From Escherichia phage SECphi18: a stretch of DNA of 44,798 nt. Each line of letters opens with the position of its first letter. Positions within the stretch are counted from its first letter, which is position 1. The translations under genes were made by a program, and so were the position numbers. Below, one piece after another: positions 1 through 44,798 of this stretch. The stretch is taken from sequence record LT960609. One strand, written 5' to 3'. The notes beneath the pieces are model-generated. The model saw only the letters and a program-made list of their open reading frames with translations. It ran no database searches and had not been told where the DNA came from.

Positions 1-55
1 GGTGAATAATAGATTGGTTGCAGGATGGGTGTCAACAACTAATTTAAAAAAAAAA
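1..55. repeat. Terminal duplication, copy 1 (identical to 44744-44798)
   Basis: First 55 nt (ggtgaataatagattggttgcagg...aaaaaaaaaa) recur exactly at the window end. Confidence 0.8.
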
Positions 56-80
56 GCGCCGAGGCAAAATGCGACGGCGC
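46..80 (-). terminator. Intrinsic terminator on minus strand
   Basis: Minus strand reads gcgccg-13 nt loop-cggcgc followed by T10 (plus-strand A10 at 46-55). Confidence 0.55.
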
Positions 81-110
81 TAACCAATAAGAGACAATGA
101 GACGGGAATT

Positions 111-139
111 ATTATTACACGCGTGCGCGCCCGTTTCAA
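111..139 (-). promoter_or_regulatory. Sigma70-like promoter, leftward
   Basis: Minus strand: -35 TTGAAA, 17-nt spacer, extended -10 TGtAATAAT; transcript would run into the 46-80 terminator. Confidence 0.4.
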
Positions 140-151
140 TATCCAAAGGAT

Positions 152-180
152 TTGACACCGTGCAGTTTTGGGTGTAGTTT
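152..180 (+). promoter_or_regulatory. Sigma70-like early promoter, rightward
   Basis: -35 TTGACA, 17-nt spacer, -10 TAGTTT, about 30 nt upstream of the first gene. Confidence 0.5.
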
Positions 181-211
181 CGTTGGTCATTAACCAACTG
201 AGGGAAGAGCG

Positions 212-541
212 ATGAATGTAAACGACGCAATCGAAATGTTAACGAAGACTGTTAGCAGTGAGACAAGCCGGTCATGGTCTTATACCGATGCCGTTGGGGC
301 GGTGCTATTTGAGGTCGAGCGCCTGCGCAGTGTAGAAAAAGAATTACGCGCCAGGCTGGAATTGCTCAACGGTACGGCAGCCAGCAAGCTGCAAAAGCAC
401 AATGAAGAAATGGAAGAATACAAAAAGCAGGTTATCCGTTTGCGCGCCGAGGGCAAATCCTGGGCGATGATTGCCGAGTTGACCGGAATTAATCAGAGCA
501 CAGTGCGCTCCTGGGTACGCAATAATAAAACTTCTAAGTAA
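212..541 (+). CDS. Small helix-turn-helix DNA-binding protein (early regulator candidate)
   Basis: 109 aa; RBS gagggaagag before ATG; C-terminal HTH-like segment GKSWAMIAELTGINQSTVRSW. Confidence 0.55.
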   Translation: MNVNDAIEMLTKTVSSETSRSWSYTDAVGAVLFEVERLRSVEKELRARLELLNGTAASKLQKHNEEMEEYKKQVIRLRAEGKSWAMIAELTGINQSTVRSWVRNNKTSK

Positions 542-551
542 GGCCACGGCA

Positions 552-2816
552 ATGAGCTTAATTAAATTCGCTGTAACAAGACCCGCTAAAAAAGGCGAAA
601 AAGCCAGGGCGGAAAACTTCCAGATGACCACCGATGAATTTTTCGAATTTATCAAAGATGCGAAAGAAATCTCCTCGGTGCATATCAACAAGACGGAAGA
701 TAAAGCCGAGTATGCGCGCCGCAAGCGTAAGGCCGACGGCATCGTGGCTTATACCAGTGACGGATTGCGTCGTAAGACCAGTGCGGTGGACCGCTCGATC
801 CTGTTCTTTGATATCGACCGTACCGACACCCGCACCCTACGCCGCTGCCGTAAGGCGTTCATTGACGCGGGTCTGGAGCACGTCTTCCACACCACTACCG
901 GCGACCGCCACCCGCTGAAAGGCGGCACGCGTTGCGCCCGTTTCCTGGTGTTGACCGACAAGCCTGTACCGGCGGAAGACCTGGGCCGCGTCCAGTATGC
1001 ACTATTACACCAACTGGGTCTGTCAGATGTGGACTTCGACGATTGCACGAAAGACACAAACCGCCTTATGTACCTGCCACATCAGCAGTCTGTCGTTAAG
1101 TGTCACTACGGAAAACGTGCCCGCGTCCGTCGTCTGCTTCGCCTGGCTGATACGCTGGGAGTGGAGAAAGAGGAAGTGCGCCGCGAACTAACCCAGGGCG
1201 ATGACGGCGTGGCGGACGGAATTCTGGATTGGTGCTTCCAGGCAGGATTCGAACCGCTGTCGTCTGGTCGTGGTTATGAAGTGCCATGCCCGAACGAACA
1301 TCTGCATAGTGGCGAAGGGTCCACCGCAATCATGGTTAAGGATGGCGAGATCCGTTTCAAGTGTATGCACACCGGCAACGAGTGTTGCTCGGAACTGAAC
1401 AGACACCAGCATCTGGCGCTACGTCTTATCGGGATACCTGACCACCTGAACGTCGAACCACACAACATGTCACGTAAGCAAATCGCCGCCATCCTTCCAG
1501 GACTGGACGACGAGGAAGTGGAATCCTGCTATGAACATATCGTTGATGCAGTTGGCGACGGCGAAGAATACGGCGTGTGCACCGATGCCGACCTGGACAA
1601 CGAGCCGGTTGCGCTGTTCAGTAAGCACGACCCGATCATCGAGGGGTTGATTAACTTTAAATCGACCTGGTACATGGCGGGTGAGTCGAATATCGGTAAG
1701 TCTTTCTACGTGCTGGGGCAGATGGGTGCGGTTGCCGCGGGTATTCCGTTTGGCGGTGCGAAGGTCGTCCAGTCCCATTGCTTCTATTTCGATGCGGAAG
1801 GCGGCGAAGCCTCCAACCAGCGTAAGGAAGCATTGCAGATTAAATACGAGCACGACCTGGACAAGCTGCACATTATAGACCTGCAGTCACGCGGCTGGGA
1901 TATCACCAGCAAATCCGGCTTGCGCGAAGTTATCAGCTTTATCAACCGCACCGCTAACGGCGAACCGGTGGGCCTGGTGGCGTTCGACTCACTCAACCAG
2001 ACGGTTGCGTTGCGGTCCGCCGATGCTAAACCGTTCGACGAGAACAACGCCAGCGATATGGGTGAAGTGGTCAAAGCGCTGAAGGCCATCGCGGAAAATA
2101 CAGGTGGCAGTGCGGGCGTCATCCACCACCCGGCTAAAGGTGCAAACGGCAGCAGAACGCCACGCGGGTCCGGCGCGCTTCATGGTGCTGTCGATTCCGC
2201 GTTCTTCCTGGAACAACCGGACGACAACCAGCCCGGACAATTGAACCTGTATCACGAAAAGGCGCGTAACGGCATCAAGCAAGCGCCGCGCGGATTCGTC
2301 CTGCTCAAGTGCAAAGTTAAGGTGGATCTCCGCAAGTCCGAAGCGTTCGAAGCCCACCAGTCCACCAGCACCGGGCCAGACTTCGGCGATGTGGTTGCCG
2401 GTTGGGACGTCAAGCCGATCGCATCCACGCCTCGCGACGAGACTCTTTACCTCGTACCGGTCGCCCTGGCACCGTTCGCCATCGAACAGGCGAAGGCGGC
2501 GGGCAAGGCCGCAGTTAAGGAAGAGAACACCGCCGGACCGCGCAACGAAAAAGAGAAAGTGCTTTATGCGGCACTGGAAAAACTGATGGAAGATAACCCG
2601 GACCATACTGGATTCAGTAAATCGGCAATTGTCCGCCAGGCCGGACTCGCGAAAGGTGGCACATCGACGAAGGCAATCGACGATATGGTCGAGCGCGGCG
2701 TGCTTGGTTTTTATACAGATCCGCACACCGGGGCAATCTATGGGTCGTCGAATATCGTCATCAAAACGAATATACCCATCACGCTTTCGGCGACCGACGA
2801 CGACTTAAAAGATTAA
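552..2816 (+). CDS. DNA primase-helicase (RecA/DnaB-like ATPase with N-terminal primase-like domain)
   Basis: 754 aa; Walker A-like GESNIGKS in a RecA-like core; acidic N-terminal domain with FFDIDRTD. Confidence 0.6.
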   Translation: MSLIKFAVTRPAKKGEKARAENFQMTTDEFFEFIKDAKEISSVHINKTEDKAEYARRKRKADGIVAYTSDGLRRKTSAVDRSILFFDIDRTDTRTLRRCRKAFIDAGLEHVFHTTTGDRHPLKGGTRCARFLVLTDKPVPAEDLGRVQYALLHQLGLSDVDFDDCTKDTNRLMYLPHQQSVVKCHYGKRARVRRLLRLADTLGVEKEEVRRELTQGDDGVADGILDWCFQAGFEPLSSGRGYEVPCPNEHLHSGEGSTAIMVKDGEIRFKCMHTGNECCSELNRHQHLALRLIGIPDHLNVEPHNMSRKQIAAILPGLDDEEVESCYEHIVDAVGDGEEYGVCTDADLDNEPVALFSKHDPIIEGLINFKSTWYMAGESNIGKSFYVLGQMGAVAAGIPFGGAKVVQSHCFYFDAEGGEASNQRKEALQIKYEHDLDKLHIIDLQSRGWDITSKSGLREVISFINRTANGEPVGLVAFDSLNQTVALRSADAKPFDENNASDMGEVVKALKAIAENTGGSAGVIHHPAKGANGSRTPRGSGALHGAVDSAFFLEQPDDNQPGQLNLYHEKARNGIKQAPRGFVLLKCKVKVDLRKSEAFEAHQSTSTGPDFGDVVAGWDVKPIASTPRDETLYLVPVALAPFAIEQAKAAGKAAVKEENTAGPRNEKEKVLYAALEKLMEDNPDHTGFSKSAIVRQAGLAKGGTSTKAIDDMVERGVLGFYTDPHTGAIYGSSNIVIKTNIPITLSATDDDLKD

Positions 2817-2891
2817 ATTCTGCGCGCATTGGTTGCCGATATGGGAATTCCCATATCGCTAAAAGATTAAATTTTGCGTGCATTGGTTGCC
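2805..2891. repeat. Two copies of a ~33-nt unit (ttaaaagattaaattNtgcgNgcattggttgcc) spaced 54 nt apart
   Basis: Copy 1 overlaps the primase-helicase stop codon; copy 2 starts 54 nt downstream; each ends in an ATTGGTTGCC motif. Confidence 0.6.
2837..2858. promoter_or_regulatory. 22-bp perfect palindrome (candidate protein-binding site)
   Basis: cgatatgggaattcccatatcg is its own reverse complement; sits between the two repeat copies. Confidence 0.5.
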
Positions 2892-2976
2892 ATTTTGGGT
2901 GTTTTTATCCGGTCGTATTGGTTGCCGTGTCGTGTAAATATAGTGAATAGTTATGCAATAAAACTGCATAAACTAA

Positions 2977-3078
2977 GCGGGACAAAAAGCGGGACAAACA
3001 TGAGGCGGGACAAAGCGGGACAGCACCCCTGTCCCGCCCCGGATGACGCGGCCTGGCGAGGAGCGGGACAGCGGGACA
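2977..3078. repeat. Iteron cluster A: six direct GCGGGACA copies plus one inverted copy
   Basis: GCGGGACA at about 2977, 2989, 3005, 3015, 3063, 3071; inverted TGTCCCGC at about 3030; non-coding. Confidence 0.7.
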
Positions 3079-3138
3079 GCACCCCAGTCTTTCAGACTAG
3101 ACGGGGTCAGTGGCCCCCCCCCGTCTGAGACTGAATAA
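3064..3138 (+). other. Conserved ~75-nt structured element, copy A (paralog at 19504-19578)
   Basis: cgggacagcgggacagcaccccagtctttcagactagacgggg...ccccgtctgagactgaataa; hairpins agtct/agact and agacgggg/ccccgtct. Confidence 0.55.
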
Positions 3139-3294
3139 AATCCGGGAGATTGCAAAATACACGGCAGCATGATGCGGATTGCGGTCGTTGATGAACTAGG
3201 CAACCAATGCGGGGTGTATTATGCTGAGTGAAAAATGCGGTTTGCAGTTACAGCAGATAGCGATCGACTTTTTCATGCGCGTGATTAATATTGG

Positions 3295-3323
3295 TTGCAC
3301 CCACCCTGGCACCCTGCTATATT
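3295..3323 (+). promoter_or_regulatory. Sigma70-like promoter overlapping two ATTGGTTGCA motif copies
   Basis: -35 TTGCAC (inside motif copy), 17-nt spacer, -10 TATATT (start of second copy); about 30 nt upstream of the 3352 ATG. Confidence 0.5.
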
Positions 3324-3351
3324 GGTTGCACACCAACATGAGGACTGAACA

Positions 3352-3642
3352 ATGAAAAAATTAATCTGGAATTACGCAATGGCCCTGGCGAAGCTGGTCG
3401 AAGTGAAACAAACAAACGGCAGCGCACCAGAGGCGCGCCTGGTCGCTCCGGCCTGGCATGCGATCATGAACGCGACCGCGGGCCTGAAAGACCCCGAACC
3501 GCTGCGCATGGCTATCCGGGTCTTCGCGATGGCGTTTGCCCGTGAGCGCCTGGCCTATCGCTTCGGTATCGGTGAGACGGCAGCGACAAACGTCGCCCGG
3601 ATTAAAGCCCAGCGCGAACTATTTGCCCAGCTTGCGAAATAA
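3352..3642 (+). CDS. Hypothetical early protein
   Basis: 96 aa ORF; RBS tgaggac upstream of ATG. Confidence 0.5.
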   Translation: MKKLIWNYAMALAKLVEVKQTNGSAPEARLVAPAWHAIMNATAGLKDPEPLRMAIRVFAMAFARERLAYRFGIGETAATNVARIKAQRELFAQLAK

Positions 3643-3651
3643 GGGGCCAAA

Positions 3652-3924
3652 ATGGGCCGTAGACGAGCAAAACAGCTTTCGTGGCATATCCCCCTGCATT
3701 GCATACGAATATGGGCGGAGAATGCGGTTGAGGGCGATTCTGTGTTCTGGTGTTATCGCGATGATGTGAAGCCGCTGACACAGACTCGCTACTTGCACCA
3801 GTTCGCCAGGGAGCATGGGCTACCCATAAAAACGTCCTTGCAACCAATTGGCATTCGTATTACATTACGCCGGAAGCCCGCCGTTGAGCGGGTAGGCAAA
3901 CACTGGAGACTGAGCAAATGTTGA
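3652..3924 (+). CDS. Hypothetical early protein
   Basis: 90 aa ORF; RBS aagggg; starts 10 nt after the previous stop. Confidence 0.5.
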   Translation: MGRRRAKQLSWHIPLHCIRIWAENAVEGDSVFWCYRDDVKPLTQTRYLHQFAREHGLPIKTSLQPIGIRITLRRKPAVERVGKHWRLSKC

Positions 3925-4048
3925 TAGGCGGATTCTCGCAGGAGTTTATCTACCTGCATATGTGCGTACTTGACTACGAACAAAACGGCGTCGCCACGGT
4001 GTGCGATGGCGACACGAAGACTATCGAAGAGATTGAGGAGACAGAGCA

Positions 4049-4606
4049 ATGAAATTACTATTCCGCCGTAAAGCAGATGGCCGTATTCTGAAGCCGATCC
4101 AGACCCTGGATTCCTACGTCCGCCTGCAAAACGCGGCAGGCAATCGGGTGTGGCGGGCGCCGAAACACACGCTGCCGCAGTTCTTCGACGTACTCACTCA
4201 CGATATCGAGCGCGGAGATGTGCTGCGTGATATCCGCGACGGTAGTATGTGGATCGTTGAATATGTCGGTCTTCATGGTCTGCGTATGCAATCCCGCAAG
4301 GATGGCGTAGCAGGTATGACTTACTTCGGGCTGGTCAACTACGAGCGAGTGGGCCGAAAATACTGCCTTCGTGACCGCCAGCCGCATGAGCGCGTTGAGT
4401 TCCGCAAGTCACAGCCCGCCTACGCAACCTACGACTCCCACCAGGTGCAGGCGAGGATGAAACGCGCCGCACACGAAATCGTCAATCGCTTTGATGCCGT
4501 GACGAATGCACAGCGCCATGCGCAGGAATACGGCGTGGGGTTTATCCGTGTCGAACCAGACGGCAGCATGAATGCCATCGACCCGCGCTCGGTGATTCTG
4601 AAATGA
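4049..4606 (+). CDS. Hypothetical protein
   Basis: 185 aa ORF; RBS gaggagacagag before ATG. Confidence 0.5.
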   Translation: MKLLFRRKADGRILKPIQTLDSYVRLQNAAGNRVWRAPKHTLPQFFDVLTHDIERGDVLRDIRDGSMWIVEYVGLHGLRMQSRKDGVAGMTYFGLVNYERVGRKYCLRDRQPHERVEFRKSQPAYATYDSHQVQARMKRAAHEIVNRFDAVTNAQRHAQEYGVGFIRVEPDGSMNAIDPRSVILK

Positions 4607-4743
4607 GTGCGTCTATCCGTGATATGCTGATGCACAACCGCTTTGAGATAGGCGGTCGGGTGTTTCGCAATTACTTCGTGGCGCGTGCCTGGGCGCGCCA
4701 TATTGGCAAACCAGAGGGGGCAATACGATGCTACACGATTTAA
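4603..4743 (+). CDS. Small hypothetical protein (46 aa)
   Basis: ATG overlaps upstream stop (ATGA); clean 46-codon frame ending at TAA; below the ORF-track length cutoff. Confidence 0.25.
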   Translation: MSASIRDMLMHNRFEIGGRVFRNYFVARAWARHIGKPEGAIRCYTI

Positions 4744-5015
4744 TATATTGGTTTGGATTGGGGTGCGCGACACTCGTTGTTACGGTGCTGGCGCTGTTGG
4801 TATGGGTATTCCTGATTTGGCCCGCGGTGGAAGCTGCCAGTATTACCCGCATGACGTTTCAGATATACAAGCGCCGTGGAATCACGGAGCACCCGACCAG
4901 GTTGCGCATGTGGTGGCTATGGTATCGCGATATGATAGGGGGCCGGGTGTTCGAGGCCGTCCGATCGGAAGGGTGGGAGTGGAAAGGCGTCGGCAAGTGG
5001 TCCATTTTCGATTAA
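4728..5015 (+). CDS. Small membrane protein
   Basis: 95 aa; RBS gaggggg; hydrophobic N-terminal segment LGCATLVVTVLALLVWVFLIW. Confidence 0.45.
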   Translation: MLHDLIYWFGLGCATLVVTVLALLVWVFLIWPAVEAASITRMTFQIYKRRGITEHPTRLRMWWLWYRDMIGGRVFEAVRSEGWEWKGVGKWSIFD

Positions 5016-5032
5016 TTATGCAAGCGTGATAT

Positions 5033-5067
5033 AGTCCCAGTGAGATAAAACTTACTGGGACTTTTTT
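5033..5067 (+). terminator. Intrinsic terminator abutting the holin start codon
   Basis: agtcccag-14 nt loop-ctgggact followed by T6, then ATG at 5068. Confidence 0.5.
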
Positions 5068-5358
5068 ATGGATAAGCTAAACGAGTGGTTATTCGCCCTT
5101 GCGTGTCTTGCTGGTGGCTTCGTAGGCGCACGCATTCATGGCGAGGCAACGAAAGGGCCGCTAAACTTCGTTTTATATATCGTGGTTGGCTTCCTGTGCG
5201 CCATATTTGGTGCGCCAGCTATCGCCGAGTGGGCGGGCTTATCCGGCGAGCGCACTGTCGCCGGTTTGGGCTTCGTAACTGCAATCTTCTGGATGCCAAT
5301 AGCCGCCCGGATCAGGGAGACTATTGAGTCGTTCCGACTTCCGGGGGGCGCAAAATGA
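5068..5358 (+). CDS. Holin-like membrane protein
   Basis: 96 aa; two or three predicted TM segments; immediately upstream of the endolysin. Confidence 0.5.
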   Translation: MDKLNEWLFALACLAGGFVGARIHGEATKGPLNFVLYIVVGFLCAIFGAPAIAEWAGLSGERTVAGLGFVTAIFWMPIAARIRETIESFRLPGGAK

Positions 5359-5603
5359 TTATCTCCGTCCTGTTGTTTGTTATCATAGGGGCTTCGTCCC
5401 TGTTTAACGTGTATGCGCCGTCCGTCCGGGATGGCATTTTCGGTCGGGTGTTATATCTGTTAACGGCAATGGTCTGTCTTATCGGATTGTTGCAAACAGG
5501 AGACGTATCAGATACCACCTGGACCGCGTTAATCTGGCTGTTTGCATTGCGCACCCTGCGTAATGCTGTTTTGAATGGGGTAAAACATGCGATTCAGCGA
5601 TAA
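5355..5603 (+). CDS. Second small membrane protein (holin/antiholin-like)
   Basis: 82 aa; ATG overlaps upstream stop; hydrophobic segments. Confidence 0.4.
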   Translation: MIISVLLFVIIGASSLFNVYAPSVRDGIFGRVLYLLTAMVCLIGLLQTGDVSDTTWTALIWLFALRTLRNAVLNGVKHAIQR

Positions 5604-6078
5604 CGGTCTACGATTTACGGCAGCATGGGAGACTTTCAGCCCAGTGCCGTATTTCGCGACTAAGAAAGAGCAGGCCCGTGGCCTGTACACCTGGGGCTAT
5701 GGTCACACCGGCACTAATCCGCCGCGGAGCATTACCCGTGCGGAAGCACTGGAGCTACTCAAGCGAGACGTGGCGTATGCCGAAAACTGGGTGAACAAGT
5801 ACGCACACCCGAGCATCAATCAGGCGCAATTCGACGCGCTGGTGGACCTGGTTATCAATGCTGGTCCAGGTCCGATCATGCCGGACGACGTCGCGGGTGA
5901 TTTCGACGATGCGATCCGCCTGGGTGACTGGGCGAAGGTACGGGCTACACTGCCACAATTCCGCAAGCAAGGCGGGGTAGTGCTCAAGGGGCTTGTCCGT
6001 CGTGCAATCGGCAGACAGGCGCTATTCGATGGTAAGCAGTGGGACGTTGCCGAGAGAATCGGGCGAAACGCAGCATAA
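5587..6078 (+). CDS. Endolysin, lysozyme-like (GH24-type muramidase)
   Basis: 163 aa; N-terminal AWETFSPVPY...TWGYGHTG resembles the phage lysozyme catalytic motif. Confidence 0.65.
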   Translation: MRFSDNGLRFTAAWETFSPVPYFATKKEQARGLYTWGYGHTGTNPPRSITRAEALELLKRDVAYAENWVNKYAHPSINQAQFDALVDLVINAGPGPIMPDDVAGDFDDAIRLGDWAKVRATLPQFRKQGGVVLKGLVRRAIGRQALFDGKQWDVAERIGRNAA

Positions 6079-6094
6079 TACGGGGTAACACAGT

Positions 6095-6355
6095 ATGTTA
6101 AAAAGTATTCTTGATCATAACGCCGACGCGCTCGCTGCGCTGGCTAAAACCGAAGACCCTGGCGCACGCGCTATCATCGCGGATACGATCAGCCATGCGG
6201 GGGTCTTCGATGCGAAGTTGCCCAGCCCGCCGGAAAGTAAGCCGGTGACTAGTGCATCCGTAACTATCACACCGGAATCCGCCGCAGTTGGTGCGAATGC
6301 CACCGCTTCGGTTGCGGTCCAGCCACCCGACGCGACTAACAAGGCAGGGAAGTAG
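6095..6355 (+). CDS. Hypothetical protein (Ala/Pro/Ser-rich)
   Basis: 86 aa ORF directly after the endolysin. Confidence 0.35.
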   Translation: MLKSILDHNADALAALAKTEDPGARAIIADTISHAGVFDAKLPSPPESKPVTSASVTITPESAAVGANATASVAVQPPDATNKAGK

Positions 6356-6514
6356 GTGTCGTCGAATCCTGCCTGTGCGGCGATCGATCAGACTACCGGA
6401 GAAATCACAGCCCAAGCGGCAGGTAGCGCCCACATCTTTTGGGTGGCCTCCGATGGTAGCGGGGCAATGGCGTCCGCCATCTTCACCGTAACGGAAGCAG
6501 GAGAATAAAACCAC

Positions 6515-6540
6515 AAGCCCGGTTAATTCCGGGCTTTTTA
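6515..6540 (+). terminator. Intrinsic terminator
   Basis: aagcccgg-ttaatt-ccgggctt followed by a T-run. Confidence 0.6.
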
Positions 6541-6569
6541 TTGCTTGACTCGGGACCGTGGTATATTGT
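6541..6569 (+). promoter_or_regulatory. Possible sigma70-like promoter
   Basis: TTGCTT, about 17-nt spacer, TATTGT, upstream of the 6601 ATG; weak. Confidence 0.3.
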
Positions 6570-6600
6570 CCTCGGACCCATAATCAGGAAGTGGATTAAT

Positions 6601-7743
6601 ATGCACCCGCAAACTAAAATCACCGACGAGCAATTGATTGCTGAATTACAATCCGGCGCTACATCGAAAGAGATTTCTAAGAAGTACGGTTTATCCCTAC
6701 GAAACGTCTACATGCGCAAAGCCCGCCTGTCGAAGAAAGGTATTGGTCACGGTAACGATGCCGTAATCCGTAAGCGCGTTGCCGATGGCTTCGGGGTTAA
6801 GCGCGTATCCGCCCTGGTGCGCGGCAATGGCGAAGAGGTCATGTCTTGGGTTATCACTGAGCAGGACAAGGAGCGCCAGCTTGAAGCAATGCGCGCCGTT
6901 GTCGAGGGTATGAACAGCGAAATCACACCGGCAGCACCAGTAAGCGCCCCGCCAGTACCGATCCAGGCACTTGACCTGCTTAACCTGTACACCGTGTCCG
7001 ACTTCCACCTGGGCATGTTGGCCTGGGGCGAGGAGACTGGCGAAGACTGGGATATGGCGATTGCCGAAGACCTGTTTTACCGCTGGTTTGTCGAAGCCTT
7101 TGCACGCGCACCGGACGCAGGCACTGCCGTAATTAATATTCTCGGTGATATGGCGCACTTTGATAGTCTCGATGCTGTCACTCCGGCAAGTGGTCACATA
7201 CTGGACGCTGACACCCGCTACCAGAAACTGGTCCGATACATGATTCGCATGGTGCGCAACGTAGTCGAACTGGCGCTGCAAAAACACCACAAAGTCAAAC
7301 TGCTAATCGTCCAGGGAAATCATGACGAGTCGGGTATGATTTGGCTGGCTGAGATGTTCAATACTCTGTACGAGAACGAGCCGCGCGTCGATGTGGATAC
7401 GTCACCGGACGTATACAAGATGGTGCAGCACGGTAAGACCACGCTGTTTTTCCACCACGGGCACAAAGCGCGATTCGATGCTATCGAGCAGGTTATGATT
7501 TCTAAATTCAGACAGGCTTTCGGGTCCAGCGAGTACAGCTATGCGCACGTAGGCCACTTGCACCACCAGAAGATTGTCGAGTCTCGCAATATGATTGTGG
7601 AACAGCACAGGACACTCGCGGCGAAAGACGCCTACGCCAGTCGTGGCGGTTGGATGTCCGGTCGCAGCGCAAACGTCATCACCTATAGCGCCAACTACGG
7701 CGAAGTTGCACGCTTAACCATTAGCCCGGAAATGTTGAAGTAA
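6601..7743 (+). CDS. HTH domain fused to calcineurin-like metallophosphoesterase
   Basis: 381 aa from the internal ATG; N-terminal HTH (ATSKEISKKYGLSLRNVYMRKARL); motifs DFHLG, GDMAHFD, GNHDE, HHGH, GHLHH. Confidence 0.6.
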   Translation: MHPQTKITDEQLIAELQSGATSKEISKKYGLSLRNVYMRKARLSKKGIGHGNDAVIRKRVADGFGVKRVSALVRGNGEEVMSWVITEQDKERQLEAMRAVVEGMNSEITPAAPVSAPPVPIQALDLLNLYTVSDFHLGMLAWGEETGEDWDMAIAEDLFYRWFVEAFARAPDAGTAVINILGDMAHFDSLDAVTPASGHILDADTRYQKLVRYMIRMVRNVVELALQKHHKVKLLIVQGNHDESGMIWLAEMFNTLYENEPRVDVDTSPDVYKMVQHGKTTLFFHHGHKARFDAIEQVMISKFRQAFGSSEYSYAHVGHLHHQKIVESRNMIVEQHRTLAAKDAYASRGGWMSGRSANVITYSANYGEVARLTISPEMLK

Positions 7744-7763
7744 CCCCGCGCTGTAACCCTCCC

Positions 7764-7789
7764 AGCCCGCCGATTTGGTGGGCTTTTTT
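7764..7789 (+). terminator. Intrinsic terminator
   Basis: agcccgcc-gattt-ggtgggct (one G-U pair) followed by T6. Confidence 0.5.
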
Positions 7790-7803
7790 GTGCCTGTTAT
7801 AAT
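7775..7803 (+). promoter_or_regulatory. Sigma70-like promoter with extended -10, upstream of terminase genes
   Basis: -35 TTGGTG, 17-nt spacer, TGtTATAAT. Confidence 0.45.
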
Positions 7804-7873
7804 CCACCTTAGATGGCAGGGCCGTCTCCTATGTTGCCGATGGTCGGCGCATATGAACAAAAGGGCATATATC

Positions 7874-8425
7874 ATGGCAGAAATCAAAGTTAAGGGCCGA
7901 CGCGCCAAACTGGACGGACGAGTAGCAGTAACCCCGCGCCGTAAACCAGGCGAGCAAACTGAGCATACCAATCTCGGACCTGAAATCGAGTACGGAAAGC
8001 GCCGTAAAGGCGGCAAATGTGGACGCCCTACTGACTACCGATCCGTTTACTGCGACCAGCTTCGCCGCTATTTTGCCGACGCCGACGCCTGGCAGGTCAA
8101 CTACTCCGATAAAGGCGCTGCGCAAGTAATCCCCCGCAACAAAATGCCAACCTTCGGTCGATTTGCCGCGGAAATCGGTGTGGGCGTAGCTTGCCTGTAT
8201 CGCTGGGCGCGCGCACATGAGGAGTTCGCCGAGGCAATGGCTGACGCTATGGAATTGCAGAAAACCTTCCTGATGGAAGCTGGCGGCGTGACCATCGCGG
8301 CGGGCTTCGCCACGTTCCTGCTTAAAGCCAACCACGGCGTCCGCGACGATACCCCACTGGATGACGACGAAGATGATAACGGCGACGTCGTTGTCGAACC
8401 TACCGGCAAAGGCCAGGGTGAGTAA
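7874..8425 (+). CDS. Terminase small subunit
   Basis: 183 aa from internal ATG with RBS aaaggg; HTH-like FAAEIGVGVACLYRWARAHEEF; directly upstream of and overlapping the large subunit. Confidence 0.55.
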   Translation: MAEIKVKGRRAKLDGRVAVTPRRKPGEQTEHTNLGPEIEYGKRRKGGKCGRPTDYRSVYCDQLRRYFADADAWQVNYSDKGAAQVIPRNKMPTFGRFAAEIGVGVACLYRWARAHEEFAEAMADAMELQKTFLMEAGGVTIAAGFATFLLKANHGVRDDTPLDDDEDDNGDVVVEPTGKGQGE

Positions 8426-9810
8426 TGCGTAACTATGCGGCAGAACACCGCGCACTGGAACGCGCGATCGCAAAGCGCAACCTACCGCCACGCCCGACAC
8501 GCGTTGCGCAGGCGGTGCGTCTTTACCAGCCTGATTGCCTACCGCACCAGGTCGAACTACTGCGCGACACAAAGACTAAAATACTCGGCCTGTGTTCCGG
8601 CTTCGGTGGTGGAAAGTCGTGGGTCGCTGCGCGTAAGGTAATCCAGCTTCTCACCCTGAACCCTGGTCATGATGGAATTGTGACGGAACCGACTATTCCG
8701 CTCCTGGTTAAAATTATGTATCCGGAATTGGAAAAGGCGTTTGACGAGGCTGGCTTCCGGTGGAAGTTCAATAAGCAGGACAAGATCTATAATGTGCTGG
8801 TGAAAGGAAAATGGACTCGCGTTATCTGTGAATCAATGGAGAACTATACCCGCCTGATTGGGGTTAACGCCGCGTGGATTGTTGCCGACGAGTTCGATAC
8901 CACGAAGCAAGACGTTGCGCTGGCGGCGTATCACAAATTGCTCGGTCGTCTGCGTGCAGGCTTTGTGCGCCAGTTCGTCATCGTGTCCACCCCGGAAGGC
9001 TACCGGGCGATGTACCAGATTTTCGAAGTGGAGAAGGATAGCCAGAAGCGTTTGATCCGGGCGAAGACCACCGACAACCACCATTTACCGGCAGACTTTA
9101 TCGACACGCTGCGCAGTCAGTACCCGGCTAACCTGATCGACGCGTACCTGAACGGCCTATTTGTTAACCTTACGTCGGGCGCGGTGTACAAGATGTTCAA
9201 CCGTGAGGAGAACGCCAGCACTGAAGAAGTGCAACCCGACGACACGCTGATTATCGGTATGGACTTTAACGTCACGAAGATGGCGGCGGTCGTGTACGTC
9301 AGACGGCAGCGCATCACCGAAAACAAGGAGTTCCGCGACGAGATCCACGCAGTGGATGAATTCGTGGACCTGTTTGACACCCCGGCTATGATTGAGGCGA
9401 TCGAGGAGCGCTACCCCGATCATTGTGCTGCCGGTCGGGTCGTCGTTTACCCGGATAGCAGCGGCAAGTCCCGCAAGACTGTCAACGCATCGTCGTCAGA
9501 TATCGCACAACTGGAAGACGCGGGCTTCGAGGTGGAGTACGACAGCGTTAACCCACCTGTGAAAGACCGATTGATCGCGATGAATACGATGATGTGCAAC
9601 TCGAAGGGCGTGCGCCAGTATTTTGTCAACCTGGATAAATGCCCTACACTAGCGAAATGTCTGGAACAGCAGGTTTACGACCTGAAGAAAGGCGAGCCGG
9701 ATAAAACCGCCGGGGTGGACCACATGAACGATGCCGCGGGCTATCCAATTGCGCACCTGTTCCCAGTGATTCGCCCAATCGCCGTTGTTCCAACTGTAGA
9801 CTTCTACTAA
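8425..9810 (+). CDS. Terminase large subunit
   Basis: 461 aa; Walker A GFGGGKS and Walker B-like WIVADE; ATG overlaps upstream stop. Confidence 0.85.
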   Translation: MRNYAAEHRALERAIAKRNLPPRPTRVAQAVRLYQPDCLPHQVELLRDTKTKILGLCSGFGGGKSWVAARKVIQLLTLNPGHDGIVTEPTIPLLVKIMYPELEKAFDEAGFRWKFNKQDKIYNVLVKGKWTRVICESMENYTRLIGVNAAWIVADEFDTTKQDVALAAYHKLLGRLRAGFVRQFVIVSTPEGYRAMYQIFEVEKDSQKRLIRAKTTDNHHLPADFIDTLRSQYPANLIDAYLNGLFVNLTSGAVYKMFNREENASTEEVQPDDTLIIGMDFNVTKMAAVVYVRRQRITENKEFRDEIHAVDEFVDLFDTPAMIEAIEERYPDHCAAGRVVVYPDSSGKSRKTVNASSSDIAQLEDAGFEVEYDSVNPPVKDRLIAMNTMMCNSKGVRQYFVNLDKCPTLAKCLEQQVYDLKKGEPDKTAGVDHMNDAAGYPIAHLFPVIRPIAVVPTVDFY

Positions 9811-9820
9811 GGAAACGACC

Positions 9821-11341
9821 ATGACCGTTAACGTTGACAACCAGCACCCACTTTATGCGCGCATCGCGCCAGAGTGGAAGATGATCCGCGATTGTGTAGC
9901 AGGGGAGCGCGCAGTGAAGGCGTGCGGCCCCTTGTACCTGCCTCATCCCGCCAGTGGCGACAATACTGACCCGAAAGCACGGGCGCGGTATAAGGCGTAC
10001 AAGCAACGCGCTGTATTCCTGAACGCCACCGCCCGCACACTTAACGCGCTGTTAGGCGTTGCCTTTGCTAAACCGGTAAGTCTGGACCTTTCCGGGGCGA
10101 TGGCTGACCTGATTGACGACGTAGACGGCAGTGGTATGCCGCTGCCGCAACTCCTGCGCGGTGCTATGTCGGAAGTGCTGCAATCAGGCCGTGCGGGCTT
10201 TATGGTGGACTACGACCGCCAGGCGCATTTTGATGAACTGGGTAACGTAGTGCCGCAGACAGCCGCTGAGATGGCGTCACACCGCCCGCTTATCCGCCTG
10301 TACACGGCAGAACAGATCATCAACTGGCGGCAGACCCACGGCGTCGATACGCTAATTGTGCTGAAGGAAACGGACGAAATCAGCACCGAAGACCCGGACG
10401 ACTTTGCAAACCACGAAGTAACAATCTGGACCGAGCTTCGCATGATTAACGGTGCGGCACACGCCCGCCGCTGGTACTACAACGCGGACACGTCCGAGGT
10501 GCAAATGGATTTGCCGCGTGGATTTACCCGCACCGACCTTGTTCCGCTGGTGGATGCTGCCGGTCGTGCGCTTACTCAACTTCCGTTTTGCTGGTGCGGC
10601 GCGGTGGATAACAACGCAACGCCAGACGCCGCGCCGCTGGCTGATATTGCGTCCATCAACATTAAGCACTACAACGCCGAAGCGGACGTCGCCGAGATTG
10701 CGCACATCGTGGGCCAACCTACCCTGGTGGCAACGGGCTTGACTCAATCATGGGCGGACAAAAACCTGAAGGGCGGCATTGCCCTCGGTGCGACTAAGGG
10801 CGTTATCCTGGGCCAGAACATGGACGCTAAACTTATTCAGGCCGAGGAGCGCAACTTGTCTGTCGCTCTTTGTGAGCGCCGCGAATTGCAAATGGCTAAA
10901 CTGGGCGCGGCCCTGGTTGAGAAGGGGACCGCACCTAAGACGGCAACGGAAGCGGCCTACGATGCGCAGACTGATAACAGTATCTTGTCGCTTATTGCCG
11001 GTAACGTTGAGAAGGCTTTCAACCGTGCGCTGCAAATCGTCCAGCTATTCACGGGAGACACCGCCGACCAGCGTGTGACGCTGAATAAGTTCTACACCGA
11101 AATCACGGTTGATGCGCAGCTTATGACCGCGATGATGTCGGGTGTGCAGACTGGCACGGTCCGCCTGGCTGATTTCATCAAGTGGATGATGGCGCAGGGC
11201 GTTATCGACGACTCGCAAACCGTCGAGCAGGTGGAAGACGAATTGCGAAATCAGAATCCATTGCCTCAAATGTCCCCTGATGCGGTAGAATCTACCGAAG
11301 AAGACCCGGACAAGGTAGCGGACAATGGCGAAGACAATTAA
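9821..11341 (+). CDS. Portal protein
   Basis: 506 aa; position after terminase; acidic C-terminus. Confidence 0.7.
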   Translation: MTVNVDNQHPLYARIAPEWKMIRDCVAGERAVKACGPLYLPHPASGDNTDPKARARYKAYKQRAVFLNATARTLNALLGVAFAKPVSLDLSGAMADLIDDVDGSGMPLPQLLRGAMSEVLQSGRAGFMVDYDRQAHFDELGNVVPQTAAEMASHRPLIRLYTAEQIINWRQTHGVDTLIVLKETDEISTEDPDDFANHEVTIWTELRMINGAAHARRWYYNADTSEVQMDLPRGFTRTDLVPLVDAAGRALTQLPFCWCGAVDNNATPDAAPLADIASINIKHYNAEADVAEIAHIVGQPTLVATGLTQSWADKNLKGGIALGATKGVILGQNMDAKLIQAEERNLSVALCERRELQMAKLGAALVEKGTAPKTATEAAYDAQTDNSILSLIAGNVEKAFNRALQIVQLFTGDTADQRVTLNKFYTEITVDAQLMTAMMSGVQTGTVRLADFIKWMMAQGVIDDSQTVEQVEDELRNQNPLPQMSPDAVESTEEDPDKVADNGEDN

Positions 11342-12428
11342 TCAACATTTGGCGGATCGAATGATTCGCCGTCACATCTTCACCCAGCGCCTGAGCAATG
11401 ATCAGGCGCGGAGGGTGCTGGCTATGTGGGAGAAGTTCCGGCCCGCTTTGCTAGGCAAGTTGACCGAGTTACTTGATGGCAAAAAGTCCATGAACAACAA
11501 GGCACTTACCACTCTATTAACGCAACTAGACAAGACCGTCAAAACGGAACTGCGCGCCGAGTTTAAGGCGCTGGCTGAAAGCCTTCAGGAGTTCGCCGAC
11601 ACCGAGGCTGATTATCTCACCGACACATTAACGGCAGCGATCCAGCCCGCTGTCGCCGTACCCGCTGTTGAAGTAGTTGGCGTTGTTACCGGCGCGCAGA
11701 TTGCCGCGACGGCAATGAAAAACCCGTTCCAGGGTAATACTATGATGCAATGGCCTGATTCCCTTTCCGAGTGGACCAGGACGCAGATCGGGAATCAGGT
11801 ACGCGCTGGATTCATCCAGGGCAAGCCGACGATGGAAATTATTGCGGACGTGAGGCGCGCGCTAGGCGGTCGTAGTGCGCAAGCAATCTCAAGCGTTGTT
11901 AAGTCCGCGGTCAACCACTATGCGGCGACCGCCCGCGAATTAATGGTAAAAGCTAATGACGATATTCTCGAAGGTCGCCAATGGTTGGCTACATTGGACA
12001 CTCATACTTCCCCTATGTGCCAGCTACGCGATCGCCTGTTTTATCCTGTCGACGTCACTCCCGACACCAAAGGAAAACGCGGCGGGAAAGTGGTGGCGGG
12101 ATCACAATATGGCGCTGGTCCGGGCAAGCTGCATTATTGCTGCCGTTCGACGGAGACGTGGAAAGTTAAGGGCATGGAAGATTGGCCCAGTGGTAAGCGT
12201 CCGGCACTGAAGGCTGAAGCGGGCAGATTGCTGAGTGAGCAGGTCGACGCGCAGACTGATTTCTTCTCATGGGTGCAGCGCCAGCCGCGCCATATTCTGG
12301 AGGAATTATATGGAGTGCAGCGCGCCGACCAGATTATGCGCGGCGTGAAAGTGCCGAAGATGTTCACCGATTCTGGCGAACTGATGACTATCGCACAGCT
12401 TAAAAACCGGGGGTTATGGCGTGATTAA
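11325..12428 (+). CDS. Head morphogenesis protein (Mu F / SPP1 gp7-like)
   Basis: 367 aa; overlaps portal 3' end; typical position. Confidence 0.65.
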   Translation: MAKTINQHLADRMIRRHIFTQRLSNDQARRVLAMWEKFRPALLGKLTELLDGKKSMNNKALTTLLTQLDKTVKTELRAEFKALAESLQEFADTEADYLTDTLTAAIQPAVAVPAVEVVGVVTGAQIAATAMKNPFQGNTMMQWPDSLSEWTRTQIGNQVRAGFIQGKPTMEIIADVRRALGGRSAQAISSVVKSAVNHYAATARELMVKANDDILEGRQWLATLDTHTSPMCQLRDRLFYPVDVTPDTKGKRGGKVVAGSQYGAGPGKLHYCCRSTETWKVKGMEDWPSGKRPALKAEAGRLLSEQVDAQTDFFSWVQRQPRHILEELYGVQRADQIMRGVKVPKMFTDSGELMTIAQLKNRGLWRD

Positions 12429-12729
12429 ATATGCAGCGATTGGACTGGTTATCGGTCTGGCGGTTGGATTCTGGCAGGGTGATTCCTACCGCACTGGCGT
12501 TGAGGCGAGAGCGGCGCAAGAAGCGCAAGCGAAAGCCCAACGGCAGCAAACTAAGGTTGTCGAGGGGGCCGTGCAGGCAGAACAGGCCCGCGACGTGGAA
12601 TACCGGACTATCACGAAAGAGGTTGTAAAATATGTTACGCGTCCTAACCGTCCTGATTGCCGTTTTGATGATGAGCGCGTGCGGATCAAGCAACGTGCCA
12701 TCGACGCCGCTAACCGAGTCGGTCTATAG
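12421..12729 (+). CDS. i-spanin (Rz-like)
   Basis: 102 aa; GTG start; N-terminal TM AAIGLVIGLAVGFW then charged helical region; overlaps the o-spanin in another frame. Confidence 0.5.
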   Translation: MIKYAAIGLVIGLAVGFWQGDSYRTGVEARAAQEAQAKAQRQQTKVVEGAVQAEQARDVEYRTITKEVVKYVTRPNRPDCRFDDERVRIKQRAIDAANRVGL

Positions 12730-12862
12730 ACCACCTTGCACCTTTGAGAATGCCTCGGCAGATCCAGACGAAGACTTGCTGGTTGATGTTAAAAATATGG
12801 AATGCGGGGCTAAGCTAAGGGCGCAAGTGCTGGAGTTGCAGAAAATAATTCGGGGGCCGTGA
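12632..12862 (+). CDS. o-spanin (Rz1-like outer-membrane lipoprotein)
   Basis: 76 aa; signal peptide with lipobox LMMSAC; starts inside the i-spanin gene in a different frame. Confidence 0.55.
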   Translation: MLRVLTVLIAVLMMSACGSSNVPSTPLTESVYRPPCTFENASADPDEDLLVDVKNMECGAKLRAQVLELQKIIRGP

Positions 12863-12876
12863 TGGCCCCCTTTTGT
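12852..12876. terminator. Bidirectional intrinsic terminator
   Basis: gggggcc-gtga-ggccccc followed by TTTT; lies between convergent genes. Confidence 0.6.
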
Positions 12877-13640
12877 TAGCGCGGAATACCGCAAATCTCG
12901 TTTAGTGTTTTCACGTCCAGCGCCACCGCCGTGGACTTAGGCTTGTCCGGGTAAGGAATGAACTGTTCCACTTCAGGCCACGCCTTGATCAGCTTCTTAT
13001 CGGTATTGTGCATATCCAGAACGCCGGTAACGGTTAGTTTGAACGCATCATACTTCGCACGCAACTCGCGGCGGGCCTGGTCGTTACGGTCAAGGCGCTT
13101 GCAGAAGTCGTGGTCTGACGGGTAGTCCGCGCGATCGCGAGGAAGATATATCGGCAACGCTTTCCCGTCCTCGTCCACTTCGCACACTGACGCGAGCATA
13201 ACTGTCTCGAACCCCGGAACGATATCGCCGAGATCAGGCGCGAGCTTATTCATATATTTCTCTTCCCAGTATCCGCGATGTATGCGATGTTGGCGACCGT
13301 CGCCGCTCAATGACAAGGTGCGAACATTGCCGCCTGCGTTGATTTCAAAGGTGGCGTTGTAAACGCTGCCGATACCTTTCGGGCGGTCGGTGTTGTAGCT
13401 ATACGTCGCCTTGTTGGAGTAGACGCTGACGCCGTACATCTGCGACTGGGCATCGCGGATTGCCTTGATATGCTCGCGGAGCGCTGCAAACGTGCGAATG
13501 CCTTCCGGCATACAGTCCAGCGTAATGGCGTACGCAAGGTCGCGAGAGTCCATCATGATGGATTTGGCTTCGGTCGCGATTTCGTGGCCGCGCAGGATGT
13601 TAGCCAGAATCTGGTTTTTAATGTCTTTCGTCAGTCTCAT
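12876..13640 (-). CDS. Reverse-strand moron, hypothetical protein (254 aa)
   Basis: Internal ATG (MRLTKDIK...) with RBS gagga; own promoter; no family recognised by eye; the longer ORF-track N-terminus overlaps the scaffold gene. Confidence 0.6.
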   Translation of the reverse strand: MRLTKDIKNQILANILRGHEIATEAKSIMMDSRDLAYAITLDCMPEGIRTFAALREHIKAIRDAQSQMYGVSVYSNKATYSYNTDRPKGIGSVYNATFEINAGGNVRTLSLSGDGRQHRIHRGYWEEKYMNKLAPDLGDIVPGFETVMLASVCEVDEDGKALPIYLPRDRADYPSDHDFCKRLDRNDQARRELRAKYDAFKLTVTGVLDMHNTDKKLIKAWPEVEQFIPYPDKPKSTAVALDVKTLNEICGIPR

Positions 13641-13662
13641 TTTTGTGTCCTCGTTGTTGGTG

Positions 13663-13698
13663 TGCAACCAATATATGCAACCAATACGAGGATTGCAA
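13663..13698 (-). promoter_or_regulatory. Sigma70-like promoter with two tandem operator-motif copies
   Basis: Minus strand: -35 TTGCAA, 17 nt, -10 TATATT; ATTGGTTGCA copies 13 nt apart cover the spacer and start site. Confidence 0.5.
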
Positions 13699-13788
13699 GC
13701 GAATTTTGCGATTATTTTTATCGCTGATAATATTAGAAGCGTGAAGTCGAGCGGGTGGCCCGCTCTGCCACAATCCCAGGGGGATAGC

Positions 13789-14493
13789 ATGAAACTTACT
13801 AAAGCAGAATATGACGCGTTGCCGGAAGGTATGAAGGCGCTTTTTGTTGCCGATGGCGACGGGTATAAATCAACGTTCATGACCGCAGAAGAAGTACAGG
13901 CGGAAATTAAGGGTCTGAAAGACAACAACGCGAAGCTGGTGAGCGAGAAGAAAGCAGAAGCCGAACGCCGCGCCGAAGCTGAGCGCCTTGCGAAAGAGAA
14001 AGAGGAAGCCGCCGCGCGCAAAAATGGCGACCTCGAAGCGATCGATAAGTCCTGGAAAGATAAGTTTGCGAAACACGAAGCAGACACATCGGGAAAAATC
14101 GAAGCCTACCGCAAGCAGATCCACGATCTAACCATCGGCAGTGCTGCCAAAGACCTGGCCTCGAAGCTGTTCGGTAAGAATGCTGGGATCATGCAACGCC
14201 ACGTAATGGACCGCCTGACGCTGGAAGACGGCGAAGACGGCAGCTTGAAAGTGCGTGTCTTGCAGGATGGCAAACCGTCCGCGCTGACGATGGAAGAGCT
14301 TGAAAAAGAGTTCCGTAATAACGCCGATTTTGCATCCGTCCTGGCCGGCACGCCAGCCGGCGGCGCGCCTAGCAAACCGACGCAGGTTGTCGAAGATGTG
14401 AAGTCGAAAATTACGATGGGCCATAGCTTCGGTATCACCGATCTCACCAAACAGGCCGGGGATATCATCGCTAAGATGGGCGACGACGAGTAA
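13789..14493 (+). CDS. Scaffolding protein
   Basis: 234 aa from internal ATG with RBS aggggg; charged coiled-coil-like Ala/Glu/Lys-rich; precedes the major capsid gene. Confidence 0.55.
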   Translation: MKLTKAEYDALPEGMKALFVADGDGYKSTFMTAEEVQAEIKGLKDNNAKLVSEKKAEAERRAEAERLAKEKEEAAARKNGDLEAIDKSWKDKFAKHEADTSGKIEAYRKQIHDLTIGSAAKDLASKLFGKNAGIMQRHVMDRLTLEDGEDGSLKVRVLQDGKPSALTMEELEKEFRNNADFASVLAGTPAGGAPSKPTQVVEDVKSKITMGHSFGITDLTKQAGDIIAKMGDDE

Positions 14494-14497
14494 GCAG

Positions 14498-14523
14498 ATT
14501 GCCCGCGAAAGCGGGCAATTTTG
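14498..14523 (+). terminator. Intrinsic terminator
   Basis: attgcccgc-gaaa-gcgggcaat followed by TTTT. Confidence 0.6.
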
Positions 14524-14590
14524 CGAGCGCGTAAATCTAAGGTAACATTAACGTCACTGGGCGAATGCTCACAACTCAAAGGATTTCGAT

Positions 14591-15691
14591 ATGTCTTTAA
14601 CAGTGTTCCAGCGTAAACTCGTTACCGCGGTTACGCAAATGATCCCCGACAACCTGAACGTTTTCAACGCCGCCGCCAATGGTGCTGTTGTTCTCGGTAC
14701 TGGTGAAGTGCTGAAGGATGTTGTAGAAAAAATGTCCGTAGGCTTGATCGCCAACCTTGTTACCGACCGTAACGCCTACGCCCCTGTCGGTACTCCGGCA
14801 ACCGCTAAAGTGCTGGCGCGTATGCTGACCAACTCCGTTAACCTATCCGCGAAAGTGGGTCCGGTAGCGATCACTAAGGCTATGATGGCTAAAATCGAAA
14901 CCAACGTTAACAGCGTTGCGGCTGAGATTGCGGCACAGGCTACTCAAGCGATTATGCTGCATTACCTGAAAGCGGGTATCGGTGCGGGTAAAGCGGCGAT
15001 CGAGAGCAACAACAACGCGGTATACACCCAACCGGCGCGCGTTGACGGCGTTGGCGGTCGTACCTTCCCGACCCTGGCAGACTTCCCGCTGGCGGCTTCT
15101 AAGTTCGGCGATCAGGCGTCTTTAATTAAGTCCTGGTTTATGGACGGCGTTACCTGGGCAAACTTCATTGCGTACCAGGCACTCCCGTCCGCTGAACAGG
15201 TATTTGCAATTGGCGATCTCCAGGTAATGGGTGATGGCCTAGGCCGTCGTTTCATTATCTCCGACGCCGCTGCGGATGCTATGGGTGCTGGTAAAATGCT
15301 GGGTCTGGTTCCTGGCGCGGTTGCAGTTACCACCAACGGCCTCGATATGCTGGCGCAGGAGAAAGGCGGTAACGAGAACATCGAACGCTGGTGGCAGGGC
15401 GAGTTCGACTTCAACGTGGCCGTTAAAGGCTACCGTCTGAAGGCGTCCGCTCGTACCCCGATCGAAGGTGTGCGCTCGTTCAAACTGGACGATATTACCA
15501 CTTCCGCTAACTGGGAACTGGACCAGGGCCAGGTAGACAACGCACCGGCAACCGTGCAGGATGTTGGCGCTGTGGGTGATGGCGATACTAAAGGCCGTCG
15601 TAAGACCCAGGCCGCACAGGCAGTGCCTACCCGTCACATCAAGGAAACCGCTGGCGTACTGGTTACGCTGACGGCGACTACCGCGTCTTAA
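14591..15691 (+). CDS. Major capsid protein
   Basis: 366 aa; RBS aaagga; position after scaffold; followed by a strong terminator. Confidence 0.7.
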   Translation: MSLTVFQRKLVTAVTQMIPDNLNVFNAAANGAVVLGTGEVLKDVVEKMSVGLIANLVTDRNAYAPVGTPATAKVLARMLTNSVNLSAKVGPVAITKAMMAKIETNVNSVAAEIAAQATQAIMLHYLKAGIGAGKAAIESNNNAVYTQPARVDGVGGRTFPTLADFPLAASKFGDQASLIKSWFMDGVTWANFIAYQALPSAEQVFAIGDLQVMGDGLGRRFIISDAAADAMGAGKMLGLVPGAVAVTTNGLDMLAQEKGGNENIERWWQGEFDFNVAVKGYRLKASARTPIEGVRSFKLDDITTSANWELDQGQVDNAPATVQDVGAVGDGDTKGRRKTQAAQAVPTRHIKETAGVLVTLTATTAS

Positions 15692-15709
15692 CGGGCGCAC
15701 ATCCCAAAT

Positions 15710-15735
15710 GGGCGGGCTTATGCCCGCCTTTTTTA
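15710..15735 (+). terminator. Intrinsic terminator after the capsid gene
   Basis: gggcgggc-ttat-gcccgcc followed by T6. Confidence 0.6.
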
Positions 15736-15749
15736 TAGGAGTGAATCTA

Positions 15750-16250
15750 ATGTATGGCGACCCGCAAACCTTTGTCGATTATGCCGCTGCGCGAGGCGTT
15801 GAAGTCACGTTGGGCGATGCAACGCGACACCTTACCATCGTTAATGACTTCCTTAACGGCATCAACTGGATCGGCGAACAGGCGGACCAGACAGGAATAG
15901 ACGCATGGCCCCGCATCAATTACCCATCGGACGGGAAGCCGGTGCGCGACACGCTAACCGAAGTCGTGGCGGTAGTGCCTGCTGGGCAAATCGTAGACTT
16001 TGCATCAATCCCCGTTGCCGTTGAGCAAGCTGTTTACCGGCTGGCGCTGTTGGTGGCAGACGAGATCGATATTTCTCCTGTCGGCGATGGTAAAGAGACT
16101 ATTCGCGAAACGGTCGGCCCGATCACGATGGAGTATGACCCGGCGTCGATTGGTAGCGGGGTGTCGTTCCCGTGGTGGGATGGCTTGTTAGGGCACTGGG
16201 TTGATTCTGGCGGCAACGCCGCAGGCAACTTCGACGTATTCAGGGGGTAA
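15750..16250 (+). CDS. Head-tail connector/adaptor candidate
   Basis: 166 aa from internal ATG with RBS aggagtg; position between capsid and tail genes. Confidence 0.4.
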   Translation: MYGDPQTFVDYAAARGVEVTLGDATRHLTIVNDFLNGINWIGEQADQTGIDAWPRINYPSDGKPVRDTLTEVVAVVPAGQIVDFASIPVAVEQAVYRLALLVADEIDISPVGDGKETIRETVGPITMEYDPASIGSGVSFPWWDGLLGHWVDSGGNAAGNFDVFRG

Positions 16251-16251
16251 T

Positions 16252-16368
16252 ATGAGTCCTGCATTACTCGCGGCTATTATCGCCGCCAACACTAAACGGC
16301 AGCCAGAACAGCCGGATCCGGAACCCGAACCACCGGCACAGGAGAGCGAAGAAGATGGCGGGCTTTAA
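16252..16368 (+). CDS. Small hypothetical protein (38 aa)
   Basis: ATG 1 nt after upstream stop; Pro/Glu-rich; below ORF-track cutoff. Confidence 0.25.
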   Translation: MSPALLAAIIAANTKRQPEQPDPEPEPPAQESEEDGGL

Positions 16369-16708
16369 TTACGCAGGATTAAAGCGGAAAGTGAATCCGC
16401 TGATTAAAAAATTCGGCATGACCGTTACGGTGACGCGTCCTGGGTCTGTTGACCGCGTAGACGGCGACGAAGTGGTAAGACCGCCAACGTCGTTTGACGT
16501 CATCGGTCTTCGCGAGGAGTACAAGCCTAGCGAGATCGACGGAACGCGTATCGTTGCCGGTGATGTGAAGTTTTTATGTCGGGCGGTTGAGCAATTGCGG
16601 GTTGGCGACCTGGTTAACCTGAACGGTGCGGACTACCGGGTCGTCAATCCAAACCCACTGCAACCGGCAGGTACGACCATGCTGTTTCAACTACAGCTAA
16701 GGGGCTAA
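16355..16708 (+). CDS. Head-tail joining protein candidate
   Basis: 117 aa; RBS ggagag; position. Confidence 0.4.
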   Translation: MAGFNYAGLKRKVNPLIKKFGMTVTVTRPGSVDRVDGDEVVRPPTSFDVIGLREEYKPSEIDGTRIVAGDVKFLCRAVEQLRVGDLVNLNGADYRVVNPNPLQPAGTTMLFQLQLRG

Positions 16709-16709
16709 C

Positions 16710-17303
16710 GTGGCTGAAGTCTACTCATTCGCCGCCACTATTGCTACGTGGGTGGATAAGACGAAGGAGAACAACGATAAGGCGGTGCGGGCGTACGGGA
16801 TGCAAATACTCGGACGCCTTATTGAGATCTCCCCGGTGGGCGACCCTCGCCGGTGGAAGATTAACAAGGCTTATGCAATGGCCCGCCAGCACGCGAACAA
16901 GGTGAACGCCGCACAGCGCCGCAAGAATGGCGGCAAACTGAAGCGCGGGCAGAAGAAGCACGCCAGTGTGCTCATCTCATTCAAGACTAAAAACGGCAAC
17001 GTCACGTTCCGCCAGCGTGGCTGGGCCGCGAAGAATTACACCGGCGGACGCTTCCGGGGAAACTGGCAGGTTACGTTCGACCGTCCGGCTGTAGGCGCTA
17101 TCGACCGCGTGGACAAGGCCGGAACGGCAACATTAGCCGCGGGGCGTGAAGTGCTGGCGCATTACGATTCCAGTGAATACGGGTCGATCTGGTTTACTAA
17201 CAACGTGCCATACGCGCAGCGACTTGAGTATGGCTGGAGTAAACAAGCGCCCGCGGGGATTGTTCGCGTCGTAGCGGCAGAAATTAATTCGAAGGTGAAA
17301 TAA
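16710..17303 (+). CDS. Neck/tail completion protein (HK97 gp10-like)
   Basis: 197 aa; GTG start with RBS aagggg; C-terminal YAQRLEYGWSKQAPAG resembles the gp10 family. Confidence 0.5.
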   Translation: MAEVYSFAATIATWVDKTKENNDKAVRAYGMQILGRLIEISPVGDPRRWKINKAYAMARQHANKVNAAQRRKNGGKLKRGQKKHASVLISFKTKNGNVTFRQRGWAAKNYTGGRFRGNWQVTFDRPAVGAIDRVDKAGTATLAAGREVLAHYDSSEYGSIWFTNNVPYAQRLEYGWSKQAPAGIVRVVAAEINSKVK

Positions 17304-17725
17304 TGAGCAATACTCTAATCCGCAAGGCGCTTAACAGCGTTGTCGAAGAGCTATCGGTTAGCCTGAGCACTAGCACGCGCCCGATAAAGGTTAACTGGGA
17401 GAACGTGAGCGGCGACCACGCAAACGGCAGCGGTGTCTACCTGGAACCATATCTGCTTCCGGCCCCGACCCAGTTTGTGGGCTTCCAGCAGAAGGGCCGG
17501 ATCTATGCAGGTGTGTATCAGGTCGCCGTGGTATTTCCTGCGGGCACTGGCACACAGTATGCGAGCGAACTGGCGGACGCCATCGCGACGTCTGACAAGT
17601 GGCGGGCCGTAAGGCTTGCAGGCGCTTCATTCCAGCTTCAGGACGCGCCATACACCAGTTCAGTGATTGAGGATGTTGATCGCGCCCGCATCGTGGTTAC
17701 AGTCCCCTACACCTGTTGCGCCTGA
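17303..17725 (+). CDS. Tail terminator/completion protein candidate
   Basis: 140 aa; ATG overlaps upstream stop (TAATG); precedes the major tail gene. Confidence 0.4.
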   Translation: MSNTLIRKALNSVVEELSVSLSTSTRPIKVNWENVSGDHANGSGVYLEPYLLPAPTQFVGFQQKGRIYAGVYQVAVVFPAGTGTQYASELADAIATSDKWRAVRLAGASFQLQDAPYTSSVIEDVDRARIVVTVPYTCCA

Positions 17726-17785
17726 TTTGGCGCATTTCTGCGCGTGCTGTATCATTAATCCGTATATCTAAACAGGAGCTTCATT

Positions 17786-18511
17786 ATGGGTTATCAACTT
17801 CCTAACGGGTCCAGCGTCCAGATTGGGTCCGTACTGGGTAGCGGCATCGCTGTTACGGCAGCTACCAACGCCGCAGCGTCGATCTCCGACCTTACGCAAG
17901 GTTGCGTAATTACCTGTGCGGCTTCGCATGGTCTGGTTGTTGGCGACGTTGTTATGTTCACTAAAACCCCGTGGGTCCGAGCGCTTAACCGCGCATTCAT
18001 CGTGGGTAAAGTGGACACCAACGACGTTACGCTGGCGCGCTTCGACACCGAAGACGTCACAAAATACCCGACCGGCGCTTTCAGCGTAGGCACTCCGGGC
18101 GAAGTGGTGAAGGTGTCGGGCTTTATCGACTTCCCTTTCATTACTAACGTTGCCGTGTCTGGTGGCGACCAGCAGACGACTACCTTCCAGCCGTTGCAGG
18201 TGAACACCGCAATCAGTCTGAACACCACGAAAAACCCGTTAGTACAGACTTACACTTTCACCCACGACGAAGAAGACCCGATCCGCCCAATCCTGGAAGA
18301 CCTGGACGACACACAGAAAACCACTGTGATCAAGTTCACTAACCCAGCGGCAGCAAGCGGCAAAGGTGAGATCCGTATTTACCCGGCTAAGGTATCTTTC
18401 CAGAAGATTCCTTCCGCTGAAGTAAACAACGTGGAAACGGTGCAATCCACTCTGACCATGCAGTCTGATATGGTTATCTACCGTAAGGATCTGGTCGAGG
18501 CATTGTCTTGA
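17786..18511 (+). CDS. Major tail protein
   Basis: 241 aa; RBS aggagc; followed by a terminator and the G/GT chaperone genes. Confidence 0.6.
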   Translation: MGYQLPNGSSVQIGSVLGSGIAVTAATNAAASISDLTQGCVITCAASHGLVVGDVVMFTKTPWVRALNRAFIVGKVDTNDVTLARFDTEDVTKYPTGAFSVGTPGEVVKVSGFIDFPFITNVAVSGGDQQTTTFQPLQVNTAISLNTTKNPLVQTYTFTHDEEDPIRPILEDLDDTQKTTVIKFTNPAAASGKGEIRIYPAKVSFQKIPSAEVNNVETVQSTLTMQSDMVIYRKDLVEALS

Positions 18512-18541
18512 TTTGGTCGCTTAAATAGCGAGTGATAATAT

Positions 18542-18565
18542 GGGGCCAGCACGGCCCCTTTTTTA
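18542..18565 (+). terminator. Intrinsic terminator after the major tail gene
   Basis: ggggcc-agcac-ggcccc followed by T6. Confidence 0.6.
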
Positions 18566-18580
18566 TTGGAGAATATTACA

Positions 18581-18943
18581 ATGGCTAAAGCACCACTCTT
18601 CACACTTGACCCTAAGCCAACCTTTAAGCTGCCGATTGAGATCCCGCGCCCTGGTGAGAACGAACCCGGCAAGATGACTTTTACCGTCCGCCACCGCCCG
18701 ATCGACGAATTTTCGCAAACCATGCAGGACACCGAACGCAAGTTGTCTGAATATGACGACAATGACCCGGACGGCTTTAACGTTATGGTCGAGGCCATCA
18801 TGCACGTCGCTGAAGGCTGGAATCTGCCGGATGAATTTAACGCAGAGAACGTCCGCCGCCTGGTGGTCAACTACCCACGCGCGTTCGGTGTGTTCCACAC
18901 GTCGTACTATCTCGAGCTGATGGGGTTGCGAGAAAAAAACTAA
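18581..18943 (+). CDS. Tail assembly chaperone (gpG-like)
   Basis: 120 aa from ATG with RBS ggag; ends just after a slippery A_AAA_AAC heptamer. Confidence 0.6.
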   Translation: MAKAPLFTLDPKPTFKLPIEIPRPGENEPGKMTFTVRHRPIDEFSQTMQDTERKLSEYDDNDPDGFNVMVEAIMHVAEGWNLPDEFNAENVRRLVVNYPRAFGVFHTSYYLELMGLREKN

Positions 18944-19257
18944 TTGAGGCGGCGCGACGCTTTTATGGCCCGCCGCCACCCTCCGAAGATTTAGCCGCAA
19001 GTTTATGGGGCGCGGCCCCCGAAGATGTTTGTCCGCCTGTTGCGCTATGGCCCGACAACGCGAAGGTAGTCGCAGTCTTCACAGATTGCTCCACGCAATG
19101 GCGCACCGGATTTGGTGGCGCATACGGCATCGACTACGGCGTGCTGGAGTGGTTATTTAAGATGCACGGTATCGAAAACGAGCAGCGCGCGTTTAAAGAT
19201 ATCAAGCTAATGGAACGAATCGCGCTTGATGAGATGGCGCAGCAGAACCCCGCATAA
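18581..19257 (+). CDS. Tail assembly chaperone GT fusion via programmed -1 frameshift
   Basis: Slippery A_AAA_AAC at about 18934-18940; -1 frame stays open about 103 codons to TAA at about 19255-19257; no in-frame start of its own. Confidence 0.5.
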
Positions 19258-19261
19258 TGAA

Positions 19262-19518
19262 GCGGGACAAAAGCGGGACGTCCCGTTTTGTCCCGCCCTG
19301 TAAAACCGCATATCTAATCTCTTTCATTGCATAAACTCAAAGCGGGACAGGCGGGACGTCCCGTTTTGTCCCACCCCGAAATGTGCATACCTATTCGAAT
19401 TTCGTGCATAAAACAAACGGGACAAAAAGCGGGACAGCATAGGGGCGGGACAAAGCGGGACAGCACCCCGTCCCCACCAGTGCTGCCGCGGGTTTTAGCC
19501 GATCGGGACAGCGGGACA
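19262..19518. repeat. Iteron cluster B: about nine GCGGGACA-type copies with GGGACGTCCC palindromes
   Basis: Units of about 80 nt: tgcataaa, then GCGGGACA, then GCGGGACgtcccg; non-coding block inside the tail module. Confidence 0.7.
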
Positions 19519-19578
19519 GCACCCCAGTCTTTCAGACTAGACGGGGGTCAACGGCCCCCCTCGTCTGAGACTGAATAA
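19504..19578 (+). other. Conserved ~75-nt structured element, copy B (paralog at 3064-3138)
   Basis: Matches copy A except for a few changes in the second hairpin that keep pairing through a G-U wobble. Confidence 0.55.
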
Positions 19579-19640
19579 GGATTGTTTTAAAATCGCTGAT
19601 ACAATGTCAATCGGCAACTGCATAAAAAGGGGACTGCATA

Positions 19641-22283
19641 ATGGCAGATCAAGCGGCAGGCATCACGCTGAAGGCTGATGTTGCACAAATCAGAACGGCA
19701 AATACTGTGCTGGACTCCTTCGCACAGAAATCCGAGAACACAGAAAACAAGGTTAAGAAATTAAACGACACCCTCGGCAAATCCAAAAAGGTGACGAGTG
19801 ACGCCGCGGGCGGAATGGAAAAGCTGGCAAACGAATCGCAGCGCGCCGCCGATGGCATGACGAAACAGGAGCGACTCGCCAACAGGTTAGGGATGTCGAC
19901 TAAAAACCTGGGCTTTGCCTCGCGTAACGCCGCATTCCAGCTACAGGATATTGCGGTAACGCTTGAGATGGGGATGCCGGTTCACCGCGTCATGCTTCAG
20001 CAGTTACCGCAGCTAACTGGGGCGTTCGGTGGACTGGGTAACACGCTGCGTTATGTTGCGGGCTTCCTCGGCCCAGTAGGGATCGGCCTTGCCGCCGTAA
20101 CGGCAACGTTAGGCGTGGGCGTGGCAATTACGTCCCGCGCAGAGAACCAGGTCGCCGCGCTTAACAAGACGCTGGCACTTTCCGGTAACATTTCCGGCCT
20201 GACGGCAAACCAGATCCTGGTGCTATCCGAGAACGCCGAGCGCATGGGCGGGTCGTTCCGCAAGACGCGTGACACAATCCAGGCGCTGGCGGCGGCGGGG
20301 GTGAAAGCGGGTGGTGACTTCGGTGCACTGGCGAAGGTAGTGAATGACTTCTCGAAGGTGTCCAGCCAGCCGATCGAGGATGTGGTCGCGGCGGTGGCGA
20401 AGCTGTCTACCGACCCGGTAGGCGGCTTGCGAGCATTGGCTGATAAGTATCACGTCGTAAACGAAGCGCAGATCCAGCAGGTGCAGTCACTAGTGACGGC
20501 TGGTCGCGAAACCGAAGCGGTGGCGCTGGCTAACAAAACAGCCGCGGCGTCGTTTACCACTATGACCAATGAGATCAAGTCCAACATGGGTACGCTTGAG
20601 CGGTCGATGAACGTCGTTACATCGGCAGCTAAATCTATGTGGGATGCTATCCTGGATGTTGGACGCGCGCAGTCCTCGAATGAGTCTGAGATGAAGGCGC
20701 GTGAGTCATTGCAGCGGCTGACAACGGCTTACTATGCCGAGATGAAAGCGGTAAACGCTGCCGGCGGGGTGATGACCGACGCGCAGAAAGCGCGTATTAA
20801 CATGCTTTACAGCGAACTGGTCGCCCAGGAAAAGGTGGTGGCGTCGCTTACCCTGCGTAACCGAGCCGAGCGAGACAACGCAAGTGCCGCGGACGAAGCA
20901 GCAAAGGCGAACGAAGAGGCCAACCGCACCGCCCGCGACCGCGCCGCGTTCGAGAAGGAGTACGCAACCAACGCGAAGAGGCGCGCCGACGAGATCGCCC
21001 GCCTCAATTTGCTTAATAAGCGCGGCGTGATTGACGAGAAAGAGCTTGCCGAGGCGGTGAAGCAGGTAAACGAGCGTTACAAAGACCCCGCCCCGAAGAA
21101 GGCCGCCGCTGTTCGAGTCGATGCCGGGCTGAAAATGCTGGAAGTCGCGCGAAGCGAATTAGCCCAGCTTCGTGAGTCTGGAAAGCAGATCGAAGCCAAC
21201 GCATCGACGCAGACCCGCACGCAACGCGCGCAGGCGGCCCTAAACAAGCTGATTGCCGACAACGAGCAGTTAATCGCTGCGAGCAAAGAAAGGGCGCTGA
21301 CGGCAGCAGAGAAGCAGCAATTAGTCGAGTTCGGGCGCGTGAAGGAAGTCCGCGAGCAGATCGTCGAAGAAGCCAAATTGCTGGACGCGAAAGAGAAGCA
21401 GGTCAAGGCGCACGCGCAGATCGACGCCTTCGTTAAGAACCAGAACGCCGAGCTAAAAGCCACCGCGGCGGGCTATGCGCTTTCCACTCGCGAAGCGGCT
21501 AACCTGCGCGAAGAATTGCAGCTAATTGACCGCCTTAAGCGGGTGGGCGCTAGTGATACCGATATTGATCTGGCAGTGTCTAAACTGCGCGAAGTGCAGG
21601 AAGCACAGACCGGTGCTAACGCCTCACTATGGGATGGATTCAGCCGTGGGCTTAAGGATAGCGTGGATGAAATGGGTAACGGCTATACGCAGATGGCGTC
21701 ACTCACAAAATTCACGTTCGGCGCTATGCAGGACACGATGAACGAGTTTTTCGAGACTGGCAAGCTGAACGCAAAGGATATGGTTAAGTCCATCCTGAGC
21801 GAATTAATAAAGCTGGCTACATCGCAGGCATTCAAGTCCATCGTTAGCGCTTTCGGTGGCGACGGTGGAAAAAACGGGTTGTTCGGCGCTATCTTCTCCG
21901 GCCTCACTAAGAATGCGGACGGCGGAGCGTACGCAGGAGGCAATCTCGCATCCTATTCGGGGAAAGTGGTAAGCCAGCCTACCTTTTTCAGTTATGGCGT
22001 CCAGGCGTTCGCTAAGGGCGCGGGATTGATGGGTGAGGCTGGACCCGAGGCCATCATGCCACTGAAGCGCGGGCCGGACGGGAAACTGGGCGTTGCCGCG
22101 TCTGGCGCAGGCGGTGGTATGGTCGTGACGACTAACGTTTACACGGGGACCGGTAAAACGGATACCAGTGTCAACGGGCCGGACCCACGTACCGCGCAGG
22201 CGTTCGGCAAGCAAATCACCGAGGCGGTGAAGGCCGAGATCGTGAAGGCGACGAAACCGGGTGGTGTACTTTACAAACGATGA
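19641..22283 (+). CDS. Tail tape measure protein
   Basis: 880 aa; long Ala/Lys/Glu-rich helical protein after G/GT; Gly-rich C-terminal region. Confidence 0.85.
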   Translation: MADQAAGITLKADVAQIRTANTVLDSFAQKSENTENKVKKLNDTLGKSKKVTSDAAGGMEKLANESQRAADGMTKQERLANRLGMSTKNLGFASRNAAFQLQDIAVTLEMGMPVHRVMLQQLPQLTGAFGGLGNTLRYVAGFLGPVGIGLAAVTATLGVGVAITSRAENQVAALNKTLALSGNISGLTANQILVLSENAERMGGSFRKTRDTIQALAAAGVKAGGDFGALAKVVNDFSKVSSQPIEDVVAAVAKLSTDPVGGLRALADKYHVVNEAQIQQVQSLVTAGRETEAVALANKTAAASFTTMTNEIKSNMGTLERSMNVVTSAAKSMWDAILDVGRAQSSNESEMKARESLQRLTTAYYAEMKAVNAAGGVMTDAQKARINMLYSELVAQEKVVASLTLRNRAERDNASAADEAAKANEEANRTARDRAAFEKEYATNAKRRADEIARLNLLNKRGVIDEKELAEAVKQVNERYKDPAPKKAAAVRVDAGLKMLEVARSELAQLRESGKQIEANASTQTRTQRAQAALNKLIADNEQLIAASKERALTAAEKQQLVEFGRVKEVREQIVEEAKLLDAKEKQVKAHAQIDAFVKNQNAELKATAAGYALSTREAANLREELQLIDRLKRVGASDTDIDLAVSKLREVQEAQTGANASLWDGFSRGLKDSVDEMGNGYTQMASLTKFTFGAMQDTMNEFFETGKLNAKDMVKSILSELIKLATSQAFKSIVSAFGGDGGKNGLFGAIFSGLTKNADGGAYAGGNLASYSGKVVSQPTFFSYGVQAFAKGAGLMGEAGPEAIMPLKRGPDGKLGVAASGAGGGMVVTTNVYTGTGKTDTSVNGPDPRTAQAFGKQITEAVKAEIVKATKPGGVLYKR

Positions 22284-22290
22284 TAAAATG

Positions 22291-22317
22291 GCCCTCACTA
22301 CAACGTGGGGGCTTTTT
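22291..22317 (+). terminator. Terminator-like hairpin abutting the next start codon
   Basis: gccctcac-tacaac-gtgggggc (one G-U) followed by T5, then ATG. Confidence 0.4.
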
Positions 22318-22917
22318 ATGTCACAAGGTACAATCACACTAACGAAAGGAAGTAAGACCGTCACGGGCGCGGGAACGGCGTTCCTTAGCGAGATCGGGAA
22401 GGTACTCGTATTCGCCCGCATCGACGGCAACGACTACACCGGCAAAATTGCGGCATTCAACTCGAACACGGTCATTACTCTGAAAGATAACTGGGCCGGT
22501 CCGACGAAATCCGGTGCGGCATATGAGCTAATCGAAGCACACGACCCGCGATCAAACGAATGGCCCTATTACTGGCACATGCAATTGCAAGGCGGCGGAG
22601 ACGTGCAGTTGTCTTTCCGGTCCGAGGAATTGCAATTTGGTAACGGTTATGGTCAGAACATCGCAGACGGCCCGAACGCCGAGACGAAACAGTTCCCCGT
22701 GCAATTCATAGGGCTGACTACTGATAAGTGGTGCAACCCCAAACTGGTTTACAACTTCCTTCGCGGGCACTTCGTCAAGCCGTTTGTCGTTACCGCGCCG
22801 GATGGCGAAACAGGTTTATTCGTGGTCGAGCGTTCGAGCTTGTCGTACACGGACAACGGGCACTACACGGCAACGGTATCCGCCACCCTGAAAACTGCTA
22901 TTGGATTCGTAAGATGA
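22318..22917 (+). CDS. Minor/distal tail protein (gpM position)
   Basis: 199 aa from internal ATG; first gene after the tape measure. Confidence 0.5.
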   Translation: MSQGTITLTKGSKTVTGAGTAFLSEIGKVLVFARIDGNDYTGKIAAFNSNTVITLKDNWAGPTKSGAAYELIEAHDPRSNEWPYYWHMQLQGGGDVQLSFRSEELQFGNGYGQNIADGPNAETKQFPVQFIGLTTDKWCNPKLVYNFLRGHFVKPFVVTAPDGETGLFVVERSSLSYTDNGHYTATVSATLKTAIGFVR

Positions 22918-23702
22918 ATAAACTCTATCGTGAAGCGACGCGCTTCGACCCCTCTGGACGCGTTCGCCTGATTCACATTGACGCGCAGGACGTGGAACCC
23001 GGCGACGGCGCGATCGGCGCGGGCCACCACTATTTCCATTACTGCTTCATTCCACACACTGCGGAGGATATTGCTGCCGCGGGTGGTGACGTGGATAAGC
23101 TAAAACCTAAATCCATCTTCTTCGGGGGGCAGGAGTTCGAATTCTGGCCCTTCGATCTGTCAGGCCTCAACTTCTCCACATCGACGGCAGCGGAACCGCA
23201 ACTAACAATCGTCGATGTCGGCGGGATTATCACCAGGCTATCCCTGAATCACGACCAGCTACTGGGCGCGAAGGTTGAGATCATTGATACGTTCGCGAAG
23301 TTCCTGGACAACGGGACAGACCCAGACCCGACGCAGAAACGAGTCCAGGAGTATTACATCGACTCGCAGGTCGGGCGCAATCCAGGCAAGCAAATCACCT
23401 TCGCACTATCCTCACCTGCGGATATGGAAGGGCAGGTCGTTCCACGTCGCCAAATCATGAACATGTGCGAATGGGCGCTCAACGGGAAGTACGCCAGCGG
23501 GGACGGTTGCACTTGGAACCTTGCGCAGCCAGGCATCAAGTATTACGACGAACGCGGAAACGAAGTCATCGCAATGCATATGGACAGATGCGGTGGCTGT
23601 TTGTCAGATTGTTATCTCCGTTTTGGTCAGGGGCTTGCCGACCCGAAAGCTGCGGTGCTGGACTTCGGTGGTTTTCCAGGGTCCAAATTAATCAAGGGGT
23701 AA
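22914..23702 (+). CDS. Minor tail protein L-like
   Basis: 262 aa; ATG overlaps upstream stop; C-terminal Cys cluster CGGCLSDC as in Fe-S-bearing gpL. Confidence 0.65.
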   Translation: MNKLYREATRFDPSGRVRLIHIDAQDVEPGDGAIGAGHHYFHYCFIPHTAEDIAAAGGDVDKLKPKSIFFGGQEFEFWPFDLSGLNFSTSTAAEPQLTIVDVGGIITRLSLNHDQLLGAKVEIIDTFAKFLDNGTDPDPTQKRVQEYYIDSQVGRNPGKQITFALSSPADMEGQVVPRRQIMNMCEWALNGKYASGDGCTWNLAQPGIKYYDERGNEVIAMHMDRCGGCLSDCYLRFGQGLADPKAAVLDFGGFPGSKLIKG

Positions 23703-23704
23703 CC

Positions 23705-24445
23705 ATGCTAACGAAAAAGGTTAAAAGCGATATCGCCGCGCACGTTGCGGCATGTCTGCCGGAAGAAGCCTGTGGGCTGGTCGTCATGGTGGGCCGCAAA
23801 CAAGTATTTGTCCCATGCCCGAACGTATTCGAAGACCCTACCGGCGTGCGCTCACGCAAAGACGCGTTCACGATTAGTGATATGGCCTGGATGGATGCGG
23901 AGGATATGGGCGACGTCGTGCGCGTAGTCCACTCGCATCCAGGCCAGCGAGAGCTTACCCCATCACTGGGCGACGTTAACGGATGCAACGGCAGCGGCGT
24001 AGTCTGGGCCATCACTAACGAATATGGCGACTTTATCGAGATCGACCCTGAAGATCCTCCGCTGGTGGGGCGTCGATTTGTTCTCGGAATTACGGATTGT
24101 TACGGCCTCGTCATGGACTGGCACAAAAAGCAGGGAGTAAGCCTGCCTGACTTCCGCGTGCCGTATAACTGGTGGGAGACAGGCGAGAATCTGTATATGG
24201 ATAATTGGTACGGCGCGGGCTTCAGGGAGTGTGAGGAAAATACGCCGGGGGCCATGGTAATTATGCAAATCAGCGCGCCAGTACCTAACCATGCCGGGAT
24301 ATTCCTTCCGGGCAACCAGCTACTACACCATATCTACGGCAGCCTGTCGAGCGTGATACCCTTCCGGTCGGGATTTTTCCGGGACAATGTGGTTAAATGG
24401 GTACGTCATAAAGACCTACCGGGGAATATAACAGAATGGCAATGA
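23705..24445 (+). CDS. Tail tip assembly protein K-like (JAB/MPN plus NlpC/P60)
   Basis: 246 aa; JAMM-like VVHSHPGQ...SLGD motif; Cys/His hydrolase-like C-terminal half. Confidence 0.7.
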   Translation: MLTKKVKSDIAAHVAACLPEEACGLVVMVGRKQVFVPCPNVFEDPTGVRSRKDAFTISDMAWMDAEDMGDVVRVVHSHPGQRELTPSLGDVNGCNGSGVVWAITNEYGDFIEIDPEDPPLVGRRFVLGITDCYGLVMDWHKKQGVSLPDFRVPYNWWETGENLYMDNWYGAGFRECEENTPGAMVIMQISAPVPNHAGIFLPGNQLLHHIYGSLSSVIPFRSGFFRDNVVKWVRHKDLPGNITEWQ

Positions 24446-25053
24446 CCACATTTAAATTATACGGCGTTTTAGGACGTCGATTCGGTAAAGTGCATAAGCT
24501 GGACTGCTTCACTCCGGGCGAGGGTATCACCGGCCTGTGCGTGAAGTTACCCGGCTTACAGGACTTTCTAATGTCGGCCCACCTGGACAATATGATGTTC
24601 AAGGTGCGCAAAGGCGACCACACGATGACCGGCTATGATGAGCTGGGCGAGTTCCACGGCAACCGCGTCGTCACCATCGCGCCGGTTATGACTGGCGCAA
24701 AAAGAGGGTTGGGACAATTGCTGGCGGGTGTCGCGATCGTAGTGGCGTCGTTCTATACGGGCGGACTTGCTACTGCCGCTTTCGGGGCTTCGGCTGCAAC
24801 CGCTGCCGCTATCGGGACGGCAACGTTTTCGTTCGGCATGTCGATGGCGCTGGGTGGAGTTATGCAATTGCTGTCGCCTCAACCGAAAGGATTGCAAACA
24901 CGGCAGGACGTGGATAACAAGGCTTCGTATGCGTTCGGGGGGCCGGTGAACACGACCGCGCAAGGCACGGCACTTGGTGTATTATGGGGCGAGCGTGAGA
25001 TCGGCGGCGCTATTATTTCAGCCGGAATCGTAACCGAGGATTTGAACGAATGA
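24436..25053 (+). CDS. Tail assembly protein I-like
   Basis: 205 aa; overlaps K and J genes; Gly/Ala-rich hydrophobic C-terminus. Confidence 0.6.
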   Translation: MAMTTFKLYGVLGRRFGKVHKLDCFTPGEGITGLCVKLPGLQDFLMSAHLDNMMFKVRKGDHTMTGYDELGEFHGNRVVTIAPVMTGAKRGLGQLLAGVAIVVASFYTGGLATAAFGASAATAAAIGTATFSFGMSMALGGVMQLLSPQPKGLQTRQDVDNKASYAFGGPVNTTAQGTALGVLWGEREIGGAIISAGIVTEDLNE

Positions 25054-28000
25054 CGATTATCTACGACGTCACGGGCCATAAAGGCGGCGGCGGAAAACAG
25101 CACACCCCACAGGAGACGCCCGATAGCCTGCATTCGCTGGCTAAAATCCGCATCTTGCTCGCGTTGGGTGAAGGGGAATTCGAAGGCATTACGAGCGCCA
25201 GCGAATTGCGGCAGCGTGTATACCTGGACGGAACACCGATCCAGAACGCAGACCTGTCAGAAAACTTCCCTGGAGCGCGTGTGGAGTTCCGCCCCGGAAC
25301 ACAACACCAGGATGTGATCCACGGATTTTCAGCGGTGGAAAGTGAGCAATCCGTTGGGGTAAAACTGGAGAACGGCACGCCGTGGGTGCGCCAGATTAAC
25401 GACACCAGTTTGGACGCCGTGCGCATTCGCATCGGCATTCCGGCCTTGTACACAAACGAAGATAATGGCGACCTGGTGGGTGGGCGCATCGACTATAAGA
25501 TCGTTGTGTATACGGATAACGCCGACCCGCGTGAGTTTACCTTCGCCGCCGTTGGTAAAACAATGTCGCTATACGAGCGCGATCACCGCATCGAGCTACC
25601 GCCGAACGTTAACACCGGCTGGCGCGTGGAGGTGCACCGCATAACGGCAGACTCCACATCGGCGAAAGTGGTTAATGATATCCGGGTGCAGTCCATCACT
25701 GAGATTATCGACGCCCGCCTGCGTTACCCGCTAACCGCGCTGTTGTTTGTGGAGTTCGACGCCAAAGCGTTCCAGAACATCCCGCGCGTGTCCATCAAGT
25801 GCAAAGGCCGCAAAGTTCTAATACCGAACAACTACGACCCGATTAATCATACTTATTCGGGGGACTGGGACGGCACGTTCAAACGCGCATGGACGGATAA
25901 CCCTGCGTGGCACTGGTACGATATTTGTATTACTGAGCGCTTCGGCCTCGGTCGCCGGATCAAACCGCAAATGCTGAACCGGTACGCGCTCTACCAGATC
26001 GCGCAGCGCTGCGATCAGTTGGTAAGTGACGGCAACGGCGGACGGGAAATCAGATTTAAGAATGATATGTACATCCAGTCGCAGACAGACGCCTGGACCG
26101 TGCTTAAGGATTTAGCTGCCATCTTCGCCGGGATGACCTGGTGGGGAAACCAAATGTTGAATATCGTCAGTGACCAACCGGTCGCAGCAGTGTCGCACAC
26201 TATCACCAACGCCTCGGTTATTGATGGTCGATTCGACTACGCATCTGGCAGCCAGAAAACGCGGTACTCCACTTTCGCGGTAGCATACGGCAACCCGAAA
26301 AACCACTATGATGACGCTATCGCAACGGGCCAGCGCGTCGAACTGGTGCGCCGCCATAAGATTAACCGTCTTGATATAACGGCGATCGGCTGTACGCGCG
26401 AATCTGAAGCGCAACGCCGCGGACACTGGGCGCTAATCTCCAACCAGTTGGACCAGCAGGTCAGCTTTAAGGTTGGCATGGAGGGGCTATTCTTTATTCC
26501 TGGTAGCGTAGTAGCGATCGCGGATACTAATATTTCTGGCGGATTTGAGACTCGCGGCGGTCGCCTGTTGTCAGACCCTGGCACGCGTACCGTGCTTAAC
26601 ACAGACAGCGAAATCACATTCCGCCCCGGCGATAAGTTCCTGGTGCGCACCGATAGCGGAAATGTGGAGACTCGCGAGATCGCCAGCGTCAACGGCAACA
26701 AGGTCACGCTAAAAACCGCACTGGATGCCGACCCGATTCCAGACCAACCGTTTTGCGTTGATGGCGATGATATCCAGTTGCAAAAATTCCGCATCACCGA
26801 TCTGGAGTATGACGACTCTACGAGCACTTTCTCGGTGCGCGGGATTGAATACAACGATAGCAAGTATGATGCCGTTGATAATGGCGCTCGCCTTGATCCT
26901 GGTATCTTCACGCAAGTGCCAGACGGTGTAATGAAGGGGCCGGAATCCGTTACCATCACCCCGTCGCAGATCTCATCGCAAGGCCAGCTAATCACCAACG
27001 TGGATATTGTTTTCCCGCCGGTGAAGGATGCCGTTGTGTATGAAATCCAGTGGCGACGTACCAGCTTGCAGAATATGGCGATCCAGTGGGGTAACGACTG
27101 GGTGAACATTCCCCGCACGGCATCGAACGGTGCGCACATCCCGAACGTGTTTTCCGGCAACTATCAGGCACGCGTCCGTGCGATCGGTATGGGCGAGATT
27201 TCATCCCCGTGGGTGTCGTCCGCCATCACGCCGGTGGAAGGTCGCCTCGGTGGGCTTAACGCACCAATCATCACCAACGCGATTTCGGGTCTGCATCAAA
27301 TTCTATGGAAGTGGAACCACAACAACGCCGCGACTGATATTTCGTACACCGAGCTTGAAGTGCGCAAGACTGGCGAAACGGAATGGAAGTTCCTAACCAA
27401 CGTCCCATATCCGGGGTCGGAGTATGCGCAAACGTCGCTGGAGTTCGGAATTTACCAGCAGTTGCGCGCCCGTGTAGCTGATAAAATCGGCAACCTGTCG
27501 GACTGGTCCGCCCCGTTTGAAGGCCAGGTGAGTGACAAAGTTGACGAGTACATGAAGGGGCTTGATGACGAGTTCTTGACTTCCGAGGATGGTAAACGCT
27601 TCCAGGAAGCAATCGACACAATCCCGCAGGGTATTTACGAGGCGATGCTCACCGACGCGCAGCAATTGTTCAACGCCCGCGCCGAGTACAAGGGTATTTA
27701 TGCGGAAATCTCGGTCGCGTATAACGTGGCGGCGGACGCCCACAAGGCGGTCGCTCAACTGGAGACGTTGATCGGCACGCGACTTGACGATGCTGAAGCG
27801 GCGATCCACACGTTGCAGACAGCGCAAAGCACGCACGAGCAAGCCTTCGCCCAGTACCAGCAAACTGTTGCCGCTAAGTTCGGGGACCAGGAAGCCGCCA
27901 TCCAGCAGGTACAAACGGCAACGAGCACCAATGCTCAGGCGCTGGCGGATTATAAAGTCCACGTAGCGGCGCAGTTTGACCAACAGTCCGCAGCTATCGA

Positions 28001-28469
28001 GCAGAAGATGACGTCCACGTTTAACCATGCTGGTGGCAACGCCACGTACAGCCTTAAGGCGGGCGTGACGTATAACGGGACTTACTATGATGCCGGTATG
28101 CAGCTTTCCGTCGTGGCGGAAGGCGGCGCGGTTAAATCCCGCATCGCATTCAAAGCGGACCAGTTCTACATCATGCACCCATCTAACGGGTCGCTTTCGT
28201 CCGCGTTTATCGTAGACGGCGGCGCGGTGTATATTGACACGGCACGCATCAAAGACGCGACTATCAACTTCGCGCAGATTACGGACACGTTGCAATCGAA
28301 TAACTATGACGGCTACTCGCGTGGTTGGCGCTTAGGGAAAGACGGAACGTTTATCAACCTGGGAACCGGTAACGGTGGCGGGATGAAACAGACAAACACG
28401 CAAATCAGCGTTAGGGACGGAAACGGCGTGCTCCGCGTGCAAATTGGTGAAATCACAGGTTATTGGTAA
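25050..28469 (+). CDS. Central tail fibre / host specificity protein J-like
   Basis: 1139 aa; ATG overlaps upstream stop; size and position after I. Confidence 0.8.
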   Translation: MTIIYDVTGHKGGGGKQHTPQETPDSLHSLAKIRILLALGEGEFEGITSASELRQRVYLDGTPIQNADLSENFPGARVEFRPGTQHQDVIHGFSAVESEQSVGVKLENGTPWVRQINDTSLDAVRIRIGIPALYTNEDNGDLVGGRIDYKIVVYTDNADPREFTFAAVGKTMSLYERDHRIELPPNVNTGWRVEVHRITADSTSAKVVNDIRVQSITEIIDARLRYPLTALLFVEFDAKAFQNIPRVSIKCKGRKVLIPNNYDPINHTYSGDWDGTFKRAWTDNPAWHWYDICITERFGLGRRIKPQMLNRYALYQIAQRCDQLVSDGNGGREIRFKNDMYIQSQTDAWTVLKDLAAIFAGMTWWGNQMLNIVSDQPVAAVSHTITNASVIDGRFDYASGSQKTRYSTFAVAYGNPKNHYDDAIATGQRVELVRRHKINRLDITAIGCTRESEAQRRGHWALISNQLDQQVSFKVGMEGLFFIPGSVVAIADTNISGGFETRGGRLLSDPGTRTVLNTDSEITFRPGDKFLVRTDSGNVETREIASVNGNKVTLKTALDADPIPDQPFCVDGDDIQLQKFRITDLEYDDSTSTFSVRGIEYNDSKYDAVDNGARLDPGIFTQVPDGVMKGPESVTITPSQISSQGQLITNVDIVFPPVKDAVVYEIQWRRTSLQNMAIQWGNDWVNIPRTASNGAHIPNVFSGNYQARVRAIGMGEISSPWVSSAITPVEGRLGGLNAPIITNAISGLHQILWKWNHNNAATDISYTELEVRKTGETEWKFLTNVPYPGSEYAQTSLEFGIYQQLRARVADKIGNLSDWSAPFEGQVSDKVDEYMKGLDDEFLTSEDGKRFQEAIDTIPQGIYEAMLTDAQQLFNARAEYKGIYAEISVAYNVAADAHKAVAQLETLIGTRLDDAEAAIHTLQTAQSTHEQAFAQYQQTVAAKFGDQEAAIQQVQTATSTNAQALADYKVHVAAQFDQQSAAIEQKMTSTFNHAGGNATYSLKAGVTYNGTYYDAGMQLSVVAEGGAVKSRIAFKADQFYIMHPSNGSLSSAFIVDGGAVYIDTARIKDATINFAQITDTLQSNNYDGYSRGWRLGKDGTFINLGTGNGGGMKQTNTQISVRDGNGVLRVQIGEITGYW

Positions 28470-28472
28470 CAC

Positions 28473-28493
28473 AGGGGCTTCGGCCCCTTTCTT
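28473..28493 (+). terminator. Intrinsic terminator after the J-like gene
   Basis: ggggc-ttcg-gcccc followed by tttctt. Confidence 0.45.
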
Positions 28494-28506
28494 AGGGAGG
28501 TATAGC

Positions 28507-28809
28507 ATGGCTTTCGGTGTCGCAACATGGGACGCGCAAGGGCGACCAAACAACTACGGGATAAAGCCCGTTTCGGTTGTCGGAATTATTAAACTGGCAC
28601 AAGGTCAAACATCGGGGGCGTGGTCGTTCGATATTCCGTCAGGTATGAAAGTAGGTTTTGCGGTTACGCTGGACGTAGGCGGCACTACGGTCGGTCGGGC
28701 GATCCGTGCCAGCGGGAACACGATAACAGTATCTGCCGCAAACAGCGTCGGCATTGGCAACTACCCAGCATCAGAATGTGAAGTAGTAGTTTTTGTGGAG
28801 AAAGCGTAA
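28507..28809 (+). CDS. Hypothetical tail-associated protein
   Basis: 100 aa from internal ATG with RBS agggagg; N-terminus MAFGVATWDAQG resembles the next gene (MANFGALIDNNNG). Confidence 0.45.
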   Translation: MAFGVATWDAQGRPNNYGIKPVSVVGIIKLAQGQTSGAWSFDIPSGMKVGFAVTLDVGGTTVGRAIRASGNTITVSAANSVGIGNYPASECEVVVFVEKA

Positions 28810-28811
28810 AA

Positions 28812-29483
28812 ATGGCAAACTTCGGAGCATTAATTGACAACAACAACGGCAACCCATTCGTCACGCCAAACTCAACGCCATTCGTCCTCTACGCTAAGGT
28901 GTCGGCAAATTCAGTGGACGCCGGTGCGGATTATAAAACAGCAAGCGGTGGAGTGGATATCCCCGCGAACTATCCGGCGATGGTGTTCATGCGGTCCAAT
29001 AACCGTTGCGTCCTGGCGGCGTCACGATCAGGTAACCGGATTATATTTAGCGGAAGCATTCAGGGCCAGAATAACCCACATTTTACCGTCACGGCGTACA
29101 TATTCGCGCGATTCCCGCAACCGCTGCCGAGATGGGGGTTTGCTATTTGGGACGCCAGTGGGACGTGCATACTAACCAACGAAAGCAAGGTGCTCACCGA
29201 TCTAGTCACTGTCGGCAGCTTCGGCAATAACGGCGGGATCAACATAGACCAGACGCTGCCGGGTAAGTACGCGGTATCACCTATGTTAATGGGCGCCACT
29301 CTGATCCAGATCTTTGTACAAGGGTCGCCGCTGATTATCCAGATCTCGGCGGGGGCAGGGGCTTACGACAACGGAAGCGGCACTCGTATTAACGCGGTCG
29401 CTACGCAGGCTGGGTCAGGGAGCATCGCAGGGTATCAAAACACCGGCGTTGCTCTGACCGCAATTAACGTGGATGGGATATGA
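28812..29483 (+). CDS. Hypothetical tail-associated protein
   Basis: 223 aa; starts 3 nt after the previous gene; Gly/Asn/Ser-rich. Confidence 0.45.
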   Translation: MANFGALIDNNNGNPFVTPNSTPFVLYAKVSANSVDAGADYKTASGGVDIPANYPAMVFMRSNNRCVLAASRSGNRIIFSGSIQGQNNPHFTVTAYIFARFPQPLPRWGFAIWDASGTCILTNESKVLTDLVTVGSFGNNGGINIDQTLPGKYAVSPMLMGATLIQIFVQGSPLIIQISAGAGAYDNGSGTRINAVATQAGSGSIAGYQNTGVALTAINVDGI

Positions 29484-29500
29484 AACGCCCCGAAAGGGGC

Positions 29501-29719
29501 TTATTCGCAGGTGGTGCTTTTGAAGTGGTCGACCGACACATACTGGAAGTTGAATGGGTATCCTGCCCGTAACATTTTATGTCCGCTAAAGTCGGCGACC
29601 CCAAACACCGGGACGGAATACTCCATACCACTATTCATGTATGTTGCGTCGCATATTTTAGACGGCATGTAGGCACAACCGGACAAAAGAACCGCACAAA
29701 TCATAATTAAAGTTTTCAT
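29501..29719 (-). CDS. Small secreted lipoprotein (superinfection-exclusion candidate)
   Basis: 72 aa from internal ATG with RBS aggaga; signal peptide MKTLIMICAVLLSGC with lipobox; three further Cys; opposite strand to the tail genes. Confidence 0.6.
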   Translation of the reverse strand: MKTLIMICAVLLSGCAYMPSKICDATYMNSGMEYSVPVFGVADFSGHKMLRAGYPFNFQYVSVDHFKSTTCE

Positions 29720-29773
29720 GGTATCATCTCCTATATTTGGTTTAGTTTTAGTATTGCACTGCTTAACCATTAA

Positions 29774-29783
29774 TGCAACCAAT
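29774..29783. promoter_or_regulatory. Operator-motif copy in the divergent region between lipoprotein and tail fibre genes
   Basis: TGCAACCAAT about 17 nt upstream of the tail fibre ATG. Confidence 0.4.
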
Positions 29784-29799
29784 TTATGAGGATTCAGCT

Positions 29800-31578
29800 A
29801 TGGCAGCGGGTACACTATCCGTAACGAATAACAGCAAGGCGGTTGTCGGGGTAGGCACGACGTTTACCGCGTTTAAAGCTGGCGACTTCTTAACGCTGGT
29901 GGTAGGGCAAGTCCCATACACCGTGGCAATCGCGTCCATTGAAAGCGCAACCGCGCTCACGCTGGTGTTACCGTTCGACGGCCCAACGGCAACCGGCCTT
30001 GCGTGGGATGGCGTTAAGCGCGATACCATGTCGCTGGCAACGATGGGCGTTACCGTACAGGCCCAAAAAGCATTGCGCTTGATGATTGCAGATGAAAACA
30101 ACTGGCGTGCAATCTTCGGCGATGCTGAAGAAATCACAGTCACGCTCCCGAACGGGCAAGTTATGCAGGGTATGTCGTGGGGCTACCTGTCGTCTTTGCT
30201 GAAGGAAGTAGACCCCGTTGAGATGCGCAACCTGCAACAACAAGCCGCCGCATCGGAAGCAGCCGCGCAAGGATTCCGTAACGAGGCGGAAGGCTTCAAG
30301 AACGACGCCAACACCATCAAGACGCAGACCAACCAGATTAAGGCGGATACGCAGGCGATCAAGGACCAAACGAATCAGATCAAGACTGACACTGGCGTTA
30401 TTCGTGATGAAGCCAATACTGCGAAGGAGGACGCGCAATCTGCCCGCACTGCCGCGCAAGGATTTCGCAATGAGGCTGAACAATTCGCTAATAGTGTTAA
30501 CCCGGAAAACCTACTTGCGAAGGCCAACAACTTAAGTGATGTTGCGGATGTGGCTGTGGCGCGCGAAAACATTGGTGTAGACCGCCTAACGCAAAACATA
30601 ACCAGCGGCGAAACACAAATCAGGACTGCGGCGAGTAATAAATGGATCTTCGTTAAGGAAAATGGCGACTGGGGCGGGTGGGATAATGCCAACAATAAAG
30701 CCATGCCGCTGCCGATTGCATTCGGTGGTACGGGGCGCGGCGATAACGTCGCCGCGTTCCGCCAGTTTAAGTCTAACGGCGAATCCCCGGACGGATTAAT
30801 CCTCAAGCAGGCTGGGGCCGGTTTCGGTGGCGCAGGCTGGGCCAATTCAGCGGATAAAGTACGCTGGCGTATGGGCATCGACGAAGCCTCTGGCCATTTT
30901 AAAATGTACTCATACGACGCAGCGGGAGCGTATCGAGACACCGTCCTCGAGATCACCGGAGCAGGACTCGGGGGCATGGTGTTGTCCCGTGATATGACCG
31001 TGCGCCCGACGACGGCAGTTCCCGCGCGATCGTTCGTTCTAAACAACGGAAAAGCTACCGTCCCGGCTGGTAACTTCCGCACGATGTGGGATACGGTTAA
31101 TATCAATAGTGACCAGATCTATAAATATTTTGAGAAGGGAGACGGCACTGGCTTTACAGTCAATTGGCCCTCATCCGGTGGTGTTATTGCCCTCCAGGGT
31201 ACATCAGGAAGGGACTTTAAGAAAGATATTACCGACGCGGATGTTACAGAAGCGGTTGCACGCATTGAACAAATGCGCATGGTGCGCTACGTGTATAAGG
31301 ACGATGTGCAGGAGCGCGTCCGCTTCGGCATCATTGCCGAGGAAGCAGAAGAGATTGCGCCTCAATACATCAAACACCGTGAGGAGACGTACGATGTGGA
31401 GGTGGACCCCGAGACTAACGCCATCGTCGGGGGTAAGACGCGCGACCGTCCGTCGGTAGACGTTAACCCTATCGTGATGGACTTGATGGGGTGCGCACAA
31501 TATGCGATCGCTGAGTGTAAACGCCTGGCGGCGGAAGTGGAGGATTTGAAAGCCGAGATCGCGGCGTTGAAGAAATAA
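29800..31578 (+). CDS. Tail fibre with C-terminal intramolecular chaperone domain
   Basis: 592 aa from ATG with RBS gagga; central repeats (QTNQIKADTQAIKDQTNQIKTDTG); C-terminus resembles autoproteolytic S74-type chaperone domains. Confidence 0.65.
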   Translation: MAAGTLSVTNNSKAVVGVGTTFTAFKAGDFLTLVVGQVPYTVAIASIESATALTLVLPFDGPTATGLAWDGVKRDTMSLATMGVTVQAQKALRLMIADENNWRAIFGDAEEITVTLPNGQVMQGMSWGYLSSLLKEVDPVEMRNLQQQAAASEAAAQGFRNEAEGFKNDANTIKTQTNQIKADTQAIKDQTNQIKTDTGVIRDEANTAKEDAQSARTAAQGFRNEAEQFANSVNPENLLAKANNLSDVADVAVARENIGVDRLTQNITSGETQIRTAASNKWIFVKENGDWGGWDNANNKAMPLPIAFGGTGRGDNVAAFRQFKSNGESPDGLILKQAGAGFGGAGWANSADKVRWRMGIDEASGHFKMYSYDAAGAYRDTVLEITGAGLGGMVLSRDMTVRPTTAVPARSFVLNNGKATVPAGNFRTMWDTVNINSDQIYKYFEKGDGTGFTVNWPSSGGVIALQGTSGRDFKKDITDADVTEAVARIEQMRMVRYVYKDDVQERVRFGIIAEEAEEIAPQYIKHREETYDVEVDPETNAIVGGKTRDRPSVDVNPIVMDLMGCAQYAIAECKRLAAEVEDLKAEIAALKK

Positions 31579-31588
31579 ATAAATAGAA

Positions 31589-31611
31589 GGGGCCATGCGG
31601 CCCCTTTTTTT
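31589..31611. terminator. Bidirectional intrinsic terminator
   Basis: ggggcc-atgc-ggcccc followed by T7; lies between convergent genes. Confidence 0.6.
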
Positions 31612-32185
31612 AGTTTGAGTTTTCCCAGTCCATTTTTCGCCGCACCAGGGGGCTTTCGTAGTATTCCTTTCCGTCCACTTCCACTAAGGGCCAGTCATTA
31701 ACAATGACGTATGGTTCCGCGATATCCTCGATCACGCCATGCGCGCTTTGCGGCCCTAACGACACACCAACCAGGATAACACCGGCAACGCGACGGGCAA
31801 GATACTCGCGAGCGCAACGCGCCTCTACCAGTCCGCGACGGATGCCGCTGGTGGCCTTAACCTCGTAGGTCCATACGGCATCAATCACATGCTCGCGGAA
31901 GTCTGGACCGGACTTAACCTTGCGTTTACCGACCATGATGATATCGCCGCGGTCAATGGTATTGGCGCTAAACAGGCCGGTACGCATCAGTAAGCCTTGC
32001 GGGATACAACTACGCCCGCCCGCCTGGCCCTCAAGGTACATGCCAGCAAACATCTCGCCCAGCACACCGACAAGACGGCTTTGCTTGCACGCGTCAGACT
32101 TTAAGCGCCACTGGTCAAACTCGATGCTTGCTATCATAGCCGCCAGGTGGAATTGTTTACCGGATATTTCATATTCGCCGTACAT
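31610..32185 (-). CDS. Hypothetical protein, possible PD-(D/E)xK nuclease fold
   Basis: 191 aa; GPDF...VWTYEVK resembles a PD...ExK motif; weak. Confidence 0.35.
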   Translation of the reverse strand: MYGEYEISGKQFHLAAMIASIEFDQWRLKSDACKQSRLVGVLGEMFAGMYLEGQAGGRSCIPQGLLMRTGLFSANTIDRGDIIMVGKRKVKSGPDFREHVIDAVWTYEVKATSGIRRGLVEARCAREYLARRVAGVILVGVSLGPQSAHGVIEDIAEPYVIVNDWPLVEVDGKEYYESPLVRRKMDWENSN

Positions 32186-32227
32186 CGTGTGGCCCTCATT
32201 GATGCGGGCCGAAGCCCGCGATTAGAA

Positions 32228-32749
32228 TTATTTCAGTGCGCCAGTCACCAGTGTTTTTTCCATGTTGCGGAAGTCTTCCGGCGTCATGAGGATTTTGGAC
32301 CCGTCTTCGCCAGTTAGAACGACCATAGGCTGGACGTCCTGGTCTACGACGCCGAAATCGGCGGCTTTGACAGTCTTGCCCGCCGATGCCGAAGGATGCC
32401 ACGCCCCTGCGGTGGCGATGGGCCAACCTTTAAGGCTATCGTATTGCGCTGCCGTTGTATCGATCTGGATCTCGTCATGTACGGTCATGTACGACTCGCC
32501 CAGCAGTGCGGCATATGCTACCAGGTCAACGATGTTATCGTCCTGGTGCTTACGGTGCTGGCGTACCAGCTTCAGGCAGATCAGGAAGGTCCAGGCTTCT
32601 TGCTCGGTAAGGTCGCGACCGGTAAGCGCGTTAAACACGGCAGCGATCTGCTTAGCGCTGCGCTCCTCTTTCGCGTTGTCATAGCCGTTTTCTTTCCCGC
32701 GCTGATCCATAGTGGTGGCGGCGTTTTTGCAGTATTCGTATGCTTTCAC
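32228..32749 (-). CDS. Hypothetical protein
   Basis: 173 aa; GTG start with RBS aaaggg. Confidence 0.45.
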   Translation of the reverse strand: MKAYEYCKNAATTMDQRGKENGYDNAKEERSAKQIAAVFNALTGRDLTEQEAWTFLICLKLVRQHRKHQDDNIVDLVAYAALLGESYMTVHDEIQIDTTAAQYDSLKGWPIATAGAWHPSASAGKTVKAADFGVVDQDVQPMVVLTGEDGSKILMTPEDFRNMEKTLVTGALK

Positions 32750-32793
32750 AGTATTACCCTTTTAGTGAGGGGCAGTATTGCCCCGACACGTTT

Positions 32794-32823
32794 ACTATAG
32801 TGCAACCAACCTATTGGTTGCAA
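32794..32823 (-). promoter_or_regulatory. Sigma70-like promoter containing a palindromic operator
   Basis: TGCAACCAA-cctA-TTGGTTGCA inverted repeat (9-bp arms); minus strand -35 TTGCAA, 18 nt, -10 TATAGT. Confidence 0.5.
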
Positions 32824-33281
32824 GTAAATTTTGCAACGTTTATTGCGTAAATTTTCGGGACCAGATCGCTGCACGCCCGACGAATTGCCGCGATGTTCTT
32901 CTCGCAATCTTCAATGATGACCAGTTCGGACACGTCCGCATAGCAGACCATTTTGAACACGGCGCACGCTTTAAACTCTGGCGGCGGGGTGTCGTCCAGC
33001 ATGTGGCGCATGAACAACCGGCCGTTCGGGAATACTTCCAGTTGCTCGGCGGTCGTGTCCCAACATTCGCGCTGCCGGTTTGTCAGATACGCGATCTCGA
33101 AGCCTTGCTCTTTGTACATGCGCAACAGCGGCAGCATATCCATGTTAAGGTCTTCGCGTACGTGCGCTTTGTGCCACTTCGCCCAAAATGTTGATTTGGT
33201 TTTTATACCCGGAACCAGGTCGGCGCGTGCATCACTCGAACCATTAATAACGCCATCAAGATCACAAATCAGTAGTTTCAT
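32811..33281 (-). CDS. HAD-superfamily hydrolase/phosphatase-like protein
   Basis: 156 aa; N-terminal LLICDLDGVI matches HAD motif I (DxDG). Confidence 0.5.
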   Translation of the reverse strand: MKLLICDLDGVINGSSDARADLVPGIKTKSTFWAKWHKAHVREDLNMDMLPLLRMYKEQGFEIAYLTNRQRECWDTTAEQLEVFPNGRLFMRHMLDDTPPPEFKACAVFKMVCYADVSELVIIEDCEKNIAAIRRACSDLVPKIYAINVAKFTCNQ

Positions 33282-33502
33282 TTTAAGCTCTCAATAAGGG
33301 TGTGTCGGGCGCTGCGCGCGGTGAAGGAGTTACACACGAAATGGCAACGCTTGGTTATGACAAGCCAGCCGGTAAGATCCAGGCCCAGGATATATTCAGG
33401 CCGTGACACGCGCTTCACGTGATCGCGGCGTGGGTCGATGTTATAGTCTCTTTGCATTTGGTATACTACCGCGGGGTCGCGGTCAACGATTAAGATATTC
33501 AT
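33278..33502 (-). CDS. Hypothetical protein
   Basis: 74 aa from internal ATG with RBS gagag; overlaps neighbours by 4 nt. Confidence 0.4.
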   Translation of the reverse strand: MNILIVDRDPAVVYQMQRDYNIDPRRDHVKRVSRPEYILGLDLTGWLVITKRCHFVCNSFTARSARHTLIESLK

Positions 33503-33968
33503 GTAACTCACTCTCGCTCATTATTTCAATTTGTGCGCTGCCGATGGGCGGCGCTTCGTCAAAGATTATCAATTGCTGGCACTTGTTATTGCTAGGCCCG
33601 ACTTCGCCGGTGACGGCGTGTATAAATCTAATCCGCCAGTCCAGAAGAATTATCAGGTTTGCAGTCTTCCTGGCCAGCTTCGCCCCCTTCGTCGACGTGT
33701 CCTGATTCAGTAGCATGACCGTCCGGCGTCCGTGCGCTGCGCACTCTACCCACGGCAGCGGATCGGAATACGGCGGATTGCACCACTTCCACCCTTTCAA
33801 CTCGGACCAGTCCACATCAAGCGCGCTGTGTTCCGCCGTGAAGTAACGCGGTAGCAGATGATTGGCGTCGCTTGCCGCCATATCGTAACGGAATCGGTAT
33901 TTCCGACGAAGCGGTTTAAATAAAGCTGGCGGCGTGCGCCAGCTATCTTTTTGCTCATTCTCCGTCAT
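33483..33968 (-). CDS. DNA N6-adenine methyltransferase (phage Dam-like)
   Basis: 161 aa; catalytic NPPY motif (WCNPPYSD). Confidence 0.6.
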   Translation of the reverse strand: MTENEQKDSWRTPPALFKPLRRKYRFRYDMAASDANHLLPRYFTAEHSALDVDWSELKGWKWCNPPYSDPLPWVECAAHGRRTVMLLNQDTSTKGAKLARKTANLIILLDWRIRFIHAVTGEVGPSNNKCQQLIIFDEAPPIGSAQIEIMSESELHEYLNR

Positions 33969-34413
33969 AGTCTGGATCTATCGCATACAGGGCGGTTTTC
34001 TTGCCACTGGATAGCACGCGTTGGACTCGGGATAGCTCCGCCCTACTGAGCGGTCGGCTATCGGAATAGTAGCTGCCGTTTGCACGCCACGCTATACGCA
34101 CCAGTCCTTTCCGCGGGATCGAAGACTGGCTGCCCTTCGGACGGACGTACTCCTCGGCCAGTTTGCAATGCTCGCGCAGACCTTCGGCAGTGATGCGGTT
34201 TAGCGCGACGGTGGTTGTGTACCCGGTGCGCTGCATAATACCCATCAACTCATACAGCAGTTCGAAGCGCTCCTCTAACTCCTTGCGCATCTTTTCCTCG
34301 CCTTCATAGCTCGCCAGGTAGGTATCCGCCAGCGCGTTCGCCCGTTCGACCTGTTCGCGGGCTTCGAGGCATTGCGCGGCCCAGTAATTTTTCTCTTCTT
34401 GTAAAATTTTCAT
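33955..34413 (-). CDS. Hypothetical protein
   Basis: 152 aa; charged helical N-terminus. Confidence 0.45.
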   Translation of the reverse strand: MKILQEEKNYWAAQCLEAREQVERANALADTYLASYEGEEKMRKELEERFELLYELMGIMQRTGYTTTVALNRITAEGLREHCKLAEEYVRPKGSQSSIPRKGLVRIAWRANGSYYSDSRPLSRAELSRVQRVLSSGKKTALYAIDPDYDGE

Positions 34414-34433
34414 CGTGTTGTCTCCAGGTATTA

Positions 34434-34460
34434 AAAAAGGCGTCCAAACCGGACACCCTT
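34434..34460 (-). terminator. Terminator-like hairpin on minus strand
   Basis: Minus strand: ggtgtcc-ggttt-ggacgcc followed by T6. Confidence 0.4.
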
Positions 34461-34467
34461 AAGATAA

Positions 34468-34494
34468 TGCAACCAATATAATTATGCAACCAAT
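34468..34494. promoter_or_regulatory. Tandem operator-motif pair
   Basis: Two TGCAACCAAT copies 17 nt apart in the intergenic region. Confidence 0.5.
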
Positions 34495-34818
34495 TTACGA
34501 ATAAAAATTTGGGTCGCGCGCTACGTCTACCAGATACAGATTGCTGATTCGGTTGCCGTAGTGGCCTGGTGTGCGCTTGCGGCACACAACGGCGTAGCCT
34601 GGAGGAATTGTATTGCCAGTCTCAATAATCCACGCCACGCGCGCGCCAGATAGCGTCTTGCCGTTGCACTCGATGCGCGTGCCACCATCGGCAGTGTTAA
34701 GGTTGCCGATCTTGCAGCCTGTGGACTTCAGGCGAATGACGCCGGTCTTGCTGTCGTAGGAAAAAAGCTGATTGGTCATTGCCACTGAAAAGTCGATGGC
34801 TTCGAATGTAGTATTCAT
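34495..34818 (-). CDS. Hypothetical protein, HNH-like
   Basis: 107 aa; weak resemblance to homing-endonuclease DNA-binding modules. Confidence 0.3.
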   Translation of the reverse strand: MNTTFEAIDFSVAMTNQLFSYDSKTGVIRLKSTGCKIGNLNTADGGTRIECNGKTLSGARVAWIIETGNTIPPGYAVVCRKRTPGHYGNRISNLYLVDVARDPNFYS

Positions 34819-35510
34819 TTTAAATTTTCCTCATTGACCGCTATCGCGAAGCCGCGCGGGGTGAGCGACCTGATTAATTTGGTGCGGGCAGATTTGCCTC
34901 CGAGGCGACTATACTGCTTCGAGTACCCTTTTTCAACGAAAACAGGTTTCTTCTCTGGCATACGGAAGCCGTTGCCGGTCCATAAGCAGGTCAGCTTCGG
35001 ATATGAATCGCGGGCGTTGATGTACTCTGGGAAGAGCGGGTGTACGTCATCCACCGGTAGATAGCCGCCATACTCCCACGGGTCGAACGAGTGGTCCGGC
35101 TTGCGCCATTGGGTCGATAGCACGCTGCGCGGATTCTCAATCATATATGGCACTTCGAAGAAGTCCCCCAGGTAAGCGGCGATCTTCGCGGTGCGCACCG
35201 CCTTAAGCTGGAAGGCAGGGTCGCGGGCGCGTTTGCGCGGGAAAGCTGGCGCACCGCTAACCGCCAGATCCGTACACGGCGGGAATGCGTAAATGATATC
35301 CGGCGTGCCGAAATCACCATTCATCGCGCGGTCCACGAAGTCCAGATCGATAAACTCATTACGATATCGGATACCGCGCCCATAGATCCGGTAATCAAGG
35401 TAAGACCCGTGATCGGCTTCGGAGTAGTTGAAGCAATAACACTTATGCCCCATCTCGGCAGCACGCTCAATCATCAAGCCGCTGCCGTCAAACAATGACC
35501 AGATTATCAT
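34815..35510 (-). CDS. DNA C5-cytosine methyltransferase-like protein
   Basis: 231 aa; motif I-like LFDGSG, motif IV-like FPPC, motif VI-like ENP; short for a full methyltransferase. Confidence 0.45.
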   Translation of the reverse strand: MIIWSLFDGSGLMIERAAEMGHKCYCFNYSEADHGSYLDYRIYGRGIRYRNEFIDLDFVDRAMNGDFGTPDIIYAFPPCTDLAVSGAPAFPRKRARDPAFQLKAVRTAKIAAYLGDFFEVPYMIENPRSVLSTQWRKPDHSFDPWEYGGYLPVDDVHPLFPEYINARDSYPKLTCLWTGNGFRMPEKKPVFVEKGYSKQYSRLGGKSARTKLIRSLTPRGFAIAVNEENLK

Positions 35511-36931
35511 TTGCGAGCCTTTTTAGCTTTCATGTATTCCATCAAGTCGTCCTGTATATCTCGCTTACTGTCGCGACGCTCGGCGACCAGTTCGTCCAGT
35601 GTTCCGCGCGCCTGGATAATGTAGACGAATACCGGTCGAGGGTGTCCGGCCTGCATCTGGCGAACCGGCCCGATACGTTCAACGATCTGCGAAAAGTGCT
35701 CAAAGTTCCAGGTATCGGAGAAGATTGCCAGGTGATGACCGCCGTCCTGCAAGTTAAGGCCGTGGCCCGCCGATGCCGGGTGTGCAAACATGATGGGGAT
35801 CTCGCCTCTGTTCCACGCTTCCATATCCTTATTGCCCTGCTTACCCTTACCCAACGCGACGCCGTGCGGAAATTTCTTCTTAAGACGTGCCAGGTCATGC
35901 TTATACTGATACGCAACGAGCAACGGCGCGCCGTTCAACTCCTCCACGATACTTTCCAGCGCGTCCAGTTTGGCGTCGTGAATCTTCACCCATTCGTCGG
36001 TGCGCTCGCCGTCTTCGTCGACTTTATACACGGCCCCCGAAGCAAGCTGAAGGCACTTAATAGTCTTCGACGCAGCGTTCGCCGCCTCCACCGTTCCGCT
36101 TTCCAGTTCGGCAAATAGCTCGCTTTCAAACTGGTCGTAAATCTTGCGGGCTTTCTTCGGCAGGTCCACAACAACCGGCGTATAGATTGGCTTGTCGCAC
36201 CCGAAGTATTCTGCCGCGTCAACGGTGAGGGATACATCTGACAGACGTTGTTGTATCTCTTTCTCGGAGTTCTTTAGCGGAGCGTGCTGCATAGTGAAGC
36301 TGCCAGGCTTAACAGGCTTGCTAATAAACCAGCGGTCGGTAAATGCCTTATAGCTACTGCCGAGGCGTTCGCCACCGTCGACAAACCACGTCTGACCCCA
36401 TAAGTCTTTTAGCCCGTTTGGCGCTGGTGTGCCGGTAAGGTTAATCCAGCGCTTGACGTGTTTATGTGCAATCGCTGCCAGTGCGCGGGCGCGCTTGCTC
36501 CCCTGCTTGCTACGATAGCCTTTCAGCTTAGTCGATTCATCGGCAACAACGACCGTAAAGGGCCACGCATCGCCGTAATAGTCTACCAGCCACTCAACCA
36601 CATCGTAGTTAACACAAACCACGTTAGCGTCGCTCTCAAGCGCGGCAATACGGTCCTTCTCCGGTCCGGTGCCGTCTACGACCAGTAGGGATGAGAACCG
36701 CCATTTCTCCTGTTCCGGGGGCCATGTACCCGACGCAACACGCAGCGGGGCCAGCACCAGTACGCGGTCCTCATGATGTGACAGGACGCCAGTCTGGAAC
36801 ATTTTATTCAGCGCCCACATTGTCGCGCCGGTTTTCCCGGATCCCATTGTCGCCCAGATATTACATCGCTTATGCTTGAGGATGAACGCGGTAATCAACT
36901 TCTGATATTCGCGGCGTCGGAATCGTGCCAT
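35507..36931 (-). CDS. SNF2/DEAD-like superfamily 2 helicase
   Basis: 474 aa from internal ATG; Walker A MGSGKTG, DEST box, helicase C-terminal motifs. Confidence 0.65.
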   Translation of the reverse strand: MARFRRREYQKLITAFILKHKRCNIWATMGSGKTGATMWALNKMFQTGVLSHHEDRVLVLAPLRVASGTWPPEQEKWRFSSLLVVDGTGPEKDRIAALESDANVVCVNYDVVEWLVDYYGDAWPFTVVVADESTKLKGYRSKQGSKRARALAAIAHKHVKRWINLTGTPAPNGLKDLWGQTWFVDGGERLGSSYKAFTDRWFISKPVKPGSFTMQHAPLKNSEKEIQQRLSDVSLTVDAAEYFGCDKPIYTPVVVDLPKKARKIYDQFESELFAELESGTVEAANAASKTIKCLQLASGAVYKVDEDGERTDEWVKIHDAKLDALESIVEELNGAPLLVAYQYKHDLARLKKKFPHGVALGKGKQGNKDMEAWNRGEIPIMFAHPASAGHGLNLQDGGHHLAIFSDTWNFEHFSQIVERIGPVRQMQAGHPRPVFVYIIQARGTLDELVAERRDSKRDIQDDLMEYMKAKKARK

Positions 36932-36935
36932 CTCT

Positions 36936-37154
36936 TTATTCCGCCTTTTTCCAGACTTCAGTTTCACTATCCCAGTTCCTCTTTGTGGCGTCGTAGTTGG
37001 TGGCGTGTCCGACGTGGACACCGGTAGCCCGGAAGCTCTTAAATTTTTGCCAGCACACCGTCAACGGCAGCGGATCATTCATGCCTGCGATAAACCACAC
37101 GCGATCGCCCGGTTTACATTCGCCCAGCTTGGTGAGTCGGTAATGTTCTTTCAT
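36936..37154 (-). CDS. Hypothetical protein
   Basis: 72 aa from internal ATG with RBS gggaga. Confidence 0.4.
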   Translation of the reverse strand: MKEHYRLTKLGECKPGDRVWFIAGMNDPLPLTVCWQKFKSFRATGVHVGHATNYDATKRNWDSETEVWKKAE

Positions 37155-37170
37155 CGGCATGTCTCCCAAA

Positions 37171-37195
37171 AATGGCGGGACAAGCCCGCCGTATT
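37171..37195 (-). terminator. Intrinsic terminator on minus strand
   Basis: Minus strand: ggcgggc-ttgt-cccgcc followed by attttt. Confidence 0.45.
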
Positions 37196-37197
37196 AA

Positions 37198-37371
37198 TTA
37201 TTTTTGCTCTGCGCGGTAGCGGCGCTGCCGTTCGCGCTCTTTTTTATTGCGGCACGATTTGCACTCTGCCCGATACCCGTCCGGGCTTCGCGCAGTCTTA
37301 CCGGTGTATTTATGGAACTGGGATAGCGGTTTAACGCAGCCGCAATTACTGCAACGTTTTTCTTCAATCAT
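37198..37371 (-). CDS. Free-standing zinc-ribbon protein
   Basis: 57 aa from internal ATG; CSNCG...CKSC pattern, same as the N-terminal repeats of the HNH endonuclease. Confidence 0.4.
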   Translation of the reverse strand: MIEEKRCSNCGCVKPLSQFHKYTGKTARSPDGYRAECKSCRNKKERERQRRYRAEQK

Positions 37372-37402
37372 CTCTAAAATCCTCGATATGGCTAACCGGC
37401 AC

Positions 37403-37431
37403 ACTATACCGCTATGCGACCAATTCAGCAA
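37403..37431 (-). promoter_or_regulatory. Sigma70-like promoter using an operator-motif copy as -35
   Basis: Minus strand: TTGCTG (inside ATTGGTTGCT), 17 nt, TATAGT; upstream of the zinc-ribbon gene. Confidence 0.4.
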
Positions 37432-37690
37432 CCAATAAATCACAGTCGGCGATGTTGTCTGTAACGCGAACGTCCGCGCCGCGGCGGGCCATCCTCTCAT
37501 GTTCACGTACCTGGTGCGGCTTCGGTTTTCCTCCGGGGCGCTTCACTTCGACGAACACTATTTTGCCGTTGATGATAATAATCAGGTCGGGCGCACCTGC
37601 GCGCCCCTCCCATGCCAGTTTTCGGCAGAATCCGCCAACATCTTTCACCCGTCTCATCAGGTGACTTTGAATCTTGCCTTCTGGTGTCAT
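37412..37690 (-). CDS. VRR-NUC domain nuclease
   Basis: 92 aa; GAPDLIIIINGKIVFVEVK matches the VRR-NUC PD...EVK core. Confidence 0.6.
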   Translation of the reverse strand: MTPEGKIQSHLMRRVKDVGGFCRKLAWEGRAGAPDLIIIINGKIVFVEVKRPGGKPKPHQVREHERMARRGADVRVTDNIADCDLLVAELVA

Positions 37691-38289
37691 TGTCGGCTTT
37701 TCCTTACGGCAGCGATGGCCGGTCCGACAAACTTCTTCATTTCGTCCGGGGTAAACCGGTCCCCGCGGGCTATGTTACACTCTACGCAGCATGGCACGCA
37801 GTTATCTTTCGTATGGCCTACTGCGTTGTCGAGTCGGTCCACGCCATTGTCGCCGGTGAATCCGCAGTATGCGCATGGTTGAGAAGTAAGGCGTAGCACG
37901 TCCTCGGTGGTTAGGTCGGTGTTTAGCCCCTTCCTTTCGTCCGCCTTACGGTACTGAAAGAGCTTATAGTAAGCGCGGATCCCTGGTGTCCGGTGGTTGT
38001 ACTCACGGCGGGACTTATTAGCGCACGACCGGCATTCTTTACGAATATGAGACTGGCTTGCCCGGTTTCCGGGCCGGAAGTTTTCCGGCGTGAGCCGCTT
38101 GCGCTCCCCGCACGTACGGCATGTTACGATCTCCCCAGTATACTCTCGCCATACTTCGCGCGGCGGCGCTCCTCTTTCCCTATCCCGTCGCTCTTTCTTA
38201 TACGCCGCCATGCATTTGGCACACCACGACTGACCCTTGTTGAAAGCGGACTCATCTTTATCCGTATTACAACGCCCACAATGTTTCAT
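37687..38289 (-). CDS. HNH endonuclease with N-terminal zinc-ribbon repeats
   Basis: 200 aa from internal ATG; two CxxC...CxxC ribbons; HNH core CAYCG...GHTKDNCVPCCVECN. Confidence 0.6.
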   Translation of the reverse strand: MKHCGRCNTDKDESAFNKGQSWCAKCMAAYKKERRDRERGAPPREVWREYTGEIVTCRTCGERKRLTPENFRPGNRASQSHIRKECRSCANKSRREYNHRTPGIRAYYKLFQYRKADERKGLNTDLTTEDVLRLTSQPCAYCGFTGDNGVDRLDNAVGHTKDNCVPCCVECNIARGDRFTPDEMKKFVGPAIAAVRKSRQ

Positions 38290-38356
38290 ATACACCCCCG
38301 AAAAAGAAAACGTCAGACAATATTGCCTGACGTTTCCGCTAAAAGCAACATTTCCG

Positions 38357-40648
38357 TTACTTGCGGTATCGATACATACAATCGCCTTCGGCGGCAAGTG
38401 GGAAGCCTTTCGCCCAAATAGGCAGGTCGCACATCAGCGCGCAAAGCTCCTCGGTGGTGTAGTCGTCGGTGTCCGGCACTTCGGTGACCAATTCATCGTG
38501 CACTGACAGGACGATCTCATATCCGGCGGCTTCAACGCCAGGCATGGACCACGCGAGAATATCGCGGCACAACGCCTGTACGATGTTCTCCGTTAGTTTG
38601 CCGCCGTAGGTGTACTGGAAACCCCACTGGCGCGTCGTCTGATTCTCGCCCTGGTATTTGATGCGTGTGCTGGTGCGCTTCTTGCCGGTGTCTTCGTCGA
38701 TCTCGGTCGTGACAGACAGCGCGATACCGGGATAGCTCATGATGCGACCTGACGGCAACTCAATTTTCAACCACCACCCCGCAGCGTTCGGGTCGTCGCG
38801 CTCCTCGTCGAAGGTTGGGTCGTGCTTCGCCTTCGTGCGCACAATCTTGAGCGCTTTTCTACCGTCTGGGCGAACGTTAGCGCCAGCCCAGTAGGCTTTG
38901 CCCGGATTGCGGATTGCACACAACACCGCGTCCTCAAGCTCGGCCCAAAATGCTACGGTCTTCGGGTGGGCCTCACGCCACATGCGTTTGATCGCGTCGC
39001 ATGTCAGCCATACATTTTTAGGCAGTATGTAGGTTGGGCGCTCGTCTTTCTTGCCAGGCTTCGGCGGGCGCTTCGCTTCGTTAATGCGGGCGTATTCATA
39101 ACCCCGTTTAGCCGCTGCCCAAATGTGATCCGGGAACGTGCCTTTCATGACGTCCGCCATAGTGTAAAGGTCGAGGCCCAGGTTTTTAGCGAACTGTAAG
39201 AACGCCGCCACGCCGCCACCATAGCCCAGCCCCAACTCACACGCCTTACCGATCTGGCGCAAGTCTTTGCGGTTGGCTTTGATGTAATCCGGGTCAAGGC
39301 CGAACATCTTACCGGCAGTCTCGCAATAGATATCGCGCCCGGCCTTAAACACCATTAGCGCGGTTTTCTCGCCAGCGATCCAGGCAAGGCCGCGCCCTTC
39401 CACGTTGGAGTAGTCAGCTACGACAAACTTCTTGCCCTTTGCAGGGATAATGCACCCGCGAACGGTCGAGGCGGTCAGCTTCGATATGTCGTACGCCCAG
39501 TGCGCTGTCCCGCGTAACAGGGAATTGATGCCGTTGGTGAGCATGTGCGACCGCACCCAAAACGAGACGTCGCTCTCGCCTTCGCGGCGCTTAATCTTCC
39601 CTTCGTGGTCGTCGCTATACTCGCCGCGTGCCAGGTTTTGCGGCTGGAAGCCTTTACCAGCCCAGCGTAGCGTGCGCTTTGCGCCGCCATACTGAATACA
39701 CCCACGGCGACGACCATCGGCAGACAGGCCATTAACGAGCGGATTGTATTTAGTCGATGCCGTTGATGACGCGCCGAGGCGCATTTCGATAAGCGCTTTG
39801 CCTTCGTCGGGGAAGTCCGGGTCTTCAAGCAAGTCGTTCAGCGTGGATTTCTGCGCGTTGTGGATCGTGAACGCCGGGGCAATATCACGCAGAATCGGCA
39901 GGAAGTCGTTGCCGGTCAGCTTGCCGCCAAACCGCTCCCATGCCTCTTCCTTCAATTCTTCCTTATGCGCCCGCACCGCCTTGATCGCGGCGTTCGCCAG
40001 GTCAACGTCCACATAGAAGCCTCGGTCGTTAATAATCTGGTCGATGAGCAGGATTTCGTCTTCCTTCGGTGAGTTGCCCCAGTCCGGTATGCGCCAGTAG
40101 ACTTCACGCATGGCAACAATATCCAGCGCGGCATAGCGCAGAAATTTGGCCCACTCTTCTGGGTGAGTCTCGCGAGTGTAGCGGCGGATTTTGTAGGTCT
40201 TAGGGGTAGGCTTACAGAATCGTTTAATCAGCGCCTTGCCCGCCTTATCTTTCGCGTGCTCTGCGTCAACGCCCAGTACCTGACACTGCATATCGAGGCT
40301 ACCGGGCAGCGCGTGGCGAAAGGCCATAATCATGGTGTCTTCGATCTGGCTTACCGGCAGGTCAATGCCCCACTTCTCTCGGATAACCAGGCGGTCGAAC
40401 AGGAGGCCGTTAGCCATCACTATTTTAGCTTTCTTACGAGATACACGGCGGAGCGCCTTGCGCAGTTCACGCGGCATTGTGGGGGATTCAGTGGCGTCCC
40501 ATGTCTGCACGCGGCCCTCGTCGATGGCGTATGTGCAAATCATAATCTCGGTCGATGGGTGTTCTGCGTAGGCGTAAGCGCCTACTTTCTTCAGGCCCAC
40601 ATCGCTAAATGTCTCGGTGTCGAGAAACAGACGTTCGAAGTCTTTCAT
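38357..40648 (-). CDS. Family A DNA polymerase with 3'-5' exonuclease domain
   Basis: 763 aa; exo motif LFLDTETFS; polymerase motif C SVHDELV; RBS gagga. Confidence 0.85.
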   Translation of the reverse strand: MKDFERLFLDTETFSDVGLKKVGAYAYAEHPSTEIMICTYAIDEGRVQTWDATESPTMPRELRKALRRVSRKKAKIVMANGLLFDRLVIREKWGIDLPVSQIEDTMIMAFRHALPGSLDMQCQVLGVDAEHAKDKAGKALIKRFCKPTPKTYKIRRYTRETHPEEWAKFLRYAALDIVAMREVYWRIPDWGNSPKEDEILLIDQIINDRGFYVDVDLANAAIKAVRAHKEELKEEAWERFGGKLTGNDFLPILRDIAPAFTIHNAQKSTLNDLLEDPDFPDEGKALIEMRLGASSTASTKYNPLVNGLSADGRRRGCIQYGGAKRTLRWAGKGFQPQNLARGEYSDDHEGKIKRREGESDVSFWVRSHMLTNGINSLLRGTAHWAYDISKLTASTVRGCIIPAKGKKFVVADYSNVEGRGLAWIAGEKTALMVFKAGRDIYCETAGKMFGLDPDYIKANRKDLRQIGKACELGLGYGGGVAAFLQFAKNLGLDLYTMADVMKGTFPDHIWAAAKRGYEYARINEAKRPPKPGKKDERPTYILPKNVWLTCDAIKRMWREAHPKTVAFWAELEDAVLCAIRNPGKAYWAGANVRPDGRKALKIVRTKAKHDPTFDEERDDPNAAGWWLKIELPSGRIMSYPGIALSVTTEIDEDTGKKRTSTRIKYQGENQTTRQWGFQYTYGGKLTENIVQALCRDILAWSMPGVEAAGYEIVLSVHDELVTEVPDTDDYTTEELCALMCDLPIWAKGFPLAAEGDCMYRYRK

Positions 40649-40815
40649 TGCTTAATCCTCACTACGGCGTCAGCGCTGCCGATCATGGAGAAGATGCCGT
40701 CTGACAGGGCGATCTCTTCGCCGTTGTTGCGAATCTCGGCAACCGTGAAATATTCCCCCAGTAGCTTGGACCATACTTGCATTCCGACTTTTACTTCGCT
40801 GGCTTTAATACGCAT
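40645..40815 (-). CDS. Small hypothetical protein
   Basis: 56 aa from internal ATG; 4-nt overlap with the polymerase start. Confidence 0.35.
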   Translation of the reverse strand: MRIKASEVKVGMQVWSKLLGEYFTVAEIRNNGEEIALSDGIFSMIGSADAVVRIKQ

Positions 40816-40825
40816 TTTTCGTTGT

Positions 40826-40850
40826 CCTATTAAAAAGCCCGCATTAAGCG
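40826..40850 (-). terminator. Intrinsic terminator on minus strand
   Basis: Minus strand: agcccgc-ttaat-gcgggct followed by ttttaat. Confidence 0.45.
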
Positions 40851-40873
40851 GGCTTGAATAGTGGGCTTTGCCC

Positions 40874-41659
40874 TTAACGGCGGCGACGTTTACGTGGTGC
40901 TTCGTCTTCGTCGTCGTCCTCATCTTCGTCATCGCGGGACTTGCGGCGCTTGCGAGGTTTTTCATCTTCCTCATCATCGTCGTCGTCATCGCGGCGCTTG
41001 GATTTCTTGGACTTGCGCGGCTTGTCATCTTCATCATCGTCATCACGACGATTTGACTTCTTAGCCTTGCGCGGTGCTTCGTCTTCGTCGTCGTTGTCCA
41101 GGTCTTCATCGGAGCAAGAAGACCCGCCACCCCCGAAGGCTTCACCGTCATCACGGAAGCGTAAACCCAGCAAGCCAGCACCGAGTCCCTTGCCGTTGGT
41201 ATTGTTCCACGCCCAGATATCAAGGGACACGTTGCAATAACAACCGGAGTAGATCTCCTGGCCTTCGATCTCGTCGCCTTCTACTGTCAGACCCTGTTCG
41301 GTCTGCTTCTCACCGAGTGACGTTTGAATGTTTGGCTGTTTGAACGATTTAGCGTTGATGTACAACATGCCTTCGAATTCTTCAGTCACTTCGTCGCGCT
41401 CGTCACCGTCGCGGACTGCGCATTCCTTCGAATCCTGGGCGTAGTGGCGGTCCATCCACTTATCGGCATTCTTCTCGGATTTCAGCTTGTCGGTGAGCAC
41501 TGCGCGCGCTGCCGCTTCCACTTTGTCCACCTGCGGATCTTCTTTATCCAGAAGAATCACGGCACGATATGCCGGTTTTTGTCCATCCTGTTTAGGGGTG
41601 TCACGTTCCCAAATTTTCAGGAAGCATACGCGCACATTTTTCAGGTTGACTTTAGCCAT
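40874..41659 (-). CDS. ssDNA-binding-like protein with repetitive acidic/basic C-terminal tail
   Basis: 261 aa from internal ATG with RBS gaggaa; C-terminal repeats of DDDDEDDKPRKSKKSKRR type. Confidence 0.4.
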   Translation of the reverse strand: MAKVNLKNVRVCFLKIWERDTPKQDGQKPAYRAVILLDKEDPQVDKVEAAARAVLTDKLKSEKNADKWMDRHYAQDSKECAVRDGDERDEVTEEFEGMLYINAKSFKQPNIQTSLGEKQTEQGLTVEGDEIEGQEIYSGCYCNVSLDIWAWNNTNGKGLGAGLLGLRFRDDGEAFGGGGSSCSDEDLDNDDEDEAPRKAKKSNRRDDDDEDDKPRKSKKSKRRDDDDDDEEDEKPRKRRKSRDDEDEDDDEDEAPRKRRRR

Positions 41660-41714
41660 TTTCCAATTCCTCATTTTCACATGTATCGGGGTTATTGGAA
41701 GCCACCCCGTTCGG

Positions 41715-41753
41715 CTTGGTTGCTAATCTACTTGGTTGCGCCTAAGCGGTCAA
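41715..41753 (-). promoter_or_regulatory. Sigma70-like promoter with two operator-motif copies
   Basis: Minus strand: -35 TTGACC, 17 nt, -10 TAGATT; GCAACCAAG copies in the spacer and at the start site. Confidence 0.45.
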
Positions 41754-41992
41754 GCATTTTCATTAAAAAGATTTCTGGTAACGTAGTTGGTGGCGTTCTC
41801 GATCCAGCTTAACGGCGGGCGGTTAATGTTCTTCTCCACCCAATCGACGGCCGCTTCGCTATAGCCGTCATCCAGCCAGCGGGTCGGATGGCGAATCATC
41901 CAGGCAACCATTAACACGCCTTGCACGCAATGCAGGATAAAGCCCAGCGCGCCGAGCAAAAACATCAATAAGATTGCGAATACTTTATTCAT
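41750..41992 (-). CDS. Small membrane protein
   Basis: 80 aa; RBS gaggac; N-terminal TM FAILLMFLLGALGFIL. Confidence 0.4.
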   Translation of the reverse strand: MNKVFAILLMFLLGALGFILHCVQGVLMVAWMIRHPTRWLDDGYSEAAVDWVEKNINRPPLSWIENATNYVTRNLFNENA

Positions 41993-43415
41993 TGCTTAAG
42001 TCCTCGTCAGTGGCTTCAGACCACGCAGGGCGCGGGTCGTCAATTGGTGCTATTACAGGTTTAGCCGGTGCGCGCGTGATTTTATCACACAACTTCGCCC
42101 ACACTTTCGGCTTCTCGTCCTTAAGTACCTTCTCGGCATCCGTAGGACTGAGCAATGTTTCTTTGTACATCACATCGCGCTTGATCCGGGCCTTCGTGAA
42201 GATCTCAATCACTTCGCTCTCGTCCGCCCACTTGCGGATCCCTTCCTTACCGGCAACCATCTTGAGGCCCAACGATTCGCCATCTCCCGCCATGACCGCC
42301 TTGAATACCGCGGACTCGATAGCCTTGATGTGCTGGCGCATTGCGTCAAGACCTTCATATGCCTTGCGCAGTTCCGCCGCGCTCATGGCGCCTGGGGCCG
42401 CTTCCTTCTTACCACGCTTCGCACGTCGTGCCGCTTTCCTGGCTTCGCGGGCCATATTGCGATCGTGATTGGCGCATTCCTCCTCTGTCGCAATACTAGC
42501 GTCGTCGCCCAGGTCTTCGTCGGTTGCCGTTGGAGGTGTCATCGTGTCGATTGCGGCCTTCGCGCGGGCACTACACTGATCCGCAAATCGGCACCACTGG
42601 CACGCATCAACGCTGGGACGGAAGTCGGCACGGGTAAGTCCCTTCTTGCCTCGGGAATACGCCTCCAGTGCGGCAATAGCGCGCTTGGATGCAAACTTCG
42701 CGAATATCTCCAGCGCTTCTACCGAAATATCCCACTCCGACGCCCCTCCGCAATACGGCTGGAAGATAACCAGGCGAACGGTCGTAATGTCGTACATAGT
42801 TTGCAGCTTGCGCAGCAGTCCGAGCGCGTACAACATAAGCTGTTTGTTTTCTTTCGCCTCGACCTTATGCCGCCCGGTCTTCAGGTCGCCAACAATCAGC
42901 ATGTACGTCCCATCGGTCTTTTTCATGACCATGACCATATCGGCAGTACCGAACGTTTTAATCCTGTTGCCGTCGATCTCGTAGCCTGAGTGAAGGACGC
43001 GGGTAAGATCGGCGCGCATCTCAAGCTGGACAAACTCCGCCACTTCGAGGAGCGGTCGCCAGTGGTCGATGTACGCGTCGCACTGTTTCACCATGTCGTC
43101 GTTGACCAGTACGCCGCCTTTCGGTGCTTTAGGGTGCGCCTTTACCGGCCCCTTTCCTTCGTTCTCGACGTAGCACCCTTTATACGTCTTCGCGGTTATC
43201 AGCTTCTCGCCGGCGATAATGCGGTTTAGCACCACCTCCGATACGGTGTGCATACTCGTACCGTTAATCGCCGCTTGCCCTGATTCGTTCGGGATATCTT
43301 TTTCCACCACCAGGGCGGCGGGGCAATCCATCCATTTTTTAGCACCGGATGGGCCGAGTAATGAGTGTTCCGTGTTGCTGCCGGATTGCGTTTTACGTTT
43401 TGGTTTAATCGCCAT
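41985..43415 (-). CDS. DUF2800-type PD-(D/E)xK nuclease (RecB/Cas4-like)
   Basis: 476 aa; N-terminal HSLLGPSGAKKWMDCPAAL signature; Cys cluster CQWCRFADQC. Confidence 0.55.
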   Translation of the reverse strand: MAIKPKRKTQSGSNTEHSLLGPSGAKKWMDCPAALVVEKDIPNESGQAAINGTSMHTVSEVVLNRIIAGEKLITAKTYKGCYVENEGKGPVKAHPKAPKGGVLVNDDMVKQCDAYIDHWRPLLEVAEFVQLEMRADLTRVLHSGYEIDGNRIKTFGTADMVMVMKKTDGTYMLIVGDLKTGRHKVEAKENKQLMLYALGLLRKLQTMYDITTVRLVIFQPYCGGASEWDISVEALEIFAKFASKRAIAALEAYSRGKKGLTRADFRPSVDACQWCRFADQCSARAKAAIDTMTPPTATDEDLGDDASIATEEECANHDRNMAREARKAARRAKRGKKEAAPGAMSAAELRKAYEGLDAMRQHIKAIESAVFKAVMAGDGESLGLKMVAGKEGIRKWADESEVIEIFTKARIKRDVMYKETLLSPTDAEKVLKDEKPKVWAKLCDKITRAPAKPVIAPIDDPRPAWSEATDEDLSNE

Positions 43416-43603
43416 TATTCCACCCTTGAAAATTGAGCAATGTAATAATCGTGTTCAACATTGGCCCGCTTCGCGGCATTGTTCATGGTAGCCGCCAGTC
43501 CTTGAGCTTGCATCCAGCAGCAATTCCAGTTTTGATTCATAACAATTTCTGGTTGCTCGTCGCCGGTAATACGGCAACGAAATAAAACAAAGAATATAGC
43601 CAT
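43415..43603 (-). CDS. Hypothetical protein
   Basis: 62 aa ORF; start directly follows the upstream stop. Confidence 0.35.
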   Translation of the reverse strand: MAIFFVLFRCRITGDEQPEIVMNQNWNCCWMQAQGLAATMNNAAKRANVEHDYYIAQFSRVE

Positions 43604-43855
43604 TTATTTTGTCTCCCAGCGGTCAATTGTTTTTGCTTCGGATGCAACTGCGAAGCGAACATATTCCAGATTGGAATCCGCCCAAATATAAAAGTCGGGG
43701 TTAGTAAAGGTGGTGCGCTTAATTTGCGCGGGGGTGTTACGGCGTTTATCTATTACGGCAACGCGTGACTGAAAGCAGCCGATGCGTTCGAATAGCCAAT
43801 AGTACGGGCGCTGGTCGCGGGAGTCCACCGCCTCGATTAGCGTGAAGCGTGCCAT
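43604..43855 (-). CDS. Hypothetical protein
   Basis: 83 aa ORF; RBS gaggacgag. Confidence 0.4.
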   Translation of the reverse strand: MARFTLIEAVDSRDQRPYYWLFERIGCFQSRVAVIDKRRNTPAQIKRTTFTNPDFYIWADSNLEYVRFAVASEAKTIDRWETK

Positions 43856-43871
43856 TGTCTCGTCCTCTAAA

Positions 43872-43898
43872 AATAGGCCCGCAGATTAGCGGGCCGGA
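43872..43898 (-). terminator. Terminator-like hairpin on minus strand
   Basis: Minus strand: ggcccgc-taatct-gcgggcc followed by tattttt. Confidence 0.4.
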
Positions 43899-43903
43899 TA
43901 ATA

Positions 43904-44029
43904 TTAATCTTCACCGCCGAGTTGTCTATAAACCTCGTCCGGGTCGTCGCCTCTTTCTTCGCAGAAGGCGGTGAATGCCGCCCAATTTTCTGCTATGAAA
44001 TCGAGCATGATTCTCATTTCATAGTCCAT
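43904..44029 (-). CDS. Small hypothetical protein (41 aa)
   Basis: ATG 4 nt downstream of the 44034 gene stop; below ORF-track cutoff. Confidence 0.25.
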   Translation of the reverse strand: MDYEMRIMLDFIAENWAAFTAFCEERGDDPDEVYRQLGGED

Positions 44030-44033
44030 GATA

Positions 44034-44552
44034 TTAATCTTCCAATTCGAAATAAGTTTCGACGATTTCTTTTAGCTCTTTGTGGAAGTCTTCGACGTCG
44101 TCATCTTCCAGCTTGGCGATTGATTTGATCTCGAACGACTCCAGCAGGTCGTCGAATTCGTCGTTCGCATCGTCGTCATCGCCACCGGCAATAATCGCGG
44201 CATACTGTTTGATCTCGTCGCGCATCTCCGCCAGCGGATCGGCATCTTTCTTACCTTTGCCTTTCGCCGGTGCTTTTTTAGCCTTAGCCGGTTTTTCGTC
44301 TTCGGCTTCTTCATCGTCGTCATCTTCTACGACTTCTTTTTTGGCCTTACCCTTTGCCGGCGCTTTTTTAGCCTTAGCCGGTTTTTCGTCTTCGGCTTCA
44401 TCGTCGTCATCTTCGACAACTTCTTTTTTGGCCTTAGACGGCTTCTTGTCTTCCTGCTTACCAACGGCAGCGCCAACGGTTTCATAATGCTTTGCAATGG
44501 TTTCCAGTGCTACTACGCCGCGAGTGATCAGGTTTACGATTTGCTCAAACAT
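44034..44552 (-). CDS. Acidic protein with internal ~90-bp tandem duplication
   Basis: 172 aa from internal ATG with RBS ggagat; repeated KPAKAKKAPAKGK-KEVVEDDDDE blocks. Confidence 0.5.
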   Translation of the reverse strand: MFEQIVNLITRGVVALETIAKHYETVGAAVGKQEDKKPSKAKKEVVEDDDDEAEDEKPAKAKKAPAKGKAKKEVVEDDDDEEAEDEKPAKAKKAPAKGKGKKDADPLAEMRDEIKQYAAIIAGGDDDDANDEFDDLLESFEIKSIAKLEDDDVEDFHKELKEIVETYFELED

Positions 44553-44743
44553 GGTATATCTCCGATTGGTTAAGTTTAGGTGTCGGCAGTTAACTTCGTC
44601 GGTGGCCTTAACATATTGCCAGGTTACGCGTTCTCCCGTTCGGGTAGTGGACCTGGTTATATAATCACGGTTGGGAATCCTGACACTTCGATCCGGCCCC
44701 TGCGTTGCCCCTCTCCAGTTTGCGTCCTGCATCCTGTCGACGG

Positions 44744-44798
44744 GGTGAATAATAGATTGGTTGCAGGATGGGTGTCAACAACTAATTTAAAAAAAAAA
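44744..44798. repeat. Terminal duplication, copy 2 (identical to 1-55)
   Basis: Last 55 nt equal the first 55 nt. Confidence 0.8.

What the first reader, a model, noticed from the sequence alone, without database searches (positions are those of the whole stretch)
29501..29719. Reverse-strand lipoprotein next to the tail fibre gene
A 72-aa protein with a lipoprotein signal peptide (LLSGC lipobox) and three further cysteines is encoded antisense between the J-like and tail fibre genes. Small lipoproteins placed beside receptor-binding genes in T5-like and lambdoid phages (Llp, Cor) block the phage's own receptor.
Basis: partly seen in the sequence, partly recalled or inferred. Interest (0 to 1): 0.65.

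Follow-up and report, generated by a model that had tools for sequence, protein, structure and literature searches.

The report
Cor receptor-blocking lipoprotein of a Dhillonvirus
The small reverse-strand gene is real, but it is an ordinary, already annotated member of the Cor family: a phage lipoprotein that switches off the FhuA outer-membrane receptor so that an infected cell stops adsorbing more phage.

Summary
The ORF at 29501-29719 (minus strand) exists as described. It encodes 72 aa with the lipobox L-S-G-C15 and further Cys at 8, 23 and 71. It is a real gene: dN/dS is 0.06-0.17 against five orthologues, and it has its own RBS and a hairpin terminator.

It is a clear Cor superinfection-exclusion lipoprotein. 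It scores 59.4 bits on the NCBIfam equivalog NF047972 (cutoff 31) and E=9e-28 on PHROG 1119. It is 49% identical to T1 Cor and 38-40% to phi80 Cor.

The window is a Dhillonvirus (SO-1/HK578-like) genome. Relatives with 83-99% identical copies already annotate the gene as "super-infection exclusion protein".

The gene closes the conserved FhuA cassette, J – 100-aa protein – 223-aa putative receptor-binding protein – cor, also found in T1 and phi80. The cassette allele is 92-95% identical to that of phage PaulFeyerabend (Bas15), which is experimentally FhuA-dependent.

An AlphaFold2 model (pLDDT 85) has T5 Llp in its FhuA complex (8A60_B) as its top PDB match. [quoted passage not shown]

One side observation may be new. 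Dhillonviruses that use different receptors share an identical signal peptide and promoter on unrelated exclusion lipoproteins, so the cassette-swap junction lies at the lipobox.

The parts
29501..29719 (-). cor: a 72-aa prolipoprotein. The signal peptide is residues 1-14, the lipobox is LSGC15, and the mature protein is 58 aa with conserved C23, R51-A-G-Y-P-F56 and C71.
   Evidence: sequence; NF047972, 59.4 bits against cutoff 31; PHROG 1119, E=9e-28; conserved columns; dN/dS 0.06-0.17.
29675..29719 (-). The part of cor that encodes the signal peptide and lipobox (MKTLIMICAVLLSGC). It is identical in Dhillonviruses that carry unrelated exclusion lipoproteins. Homology to the LptD-type phage Oekolampad resumes at 29672.
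29728..29732 (-). Shine-Dalgarno sequence AGGAG of cor.
   Evidence: read directly from the sequence.
29750..29778 (-). Putative cor promoter: TTGCAT, a 17-nt spacer, then TGcAATACT (extended -10-like). This is inferred by eye; it did not pass the scan tool's threshold.
   Evidence: coordinates; conserved in five Dhillonviruses, including a non-Cor one; no site called here.
29487..29500 (.). GC-rich hairpin GCCCCGAAAGGGGC between the convergent stops of the 223-aa gene and cor. It is a likely bidirectional terminator.
   Evidence: terminator-like site on the minus strand; -12 kcal/mol, z = -2.3; conserved in JLBYU60, KarlBarth and bob; analogous hairpin in T1.
28812..29483 (+). A 223-aa protein (PHROG 425), the putative FhuA receptor-binding protein of the cassette. 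It is convergent with cor.
   Evidence: 94% identical to PaulFeyerabend/Bas15, 97% to bob, 52% to JLBYU60 and KarlBarth, 49% to phi80 gp23, 46% to T1. The literature names this locus as the RBP locus (PMC8594841; bioRxiv 10.64898/2026.04.02.716166).
28507..28809 (+). A 100-aa cassette protein (PHROG 557), an accessory protein of the FhuA cassette.
   Evidence: 95% identical to Bas15, 76% to phi80 gp22, 48% to T1.
25050..28469 (+). J-like central tail-tip protein. Its last ~55 codons (from about 28306) belong to the receptor-specific swapped module.
   Evidence: FNIII-A_GpJ, Phage-tail_3, Phage_Tail_Tip; homology to Oekolampad ends at 28305; C-terminal sequences.
29800..31578 (+). Lateral tail fibre gene with a C-terminal Peptidase_S74 chaperone domain. 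It is divergent from cor across an 80-bp spacer.
   Evidence: (start position by comparison with JLBYU60).

Best explanation
The gene is the cor gene of a Dhillonvirus, a member of the Cor family of phage exclusion lipoproteins.

The proposed mechanism has these steps:
1. The precursor is exported. It is lipidated on Cys15 and cleaved by signal peptidase II at LSG|C.
2. [quoted passage not shown]
3. The 58-aa all-beta mature domain is probably clamped by a C23-C71 disulphide.
4. It binds the periplasmic face of FhuA, the phage's own terminal receptor. As shown for T5 Llp, this binding remodels the plug and folds the extracellular loops inward.
5. The receptor-binding protein of this phage and of other FhuA-dependent phages (T1, T5, phi80) can then no longer dock.

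In a lytic phage this protects the infected cell from superinfection. It also keeps progeny from being wasted on FhuA in cell debris.

Shown here: gene reality, family membership, lipobox, conserved motifs, cassette synteny, an FhuA-type cassette allele, and an Llp-like predicted fold. Inferred: lipidation, outer-membrane sorting, the disulphide, FhuA binding and the allosteric mechanism.
For: Family membership: NF047972 'phage exclusion lipoprotein Cor' equivalog at 59.4 bits against a cutoff of 31, and PHROG 1119 at E=9e-28 over the full length.

Similarity to characterised Cor proteins: 49% identical to T1 Cor and 38-40% to phi80 Cor. The lipobox, C23, RAGYPF and C71 are invariant.

Synteny: the order J, 100 aa, ~224 aa, cor is the same in T1, phi80, JLBYU60, KarlBarth and bob.

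Receptor: the cassette allele is 92-95% identical to Bas15. Bas15, Bas16 and Bas17 have FhuA as terminal receptor (PMC8594841, supplementary file 5). JLBYU37 and JLBYU60 are FhuA-dependent (PMC10373560). LptD-dependent Oekolampad has an unrelated RBP and exclusion-lipoprotein cassette at the same site.

Structure: the AF2 model has pLDDT 85, and above 95 for residues 21-70. The top Foldseek hit among 350,542 PDB chains is 8A60_B, Llp bound to FhuA, with TM 0.50/0.57, rmsd 2.8 A over 51 columns and 25% identity. BFVD hits are Llp-like lipoproteins of T5-like phages.

[quoted passage not shown] Cor and Llp are placed in one structural family (bioRxiv 10.64898/2026.03.26.714494). The cor cassette is found in all FhuA-using BASEL Drexlerviridae and Dhillonvirus phages, and an AF3 model puts Cor on the periplasmic face of FhuA with ipTM 0.84 (PMC13164509).
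Against: No experiment was done on this protein or on any Dhillonvirus Cor that I could find. The molecular mechanism of Cor itself is stated to be unresolved.

Sequence similarity to Llp is marginal and leans on the signal peptide: phmmer E=0.19 and profile E=0.015.

The Foldseek E-value for 8A60_B is only 0.064, and Tudor-like small beta domains score nearly as well.

Pfam has no model that matches. The cor promoter is read by eye only.
Confidence: 0.9

Rival explanations
1. It is a Cor-family lipoprotein that excludes FhuA-dependent phages, but not by an Llp-like one-to-one periplasmic clamp on FhuA. Instead it acts through, or needs, other outer-membrane proteins such as OmpA or the porins, or it disturbs TonB-FhuA coupling.
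For: The title of Arguijo-Hernandez et al. [quoted passage not shown] The paper itself was not read. A 2026 preprint states that the Cor mechanism 'has not yet been elucidated'. T1 and phi80 need TonB while T5 does not (PMC10373560). Cor is only about 20-25% identical to Llp.
Against: The predicted fold is closest to FhuA-bound Llp. The two cysteines are conserved at positions equivalent to those of Llp. A published AF3 model places T1-like Cor on the periplasmic face of FhuA with ipTM 0.84.
Confidence: 0.07
2. It is a lipoprotein with a different role, such as an outer-membrane spanin (Rz1-like) lysis component, or an exclusion factor for another receptor (LptD or BtuB).
For: It is a small phage lipoprotein with a lipobox. 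Dhillonviruses put the identical signal peptide on LptD-type and BtuB-type lipoproteins.
Against: Beyond residue 16 the mature domain has no similarity to the Oekolampad/WFI (LptD) or PTXU06 (BtuB) lipoproteins. It passes the Cor equivalog model. It lies in the tail and receptor module, not next to lysis genes. The mature protein has only 3 Pro in 58 residues, unlike proline-rich o-spanins.
Confidence: 0.02
3. It is a chance antisense ORF with no product.
For: It is short (72 aa), lies on the opposite strand to its neighbours, and has no Pfam hit.
Against: dN/dS is 0.06-0.17. Full-length homologues occur in 239 phage records across several families. It has its own RBS and terminator. The fold is predicted with confidence.
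Confidence: 0.01

Closest known systems
Cor of phages T1, phi80, N15, HK022 and mEp167 (NCBIfam NF047972; PHROG 1119)
   Same: Size is similar (72 aa against 75-77 aa). It shares the lipoprotein signal peptide and lipobox, the two conserved Cys, the RAGYPF motif and the C-terminal F-x-S-T-T-C motif. It lies immediately after the J, ~100 aa, ~224 aa FhuA cassette. It is antisense to the tail genes, as in T1.
   Different: It is only 38-49% identical to the characterised Cor proteins. Its host genome is a virulent Dhillonvirus, not a lambdoid prophage or a Drexlerviridae phage. In phi80 cor is on the same strand as J. No experiments exist for the Dhillonvirus subgroup.
Orthologues in other Dhillonviruses (CEC_Kaz_2018, bob, welsh, mckay, UAE_MI-01, KarlBarth/Bas17, PaulFeyerabend/Bas15, JLBYU60)
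   Same: They are 83-99% identical, have the same length and the same position, and many are already annotated as 'super-infection exclusion protein'. Bas15-17 and JLBYU37/60 are experimentally FhuA-dependent.
   Different: The best match differs by 1 aa (98.6%), and none is identical in the phage collection. The neighbouring 223-aa gene occurs as two alleles that are 52% identical; this window carries the bob/Bas15 allele.
Llp of phage T5 (PDB 8A60 chain B, complex with FhuA)
   Same: It is a small outer-membrane lipoprotein encoded next to the receptor-binding gene, and it targets FhuA. It is the best structural match to the model (TM 0.50/0.57, rmsd 2.8 A). The Cys pair sits at equivalent positions, and there is a shared C-[DE]-A-x-Y-M stretch after the lipobox.
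   Different: Identity is about 25%, and sequence searches are only marginal (E 0.015-0.19). The RAGYPF motif is absent from Llp. T5 llp is transcribed divergently from the RBP gene oad, whereas here cor is convergent with the putative RBP gene and divergent from the lateral tail fibre gene.
Rtp45 and bas18_0026, LptD-directed exclusion lipoproteins of Rtp and Oekolampad (PDB 9RPS)
   Same: The genomic slot and logic are the same: a small periplasmic lipoprotein blocks the cognate receptor. In Dhillonviruses the promoter and signal peptide are also identical.
   Different: The mature domain is unrelated, the receptor is different (LptDE), and the partner RBP gene is different (a 321-aa antisense gene).

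Membership tests
Cor phage exclusion lipoprotein (NF047972 / PHROG 1119) | Scores above the curated cut-off of the family profile over its full length. | tested here: met
   NF047972 equivalog: 59.4 bits against cutoff 31, residues 2-72 on profile positions 2-77 of 78. PHROG 1119: E=9e-28, residues 1-72 on positions 1-75 of 78.
Cor phage exclusion lipoprotein (NF047972 / PHROG 1119) | N-terminal lipoprotein signal peptide with a lipobox [LVI][ASTVI][GAS]C and a non-Asp +2 residue (outer-membrane sorting). | tested here: met
   The precursor starts M-K, has a hydrophobic core, then L12-S13-G14-C15 with A16 at +2. The lipobox G-C is invariant or nearly so across homologues. This is a pattern check only; no signal-peptide predictor was available.
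Cor phage exclusion lipoprotein (NF047972 / PHROG 1119) | Conserved mature-domain residues: two Cys (one early, one near the C-terminus) and the [RK]-A-G-Y-P-F motif. | tested here: met
   C23, R51-A-G-Y-P-F56 and C71 are invariant against T1 and phi80 Cor. C23, A52, Y54, P55, F56 and C71 are at least 90% conserved, and G53 is invariant, across 20 sequences that include 13 distant representatives.
Cor phage exclusion lipoprotein (NF047972 / PHROG 1119) | Located directly after the J, ~100 aa, ~224 aa cassette that is associated with FhuA use. | tested here: met
   The same order is seen in T1, phi80, JLBYU60, KarlBarth and bob. The cassette proteins are 46-97% identical. The association with FhuA comes from PMC13164509 and PMC8594841.
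Cor phage exclusion lipoprotein (NF047972 / PHROG 1119) | Expression inactivates FhuA functions and excludes FhuA-dependent phages. | not testable with these tools
   This needs plating and adsorption assays plus ferrichrome, albomycin and colicin M assays.
Cor phage exclusion lipoprotein (NF047972 / PHROG 1119) | Lipid modification and outer-membrane localisation. | not testable with these tools
   This needs globomycin or palmitate labelling and membrane fractionation.
T5 Llp lytic conversion lipoprotein | Significant sequence similarity to Llp. | tested here: inconclusive
   phmmer against the PDB: 8a60_B is the best hit, but at E=0.19. The profile of 20 Cor sequences gives E=0.015 over residues 1-42, including the signal peptide. 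Pairwise blastp gives 37.5% identity over 40 aa.
T5 Llp lytic conversion lipoprotein | Same fold as the FhuA-bound Llp structure. | tested here: met
   8A60_B ranks first of 350,542 PDB chains, with prob 1.00, TM 0.50 (query, including the disordered signal peptide) and 0.57 (target), rmsd 2.8 A over 51 columns and 25% identity. The E-value is 0.064, and unrelated Tudor-like domains follow closely. The AF2 model has pLDDT 85.
T5 Llp lytic conversion lipoprotein | An intramolecular disulphide that ties the N- and C-termini of the mature protein (Cys11-Cys58 in Llp). | tested here: inconclusive
   The equivalent residues are mature Cys9 and Cys57 (precursor C23 and C71). C23 aligns with Llp C26. 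The C-terminal pairing is inferred from position only (PMC9586334). The bond itself cannot be tested here.
Rtp45-like LptD-directed exclusion lipoprotein | Mature-domain similarity to bas18_0026 or Rtp45. | tested here: not met
   The only blastp alignment to the Oekolampad protein is the 16-aa signal peptide, which is 100% identical. The mature regions do not align.

The most novel reading that the evidence does not exclude
The most novel reading concerns how the gene is built, not Cor itself. In Dhillonviruses the promoter, RBS and the 15-16 codons for the signal peptide and lipobox are part of the conserved genome backbone. They are shared, with an identical amino-acid sequence, by at least three unrelated receptor-specific exclusion lipoproteins (FhuA, LptD and BtuB types).

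This short conserved segment, together with the conserved stretch ~55 codons before the end of J, may act as the homology arms for exchanging the whole receptor module (J tip, RBP, accessory protein, mature exclusion lipoprotein) as one unit. That would keep each RBP linked to the blocker of its own receptor. I did not find this junction described in the held literature.
Probability: 0.5. Interest if true: 0.35.

Novelty: already known. Interest (0 to 1): 0.1.

Why it matters
Practical value only. The gene, together with the two genes upstream of it, predicts from sequence alone that this phage uses FhuA as its terminal receptor. It also predicts that infected cells become refractory to T1-, T5- and phi80-type phages, which matters when designing phage cocktails. 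It adds one more sequence to a small family: only 13 representatives at 50% identity were found among 1.84 billion proteins. The molecular mechanism of that family, unlike that of Llp, has not been solved experimentally. The shared-signal-peptide junction is a modest clue to how receptor modules are swapped among small siphoviruses and could guide engineered receptor retargeting.

Tried and rejected
- Pfam: no family matched the 72-aa protein or its two upstream neighbours.
- Word-based homologue search: it returned only six close Dhillonvirus relatives. The exhaustive representative search was needed to reach distant Cor proteins. It met a full queue at the first try and finished.
- Promoter scan: it called no sigma-70 site upstream of cor. 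The two sites it reported lie inside the gene and were ignored. The promoter given in the report is read by eye.
- Direct Llp homology by sequence: still marginal, even with a profile.
- Rtp45-type (LptD) membership: rejected, because only the signal peptide matches.
- Spanin and chance-ORF readings: rejected on context, composition and dN/dS.
- Literature search for a prior description of the signal-peptide junction: nothing relevant in the held library. This does not prove that none exists.
- The primary experimental Cor papers (Uc-Mass 2004; Arguijo-Hernandez 2018) were not read. They are cited only through papers that cite them.

Full report
**Observation.** The minus-strand ORF at 29501-29719 is present exactly as reported. 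It encodes 72 aa: MKTLIMICAVLLSGCAYMPSKICDATYMNSGMEYSVPVFGVADFSGHKMLRAGYPFNFQYVSVDHFKSTTCE. The N-terminus is a typical lipoprotein signal peptide, with K2, a hydrophobic core and the lipobox L12-S13-G14-C15. Residue +2 is Ala, which under the established +2 rule directs Lol-dependent sorting to the outer membrane. Cysteines are at positions 8, 15, 23 and 71. C8 is inside the signal peptide, so the 58-aa mature protein (6.5 kDa) keeps the acylated Cys plus two others.

An AGGAG Shine-Dalgarno sequence lies 8 nt before the ATG (29732-29728). The stop codon is followed at once by the hairpin GCCCCTTTCGGGGC (29500-29487), with a fold energy of -12 kcal/mol and z = -2.3. The convergent upstream gene shares this hairpin, and it is conserved in relatives.

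Two plus-strand genes, 28507-28809 and 28812-29483, lie between the J-like gene (25050-28469) and this ORF. The tail fibre gene most probably starts at 29800, by comparison with relatives.

**The gene is real.** Against five orthologues that differ at 10-39 of 219 nucleotides, dN/dS is 0.06-0.17. tblastn finds full-length matches in 239 phage records.

**What it is.**
- The protein passes the curated NCBIfam equivalog NF047972 'phage exclusion lipoprotein Cor' (59.4 bits, cutoff 31).
- It matches PHROG 1119 'Cor superinfection exclusion protein' over its whole length (E=9e-28).
- Pfam has no matching model.
- It is 49% identical to T1 Cor and 38-40% to phi80 Cor.
- The lipobox, C23, R51-A-G-Y-P-F56 and C71 are invariant in that comparison and almost invariant across 20 sequences that include 13 distant representatives.
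- The family is small: an exhaustive HMMER scan of 1.84 billion representatives found only 13 at E<=1e-3.

**Genome context.** The window is an essentially complete Dhillonvirus (SO-1/HK578-like) genome, about 92% identical in nucleotides to many records. No record in the phage collection has an identical Cor. About 74 records have copies at 83-99% identity, for example CEC_Kaz_2018 at 98.6%, bob at 97%, and KarlBarth and PaulFeyerabend at 92%. Many of these are already annotated as 'super-infection exclusion protein'.

The gene order is J-like tip protein, a 100-aa protein (PHROG 557), a ~224-aa protein (PHROG 425), then cor. T1 has the same order with cor also antisense. phi80 has it with cor on the same strand.

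**Literature on this cassette.**
- It is treated as the receptor-specificity locus of small siphoviruses, made of RBP genes plus a cognate exclusion protein (PMC8594841; bioRxiv 10.64898/2026.04.02.716166).
- The three-gene cor cassette is reported in all FhuA-using Drexlerviridae and Dhillonvirus phages of the BASEL collection (PMC13164509).

**Which receptor.** The window's cassette allele matches phage PaulFeyerabend (Bas15): 95% for the 100-aa protein, 94% for the 223-aa protein and 92% for Cor. The BASEL supplementary table lists FhuA as the terminal receptor of Bas15, Bas16 and Bas17, and LptD for Bas14 and Bas18. Dhillonviruses JLBYU37 and JLBYU60 are also experimentally FhuA-dependent (PMC10373560), and JLBYU60 Cor is 87.5% identical.

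The LptD-dependent Oekolampad (Bas18) carries a different module at the same site: an antisense 321-aa RBP plus a 73-aa lipoprotein. The prediction that this phage uses FhuA, and that its Cor is directed at FhuA, is therefore well supported. It is still an inference.

**Mechanism.** AlphaFold2 with the 20-sequence alignment gives a confident all-beta mature domain. Mean pLDDT is 85, and 95-97 for residues 21-70. The signal peptide is disordered.

Foldseek against 350,542 PDB chains ranks 8A60 chain B first. This is T5 Llp in complex with FhuA. The scores are prob 1.00, TM 0.50/0.57, rmsd 2.8 A over 51 columns and 25% identity. The E-value is only 0.064, and Tudor-like small beta barrels follow closely, so rank matters more here than significance. 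In BFVD the next hits after the CEC_Kaz_2018 orthologue are small lipoproteins of T5-like phages.

Sequence-only comparison with Llp is marginal: E=0.19 for the single sequence and E=0.015 for the profile. It does align C23 with the first disulphide Cys of Llp and shows a shared C-[DE]-A-x-Y-M stretch.

Published work supports the same picture:
- Llp binds the periplasmic face of FhuA, displaces part of the plug and causes loops EL7 and EL8 to fold inward, which abolishes RBP binding. Those authors expect Cor, which shares the disulphide, to act likewise (PMC9586334).
- A 2026 preprint groups Cor and Llp into one structural family, but notes that the Cor mechanism has not been elucidated.
- An AF3 model of a T1-like Cor docks on the periplasmic face of FhuA with ipTM 0.84 (PMC13164509).

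I therefore commit to an Llp-like allosteric block of FhuA by an outer-membrane, inner-leaflet lipoprotein. Confidence is about 0.9 for 'a Cor protein that inactivates FhuA'. It is somewhat lower for the detailed allosteric step. The main rival is that Cor needs other outer-membrane proteins. Here that rests only on the title of Arguijo-Hernandez 2018, as cited.

**Expression.** cor is a self-contained antisense unit. It is divergent from the lateral tail fibre gene across an 80-bp spacer and convergent with the putative RBP gene. The scan tool called no promoter upstream. By eye there is TTGCAT (29778-29773), a 17-nt spacer, then TGcAATACT (29758-29750), conserved in five relatives. This is inference only.

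**Comparison and novelty.** This is a member of a named, curated family in a phage genus where the gene is already annotated and where the cassette's link to FhuA has been published.

**Side observation 1: the cassette-swap junction.** Nucleotide homology between the window and LptD-type Oekolampad runs to 28305, about 55 codons before the end of J. It resumes at 29672, which is codon 16 of cor, just after the lipobox Cys.

The exclusion lipoproteins of Oekolampad and WFI (LptD type) and of PTXU06 (reported as BtuB-dependent in PMC10373560) start with the identical MKTLIMICAVLLSGC and are then unrelated. The 159-nt promoter and signal-peptide segment occurs in 133 phage records, against about 74 records with this Cor type.

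So the signal peptide and promoter belong to the backbone, and the swapped module ends exactly at the signal-peptide cleavage site. I did not find this described in the held literature.

**Side observation 2: two alleles of the putative RBP.** Among FhuA-dependent Dhillonviruses the 223/224-aa protein occurs as two alleles that are only 52% identical, while Cor stays 88-92% identical. This is expected if Cor contacts the conserved periplasmic side of FhuA and the RBP contacts the variable outside.

Noticed in passing
window 28306-29671, with junctions at 28305 and 29672; L007 (Oekolampad), L008 (PTXU06), L011 (WFI): The receptor-module swap junction lies inside cor, at the lipobox. The promoter, RBS and signal peptide MKTLIMICAVLLSGC are identical in Dhillonviruses whose mature exclusion lipoproteins are unrelated (FhuA/Cor, LptD and BtuB types). 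The other junction lies ~55 codons before the end of J. The 159-nt segment 29672-29830 is found in 133 phage records, against about 74 records with this Cor type.
   Followed up: partly
window 28812-29483, compared with L006 8809-9483, L001 6239-6913 and L010 2848-3522: The putative FhuA receptor-binding protein (223/224 aa) exists as two alleles that are only 52% identical among experimentally FhuA-dependent Dhillonviruses: the Bas15/bob/window type and the Bas16/Bas17/JLBYU60 type. The adjacent Cor stays 88-92% identical. The 100-aa protein in this window is closer to phi80 gp22 (76%) than to JLBYU60 (73%).
   Followed up: partly
window 28444-28809 and 29773-31578: The mechanical ORF list over-extends two genes. 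The 100-aa gene most likely starts at ATG 28507, not TTG 28444. The lateral tail fibre gene most likely starts at ATG 29800 (RBS GAGGA at 29788-29792), not 29773. Both calls rest on comparison with annotated relatives.
   Followed up: yes
hits H21 (MG065687.1) and H41 (MG065648.1) in the phage collection: Records named 'Campylobacter phage A136' and 'A144' are a T1-like phage and a Dhillonvirus-like phage. A144 is 92% identical to this window over 24.8 kb, and both carry cor. The stated host looks doubtful and may reflect contamination or mislabelling.
   Followed up: no
window 33483-33968 (-), 34495-34818 (-), 34815-35510 (-): By position relative to annotated relatives (KarlBarth, bob, JLBYU60), these minus-strand ORFs correspond to a Dam-like N6-adenine methyltransferase, an HNH/homing endonuclease and a Dcm-like C5-cytosine methyltransferase. 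They were not analysed here.
   Followed up: no

What the first reader, a model, noticed from the sequence alone, without database searches (positions are those of the whole stretch)
31150..31578. Tail fibre C-terminus resembles an autoproteolytic intramolecular chaperone
The last ~140 aa match the general pattern of S74-type chaperone domains that are cleaved off after fibre trimerisation, so the mature fibre tip would be upstream of this domain.
Basis: inference. Interest (0 to 1): 0.35.

Follow-up and report, generated by a model that had tools for sequence, protein, structure and literature searches.

The report
Self-cleaving chaperone on phage tail fibre

Summary
Confirmed and ordinary. 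Window 31150-31578 is the C-terminus of the lateral tail-fibre gene (ORF 29773-31578, +; probable true start 29800) of a Dhillonvirus-type siphophage. The gene is about 93% nt identical to Sodalis phage SO-1 gp25 and Escherichia phage Oekolampad.

- **Pfam match:** PF13884 (Peptidase_S74) matches aa 479-532 at 43.5 bits against a cut-off of 22. That is a higher score than T5 pb1 or K1F endosialidase get in the same test.
- **Catalytic residues:** in the register of that match, Ser478 (nt 31204-31206) and Lys483 (nt 31219-31221), in the motif GT|SGRDFKKDI, correspond to T5 Ser1264/Lys1269 and K1F Ser911/Lys916. S-x4-K is kept in 126 of 128 distant relatives.
- **Fold:** an AF2 model of aa 466-601 (pLDDT 80) has its nine best PDB matches all in intramolecular-chaperone structures (MyRF ICA, K1F 3GW6).

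The domain is 124 aa (Ser478-Lys601, about 14 kDa), not about 140. The predicted mature fibre ends at Thr477. The tip plus chaperone (aa 339-600) is 77% identical to LtfB of T5-like phage DT57C, so this part looks like a horizontally exchanged cassette.

Cleavage itself is inferred, not shown. The upstream Asp/Arg "folding sensor" of T5, K1F and GA-1 could not be located by sequence. A C-terminal chaperone domain on a Dhillonvirus fibre is already published (PMC11990801).

The parts
29773..31578 (+). Lateral (side) tail-fibre gene. The longest ORF is 601 aa. The probable true start is ATG 29800 (Met10), giving 592 aa.
   Evidence: ORF list. PHROG 1980 'tail fiber protein', E 3e-138. 93.6% nt identity to Sodalis phage SO-1 gp25 and 92.7% to Oekolampad 'lateral tail fiber protein'. 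GAGGA lies 7 nt before ATG 29800, and Oekolampad's annotated start corresponds to it.
29800..30018 (+). N-terminal anchor domain (aa 10-82). This part is conserved across Dhillonvirus fibres.
   Evidence: Sequence match to PDB chain 23gd_B 'distal tail protein gp20', E 3e-4. ORF nt 1-714 is the part shared at 83-90% with many Dhillonvirus genomes whose C-terminal halves differ.
30220..30507 (+). Coiled-coil shaft (aa ~150-245).
   Evidence: Match to the T7 gp17 shaft (7boz, E 3e-4) and weak coiled-coil Pfam hits.
30787..31203 (+). Distal tip, the presumed receptor-binding part of the mature fibre (aa 339-477). It ends at Thr477.
   Evidence: aa 339-600 is 77% identical to DT57C LtfB aa 531-785. 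ORF nt 1066-1721 is 84.5% identical to ltfB and nt 868-1764 is 83.7% identical to T1-like phage ADB-2. The receptor-binding role is inferred by analogy with LtfA/LtfB and T5 pb1 (PMC4728585, PMC4690869).
31201..31206 (+). Predicted scissile bond Thr477|Ser478 (ACx TCA). Ser478 is the predicted nucleophile.
   Evidence: Pfam profile position 1 maps to aa 478. The same position is Ser1264 in T5 pb1 and Ser911 in K1F (alignment). T5 is cleaved at Thr1263-Ser1264 (PMC4690869). Thr-Ser is invariant in 24 homologues. Thr precedes the Ser in 92 of 126 distant relatives.
31219..31221 (+). Lys483, the predicted general base of the Ser-Lys dyad.
   Evidence: Aligns with T5 Lys1269 and K1F Lys916. Invariant in 24 of 24 homologues. 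S-x4-K is present in 126 of 128 representatives.
31204..31575 (+). Intramolecular chaperone / Peptidase_S74 domain, 124 aa, about 14.1 kDa. It is predicted to be released after trimer folding.
   Evidence: Pfam PF13884. AF2 model with pLDDT 80. Foldseek top 9 hits are MyRF ICA 7dc3 (E 1e-4, prob 1.00) and K1F chaperone 3gw6 (E 7e-3, prob 0.97). Masses.
31369..31458 (+). Long beta-hairpin (aa 533-562). It corresponds to the 'tentacle' of solved chaperone domains.
   Evidence: Strands at residues 68-79 and 86-97 of the model. Tentacles are described for the T5 chaperone in PMC4690869.
31468..31572 (+). C-terminal long helix (aa 566-600), the presumed trimeric coiled coil. It contains a one-heptad insertion, AIAECKR (aa 578-584, nt 31504-31524).
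   Evidence: Helix at residues 101-135 of the model, pLDDT 95-98. The insertion is seen against 16 homologues and DT57C LtfB.
31585..31615 (.). GC-rich hairpin followed by a T-run: an intrinsic-terminator-like site directly after the fibre stop codon, between convergent genes.
   Evidence: 10-pair stem with 6 GC pairs, then TTTTTTT. No separate fibre-assembly chaperone gene follows on the + strand.

Best explanation
The last 124 residues (Ser478-Lys601; nt 31204-31575) of the lateral tail-fibre protein of this Dhillonvirus-like siphophage are an S74-type C-terminal intramolecular chaperone. The proposed sequence of events is as follows. Three nascent fibre chains are brought into register by the chaperone's C-terminal coiled-coil helix and its alpha/beta body. 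Its long beta-hairpins pack against the fibre tip and help the tip fold. Once the trimer is correctly folded, Lys483 activates Ser478, the Thr477-Ser478 bond is cut in each chain, and the roughly 14-kDa chaperone trimer leaves. That exposes the receptor-binding tip (aa ~339-477) of a roughly 50-kDa mature fibre. Shown here: domain identity, catalytic residues, position and predicted fold. Inferred from T5 pb1, K1F endosialidase and GA-1 gp12: trimer-dependent cleavage, release, and unmasking of the tip.
For: - Pfam PF13884 scores 43.5 bits against a cut-off of 22, E 3.8e-11. The validated members score 35.9 (T5 pb1), 36.3 (K1F) and 68.7 (GA-1) in the same test.
- Profile register puts Ser478/Lys483 on T5 Ser1264/Lys1269 and K1F Ser911/Lys916.
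- QGTSG and the Lys are invariant in 24 homologues. S-x4-K is kept in 126 of 128 representatives at 50% identity or less, and the domain ends a median of 6.5 residues from the C-terminus.
- The AF2 model of aa 466-601 (pLDDT 80) shows helix, hairpin, long hairpin and long C-terminal helix. Its nine best PDB matches are all intramolecular-chaperone structures, and the next hit has E 0.4. The larger, poorer model still ranked the GA-1 chaperone 3gud first.
- Sequence hits MyRF ICA 7dc3 at E about 1e-3 to 8e-5.
- 77% identity to DT57C LtfB over tip plus chaperone. Its authors predict the same autocleavable domain (PMC4728585).
- No separate fibre-assembly chaperone gene lies downstream; a terminator follows directly.
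- The T5 mechanism and the S1264A block of cleavage are in PMC4690869.
- A Dhillonvirus fibre with a C-terminal chaperone domain is reported in PMC11990801.
Against: - No experimental evidence of cleavage exists for this protein or, as far as I found, for its nearest relatives. In DT57C the site is only predicted (PMC4728585), and the cryo-EM entry 8hqz does not resolve the fibre C-termini (PMC10713586).
- The Asp/Arg pair upstream of the cut, proposed as the folding sensor and oxyanion-hole former in T5 (Asp1239, Arg1250) and visible as 'DN..G...R' in K1F and GA-1, has no obvious counterpart. No Arg or Asp column upstream of the site is conserved in this subfamily.
- Direct hhalign of the narrow family profiles against the single T5 and K1F sequences found nothing meaningful, so the link to them rests on the Pfam model and the fold.
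- TM-scores of the fold matches are only about 0.4. The model is a monomer of what is an intertwined trimer.
Confidence: 0.87

Rival explanations
1. The S74-like domain is present but is not cleaved. It stays on the virion as the distal end of the fibre, either as a structural cap or as a regulated mask of the tip.
For: The canonical upstream Asp/Arg sensor residues of T5, K1F and GA-1 cannot be found in this subfamily. Cleavage has only been predicted, not shown, for the closest relative DT57C LtfB (PMC4728585).
Against: Ser, Lys and the preceding Thr are invariant across the subfamily and nearly so across distant relatives. That is hard to explain without selection for catalysis. In T5 the uncleaved form does not compete for the receptor (PMC4690869), so a permanently attached domain would be expected to block the tip.
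Confidence: 0.08
2. The fibre depends mainly on a separate, trans-acting assembly chaperone (Tfa, gp38 or gp57-like), and the C-terminal domain is a vestige.
For: Many side tail fibres (lambda Stf/Tfa, T4 gp37/gp38) use separate chaperones. This rests on established knowledge, not on a tool result.
Against: No + strand ORF follows the fibre gene; a terminator hairpin follows at 31585-31608. The next genes are convergent and have no tail annotation (PHROG 10558 and 9871, function unknown). The domain is highly conserved.
Confidence: 0.03
3. The match is a chance or low-complexity (coiled-coil) resemblance and there is no S74 domain.
For: The C-terminal 35 residues are a generic amphipathic helix, which gives a weak DUF1843 hit.
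Against: The Pfam match covers the non-helical N-terminal 54 residues of the domain at E 3.8e-11, twice the gathering score. The fold search returns only chaperone structures at the top.
Confidence: 0.01

Closest known systems
LtfB (and LtfA) L-shaped tail-fibre proteins of T5-like phage DT57C
   Same: aa 339-600 is 77% identical to LtfB aa 531-785, and aa 455-595 is 59% identical to the LtfA C-terminus. Both share the QGT|SG..(Y/F)KKD motif and the PF13884 hit. The authors predict autocleavage at the same motif (PMC4728585).
   Different: The N-terminal two thirds are unrelated: a Dhillonvirus anchor and coiled coil here, against a branch attached through LtfA there. The window protein carries a 7-aa heptad insertion in the terminal helix. 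LtfB is reported to bind O81 O-antigen (PMC10713586). At 77% identity the specificity here cannot be assumed.
Lateral tail fibres of Dhillonvirus phages (Sodalis phage SO-1 gp25, Oekolampad bas18_0027, RuthEpting Gp29)
   Same: It is the same gene in the same genomic position. Identity is 93.6% nt to SO-1, with a C-terminal 142 aa that is 100% identical, and 92.7% nt to Oekolampad. RuthEpting Gp29 is described as an N-terminal coiled coil plus a T5-like tip plus a C-terminal chaperone domain (PMC11990801).
   Different: RuthEpting and most other Dhillonviruses share only the first ~714 nt and carry other tip/chaperone alleles.
[quoted passage not shown]
   Same: PF13884 member with the same profile register, a Thr|Ser scissile bond and Lys at +5. 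The architecture is an alpha/beta body, a long beta-hairpin tentacle and a C-terminal coiled coil (one search compared with PMC4690869).
   Different: No significant pairwise or hhalign similarity. The T5 domain is 133 aa against 124. The T5 Asp1239/Arg1250 motif was not found here.
Endosialidase (K1F gp17) C-terminal chaperone domain, the founding member of MEROPS S74 (PDB 3GW6)
   Same: The Ser911/Lys916 dyad aligns with Ser478/Lys483. Foldseek probability is 0.97, E 7e-3.
   Different: It sits on an enzymatic tailspike of a podovirus. It is longer, with large insertions. TM-score is only about 0.38.
MyRF ICA (intramolecular chaperone auto-processing) domain of eukaryotic myelin regulatory factor (PDB 7DC3)
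   Same: It is the best structural match (E 1e-4, prob 1.00, 24% identity) and a sequence match at E 1e-3 to 8e-5.
   Different: It belongs to a eukaryotic membrane-tethered transcription factor. There, cleavage releases an N-terminal DNA-binding trimer rather than maturing a virion fibre.

Membership tests
Peptidase S74 / C-terminal intramolecular chaperone domain (Pfam PF13884) | Significant match to the family profile above the curated threshold | tested here: met
   43.5 bits against a cut-off of 22, E 3.8e-11, aa 479-532 on profile positions 2-56 of 58. Controls: T5 pb1 35.9, K1F 36.3, GA-1 68.7, DT57C LtfB 41.2 bits.
Peptidase S74 / C-terminal intramolecular chaperone domain (Pfam PF13884) | Catalytic Ser-Lys dyad (Ser at the scissile bond, Lys five residues later) in register with K1F Ser911/Lys916 | tested here: met
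   Ser478 and Lys483 fall on profile positions 1 and 6, as do T5 Ser1264/Lys1269 and K1F Ser911/Lys916. Invariant in 24 homologues. Present in 126 of 128 distant representatives.
Peptidase S74 / C-terminal intramolecular chaperone domain (Pfam PF13884) | Located at the extreme C-terminus of a phage fibre or spike protein | tested here: met
   The domain runs to the stop codon of a PHROG 1980 tail-fibre protein. In relatives the domain ends a median of 6.5 residues from the C-terminus.
Peptidase S74 / C-terminal intramolecular chaperone domain (Pfam PF13884) | Characteristic fold: alpha/beta body, long beta-hairpin 'tentacle', C-terminal coiled-coil helix | tested here: met
   The AF2 monomer model (pLDDT 80) has these elements. 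The Foldseek top 9 hits are all 7dc3 or 3gw6 chains, and 3gud ranks first for the larger model. Caveat: TM-score is about 0.4 because a monomer model is being compared with intertwined trimers.
Peptidase S74 / C-terminal intramolecular chaperone domain (Pfam PF13884) | Upstream residues of the mature part (Asp, and Arg from a neighbouring chain) that couple cleavage to correct trimer folding | tested here: inconclusive
   T5 Asp1239/Arg1250 and the equivalent 'DN..G...R' of K1F and GA-1 have no aligned counterpart. No conserved Arg or Asp column lies upstream of the site in 24 homologues. A trimer model or structure would be needed.
Peptidase S74 / C-terminal intramolecular chaperone domain (Pfam PF13884) | Autoproteolytic release after trimerisation, and a requirement of the domain for folding | not testable with these tools
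   This needs protein expression of wild type against S478A/K483A, or virion mass spectrometry.
T5 pb1-like 'bullet' receptor-binding tip | Sequence or profile similarity of aa ~339-477 to pb1 residues 970-1263 | tested here: not met
   BLASTP of the fibre against pb1 gave no hit at E<=1. hhalign of A1 against pb1 970-1396 gave probability 0.1%. The AF2 monomer model of the tip has pLDDT about 40-60, so fold comparison is meaningless. A T5-like tip is claimed only for another Dhillonvirus allele (PMC11990801).

The most novel reading that the evidence does not exclude
This enterobacterial 'QGT|SG' subfamily of chaperone domains (Dhillonvirus, DT57C LtfA/LtfB, ADB-2 and many prophage fibres) lacks the Asp/Arg folding-sensor motif of T5, K1F and GA-1. 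It may therefore couple cleavage to trimer folding through different residues, or cleave conditionally, so that the domain masks the receptor-binding tip until a later cue.
Probability: 0.1. Interest if true: 0.35.

Novelty: already known. Interest (0 to 1): 0.1.

Why it matters
The practical value is for annotation and engineering.

- The functional receptor-binding fibre ends at Thr477 (nt 31203).
- Recombinant tip constructs must include aa 478-601 in order to fold, and should then be expected to lose that part.
- Host-range swaps should move the tip together with its chaperone as one cassette, which is what nature has done between Dhillonvirus, T1-like and T5-like phages.

It opens no new biological question. 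The domain family, its mechanism and its presence on Dhillonvirus fibres are all published.

Tried and rejected
1. **8hqz hit.** The PDB sequence hit 8hqz_d (E 3e-45) looked like a solved structure of the domain. It is DT57C LtfA, 1076 aa, and only its N-terminal part is modelled (PMC10713586). It therefore gives no structural information on the chaperone.
2. **Mislabelled control.** I first used a fibre from 'T5_ev219' as if it were T5 pb1. Its length and its V|S site did not fit the published Thr1263-Ser1264. It is a DT57C-like second fibre. True pb1 was then fetched from NC_005859.
3. **hhalign.** Family alignments A1 and A2 compared with single T5 and K1F sequences gave nothing significant. 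The profiles are narrow (Neff 2-3).
4. **First AF2 model.** The tip-plus-chaperone model had pLDDT 64, and its tip part was unusable. Its Foldseek result was weak, with 3gud at E 0.1. A second model of the chaperone alone gave the usable result.
5. **Profile search of the PDB.** A search with A1 did not reach T5, K1F or GA-1 entries.
6. **Literature search on SO-1.** A search for virion proteomics of SO-1 found nothing useful.

Full report
**1. What is at the coordinates**

The interval 31150-31578 is the 3' end of a + strand ORF at 29773-31578 (601 codons). Nucleotide 31150 is the first base of codon 460. The ORF is a tail-fibre gene:
- PHROG 1980 'tail fiber protein', E 3e-138 over aa 10-601.
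- 93.6% nt identity over its whole length to Sodalis phage SO-1 gp25, and 92.7% to the 'lateral tail fiber protein' of Escherichia phage Oekolampad, a Dhillonvirus.

The second half of the window (20000-44798) matches SO-1 and other Dhillonvirus-type genomes at about 92% over 91-95% of its length. The window is therefore essentially a Dhillonvirus genome.

The gene follows a lambda-J-like central fibre gene (25050-28469), two small ORFs and a minus-strand Cor-like lipoprotein. A GC-rich hairpin plus T-run follows it at 31585-31615. After that come convergent genes of unknown function.

The real start codon is probably ATG 29800 (Met10). GAGGA lies 7 nt upstream, and the Oekolampad annotation starts at the equivalent codon. 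I keep the 601-aa numbering and give nucleotide coordinates.

**2. Is the S74 resemblance real?**

Yes. Pfam PF13884 (Peptidase_S74, 'chaperone of endosialidase') matches aa 479-532 on profile positions 2-56 of 58. The score is 43.5 bits against a gathering cut-off of 22, E 3.8e-11.

As a control I ran the experimentally characterised members through the same search:

| Protein | Bits | Residues matched | Profile positions |
|---|---|---|---|
| T5 pb1 | 35.9 | 1264-1323 | 1-57 |
| K1F endosialidase | 36.3 | 916-971 | 6-58 |
| GA-1 gp12 | 68.7 | not recorded | not recorded |
| DT57C LtfB | 41.2 | not recorded | not recorded |

The window protein scores better than two of the founding members. 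The profile register also fixes the catalytic residues:
- Profile position 1 is Ser1264 in T5, Ser911 in K1F and Ser478 here (TCA, nt 31204-31206).
- Profile position 6 is Lys1269, Lys916 and Lys483 (AAG, nt 31219-31221).

A MAFFT alignment shows the same correspondence: window GT|SGRDFKKDI, T5 NT|SDARLKNDV, K1F VT|SNGERKTEP, GA-1 NT|SDERHKTDI.

In T5 the Thr1263-Ser1264 bond is cut, S1264A blocks cutting, and Lys1269 is proposed to activate the serine (PMC4690869).

**3. Conservation**

In 23 non-redundant homologues from enterobacterial genomes and metagenomes, all carrying a precomputed PF13884 hit, G476, T477, S478, G479 and K483 are invariant.

An exhaustive phmmer search with the 124-aa domain against 1.84 billion 50%-identity representatives found 140 proteins at E<=1e-3. 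Of the 128 whose alignment reaches the site:
- 126 have S-x4-K there.
- Thr precedes the Ser in 92.
- The domain ends a median of 6.5 residues from the C-terminus, in proteins of 68-1720 aa.

So the domain behaves as a portable C-terminal module with its catalytic dyad under selection.

**4. Fold**

An AF2 model of tip plus chaperone (aa 356-601) was poor. Mean pLDDT was 64, and about 40-60 in the tip. Even so, it ranked the GA-1 chaperone 3gud first (E 0.1, prob 0.84).

A second model of aa 466-601 had mean pLDDT 80. Its elements are:
- two short helices;
- a short hairpin;
- a long beta-hairpin (aa 533-562);
- a 35-residue C-terminal helix (aa 566-600, pLDDT 95-98).

This is the arrangement described for the T5 chaperone: a mixed alpha/beta body, long hairpin tentacles and a central coiled coil (PMC4690869).

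Its nine best Foldseek PDB matches are the three chains of the MyRF ICA domain 7dc3 (E 1e-4, prob 1.00) and the six chains of the K1F chaperone 3gw6 (E 7e-3 to 5e-2). The tenth hit has E 0.4. TM-scores are only about 0.4, which is expected when a monomer model is compared with chains taken from intertwined trimers. MyRF ICA is also hit by sequence, E 1e-3 to 8e-5.

**5. Boundaries and products**

The chaperone domain is Ser478-Lys601, 124 aa and 14.1 kDa (nt 31204-31575). The predicted mature fibre ends at Thr477 (nt 31203). Its mass is about 49.8 kDa from Met10 or 50.8 kDa from Met1.

**6. Context and evolution**

Only ORF nt 1-714 (anchor and coiled coil) is shared with most Dhillonviruses. 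Nucleotides 868-1764 are shared with the T1-like phage ADB-2 (83.7%), and nt 1066-1721 with ltfB of the T5-like phage DT57C (84.5%).

At protein level, aa 339-600 is 77% identical to LtfB aa 531-785. The distal tip and its chaperone thus travel together as a cassette between three siphovirus lineages. That fits a chaperone that must match its own tip.

Golomidova et al. noted pfam13884 domains and predicted cleavage sites on LtfA and LtfB (PMC4728585). LtfB is reported to recognise O81 O-antigen (PMC10713586). Humolli et al. describe the Dhillonvirus RuthEpting fibre as a coiled coil, a T5-like tip and a C-terminal chaperone domain (PMC11990801). The feature is therefore already known for this genus.

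**7. Mechanism**

Shown here:
- domain identity;
- the catalytic dyad;
- the C-terminal position;
- the predicted fold;
- the absence of a separate downstream assembly-chaperone gene.

Inferred from T5, K1F and GA-1:
- the chaperone nucleates and registers the trimer through its coiled coil and tentacles;
- cleavage at Thr477|Ser478 occurs only in the folded trimer;
- release unmasks the tip. In T5 only the cleaved form competes with phage for the receptor (PMC4690869).

**8. What does not fit neatly**

The Asp/Arg pair in the mature part is proposed to sense correct folding and form the oxyanion hole. It is T5 Asp1239/Arg1250, and appears as the 'DN..G...R' motif in K1F and GA-1. It has no aligned equivalent here, and no Arg or Asp column upstream of the site is conserved among 24 homologues. 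This may only mean the residue sits elsewhere in a different tip fold, and a trimer model would be needed to tell. It leaves a small chance (about 0.1) that this subfamily couples cleavage to folding differently.

Direct hhalign against single T5 and K1F sequences found nothing. The PDB hit 8hqz_d is LtfA, whose C-terminus is not modelled.

**9. Verdict**

Novelty: already known. Interest: low.

Noticed in passing
window 29773-29802: The longest ORF starts at ATG 29773, with no Shine-Dalgarno sequence. ATG 29800 (Met10) has GAGGA 7 nt upstream and corresponds to the annotated start of Oekolampad's fibre gene. Homology to PHROG and PDB entries also begins at aa 10. The real protein is probably 592 aa.
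   Followed up: yes
window 31504-31524 (aa 578-584): There is a seven-residue (one heptad) insertion, AIAECKR, in the C-terminal coiled-coil helix of the chaperone domain. It is absent from DT57C LtfB and from 16 other homologues. It is present in SO-1 (100% identical domain) and apparently in ADB-2. It preserves the heptad register; its significance is unknown.
   Followed up: partly
window 28444-29719: A receptor-binding locus lies between the J-like gene and the lateral fibre gene. It has two + strand ORFs (121 aa, PHROG 557; 223 aa, PHROG 425) and a minus-strand 72-aa lipoprotein (lipobox LLSGC) that matches Cor superinfection exclusion protein (PHROG 1119, E 9e-28). Oekolampad, whose lateral fibre is nearly the same, carries a different locus here (two minus-strand ORFs). 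The two fibre systems therefore assort independently. Cor suggests an FhuA-type terminal receptor, but this was not tested.
   Followed up: partly
window 20000-44798 against the phage collection: Records labelled 'Campylobacter phage A144' (MG065648.1), 'Sodalis phage SO-1' and an Acinetobacter-labelled record match this coliphage-type genome at about 92% nt over most of its length. The host labels of some of these records look doubtful, for example because of carry-over or contaminant coliphage.
   Followed up: no
window 31585-31615: A perfect GC-rich hairpin (GGGGCC ATGC GGCCCC) is flanked by an A-rich run on one side and a T-run on the other. It is scored as a terminator on both strands and sits exactly between the convergent fibre gene and the minus-strand gene 31610-32185. 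It is probably a bidirectional terminator separating the structural and early/replication modules.
   Followed up: partly
window 31150-31203 (aa 440-477) and homologues: This chaperone subfamily has an invariant P-x(3-4)-G-x-(L/I)-A-(L/V)-Q-G-T|S-G pre-cleavage motif. It lacks the 'DN..G...R' motif that precedes the cut in T5, K1F and GA-1.
   Followed up: partly
L002 (LR597655.1, 'T5_ev219') 449-4881: This T5-named genome carries a DT57C-like two-gene fibre locus (808-aa and 573-aa proteins) rather than a single 1396-aa pb1. The 573-aa protein ends in an S74 domain with a Val|Ser site instead of Thr|Ser.
   Followed up: no

What the first reader, a model, noticed from the sequence alone, without database searches (positions are those of the whole stretch)
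33483..35510. Adenine and cytosine methyltransferase genes in the early module
A Dam-like N6-adenine methyltransferase (NPPY) and a short C5-cytosine methyltransferase-like protein lie in one leftward operon with a HAD phosphatase and a possible PD-(D/E)xK nuclease, suggesting an anti-restriction or DNA-modification role.
Basis: partly seen in the sequence, partly recalled or inferred. Interest (0 to 1): 0.45.

Follow-up and report, generated by a model that had tools for sequence, protein, structure and literature searches.

The report
Two small phage DNA methyltransferase genes
This E. coli phage (genus Dhillonvirus) carries two very small DNA-methylating enzymes, one for adenine and one for cytosine; the genes are real and conserved, but they are already annotated in about 150 sequenced relatives, so the finding is correct and ordinary.

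Summary
The window is a Dhillonvirus genome, about 92% identical across this region to Escherichia phage Oekolampad/Bas18.

- **Adenine enzyme:** 33483-33968(-) encodes a 161-aa T1/HP1-type Dam (Pfam PF05869, E 1e-33). Its NPPY is the only (D/N/S)PP(Y/F/W) motif in any ORF of the window.
- **Cytosine enzyme:** 34815-35510(-) encodes a 231-aa minimal C5-cytosine methyltransferase. Pfam, NCBIfam and PDB sequence searches do not detect it. It does have the FDGSG, PPC and ENP motifs, and a confident model whose 44 best PDB matches are all C5 DNA methyltransferases.
- **Tested homologue:** it is 53% identical over its full length to the KarlJaspers Dcm. The orthologue in the closely related strain K42 was shown experimentally to make 5mC and to trigger retron Ec86.
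- **Neighbours:** the HAD-like phosphatase and the PD-(D/E)xK-fold protein are also supported.
- **Selection:** both methyltransferase genes are under strong purifying selection.

They are most likely orphan enzymes that copy the host's Dam/Dcm marks (GATC, CCWGG; both inferred) onto phage DNA. Protection from restriction can only be narrow: published plating data show Oekolampad is strongly restricted by EcoRI, EcoRV and type III systems. The feature is already known and of low interest.

The parts
35507..36931 (-). SNF2-family DNA helicase. The ORF stays open up to a GTG at 37021, but the likely start is the ATG at 36931. Its stop overlaps the C5 gene start (ATGA).
   Evidence: Pfam SNF2-rel_dom 1.8e-10 and phrog_62 5.6e-157. 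Oekolampad and SO-1 annotate 474 aa. Junction sequence.
34815..35510 (-). Minimal 'Dcm-like' C5-cytosine DNA methyltransferase, 231 aa. Motif I FDGSG 7-11, catalytic PPC 77-79 (Cys79), ENP 125-127 (Glu125), WR 135-136, LTPRGF 216-221.
   Evidence: phrog_757 1.3e-81. No Pfam, NCBIfam or PDB sequence hit. AF2 model pLDDT 90.6. The top 44 Foldseek PDB hits are all C5 DNA methyltransferases. 53% identity over the full length to KarlJaspers Dcm. Invariant residues. dN/dS 0.02-0.03.
34495..34818 (-). HNH-like 107-aa protein (annotated 'putative homing endonuclease' in relatives). Overlaps the C5 gene stop by 4 nt.
   Evidence: phrog_99 HNH endonuclease 1.5e-16, no Pfam hit. dN/dS 0.04.
34433..34493 (-). 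Intergenic control region between the two methyltransferase genes: two tandem copies of TTGGTTGCA (34485-34493 and 34468-34476), then a hairpin plus T-run (34433-34457), then the RBS and ATG of the 152-aa gene.
   Evidence: The motif occurs 12 times against 0.54 expected. Flanks. Hairpin -14.5 kcal/mol. Sequence.
33955..34413 (-). 152-aa protein of unknown function with a coiled-coil-like N-terminus. It carries a 'DNA ligase' label in PHROGs and in SO-1 that nothing here supports.
   Evidence: phrog_10530 8.8e-90, but no Pfam, NCBIfam or PDB support. dN/dS 0.2-0.27.
33483..33968 (-). Small T1/HP1-type Dam, an N6-adenine DNA methyltransferase of 161 aa. NPPY at 64-67. Its start overlaps the upstream gene by 14 nt.
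   Evidence: PF05869 1.2e-33, 116.6 bits against cut-off 28.1. phrog_111 8.3e-53. PADLOC orphan methyltransferase 2.7e-9. TIGR01712 scores 81 bits, below its cut-off of 97. 30% identity, E 1e-12, to KarlJaspers Dam, which is 67.6% identical to T1 Dam.
33278..33511 (-). Small conserved protein of 74-77 aa, function unknown. Overlaps the Dam stop and the HAD gene start.
   Evidence: phrog_10685 5.6e-44. Annotated in Oekolampad.
32811..33281 (-). HAD-superfamily phosphatase-like protein, 156 aa, with DLDGV (DxDxV) at 7-11. Relatives call it a nucleotidase or a polynucleotide-kinase/phosphatase.
   Evidence: Pfam Acid_phosphat_B 3.6e-5, 23.8 bits, below the cut-off of 27. phrog_415 4.8e-36. Weak HAD hits in PDB. 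dN/dS 0.03-0.05.
32801..32822 (.). Perfect 9-bp inverted repeat TGCAACCAA-N4-TTGGTTGCA between the HAD and DUF6378 genes. Likely an operator.
32228..32749 (-). DUF6378 protein, 173 aa.
   Evidence: PF19905 1.7e-9. phrog_9871 1e-110.
31610..32185 (-). 191-aa protein with a PD-(D/E)xK (restriction-endonuclease-like) fold. Invariant E44, D102, E108, K110. The family is confined to Dhillonvirus-like phages.
31585..31608 (.). Bidirectional intrinsic-terminator-like hairpin. It closes the leftward gene block and the rightward tail-fibre gene.
   Evidence: both strands. The tail-fibre ORF ends at 31578.

Best explanation
The two genes encode active, stand-alone ('orphan') SAM-dependent DNA methyltransferases. 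They sit in the DNA-metabolism arm of a lytic Dhillonvirus.

The 161-aa enzyme is a T1/HP1-type mini-Dam. It transfers a methyl group to adenine N6 through its NPPY motif, most probably at GATC (inferred from the family).

The 231-aa enzyme is a minimal C5-cytosine methyltransferase. Cys79 of PPC attacks C6 of a flipped-out cytosine and Glu125 of ENP protonates N3, as in other C5 enzymes. The likely target is CCWGG, inferred from the tested K42 homologue.

Made together with the replication proteins, the enzymes fully methylate the 177 GATC and 151 CCWGG sites of newly replicated phage DNA. This happens whatever the host's dam/dcm status and however fast the phage replicates.

The expected benefit is narrow. 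Progeny DNA carries the E. coli 'self' pattern and resists nucleases that cut unmethylated GATC or CCWGG, such as MboI/DpnII-type enzymes, EcoRII-type enzymes and MutH nicking. The cost is that the C5 activity can be sensed by retron Ec86/Eco1.

Shown here: gene identity, motifs, fold, conservation and homology to a tested enzyme. Inferred: the target sequences, the timing of expression and the selective benefit.
For: - Dam: PF05869 at 116.6 bits, cut-off 28.1. Its NPPY is the only such motif in any ORF. It is homologous to KarlJaspers Dam, which is 67.6% identical to T1 Dam and also related to 933W and HP1 Dam. T1 and TLS virion DNA is adenine-methylated at GATC (PMC11447400).
- C5 enzyme: FDGSG, PPC and ENP are invariant in 46 homologues. 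The AF2 model has pLDDT 90.6. The top 44 PDB fold matches are all C5 DNA methyltransferases. hhalign to E. coli Dcm lines up motif IV with motif VI.
- Tested homologue: the protein is 53% identical over its full length to KarlJaspers Dcm. The orthologue in strain K42 raised 5mC in msDNA by LC-MS. Its C82A/E128A/K175A/K176A mutant was inactive, and a CCTGG site was required (bioRxiv 10.1101/2023.08.16.553469). C82, E128 and K175 correspond to C79, E125 and K172 here.
- Selection and spread: dN/dS is 0.02-0.19. About 150 Dhillonvirus records carry each gene at 90% identity or more.
- Substrate sites: GATC and CCWGG are abundant and not avoided, with O/E 0.81 and 0.89.
Against: - No methylation data exist for this phage or, as far as I could find, for any Dhillonvirus.
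- Neither target sequence can be read from the sequence. The C5 enzyme shares no recognition domain with E. coli Dcm.
- The K42 experiments were done in dcm+ MG1655, where host Dcm did not trigger the retron. The phage enzyme may therefore differ from host Dcm in specificity, substrate form or dose.
- K-12 hosts are already Dam+ Dcm+, so the benefit is not obvious.
- The BASEL authors found no simple link between methyltransferase genes and restriction resistance in the related Drexlerviridae (PMC8594841).
- Oekolampad is heavily restricted by every type II and type III system tested.
Confidence: 0.7

Rival explanations
1. The enzymes are active methyltransferases, but they serve the phage's own DNA transactions and not defence evasion. 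Possible roles are keeping GATC fully methylated so that host MutHLS does not nick rapidly replicating or recombining phage DNA, marking DNA for packaging or for replication and transcription timing (as Dam does for P1 pac cleavage), or avoiding Vsr-type repair.
For: - The genes lie among helicase, polymerase, nuclease and phosphatase genes, not among recognisable anti-defence genes.
- The normal host already supplies Dam and Dcm.
- The phage stays highly sensitive to the restriction systems tested.
- BASEL saw no correlation between methyltransferase genes and restriction phenotype.
Against: - There is no clustering of GATC or CCWGG that would suggest a regulatory or packaging site; this was not examined in detail.
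- The same two families are spread over more than 1500 phage records with very different replication and packaging strategies. That pattern fits a portable protective function better.
Confidence: 0.2
2. The methyltransferases and the conserved 191-aa PD-(D/E)xK protein form a phage-borne restriction-modification-like or host-takeover module. Phage DNA is marked, and unmarked host or competitor DNA is degraded.
For: - The 191-aa protein has a restriction-endonuclease-like fold with invariant E44, D102, E108 and K110.
- It is on the same strand and in the same block, and is strongly conserved, with dN/dS 0.01-0.06.
- In Pantoea phage AH01 a homologue of the C5 enzyme sits next to a gene annotated as a restriction endonuclease (H54).
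Against: - Three genes and a probable operator separate the nuclease from Dam.
- The nuclease family is confined to 7 clusters, while the methyltransferases occur in more than 1500 phage genomes without it.
- If the marks equal host Dam/Dcm marks, they cannot tell phage from host.
- The best fold matches include homing endonucleases and Holliday-junction resolvases as well as restriction enzymes.
Confidence: 0.05
3. The 231-aa protein is not a working DNA C5-methyltransferase. It would be a degenerate remnant, a regulator, or an enzyme acting on another substrate such as RNA.
For: - No Pfam PF00145, NCBIfam or PDB sequence hit.
- Only 2 of 71 diverse family members touch PF00145, and weakly.
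- Fold-match TM-scores are only 0.45-0.57.
- The region between motif VIII and the C-terminus is very short for a recognition domain, and motif X is not recognisable.
Against: - The catalytic PPC and ENP motifs and the SAM-binding FxGxG motif are invariant or nearly so across the family.
- dN/dS is 0.02-0.03.
- The K42 member of the same family produced 5mC in DNA and lost activity when the catalytic residues were mutated; this protein is 53% identical to the KarlJaspers Bas06 orthologue.
Confidence: 0.05

Closest known systems
Dcm-like methyltransferase of phage KarlJaspers (Bas06) and its strain K42, the trigger of retron Ec86/Eco1
   Same: Same family (phrog_757), same length class (236 against 231 aa), 53% identity over the full length. 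The catalytic Cys, the Glu and one of the two Lys residues mutated in that study are conserved. Both phages also encode a Dam-type enzyme.
   Different: The host phage belongs to a different family (Drexlerviridae, Hanrivervirus) and the gene neighbourhood differs. K176 is Leu173 here. No activity data exist for the Dhillonvirus protein. Whether Dhillonviruses are sensed by Ec86 was not established from text I could read.
E. coli Dcm (M.EcoKDcm, PF00145; CCWGG)
   Same: The same chemistry is expected and, if the K42 inference holds, the same target site. Motifs IV (PC) to VI (EN) align.
   Different: 472 against 231 aa. No detectable similarity outside the catalytic motifs, no shared recognition domain and no vsr partner. 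Pfam PF00145 does not score it. 'Dcm-like' is a functional nickname and does not indicate orthology.
Catalytic domains of DNMT3A/DNMT3B, and M.HaeIII
   Same: Best structural matches: Foldseek E 1e-6 to 1e-4, probability 1.0. DNMT3 enzymes also have an unusually small recognition domain. The K42 authors independently superposed their model on DNMT3A 6F57.
   Different: Only 12-16% identity, TM 0.45-0.57. Those are eukaryotic CpG enzymes working in larger complexes. The phage protein is 40-50 residues shorter than even the isolated DNMT3 catalytic domain.
Phage T1 Dam, 933W/VT-2 Dam and HP1 Dam (Pfam PF05869)
   Same: Same Pfam family, small size, NPPY catalytic motif. 36% identity to the Stx-phage enzymes and 30% to the T1-type KarlJaspers enzyme. 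T1 and TLS DNA is GATC-methylated. GATC specificity of the VT-2 and HP1 enzymes is from my own recollection of the literature.
   Different: 161 aa against about 235 aa for T1-type enzymes. It lacks their N-terminal extension of about 50 aa. It falls below the TIGR01712 equivalog cut-off. Its specificity has not been measured.
E. coli Dam (alpha-class)
   Same: Probable functional analogue: GATC, m6A.
   Different: A different family. This rests on the Pfam hit to PF05869 alone and on general knowledge of methyltransferase classes.
Non-specific phage adenine methyltransferases (phiP27 / OS31 p25 type)
   Same: Phage-encoded orphan m6A enzymes.
   Different: No sequence relationship (BLASTP E 0.5). 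The restriction sensitivity of Oekolampad to EcoRI, EcoRV and EcoP1 argues against non-specific adenine methylation.

Membership tests
Phage Dam family (Pfam PF05869) | Profile HMM score above the curated gathering threshold | tested here: met
   116.6 bits against 28.1, E 1.2e-33, covering 4-152 of 169 profile positions.
Phage Dam family (Pfam PF05869) | Catalytic (D/N)PP(Y/F/W) motif of N6-adenine methyltransferases | tested here: met
   NPPY at residues 64-67. It is the only such motif in any ORF of 60 aa or more in the window.
Phage Dam family (Pfam PF05869) | NCBIfam equivalog TIGR01712 (phage N-6-adenine-methyltransferase) cut-off | tested here: not met
   81.1 bits against a cut-off of 97.05. 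It is a family member but does not pass the equivalog cut-off.
Phage Dam family (Pfam PF05869) | Methylation of adenine in GATC | not testable with these tools
   Inferred only. The enzyme is homologous to the T1-type Dam, and T1/TLS DNA is GATC-methylated.
C5-cytosine DNA methyltransferases (Pfam PF00145) | Profile HMM match | tested here: not met
   No hit at E 0.01 or better. Only 2 of 71 family members hit, best E 0.0039. The family profile against PDB gives only M.HaeIII at E 0.65.
C5-cytosine DNA methyltransferases (Pfam PF00145) | Motif I FxGxG (SAM binding), motif IV PC (catalytic Cys), motif VI ENV (Glu) | tested here: met
   FDGSG 7-11, PPC 77-79 and ENP 125-127. F7, G9, G11, P77, P78, C79, E125, N126 and P127 are invariant in 46 homologues. 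The motif IV to VI block aligns to E. coli Dcm.
C5-cytosine DNA methyltransferases (Pfam PF00145) | C5-methyltransferase fold | tested here: met
   AF2 pLDDT 90.6, pTM 0.89. Foldseek PDB ranks 1-44 are all C5 DNA methyltransferases, E 1e-6 to 2e-3, TM 0.41-0.57.
C5-cytosine DNA methyltransferases (Pfam PF00145) | Separate target-recognition domain between motifs VIII and IX, plus motif X | tested here: inconclusive
   Only about 70 residues (roughly 144-213) lie between the WR(135-136) segment and LTPRGF (216-221). No GNxVP-like motif X was recognised, and the protein ends at 231. No residue-level structural superposition was available.
C5-cytosine DNA methyltransferases (Pfam PF00145) | Produces 5-methylcytosine in DNA | not testable with these tools
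   Shown by LC-MS for the K42 enzyme, whose Bas06 orthologue is 53% identical to this protein. Not shown for this protein.
Short phage Dcm-like family (phrog_757; K42/KarlJaspers Dcm) | Full-length homology and conserved residues equivalent to C82, E128 and K175 | tested here: met
   phrog_757 1.3e-81 over residues 1-229. BLASTP 53% identity, E 2e-85, 231 of 236 aa aligned. C79, E125 and K172 are conserved; K176 is L173.
PD-(D/E)xK nuclease superfamily (the 191-aa neighbour) | Restriction-endonuclease-like fold | tested here: met
PD-(D/E)xK nuclease superfamily (the 191-aa neighbour) | Conserved acidic and lysine catalytic residues (D ... (D/E)xK) | tested here: inconclusive
   D102, E108 and K110 (IDAVWTYEVK) and E44 are invariant in 7 homologues. 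Their position in the active-site hairpin was not checked by superposition.
HAD-superfamily phosphatases (the 156-aa neighbour) | Profile match and motif I DxDx(T/V) | tested here: inconclusive
   DLDGV at residues 7-11. Pfam Acid_phosphat_B scores 23.8 bits, below its cut-off of 27, and the NCBIfam HAD hits are far below cut-off. phrog_415 4.8e-36.
Type II restriction-modification system | A cognate restriction endonuclease gene adjacent to the methyltransferase | tested here: not met
   The neighbours of both methyltransferase genes are the helicase, an HNH-like protein, a 152-aa protein and a 77-aa protein. PADLOC scores Dam best as an 'orphan methyltransferase', and none of the eight block proteins scanned matched a restriction-enzyme model.

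The most novel reading that the evidence does not exclude
The 231-aa cytosine methyltransferase does not simply copy host Dcm. It has almost no recognition domain, and it triggered retron Ec86 in dcm+ MG1655, where host Dcm does not. It may therefore write a different or broader mark: a shorter or relaxed site, the outer cytosine of CCWGG, or hairpin and single-stranded DNA. That would make it a phage-specific epigenetic signature. Such a mark could tell phage from host DNA and could work together with the conserved PD-(D/E)xK protein at the end of the block.
Probability: 0.12. Interest if true: 0.5.

Novelty: already known. Interest (0 to 1): 0.2.

Why it matters
The finding adds little. The same two genes are annotated as 'Dam-like N6-adenine methyltransferase' and 'Dcm-like C5 cytosine methyltransferase' in Oekolampad, SO-1 and many other Dhillonvirus genomes. 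The C5 family already has a published biochemical and immunological role as the trigger of retron Ec86.

Three points are still useful. First, the C5 enzyme belongs to a very widespread phage family (about 1500 phage genomes) that Pfam, NCBIfam and PDB sequence searches all miss, so annotation pipelines label it inconsistently. Second, no methylome has been reported for any Dhillonvirus, so both target sites remain inferences. Third, published plating data show that these enzymes are not general anti-restriction devices.

Tried and rejected
1. Sequence searches of the C5-like protein found nothing. This covers Pfam, NCBIfam, PADLOC and the PDB, as a single sequence and as a 71-member profile. 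Its identity therefore rests on motifs, fold and PHROG/BLAST homology.
2. I considered that Dam might belong to the non-specific phage adenine methyltransferases (phiP27/OS31 type). This is rejected: there is no sequence similarity, and Oekolampad is restricted by the m6A-sensitive EcoRI, EcoRV and EcoP1.
3. I looked for site avoidance that might reveal the targets. GATC (O/E 0.81) and CCWGG (O/E 0.89) are neither avoided nor enriched, so the test is uninformative.
4. Longer family members (300-450 aa) carrying extra N- or C-terminal regions were scanned for fused domains that might hint at a partner. No Pfam domain was found.
6. Literature searches for Dhillonvirus methylation data found only gene annotations. 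This covered the Durham collection, the BASEL follow-up, SECphi4 and the Danish wastewater phages.
7. PDB sequence searches for the HAD-like, DUF6378 and 152-aa proteins gave nothing significant. The 'DNA ligase' label of the 152-aa protein is unsupported.
Full report
**What the window is.** The 5.6-kb block around the finding matches 161 phage records by megablast, and 146 of them cover at least 80% of it. Nearly all are Escherichia phages of the genus Dhillonvirus. Examples are Oekolampad/Bas18 at 92.4% identity, welsh, and Sodalis phage SO-1. The window is 44,798 bp at about 55% G+C, and its first 55 bases repeat at its end. It is therefore a complete Dhillonvirus genome, assembled as a closed circle or with terminal redundancy. 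[quoted passage not shown]

**Observation check.** On the minus strand the ORFs run as follows:

| Coordinates | Product |
|---|---|
| 35507-36931 | SNF2 helicase (ORF open to 37021) |
| 34815-35510 | 231-aa C5-like protein |
| 34495-34818 | 107-aa HNH-like protein |
| 33955-34413 | 152-aa protein |
| 33483-33968 | 161-aa Dam |
| 33278-33511 | 77-aa protein |
| 32811-33281 | 156-aa HAD-like protein |
| 32228-32749 | 173-aa DUF6378 protein |
| 31610-32185 | 191-aa protein |

A bidirectional terminator-like hairpin at 31585-31608 closes the block. The genes are not chance ORFs: dN/dS against Oekolampad and SO-1 is 0.02-0.03 for the C5 gene, 0.09-0.19 for Dam, 0.03-0.05 for the HAD gene and 0.01-0.06 for the 191-aa gene.

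**The adenine methyltransferase.**
- It scores 116.6 bits on Pfam PF05869 (Dam), against a cut-off of 28.1, and 8.3e-53 on phrog_111. Its best PADLOC hit is 'orphan methyltransferase'. It falls below the TIGR01712 equivalog cut-off, 81 against 97 bits.
- NPPY sits at residues 64-67. It is the only (D/N/S)PP(Y/F/W) motif in any ORF of 60 aa or more in six frames.
- tblastn finds the family in 1588 phage records. These include the Stx-converting phages at 36% identity.
- It is 30% identical (E 1e-12) to the KarlJaspers Dam. That enzyme is 67.6% identical to T1 Dam and is related to the 933W and HP1 enzymes.
- T1 and TLS virion DNA is adenine-methylated at GATC (PMC11447400). GATC is therefore the most likely target here, but this is an inference.
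- At 161 aa it lacks the N-terminal 50 or so residues of the T1-type enzymes.

**The cytosine methyltransferase: sequence and structure.**
- By sequence, the general libraries do not detect this protein. There is no Pfam, NCBIfam, PADLOC or PDB hit.
- A profile of 71 diverse relatives gives only M.HaeIII at E 0.65. Only 2 of those 71 touch PF00145.
- It is nevertheless a C5 methyltransferase by three independent lines.
  - Motifs: FDGSG (7-11), PPC (77-79) and ENP (125-127) are present and invariant in 46 homologues. hhalign against E. coli K-12 Dcm aligns exactly the motif IV to motif VI block.
  - Fold: an AlphaFold2 model with pLDDT 90.6 has C5 DNA methyltransferases as its 44 best Foldseek matches in the PDB. 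DNMT3A/3B come first (E 1e-6), followed by M.HaeIII, MET1 and a prophage enzyme.
  - Homology to a tested enzyme: it is 53% identical over its full length (E 2e-85) to the 236-aa, 711-bp Dcm of KarlJaspers/Bas06.

**The cytosine methyltransferase: published experiments on the homologue.**
- In the closely related strain K42, all escape mutants from retron Ec86 disrupted that gene or its expression.
- The enzyme raised 5mC in msDNA by LC-MS, and a C82A/E128A/K175A/K176A mutant was inactive.
- Changing the msDNA CCTGG site abolished defence.
- Of 35 Ec86-sensitive phages, 34 encoded such a Dcm (bioRxiv 10.1101/2023.08.16.553469).
- C82, E128 and K175 correspond to C79, E125 and K172 here; K176 is Leu173.
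- The family is widespread. It has 2685 clusters at 90% identity, 810 representatives at 50% identity, almost all 210-260 aa long, and it appears in 1510 phage records. These span Dhillonvirus, T1-like, rV5-like, PVP-SE1-like and RB49-like phages.

**The neighbours.**
- The 156-aa protein has the HAD motif DLDGV. It has a sub-threshold Pfam acid-phosphatase hit and a strong PHROG match annotated as polynucleotide kinase/phosphatase. 'HAD-like phosphatase' is reasonable, but its substrate is unknown.
- No restriction endonuclease partner lies next to either methyltransferase, so both are orphans.

**Operon structure.**
- Stop and start codons overlap for helicase/C5 (ATGA), C5/HNH-like (ATGA), 152-aa/Dam (14 nt), Dam/77-aa, and 77-aa/HAD (ATGA). 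This argues for co-expression within two sub-blocks.
- Between the sub-blocks, and so between the two methyltransferase genes, lie two tandem copies of TTGGTTGCA and a -14.5 kcal/mol hairpin followed by a T-run at 34433-34457.
- A perfect 9-bp inverted repeat of the same motif sits before the DUF6378 gene.
- The 9-mer occurs 12 times in the window against 0.54 expected, mostly just upstream of genes.
- The block is therefore probably regulated internally and is not a single simple operon. 'Early' timing is untested.

**Most likely function.**
- Both enzymes most likely methylate replicating phage DNA at its 177 GATC and 151 CCWGG sites. These sites are not avoided, with O/E 0.81 and 0.89. Progeny DNA would then carry the E. 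coli self pattern whatever the host's dam/dcm status.
- This can protect only against nucleases that need unmethylated GATC or CCWGG.
- It is not general anti-restriction. In the BASEL raw data Oekolampad has 10 EcoRI and 30 EcoRV sites and 96-98% identical methyltransferases. It plates at about 2e-5 to 1e-4 on EcoRI and gives essentially no plaques on EcoRV, EcoP1 and EcoCFT_II.
- The authors state that Dhillonvirus phages are restriction-sensitive compared with the 7-deazaguanine-modified Queuovirinae. For the related Drexlerviridae they add that methyltransferase genes show no simple link to restriction phenotype.
- EcoRI, EcoRV and EcoP1 are all blocked by adenine methylation within their sites. 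This result therefore also rules out a non-specific adenine methyltransferase. The known non-specific phage enzymes (phiP27 type) are in any case unrelated.
- A plausible alternative is that the marks serve the phage's own replication, repair avoidance or packaging. I could not separate this from narrow anti-restriction.
- One known cost is that the C5 activity can be sensed by retron Ec86.

**Open point.** The CCWGG assignment rests on the K42 msDNA mutants alone. The phage enzyme shares no recognition domain with E. coli Dcm. Host Dcm in MG1655 did not itself trigger the retron. A different or broader specificity is therefore not excluded, and I give it about 12%.

**Verdict.** The feature is a standard, already annotated component of Dhillonvirus genomes, and the C5 family has published functional data. 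Novelty: already known. Interest: low (0.2).

Noticed in passing
window 14, 3291, 3322, 3839, 13663, 13676, 29774, 32801, 32814, 34468, 34485, 44757: The 9-mer TTGGTTGCA occurs 12 times against 0.54 expected. Most copies lie just upstream of genes, often as tandem pairs (TATATTGGTTGCA...) or as a perfect inverted repeat (TGCAACCAA-N4-TTGGTTGCA at 32801-32822). It is probably an operator or promoter element of a phage regulator. The binding protein is unknown.
   Followed up: partly
window 34433-34457 (minus strand): A hairpin (-14.5 kcal/mol) followed by a T-run lies between the HNH-like gene and the 152-aa gene, and so between the two methyltransferase genes. It is a possible internal terminator or attenuator that the consensus terminator scan did not list.
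   Followed up: partly
window 1-55 and 44744-44798: The first 55 bases are identical to the last 55. The window is a whole phage genome whose ends overlap, as in a circular assembly or with terminal redundancy.
   Followed up: yes
window 33955-34413 (minus strand): The 152-aa protein is labelled 'DNA ligase' in PHROGs (phrog_10530) and in Sodalis phage SO-1. It has no ligase domain in Pfam, NCBIfam or PDB sequence searches, only coiled-coil-like weak hits. It also evolves faster than its neighbours (dN/dS 0.2-0.27). The label looks like a propagated mis-annotation.
   Followed up: partly
window 35507-37021 (minus strand): The mechanical helicase ORF starts at a GTG at 37021 (504 aa). Relatives annotate 474 aa, which corresponds to the ATG at 36931.
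   Followed up: yes
whole window: CTGCAG (PstI site) occurs once against about 8 expected, and CTAG 17 times against 52 expected. GGCC and GGWCC are mildly depleted (O/E about 0.7). This may be restriction-site avoidance unrelated to the two methyltransferases. CTAG depletion is common in enterobacterial sequences.
   Followed up: no
window 32228-32749 (minus strand): The DUF6378 protein is labelled 'phosphofructokinase' in two related PHROG families (phrog_474 and phrog_1167). Nothing else supports that label.
   Followed up: no
phage records H84 (Shigella phage 1b); protein clusters P0017 and P0104: Some Dhillonvirus relatives carry truncated or split versions of the C5 methyltransferase gene, in one case next to a 'putative homing endonuclease'. 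The gene is therefore occasionally disrupted in nature.
   Followed up: no

What the first reader, a model, noticed from the sequence alone, without database searches (positions are those of the whole stretch)
37198..38289. Shared zinc-ribbon module in an HNH endonuclease and a free-standing ORF
The HNH endonuclease has two N-terminal CxxC...CxxC ribbons, and a 57-aa ORF two genes downstream carries the same ribbon alone. This suggests domain shuffling among homing-endonuclease-like genes in the replication module.
Basis: seen in the sequence. Interest (0 to 1): 0.4.

Follow-up and report, generated by a model that had tools for sequence, protein, structure and literature searches.

The report
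Common zinc module in phage genes

Summary
On the minus strand, a 200-aa nuclease (37687-38289) carries two N-terminal CxxC...CxxC modules. A 57-aa ORF (37198-37371), the second gene downstream, carries one. All three match a profile built from 764 units of unrelated proteins far better than shuffles that keep the Cys positions fixed.

The module belongs to a very large family: 58,909 clusters at 50% identity, often as tandem arrays. It is predicted to fold as four strands plus a helix, like the non-catalytic zinc repeat of Hpy99I and the N-terminal zinc motif of PacI.

The 57-aa ORF behaves differently. It appears to be present in every relative, is syntenic across genera, and is under strong purifying selection (pN/pS 0.04). 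Its module is no closer to the neighbouring nuclease's modules than to those of unrelated proteins.

Domain promiscuity is therefore real at family level, but there is no evidence of local shuffling. The 'Lar-like' annotation is unsupported. Interest is low.

The parts
38357..40648 (-). Family A DNA polymerase gene (763 aa). Its stop codon is the left edge of the variable slot.
   Evidence: ORF. Pfam DNA_pol_A at 2.6e-16. Slot boundary.
38306..38337 (-). Terminator-like hairpin (14 pairs) plus T-run between the polymerase stop and the HNH start. It is part of the HNH cassette.
   Evidence: It is absent from HNH-less alleles. An analogous hairpin plus T-run precedes the homologous HNH in L028.
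37687..38289 (-). 200-aa PacI-like His-Me finger (HNH) nuclease with two N-terminal zinc modules. It is a sporadic gene.
38170..38289 (-). Module R1 (aa 1-40; C4, C7, C23, C26 and a basic helix at 24-39). Short-loop variant with a 15-residue spacer.
   Evidence: It resembles PacI residues 2-29.
37978..38133 (-). Module R2 (aa 53-104; C57, C60, C86, C89). Four strands, then helix 87-100.
37765..37875 (-). Catalytic beta-beta-alpha-metal core (aa 139-175): C139xYC142, D151-R152, H159, N163, C168xxC171-N172.
   Evidence: Invariant columns. Alignment to PacI 90-133. PacI catalytic residues Arg93 and Tyr100 from PMC13139853.
37412..37690 (-). VRR-NUC nuclease gene (92 aa). Its ATG overlaps the HNH stop (ATGA) and is the right edge of the slot.
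   Evidence: Pfam VRR_NUC at 1.1e-5. phrog_93 at 6e-30. Junction.
37198..37371 (-). 57-aa free-standing zinc-module protein (R3: C7, C10, C37, C40; basic helix 38-56). Core gene of the genus; identical in sequence to SO-1 gp35.
37174..37190 (-). Terminator-like hairpin (GGCGGGC-TTGT-CCCGCC plus T-run) just after the 57-aa ORF. Probable end of the polymerase operon.
   Evidence: Annotated as a terminator in phage PTXU06.

Best explanation
The window matches coliphage SECphi18, a Dhillonvirus. The shared element is a roughly 45-residue Cys4 zinc module: a zinc knuckle, a second beta-hairpin, and a helix whose N-terminus supplies the second CxxC. This is the same kind of non-catalytic accessory repeat that precedes the catalytic beta-beta-alpha-metal core in Hpy99I and PacI.

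(1) The 200-aa protein strings two such modules in front of a PacI-like His-Me finger core. It has Asp151-Arg152 where classical HNH enzymes have Asp-His, His159 at the position of PacI's Tyr100, and Asn172 as the helix metal ligand. I infer that the modules and their basic helices position the nuclease on DNA and supply sequence contacts. I also infer that the gene is a free-standing homing-type endonuclease that lives in the slot just 3' of the polymerase gene. It would cut HNH-less relatives nearby and be copied in during repair.

(2) The 57-aa protein is one such module plus a strongly basic helix, with no nuclease. It is the last gene of the polymerase/VRR-NUC operon and a fixed, strongly constrained gene. 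I infer a small zinc-dependent nucleic-acid-binding factor of the replication/recombination module, not a mobile gene or a relic.

The two genes share the module because it is ancient and promiscuous, not because of a recent exchange in this genome.

Shown: homology, fold prediction, distribution, selection. Inferred: DNA binding, cleavage activity, homing.
For: Homology of the three modules.

Family size and arrays: 58,909 clusters at E<=1e-3, with 3-12 units per protein among the top hits. Relatives reach Pfam Stc1 (second half of the model) above its cut-off.

Fold:
- The small-ORF model (pLDDT 85.4) has strands 4-6, 13-15, 19-21 and 33-37, then helix 38-56.
- R2 has the same order of elements.
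- The module profile independently, though weakly, picks PacI 2-39 and Hpy99I 74-113.
- Hpy99I 65-126 is the first beta4alpha2 repeat. It reads the major groove (PMC2699513).

Mobility of the HNH gene:
- It is present in 26/156 records, always in one place.
- The slot has alleles of 0, 31, 192, 333 and 654-666 nt, bounded exactly by the polymerase stop and the VRR-NUC ATG.
- A homologue with two modules lies directly after the polymerase stop in L028. L026, 99.9% identical over the 1,347 nt upstream of the insertion, lacks it.
- pN/pS is 0.12.

Small ORF as a core gene: 156 records at >=90% aa identity. Syntenic in three other phage groups. pN/pS 0.04 at pS 0.33. A terminator follows directly.

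Precedent: zinc-ribbon domains fused to phage HNH enzymes, or encoded as a separate adjacent protein, are described in PMC3592412.
Against: - No biochemical evidence exists for zinc binding, DNA binding or cleavage.
- No Pfam or NCBIfam model reaches threshold on either protein.
- The sequence match to PacI is weak (E 1.2) and rests mainly on a predicted structure built from a 9-sequence alignment.
- Homing is not shown. Two synonymous differences at the polymerase 3' end that seemed to track HNH presence do not hold up in more genomes. No target site is known, and no co-conversion gradient is seen within Dhillonvirus.
- The slot also hosts unrelated small ORFs, so it may simply be a tolerant site for accessory genes.
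- The function of the 57-aa protein is inferred from fold and context only. Jersey-like relatives with the same module order lack it.
Confidence: 0.65

Rival explanations
1. Local domain shuffling: one of the two genes donated its ribbon to the other within this replication module, or the 57-aa ORF is the surviving N-terminus of a former ribbon-HNH homing endonuclease.
For: With R2 as query, the 57-aa ORF is in the top 1.2% of 770 units, and both have unusually long spacers (25 and 26 residues against the usual 22). In eiAU a canonical HNH gene lies directly after the ribbon ORF. Phage bob shows that HNH genes here do get truncated by recombination.
Against: - With the 57-aa ORF as query, 64% of unrelated units score at least as well as R2 and 97% at least as well as R1.
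- Several unrelated units beat the small ORF against R2.
- Identity is 35% and 33% to R2 and R1, against 54% and 46% to modules of unrelated phages.
- The ORF is fixed in the genus, syntenic across genera, and has pN/pS 0.04.
- Only 28 nt, holding a terminator, separate it from the next gene, so there is no room for nuclease remnants.
- The eiAU HNH is of a different type (HxDH).
Confidence: 0.08
2. The 57-aa ORF is a Lar-like restriction alleviation protein, as many database records call it. It would be an anti-restriction factor, not a replication-module DNA-binding protein.
For: phrog_5558 is labelled 'Lar-like restriction alleviation protein' and matches at 6.5e-17. RefSeq records use this name. 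Lar is also a small zinc-ribbon protein (my own knowledge).
Against: - There is no match to Pfam Lar_restr_allev even at E<=1.
- Other sources give the same sequence incompatible names: kilA anti-repressor, HNH endonuclease, meiotic chromosome segregation protein.
- Its relatives by profile and fold are accessory modules of nucleases.
- No experiment supports the label.
Confidence: 0.07
3. The HNH protein is not a homing endonuclease. It is an accessory 'restriction-like' nuclease used against host DNA or co-infecting phages, kept or lost according to ecology.
For: - RefSeq names the identical protein 'restriction endonuclease'.
- The best structural match is a restriction enzyme.
- Viral PacI homologues have been suggested to be viral restrictases (PMC5714182).
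- The slot also holds unrelated small ORFs.
- No target or co-conversion evidence was found.
Against: - The same position, right after the polymerase stop, is used in two phage genera that share only about 50% VRR-NUC identity.
- In L028 the last ~28 nt of the polymerase gene are replaced together with the cassette.
- There is no partner methyltransferase next to it.
- The replication module of these phages also carries an intron-encoded HNH and inteins.
Confidence: 0.2
4. The resemblance is chance: any three short Cys4 peptides with basic tails would align this well.
For: R1 against R2 alone is not significant. No Pfam hit.
Against: Cys-fixed shuffles, an independent family profile, PHROG cross-hits and concordant fold predictions all argue against chance.
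Confidence: 0.02

Closest known systems
Restriction endonuclease PacI (PDB 3LDY/3M7K; His-Me finger group 20 of Jablonska et al. 2017)
   Same: - Same core signature G-x-D-R-x-D...G-[Y/H]...N...C-x-x-C-N, with Arg in place of the classical general-base His.
- Cys4 zinc sites flank the active site.
- The N-terminal motif of PacI (residues 2-39) resembles R1.
   Different: - PacI is 142 aa with one N-terminal zinc motif and is a bacterial rare-cutting restriction enzyme.
- The phage protein has two modules, His159 where PacI has Tyr100, only 23% identity, and sits in a sporadic phage slot.
- The sequence match is weak (E 1.2).
Hpy99I first beta4alpha2 repeat (PDB 3FC3; Pfam His_Me_b4a2 PF18275)
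Zinc-ribbon HNH endonucleases and adjacent zinc-ribbon proteins of phages (Xu and Gupta 2013, PMC3592412)
   Same: That paper describes the same arrangement: an extra zinc-ribbon domain fused to a phage HNH enzyme, or encoded as a separate small protein next to it.
   Different: Those enzymes are terminase-associated nickases with a classical H-N-H core, and their ribbons have other Cys/His spacings. Here the separate protein is not dependent on the HNH gene: it appears in every relative, while only 17% have the HNH.
Pfam Stc1 domain (PF12898), second zinc finger
   Same: Multi-copy relatives of the module match positions ~45-84 of this model above the gathering score, for example 39.2 and 40.6 bits against a cut-off of 24.8. 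One source names the 57-aa protein 'Meiotic chromosome segregation protein'.
   Different: Stc1 is a eukaryotic tandem two-finger domain. The three modules of the window do not reach E<=1 against it.
Free-standing HNH homing endonucleases of phages (for example the endonuclease-VII-type gene between primase/helicase and polymerase in T7-like phages)
   Same: They are sporadic, intergenic, next to a conserved replication gene, and carry the same N-terminal module (L009).
   Different: The catalytic core is of a different type (DHDH/endonuclease VII against PacI-like DR). Homing was not tested here.

Membership tests
His-Me finger (HNH, beta-beta-alpha-metal) nucleases | Beta-hairpin followed by a helix that carries a metal-binding Asn or His | tested here: met
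   [not shown]
His-Me finger (HNH, beta-beta-alpha-metal) nucleases | [quoted passage not shown] | tested here: not met
   The position holds Arg152 (D-R), invariant among homologues, as in PacI Arg93. No Pfam HNH model matches.
PacI-like group (group 20) | D-R at the strand end plus a Tyr in the omega-loop that replaces the His | tested here: inconclusive
   [not shown]
PacI-like group (group 20) | Two Cys4 zinc motifs around the active site | tested here: met
   C139/C142/C168/C171 plus the N-terminal modules. Zinc itself is not testable here.
Free-standing homing endonuclease genes | Sporadic presence at one fixed site among close relatives | tested here: met
   26 of 156 records, one place each. 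Exact slot boundaries. L028 against L026.
Free-standing homing endonuclease genes | Cleavage of the empty allele, and co-conversion of flanks | not testable with these tools
   No assay is possible. Flank SNPs do not track HNH presence in Dhillonvirus. In L028 the last ~28 nt of the polymerase gene differ from L026, which is suggestive only.
Lar restriction alleviation protein (Pfam PF14354) | Match to the family model | tested here: not met
   No PF14354 hit for the 57-aa ORF at E<=1. The label comes only from phrog_5558.
Stc1 domain (PF12898) | Match to the model at the gathering score | tested here: not met
   No hit for either window protein at E<=1. Multi-copy relatives do pass on the second half of the model.
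Hpy99I-type beta4alpha2 accessory repeat (PF18275) | Four strands in two hairpins, CxxC in hairpin 1 and CxxC at the helix N-terminus, no active-site residues | tested here: inconclusive
   [not shown]
Classical zinc ribbon (two zinc knuckles on beta-hairpins) | The second CxxC lies on a beta-hairpin knuckle | tested here: not met
   In both models the second CxxC begins the helix (C37-C40 at helix 38-56; C86-C89 at helix 87-100). That is the treble-clef arrangement.

The most novel reading that the evidence does not exclude
The 57-aa protein is a domesticated, free-standing copy of the non-catalytic DNA-reading repeat of His-Me finger nucleases. It would have become a fixed component of the polymerase/VRR-NUC/helicase module in several siphophage genera. 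Possible roles are a sequence-specific targeting or regulatory partner of the minimal VRR-NUC nuclease, or a factor that occludes sites cut by module-bearing homing endonucleases. Its second-hairpin loop (HKYTGKTARSPDG[YH]R) is conserved nearly unchanged in more distant relatives (P0003, P0014, P0015, 54-61% identical overall) and largely in eiAU. That is the element which reads the major groove in Hpy99I.
Probability: 0.12. Interest if true: 0.45.

Novelty: new member of a known kind. Interest (0 to 1): 0.18.

Why it matters
There are three modest practical points.

(1) It corrects annotations. The 57-aa protein is named inconsistently in databases (Lar-like, kilA anti-repressor, HNH endonuclease, meiotic segregation protein). 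It is better described as a stand-alone nuclease-type Cys4 zinc module of unknown role.

(2) The 200-aa protein is a PacI-like nuclease with His at the position of PacI's unusual Tyr. This could be a useful natural variant for studying that mechanism.

(3) The window matches SECphi18, a phage widely used in defence-system work. Knowing that this gene is a dispensable, sporadic, probably site-specific nuclease is useful when interpreting phenotypes.

None of this changes current understanding of phage nucleases.

Tried and rejected
- Immunity SNPs. In the first four genomes, two synonymous differences in the last 20 nt of the polymerase gene seemed to go with HNH presence. In 19 loci they do not: L012, L018 and L024 are HNH+ with the 'HNH-minus' variant.
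- Sequence homology between the accessory modules and the catalytic core, as a repeat duplication. hhalign gives probability 0.5%, E 0.12, and the family profile scores the core at 2.3 bits. This is not supported by sequence and stays only a structural analogy with Hpy99I.
- Word-indexed protein searches with the 57-aa ORF, the HNH protein and a module alignment returned only 3, 9 and 26 proteins. The exhaustive profile search was needed to see the family.
- Pfam and NCBIfam gave nothing above threshold for either protein.
- Literature on Dhillonvirus and SECphi18. The Avs2 trigger Ksap1 is a different 74-aa gene. The retron papers do not concern these genes.
- The PacI structure paper (PMC2886031) is not held.
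- The afdb50 fold library was unavailable.

Full report
**What is there**

The region lies in the replication module of a Dhillonvirus, with all genes on the minus strand. The order is:
- family A DNA polymerase (38357-40648)
- a 200-aa Cys-rich protein (37687-38289)
- a 92-aa VRR-NUC nuclease (37412-37690), whose ATG overlaps the preceding stop
- a 57-aa ORF (37198-37371)
- a 77-aa ORF
- an SNF2-type helicase

The window is 92-95% identical to Sodalis phage SO-1, EP23, HK578 and about 150 other records. The exact 200-aa protein is RefSeq YP_010844221.1 of Escherichia phage SECphi18, on a contig of 44,798 nt, which is the length of the window.

**Check of the observation**

The 200-aa protein has C4xxC7...C23xxC26 (R1) and C57xxC60...C86xxC89 (R2). 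The 57-aa ORF has C7xxC10...C37xxC40 (R3).

- BLASTP of the small ORF against the large protein finds R2 at E=7e-4 (18/45 identical) and R1 at E=0.12.
- With the cysteines held in place and everything else shuffled, the R2-R3 score is reached in 5 of 5000 shuffles and R1-R3 in 26 of 5000. R1 against R2 alone is not significant.
- A profile built only from 764 module units of unrelated proteins scores R1, R2 and R3 at 24.5, 23.3 and 55.0 bits. Cys-fixed shuffles reach those scores 0, 1 and 0 times in 1000. The Cys4 site of the catalytic core does not stand out (158/1000).
- PHROG profiles cross-match. The small ORF hits the large protein's family (phrog_1035, 6.5e-10). The large protein hits the small ORF's family (phrog_5558, 7.2e-7, residues 1-101, covering both R1 and R2).

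No other ORF of the window has the module.

**What the module is**

An exhaustive profile search of 1.84 billion cluster representatives finds 58,909 proteins at E<=1e-3 and 4,749 at E<=1e-10. The top hits are arrays of 3 to 12 units. The usual spacer between the Cys pairs is 22 residues. R1 (15), R2 (25) and R3 (26) are less common lengths.

Multi-copy relatives match the second half of Pfam Stc1 above its cut-off. The window's own modules match no Pfam or NCBIfam model.

AlphaFold models (pLDDT 84.5 and 85.4) give the same order of elements for R2 and R3: strand, CxxC knuckle, two short strands, loop, strand, then a long basic helix that starts with the second CxxC. R1 is a shortened version. 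This is a treble-clef arrangement rather than a classical two-knuckle zinc ribbon.

Against predicted viral structures, the fold recurs in many phage and giant-virus HNH and other endonucleases. Fusion partners seen directly are an endonuclease-VII-type core (T7-like phage RN5i1), an HH-type core (a Klebsiella phage) and a 342-aa non-nuclease protein (Lactococcus phage P1048). Zinc-ribbon domains fused to phage HNH enzymes, or encoded as a separate neighbouring protein, were described by Xu and Gupta (PMC3592412).

**The 200-aa protein**

The invariant core among homologues is C-x-Y-C...G-x-D-R-L-D-N-x-x-G-[H/Y]...N-x-V-x-x-C-x-x-C-N. In the alignment to PacI, D151-R152 fall on D92-R93 and H159 on Tyr100. 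Arg93 and Tyr100 are catalytic residues of PacI (PMC13139853; PMC5714182; PMC4081073). His and Tyr alternate at that column among homologues. This fits a catalytic role for the position, but the point is inferred.

**Is it mobile?**

The gene is present in 26 of 156 matching records, always once and always in the same place. The slot is bounded exactly by the polymerase stop codon and the VRR-NUC ATG. It exists in at least five states:
- 0 nt, with overlapping TAATG (EP23)
- a 31-nt spacer (PTXU06)
- 192 nt encoding a 63-aa ORF
- 333 nt (HK578)
- 654-666 nt with the HNH gene

The HNH allele shares its first ~24 nt with the 31-nt spacer. It then carries a 14-pair hairpin with a T-run, a G-rich ribosome site and the gene. 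There is no target-site duplication.

Phage bob has a chimera in which the HNH gene is cut inside the catalytic motif and joined to the 63-aa ORF. One metagenomic genome has a 4-residue deletion in the R2 loop. Among four intact alleles, pN/pS is 0.12.

In a Jersey-like phage group with only about 50% VRR-NUC identity, one locus of about 19 (L028) carries a homologous two-module, PacI-like gene, again directly after the polymerase stop and again behind a hairpin with a T-run. L026 is 99.9% identical over the 1,347 nt upstream of the insertion and lacks the gene. The last ~28 nt of the polymerase gene differ between the two.

This pattern is what a free-standing homing endonuclease associated with the polymerase 3' end would give. 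Cleavage and homing were not, and could not be, tested here.

**The 57-aa ORF**

It differs from the HNH gene in every respect relevant to mobility.
- 156 phage records carry it at >=90% protein identity, the same number as match the region. The exact sequence is on 367 contigs.
- It keeps its place between VRR-NUC and the helicase in Edwardsiella phage eiAU (unannotated there), Serratia phage Smarc3 and Enterobacter phage phiEap-2.
- Across 11 distinct alleles, pS is 0.33 and pN 0.014, giving pN/pS 0.04.
- It has a good Shine-Dalgarno sequence and is followed at once by a terminator-like hairpin (annotated in PTXU06).

It is therefore a constrained core gene ending the polymerase operon. It is not a relic: only 28 nt separate it from the next gene.

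Its module is not specially related to R1 or R2. Against it, 64% and 97% of 770 unrelated units score at least as well as R2 and R1. It is 54% and 46% identical to modules of unrelated phage nucleases, against 35% and 33% to R2 and R1. With R2 as query the small ORF ranks high (top 1.2%), but several unrelated units rank higher.

The 'Lar-like' name is not supported by Pfam, and other sources give incompatible names.

From fold and context I infer a zinc-dependent nucleic-acid-binding protein of the replication/recombination module. That is an inference, at roughly even odds.

**Verdict**

'Domain shuffling' is right as a statement about the family. The evidence does not support it as an event between these two genes. 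Only the HNH gene looks like a selfish element.

Both the fused and the free-standing arrangements have published precedents. The family is very large and partly covered by existing models. I rate this as a new member of a known kind, with low interest.

Noticed in passing
window 1-44798: The window appears to be the complete genome of Escherichia phage SECphi18. The 200-aa protein is identical to RefSeq YP_010844221.1 ('restriction endonuclease'), whose longest contig is 44,798 nt, the length of the window.
   Followed up: partly
window 37691-38356 (slot between the polymerase stop and the VRR-NUC ATG); L002, L003, L004, L017: This intergenic slot is a hot spot with at least five alternative contents among near-identical phages: nothing, a 31-nt spacer, a 63-aa ORF, a 333-nt insert in HK578, or the HNH gene. 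The 63-aa and 333-nt inserts were not characterised.
   Followed up: partly
P0005 (Escherichia phage bob gp01; hits H25/H125): A 201-aa chimera: HNH residues 1-147 are joined, inside the catalytic motif, to the C-terminal 50 residues of the 63-aa alternative ORF. It looks like a recombinational knock-out of the nuclease.
   Followed up: partly
L001 3903-4661 (SO-1 gp39); L002 (EP23 polymerase, 3189 nt): The SO-1 and EP23 polymerase genes are annotated at 3189 nt, and in SO-1 as holding a group I intron with its own HNH endonuclease. The window's polymerase is an uninterrupted 2292 nt. The SO-1 intron HNH has no module of the kind studied here.
   Followed up: partly
L035 3005-5269, L041 3005-5269, L042 1687-4158: In some Jersey-like relatives the SNF2-type helicase is 754-823 aa instead of about 480. 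The insertion begins CLKRGTEVIMFDG / CLQKGTKIIMLDG right after the GSGK Walker A motif, so it is very probably an intein.
   Followed up: no
L005 2435-2665 and 2613-3137 (Edwardsiella phage eiAU): The ribbon ORF is present but unannotated in eiAU. A canonical HxDH-type HNH endonuclease gene (gp20) lies directly after it, its annotated start overlapping the ribbon ORF by about 50 nt. This is another selfish-gene slot in the same module.
   Followed up: partly
P0036-P0185: The module forms tandem arrays of up to 12 units in proteins of 200-2000 aa from metagenomes. P0036 (2046 aa) combines about 10 units with HEAT repeats, winged-helix domains and a ResIII/DEAD helicase. These array proteins appear to have no annotation.
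   Followed up: partly
[not shown]
   Followed up: no
[not shown]
   Followed up: yes
hits H4/H108 (MG065648 'Campylobacter phage A144') and P0191 ('Acinetobacter phage NJ01'): Records labelled as Campylobacter and Acinetobacter phages are about 95% identical to this coliphage genus over the region. This suggests contamination or mislabelled hosts.
   Followed up: no
P0033: A 63-aa relative carries the precomputed Pfam accession PF27269.1, which is not in the local Pfam copy. It may be a newly curated family for this very module.
   Followed up: no
window 36936-37169 (-): The 77-aa ORF after the terminator matches only phrog_9291 (unknown function, 7e-47) and is under purifying selection (pN/pS 0.07). 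Similar small ORFs precede the helicase in the Jersey-like group.
   Followed up: no

What the first reader, a model, noticed from the sequence alone, without database searches (positions are those of the whole stretch)
40874..41659. SSB-like protein with repetitive charged C-terminal tail
The C-terminal third is built from imperfect ~57-bp DNA repeats encoding alternating acidic and basic blocks. Such repeats are prone to length variation and could tune partner-protein interactions.
Basis: partly seen in the sequence, partly recalled or inferred. Interest (0 to 1): 0.45.

Follow-up and report, generated by a model that had tools for sequence, protein, structure and literature searches.

The report
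Phage SSB with acid–base repeat tail

Summary
Window 40874-41659, minus strand, encodes a 261-aa T7-gp2.5/Enc34-type SSB (PF10991, 110 bits; the AF2 model matches 5odl, 4klk and 1je5). Its last 78 residues are four units of [D/E run]-[A/K]PRK-[K/R run], coded by 66, 54, 57 and 57 bp.

The protein is identical to the published phage SECphi18 "predicted SSB (Gp2.5 family)", a Retron-Eco8 trigger, so the gene itself is already known.

What looks new is the tail.
- Unit number ranges from 1 to 4 among Dhillonvirus genomes, and short direct repeats in this window predict three of the natural deletion alleles exactly.
- The sequence is nevertheless under purifying selection (pN/pS 0.11).
- The first acidic block (SDEDL...) is nearly constant and the terminal PRKRRRR is invariant.
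- About 90% of family representatives have a plain acidic tail with a hydrophobic tip.
- The SDEDL motif recurs at the C-termini of this phage's exonuclease and helicase-primase. SSB tails and exonuclease C-termini resemble each other phage by phage in ten phages (P=6e-5).

My reading is inferred, not shown. A shared acidic docking motif is followed by an SSB-specific electrostatic extension whose internal units are dispensable spacers. I class it as a new variant of a known kind, of moderate interest.

The parts
40874..41659 (-). [quoted passage not shown]
41126..41659 (-). OB-fold ssDNA-binding domain, residues 1-178 (T7/Enc34 type)
   Evidence: PF10991 covers residues 3-193. AF2 pLDDT is >93 up to about residue 170. 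Foldseek hits: 4klk, 5odl, 5odj, 4jg2, 1je5. W149, F13 and K104 align with Enc34 W150, Y30 and R112.
41114..41134 (-). Gly/Ser hinge GGGGSSC, residues 176-182, between the OB domain and the tail
41099..41113 (-). Proximal acidic motif SDEDL, residues 183-187. [DE][DE]DL lies at the start of the tail in 53 of 118 close homologues. The same motif occurs at the C-termini of the exonuclease and the helicase-primase.
   Evidence: AF2 places a short helix at residues 184-187
41045..41110 (-). Repeat unit 1 (residues 184-205): DEDLDNDDEDE-APRKAKKSNRR
40991..41044 (-). Repeat unit 2 (residues 206-223): DDDDEDD-KPRKSKKSKRR
40934..40990 (-). Repeat unit 3 (residues 224-242): DDDDDDEEDE-KPRKRRKSR
40877..40933 (-). 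Repeat unit 4 (residues 243-261): DDEDEDDDEDE-APRKRRRR. The terminal PRKRRRR is invariant in all in-frame Dhillonvirus alleles read.
41073..41094 (.). First copy of a 22-nt exact direct repeat (ACGACGACGAAGACGAAGCACC on the coding strand). Recombination with the second copy removes 177 bp and gives exactly the 1-unit allele of phage welsh.
40896..40917 (.). Second copy of the 22-nt exact direct repeat
41725..41753 (-). Sigma-70-like promoter of the SSB gene (TTGACC, 17 nt spacer, TAGATT). Published Retron-Eco8 escape mutations 41725 A>G and 41752 T>C hit the last base of the -10 and the second base of the -35.
40828..40855 (-). Terminator-like hairpin (AAGCCCGC-UUAAU-GCGGGCUU followed by a U run) just after the SSB stop codon
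   Evidence: Fold energy -24.6 kcal/mol, z=-4.9. A terminator is annotated here in related records. The consensus scan did not pick it up.
41997..42011 (-). TDEDL motif 3 residues before the stop of the DUF2800 PD-(D/E)XK exonuclease (gene 41985-43415)
42510..42524 (-). Internal TDEDL(GDD) in the exonuclease, followed by acidic and then basic (RKAARRAKRGKK) segments
2793..2807 (+). TDDDL motif 2 residues before the stop of the replicative helicase-primase (gene 552-2816)

Best explanation
What is shown. The gene encodes the phage's replication and recombination ssDNA-binding protein, a T7-gp2.5/Enc34-type OB-fold SSB. It sits in the conserved module of DUF2800 exonuclease, SSB and family-A polymerase. 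Its C-terminal 78 residues are predicted to be disordered and have a modular anatomy:
- a Gly-rich hinge;
- a nearly constant acidic motif, SDEDL plus a D/E run;
- zero to three internal acid-base units, each punctuated by x-P-R/K;
- an invariant Arg-rich end, PRKRRRR.
Unit number changes by recombination between short direct repeats, and alleles with 1 to 4 units occur in deposited Dhillonvirus genomes.

What is inferred.
(a) The proximal acidic motif is the functional equivalent of the acidic SSB tip. It would dock on a common receptor, either the concave beta-sheet or cleft of a neighbouring SSB, or basic patches on the polymerase, as in T7 and Enc34. The helicase-primase and the exonuclease would address the same receptor through look-alike C-terminal peptides.
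(b) The K/R blocks, above all the terminal one, would neutralise or mask the acidic blocks in the free protein and contact nucleic acid or acidic partners once the protein is on ssDNA. That would add cooperativity and annealing capacity.
(c) The internal units would act as length and valency spacers that are nearly neutral in number but constrained in composition.
For: Family and fold: PF10991 at 110 bits against a cutoff of 26, phrog_112, and PDB sequence hits 4klk, 4jg2 and 5odj. The AF2 core has pLDDT >93 and Foldseek finds 5odl, 4klk and 1je5.

Context: DUF2800 exonuclease upstream and PolA downstream. The same module holds distant long-repeat homologues and is described in PMC8093625.

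Identity with published work: the protein equals the SECphi18 SSB. The Retron-Eco8 escape coordinates 41494 (T56P), 41725 and 41752 map onto this window. Co-expressing the SECphi4 orthologue with Retron-Eco8 is toxic. PMC13402713 states that earlier work showed SECphi4 SSB binds the retron msdDNA.

Tail disorder: pLDDT 50-63.

Copy number: alleles with 1-4 units; 13 of 60 sampled records are at least 51 bp shorter. Direct repeats of 22, 12 and 10 nt predict the welsh, JL1 and L006 alleles exactly.

Constraint: pN/pS is 0.11 in the tail against 0.07 in the core, and 0.04 in the last 12 codons. 92% of 440 acid-to-base junctions in homologues carry a Pro within 3 residues, against 2.6% Pro later in the basic block.

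Shared motif: [ST]D[DE]DL occurs 4 times in 59 ORFs against 0.06 expected, and all four are in the SSB, the exonuclease and the helicase-primase. It is conserved at helicase-primase and exonuclease C-termini in Guernseyvirinae and Eiauvirus although the flanks have diverged. SSB tail and exonuclease C-terminus resemble each other within each phage: the same-phage score sum is 290 against 220 +/- 16 when permuted (P=6e-5), or P=3.6e-4 on 8 lineages. In Enc34 the SSB, exonuclease and primase all end in D-[DE]-D-E-V, and in YeP6 the SSB and exonuclease both end in AESLI.

Precedent: in the Enc34, DUF2815 and gp2.5 crystals the tail lies in a neighbour's concave sheet (842 A2 buried), and deleting the Enc34 tail unmasks dsDNA binding.
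Against: - No biochemical or genetic test of this tail exists. None of the 12 SECphi Retron-Eco8 escapers maps to it, and the T7 tail is dispensable for Retron-Eco8 activation.
- Phage welsh carries a single unit, so the internal units cannot be essential.
- Two records, phage 22664B1 and contig protein P0008, have a frameshifted and completely different tail. If these are real, the whole tail may be dispensable.
- In the SSB the shared motif is internal, about 75 residues from the end. In the exonuclease and helicase-primase it is C-terminal, so they may not be read by the same pocket.
- The resemblance test rests on only 10 phages. The phage's own exonuclease is the best match for only 2 of 10 SSB tails, because poly-acidic tails cross-score.
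- Two Enc34 DNA-stacking residues are not conserved by alignment: Y156 aligns with N155 and Y37 with T21.
- The AF2 tail is low-confidence, so no contact can be read from the model.
Confidence: 0.6

Rival explanations
1. The repeats are selectively neutral low-complexity expansion. Slippage and recombination in a GA-rich, D/E/K/R-coding tract inflate a simple acidic SSB tail. Only overall charge matters, and the units have no role of their own.
For: Unit number varies from 1 to 4 among deposited phage genomes, with many independent deletion junctions. Frameshifted tails exist in two records. No defence-escape mutation maps to the tail.
Against: Tail pN/pS is 0.11, close to the core's 0.07. Synonymous sites between units are randomised while the amino-acid pattern is kept. 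The acid / x-P-[RK] / base architecture recurs in homologues with only 30-40% identity in the OB domain. The terminal PRKRRRR is invariant and the first acidic block nearly so. A neutral expansion of an acidic tail would not need matched basic blocks.
Confidence: 0.2
2. The blocky polyampholyte tail is a multivalent self-association module. Acidic blocks of one molecule pair with basic blocks of the next. This drives highly cooperative SSB filaments or condensate-like replication and recombination foci, and unit number sets the valency.
For: Kappa is 0.56 and 82% of tail residues are charged. Up to about 9 basic blocks occur in distant homologues. A second protein of the same operon carries tandem acid-base repeats (44034-44552). 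Disordered tails drive cooperativity in PRD1 P12 and are implicated in it for gp2.5. From general knowledge, segregated-charge disordered regions promote coacervation.
Against: One-unit alleles are the norm in Guernseyvirinae and occur in Dhillonvirus, so high valency is not required. The tail has net charge -10 rather than being neutral. Nothing was observed directly.
Confidence: 0.13
3. Tail length variation is an immune-evasion trait. SSB is a common trigger of abortive-infection systems, and changing the tail alters recognition.
For: Dhillonvirus SSB triggers Retron-Eco8. Several other defences respond to phage SSBs. The tail is the most variable part of the protein in length.
Against: All coding escape mutations in SECphi4, SECphi6 and SECphi18 lie in the OB domain (T56P, D25_P29dup). 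The rest reduce promoter activity, and none is in the tail. Deleting the T7 tail does not affect Retron-Eco8 activation.
Confidence: 0.05
4. The ORF is not an SSB. It has an unrelated fold, or the real product is the alternative reading frame through the repeat (ORF 40645-41223).
For: The +1 frame of the tail is open and runs into the next gene. Two database proteins use it.
Against: The family, fold and context matches are strong. The open frame is expected from GAN/AAR/CGN codon composition. All 18 other alleles read are in the D/E/K/R frame.
Confidence: 0.02

Closest known systems
Enterobacter/Hafnia phage Enc34 ORF6 (PF10991/DUF2815; PDB 5odj, 5odk, 5odl)
   Same: Same Pfam family and same predicted OB-fold variant. 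Same gene order of exonuclease, SSB and PolA. Unstructured, net-acidic C-terminal segment. Enc34's SSB, exonuclease and primase all end in D-[DE]-D-E-V, the same tail-sharing principle found here.
   Different: Enc34's tail is about 29 residues, 16 of them D/E with no basic blocks, and ends in a hydrophobic residue. The tail here is 78 residues with four K/R blocks and an Arg-rich end. About 22% identity. Two DNA-stacking tyrosines are not conserved by alignment.
Bacteriophage T7 gp2.5
   Same: Structural homologue (1je5, Foldseek E=2e-6). It is both an SSB and an annealing protein. Its acidic tail binds its own DNA cleft, the polymerase and the helicase-primase. From memory, the T7 helicase-primase gp4 also carries an acidic C-terminal tail that docks on the polymerase, which parallels the shared TDEDL motif here.
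   Different: The T7 tail is 26 residues and ends in the essential Phe232. Here there is no aromatic or hydrophobic tip, the end is RKRRRR, and the acidic docking motif is internal. About 13% identity.
SSBs of Guernseyvirinae (Jerseyvirus, Kagunavirus, Cornellvirus, Serratia phage Otaku)
   Same: Closest clade outside Dhillonvirus (37-58% identity). Same module. Same acid-then-Arg tail logic, for example ...SVDDLEDDEEDEAPRRERRRR*. Same T-E-E-D-L ends on the exonuclease and helicase-primase.
   Different: Jerseyvirus and Kagunavirus have one unit and Otaku has three. The four-unit state is typical of Dhillonvirus.
T4 gp32 (basic N-terminal B domain with the (Lys/Arg)3(Ser/Thr)2 'LAST' motif, plus acidic C-terminal A domain); comparison from memory
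   Same: Works alike in principle. A basic K/R/S-rich peptide for cooperativity and an acidic peptide for autoinhibition and partner recruitment flank an OB core. PRKSKKSKRR resembles a LAST-type motif.
   Different: Unrelated sequence family. In gp32 the two charged arms are at opposite ends and are not repeated. Not tested here.
E. coli SSB (disordered linker plus DDDIPF tip)
   Same: An OB domain followed by a disordered linker and a partner-binding acidic motif. Linker length and composition modulate cooperativity (literature cited).
   Different: Different family; there was no PF00436 hit. That protein is a tetramer with a Gly/Gln/Pro-rich, uncharged linker, and its acidic-hydrophobic motif is at the very end.
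Low-complexity basic repeats that modulate DNA binding, such as the PAKKA repeats of Mycobacterium smegmatis Ku (PMC3553676), and eukaryotic arginine-rich mixed-charge domains (from memory)
   Same: Repetitive charged disordered tails appended to a nucleic-acid-binding core. Copy number varies between relatives.
   Different: Ku's repeats are purely basic. Eukaryotic mixed-charge domains alternate charge residue by residue (RD/RE/RS) rather than in blocks of 7-11 residues. There is no homology.

Membership tests
PF10991 Enc34_ssDNA-bd (DUF2815), T7-type SSB | Sequence match above Pfam's gathering score | tested here: met
   110.3 bits against a cutoff of 26, E=1.1e-31, residues 3-193. phrog_112 E=3e-55.
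PF10991 Enc34_ssDNA-bd (DUF2815), T7-type SSB | OB-fold variant shared by Enc34 ORF6, 4klk, 4jg2 and T7 gp2.5 | tested here: met
   AF2 model with core pLDDT >93. Foldseek hits: 4klk 9e-13, 5odl 2e-12, 4jg2 5e-11, 1je5 2e-6. This is a prediction, not a solved structure.
PF10991 Enc34_ssDNA-bd (DUF2815), T7-type SSB | Aromatic and basic ssDNA-contact residues of Enc34 (W150, Y156, Y30, Y37, R112) | tested here: inconclusive
   W149, F13 and K104 align with W150, Y30 and R112. Y156 aligns with N155 and Y37 with T21, although W151 and W17 lie two to four residues away.
PF10991 Enc34_ssDNA-bd (DUF2815), T7-type SSB | Preferential binding of ssDNA | not testable with these tools
   Indirect only. 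The SECphi4 orthologue triggers Retron-Eco8, and PMC13402713 states that earlier work showed it binds the msdDNA.
PF10991 Enc34_ssDNA-bd (DUF2815), T7-type SSB | Unstructured, net-acidic C-terminal segment | tested here: met
   pLDDT 50-63 from residue ~181 onward (72 for residues 171-180). Net charge -10 over 78 residues.
PF10991 Enc34_ssDNA-bd (DUF2815), T7-type SSB | Tail purely acidic and ending in an acidic-hydrophobic tip, called characteristic of prokaryotic and phage SSBs in PMC5686142 | tested here: not met
   The tail has four K/R blocks and ends in RKRRRR. In the OB-only search, 134 of 149 representatives end in a hydrophobic residue and only 10 end basic. This is a departure in the appendage, not in the domain that defines the Pfam family.
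duf2800-gp2.5-polA replication/recombination module (gp2.5-like single-strand annealing proteins; Lopes 2010, PMC8093625) | SSB gene lies between a PD-(D/E)XK DUF2800 exonuclease and a family-A DNA polymerase, with no separate ssb gene | tested here: met
   Exonuclease at 41985-43415 (PF10926, 225 bits) and PolA at 38357-40648. The module is described. A separate ssb gene was not searched for exhaustively.
duf2800-gp2.5-polA replication/recombination module (gp2.5-like single-strand annealing proteins; Lopes 2010, PMC8093625) | Single-strand annealing activity | not testable with these tools
   Carried only by family annotation.
Bacterial-type SSB (PF00436) | Match to the SSB family profile | tested here: not met
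   No PF00436 hit at E<=0.01.
Single alpha-helix (ER/K) charged domains | Long stable helix of alternating E and K/R blocks | tested here: not met
   DSSP on the AF2 model shows no helix beyond residues 184-187. The tail is Asp- and Pro-rich (26 D against 11 E, one Pro per unit).

The most novel reading that the evidence does not exclude
The duf2800-SSB-polA module may be organised by a lineage-specific 'shared-tail code'. The SSB, the exonuclease and the primase/helicase would carry co-evolving look-alike acidic peptides that compete for one receptor. In the Dhillonvirus and Guernseyvirinae clade the SSB would have converted its copy into a switch by appending Arg-rich acid-base units. These would mask the peptide off DNA and expose it on DNA, or drive tail-to-tail cooperative assembly. 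This would replace the canonical acidic-hydrophobic SSB tip.
Probability: 0.3. Interest if true: 0.65.

Novelty: new variant of a known kind. Interest (0 to 1): 0.42.

Why it matters
[quoted passage not shown] Here a large and heavily sampled clade of enterobacterial siphophages ends its SSB in arginines, and in Dhillonvirus it inserts up to three further acid-base units. That clade covers most of the roughly 800 phage records with a tblastn match.

These phages (SECphi4, SECphi6, SECphi18 and the BASEL Dhillonviruses) are workhorses of anti-phage defence research. Their SSB and DUF2800 exonuclease are known retron triggers. Knowing which parts of the tail are constant, which are disposable and which are shared with other replisome proteins therefore makes a direct test possible of how a minimal phage replisome and recombination machine is wired.

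Natural 1- to 4-unit alleles provide a ready-made allelic series. If the tail proves inert, the result is still useful. It would document a constrained yet length-polymorphic disordered region and warn annotators about frameshifted calls in this gene.

Tried and rejected
- IMG/VR scan for relatives. I switched to the annotated phage collection.
- Recent-duplication hypothesis, tested by resampling synonymous codons. Rejected, P=0.66.
- Alternative-frame ORF 40645-41223 and the many + strand ORFs across the repeat. These are composition artefacts.
- The consensus terminator scan missed the hairpin after the stop codon. I folded it directly instead.
- Literature searches for mixed-charge, polyampholyte or basic-repeat SSB tails and for Dhillonvirus SSB found no description of this tail. 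The DARNA preprint deals only with T7, T4 and T5 SSBs.
- Single alpha-helix reading of the tail. Rejected: no helix is predicted and the tail is rich in Asp and Pro.
- Immune-evasion reading. Checked against the published escape-mutant table, where no mutation lies in the tail.
- The full-length homology search is biased toward look-alike tails by its 5-residue word filter. I therefore repeated it with the OB domain alone, without a word index, to obtain unbiased frequencies.
- Complex prediction for SSB with partner peptides could not be run.
Full report
WHAT IS THERE

The finding's coordinates are exactly one minus-strand gene. The ATG is at 41659, the TAA at 40876-40874, and the product is 261 aa. 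A longer ORF from GTG 41680 is listed mechanically. However, every homologue and the published CDS start at MAKVNL, and a GAGGA lies 9-13 nt upstream of the ATG.

The gene is preceded by a sigma-70-like promoter at 41753-41725. It is followed by a strong hairpin and U run at 40855-40828 (-24.6 kcal/mol, z=-4.9).

CHECK OF THE OBSERVATION

Residues 184-261 parse into four units of the form acidic run, [A/K]PRK, basic run. They are coded by 66, 54, 57 and 57 bp.
- Tandem Repeats Finder reports period 54 with score 147, and the repeat finder finds 45-nt and 54-nt families.
- The tail is 82% charged with net charge -10.
- Charge segregation (kappa 0.56) exceeds all 2000 shuffles, which average 0.11 +/- 0.05.

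At positions where two units have the same amino acid, codon identity is 30/65 against 31.4 +/- 4.3 expected from codon usage. The DNA repeat is therefore only the shadow of a protein repeat, not a recent duplication.

IDENTITY

- The N-terminal 180 residues match PF10991 (Enc34_ssDNA-bd, formerly DUF2815) at 110 bits, phrog_112 (gp2.5-like SSB and annealing protein), and the PDB chains 4klk, 4jg2 and 5odj.
- An AF2 model built on 62 homologues has pLDDT >93 up to about residue 170 and 50-63 in the tail.
- Foldseek returns the DUF2815 structures, the Enc34 SSB-ssDNA complex and T7 gp2.5.
- Enc34's W150, Y30 and R112 align with W149, F13 and K104. Y156 and Y37 align with N155 and T21, with other tryptophans two to four residues away.
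- The neighbours are a DUF2800 PD-(D/E)XK exonuclease (41985-43415) and a family-A polymerase (38357-40648). This is the duf2800-gp2.5-polA module described in PMC8093625.

SOURCE OF THE WINDOW

The window is a Dhillonvirus: 153 phage records match at 85-98%. [quoted passage not shown] (bioRxiv 10.1101/2022.08.27.505566).

That table's SECphi18 coordinates fit this window exactly:
- 41494 is the first base of codon 56 (T56P).
- 41725 is the last T of the predicted -10 hexamer.
- 41752 is both the stop codon of the upstream 80-aa gene and base 2 of the -35 hexamer.

The gene is therefore already known as a predicted SSB and as a trigger of Retron-Eco8. Those authors did not display or discuss the tail.

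THE TAIL IN THE POPULATION

I read 20 further Dhillonvirus alleles from phage records, IMG/VR contigs and Table S2.
- Unit number is 1 in welsh (202 aa) and 2 in EP23 (224 aa).
- It is 3 in HK578, TheodorHerzl, JL1, Psq-1, GeorgBuechner, Sloth, SECphi4 and one IMG/VR contig (L006) (236-247 aa).
- It is 4 in the rest (256-265 aa).
- In a spread sample of 60 of the 153 records, 13 are at least 51 bp shorter.
- The deletion junctions differ between phages, so the events are independent.
- Exact direct repeats in this window predict three natural alleles to the residue: 22 nt spaced 177 bp gives welsh, 12 nt spaced 57 bp gives JL1, and 10 nt spaced 48 bp gives IMG/VR locus L006.

Despite this, the aligned tail is under purifying selection. 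pN/pS is 0.11 against 0.07 in the core and 0.04 in the last 12 codons. All in-frame alleles read keep the terminal PRKRRRR and a first block of the form SD[ED]DL, two or three variable residues (DN, GD or D), then D-D-E-D-[ED].

Two records, phage 22664B1 and contig protein P0008, carry a frameshifted, unrelated tail. I cannot tell sequencing error from a viable mutant.

THE TAIL IN THE FAMILY

A search with the OB domain alone, without a word index, gives an unbiased sample of 149 representatives.
- Median tail length is 25 residues.
- 134 end in a hydrophobic residue, usually after acidic ones (DDDIPF-like).
- Only 13 have any K/R block, 8 have two or more, and 10 end basic.

The mixed-charge tail is thus a minority, derived state. 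It is nevertheless widespread.
- Jerseyvirus and Kagunavirus SSBs have one unit (...DDLEDDEEDEAPRRERRRR*). Otaku and Cornellvirus have more.
- Metagenomic homologues with 30-40% identity carry up to about nine basic blocks. Many of these keep a canonical end such as DDDDVA, DDDDI or DDLPF.
- Two such proteins sit in the same exonuclease-SSB-polymerase module.
- Across homologues the unit is about 17 residues long. 92% of 440 acid-to-base junctions have a proline within three residues (xP[RK]), against 2.6% Pro later in the basic block.

The sequences in the last two points came mostly from the word-biased search and are not phylogenetically independent.

A SHARED MOTIF

Scanning the whole window for [ST]D[DE]DL gives four hits in 59 ORFs against 0.06 expected.
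- The start of the SSB tail (41099-41113).
- The exonuclease, both internally and three residues before its stop (42510-42524 and 41997-42011).
- The replicative helicase-primase (phrog_3228), two residues before its stop (2793-2807).

The C-terminal peptides are conserved in Guernseyvirinae and Eiauvirus although their flanks have diverged. Helicase-primases end in EDDDLAD, EEDDLEN, TEGDLE, TEEDLE or NSDLED. Exonucleases end in TEEDL or TEEDLE.

In other lineages the motif changes, but it changes together within each phage.
- Enc34's SSB, exonuclease and primase all end in D-[DE]-D-E-V.
- YeP6's SSB and exonuclease both end in AESLI after [DN]DF[DE].
- Locus L026 has SAKQDFKGFYAE in the SSB and SAQSDFSQFIEVE in the exonuclease.
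- Locus L027 has DADDFEDDD in the SSB and IADEFNEED in the exonuclease.

A permutation test on 10 phages gives a same-phage score sum of 290 against 220 +/- 16 (P=6e-5). With near-duplicates removed, P=3.6e-4. The sample is small, and poly-acidic tails cross-score: the phage's own exonuclease is the top match for only 2 of 10 SSB tails.

In the Enc34, DUF2815 and gp2.5 crystals, this part of the tail lies in the concave sheet of a neighbouring molecule.

MECHANISM

The following are shown:
- The SSB family, predicted fold and genomic context.
- A tail predicted to be disordered.
- Modular anatomy, copy-number polymorphism by short-repeat recombination, and purifying selection on composition.
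- A motif shared with two other replication proteins.

The following are inferred:
- The SDEDL block is the docking peptide, the equivalent of the acidic SSB tip. It is read by a common receptor, either the SSB groove or the polymerase.
- The K/R blocks, especially the invariant terminus, mask the acidic blocks off DNA. On DNA they contact nucleic acid or partners and add cooperativity or annealing.
- The internal units are spacers.

Rivals, with my confidence in each:
- Neutral low-complexity expansion: 0.2.
- Multivalent self-association or condensation: 0.13.
- Immune evasion: 0.05. The escape-mutant table argues against it.
- Not an SSB: 0.02.

COMPARISON AND NOVELTY

The gene is a member of PF10991, and the identical protein is already in the literature. 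The tail fails the "acidic tail with hydrophobic tip" criterion that the Enc34 paper calls characteristic. I therefore class it as a new variant of a known kind.

Neither the tail architecture nor the tail-sharing between SSB, exonuclease and primase turned up in the searches I could run.

I rate interest as moderate. The mechanism is untested and the internal units are dispensable. Against that, the system is experimentally tractable and already used in defence research.

Noticed in passing
whole window; check points 41494, 41725, 41752, 40759: The window's coordinates coincide with those published for phage SECphi18. The SSB, 80-aa and 56-aa protein sequences are identical, and the escape-mutation positions in Table S2 of bioRxiv 10.1101/2022.08.27.505566 fall on the expected codons. 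The window is probably the complete SECphi18 genome.
   Followed up: partly
41725-41753 (minus strand): Two published Retron-Eco8 escape mutations labelled 'intergenic' or 'stop codon of the 80-aa gene' hit the last base of the -10 (TAGATT to TAGATC) and base 2 of the -35 (TTGACC to TCGACC) of the predicted SSB promoter. These escapers probably act by lowering SSB expression. The -35 overlaps the stop codon of the upstream gene.
   Followed up: partly
44034-44552 (minus strand; probable start at M61 of ORF 44034-44732): A second protein of the same early operon (phrog_3127, unknown function, no Pfam hit) carries a tandem acid-base repeat, AKKEVVEDDDDE(E)AEDEKPAKAKKAPAKGK x2. It is followed by GGDDDDANDEFDDLLESFE, which resembles the canonical DUF2815 tail motif D-E-F-[DE]-D-L.
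   Followed up: partly
41985-43415 (minus strand), residues ~290-340: The DUF2800 exonuclease is about 100 residues longer than its Pfam profile. It contains a charged stretch, TATDEDLGDD...EEE...REARKAARRAKRGKK, that mirrors the first unit of the SSB tail. Its orthologue in Bas14 (TheodorHerzl) appears to be the 'B14T' protein reported as the trigger of retron Sen3 and described there as having a disordered C-terminal region (bioRxiv 10.64898/2026.07.14.737667). I infer the link from the name.
   Followed up: partly
40645-41223 (minus strand): The +1 frame of the repeat is open. In this window it continues through the SSB stop and the terminator hairpin, in frame into the 56-aa gene. Phage 22664B1 (MZ234008) and contig protein P0008 are annotated with tails in this frame. 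I could not decide between sequencing error and a tolerated mutant.
   Followed up: partly
40645-40815 (minus strand): A 56-aa gene (phrog_10102, unknown function) overlaps the polymerase start by 4 nt. Table S2 lists +C frameshift escapers (E21fs at 40759) in SECphi18 and SECphi6 for a defence system listed before Retron-Eco8. I did not identify that system.
   Followed up: no
40828-40855 (minus strand): A strong terminator-like hairpin lies between the SSB gene and the 56-aa gene and polymerase. This suggests SSB is expressed at a higher level than the downstream polymerase. The consensus scan missed it.
   Followed up: partly
40877-40912 (last 12 codons): Synonymous diversity among Dhillonvirus alleles drops to 0.11 in the last 12 codons, against 0.31-0.40 elsewhere in the gene. 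This may be a small-sample effect, gene conversion, or a constraint at the nucleotide level.
   Followed up: no
L037 (Enc34 568-3162, 4463-5776, 5818-6420); L034 (YeP6): In Enc34 the primase, exonuclease and SSB all end in D-[DE]-D-E-V. In YeP6 the last 19 residues of the exonuclease and the SSB align closely and both end in AESLI. I saw no mention of this in the parts of the Enc34 structure paper that I read.
   Followed up: partly
7775-8425 (+ strand), residues ~189-208: Another ORF ends with an acidic stretch (VRDDTPLDDDEDDNGDVVVE). I did not identify it.
   Followed up: no
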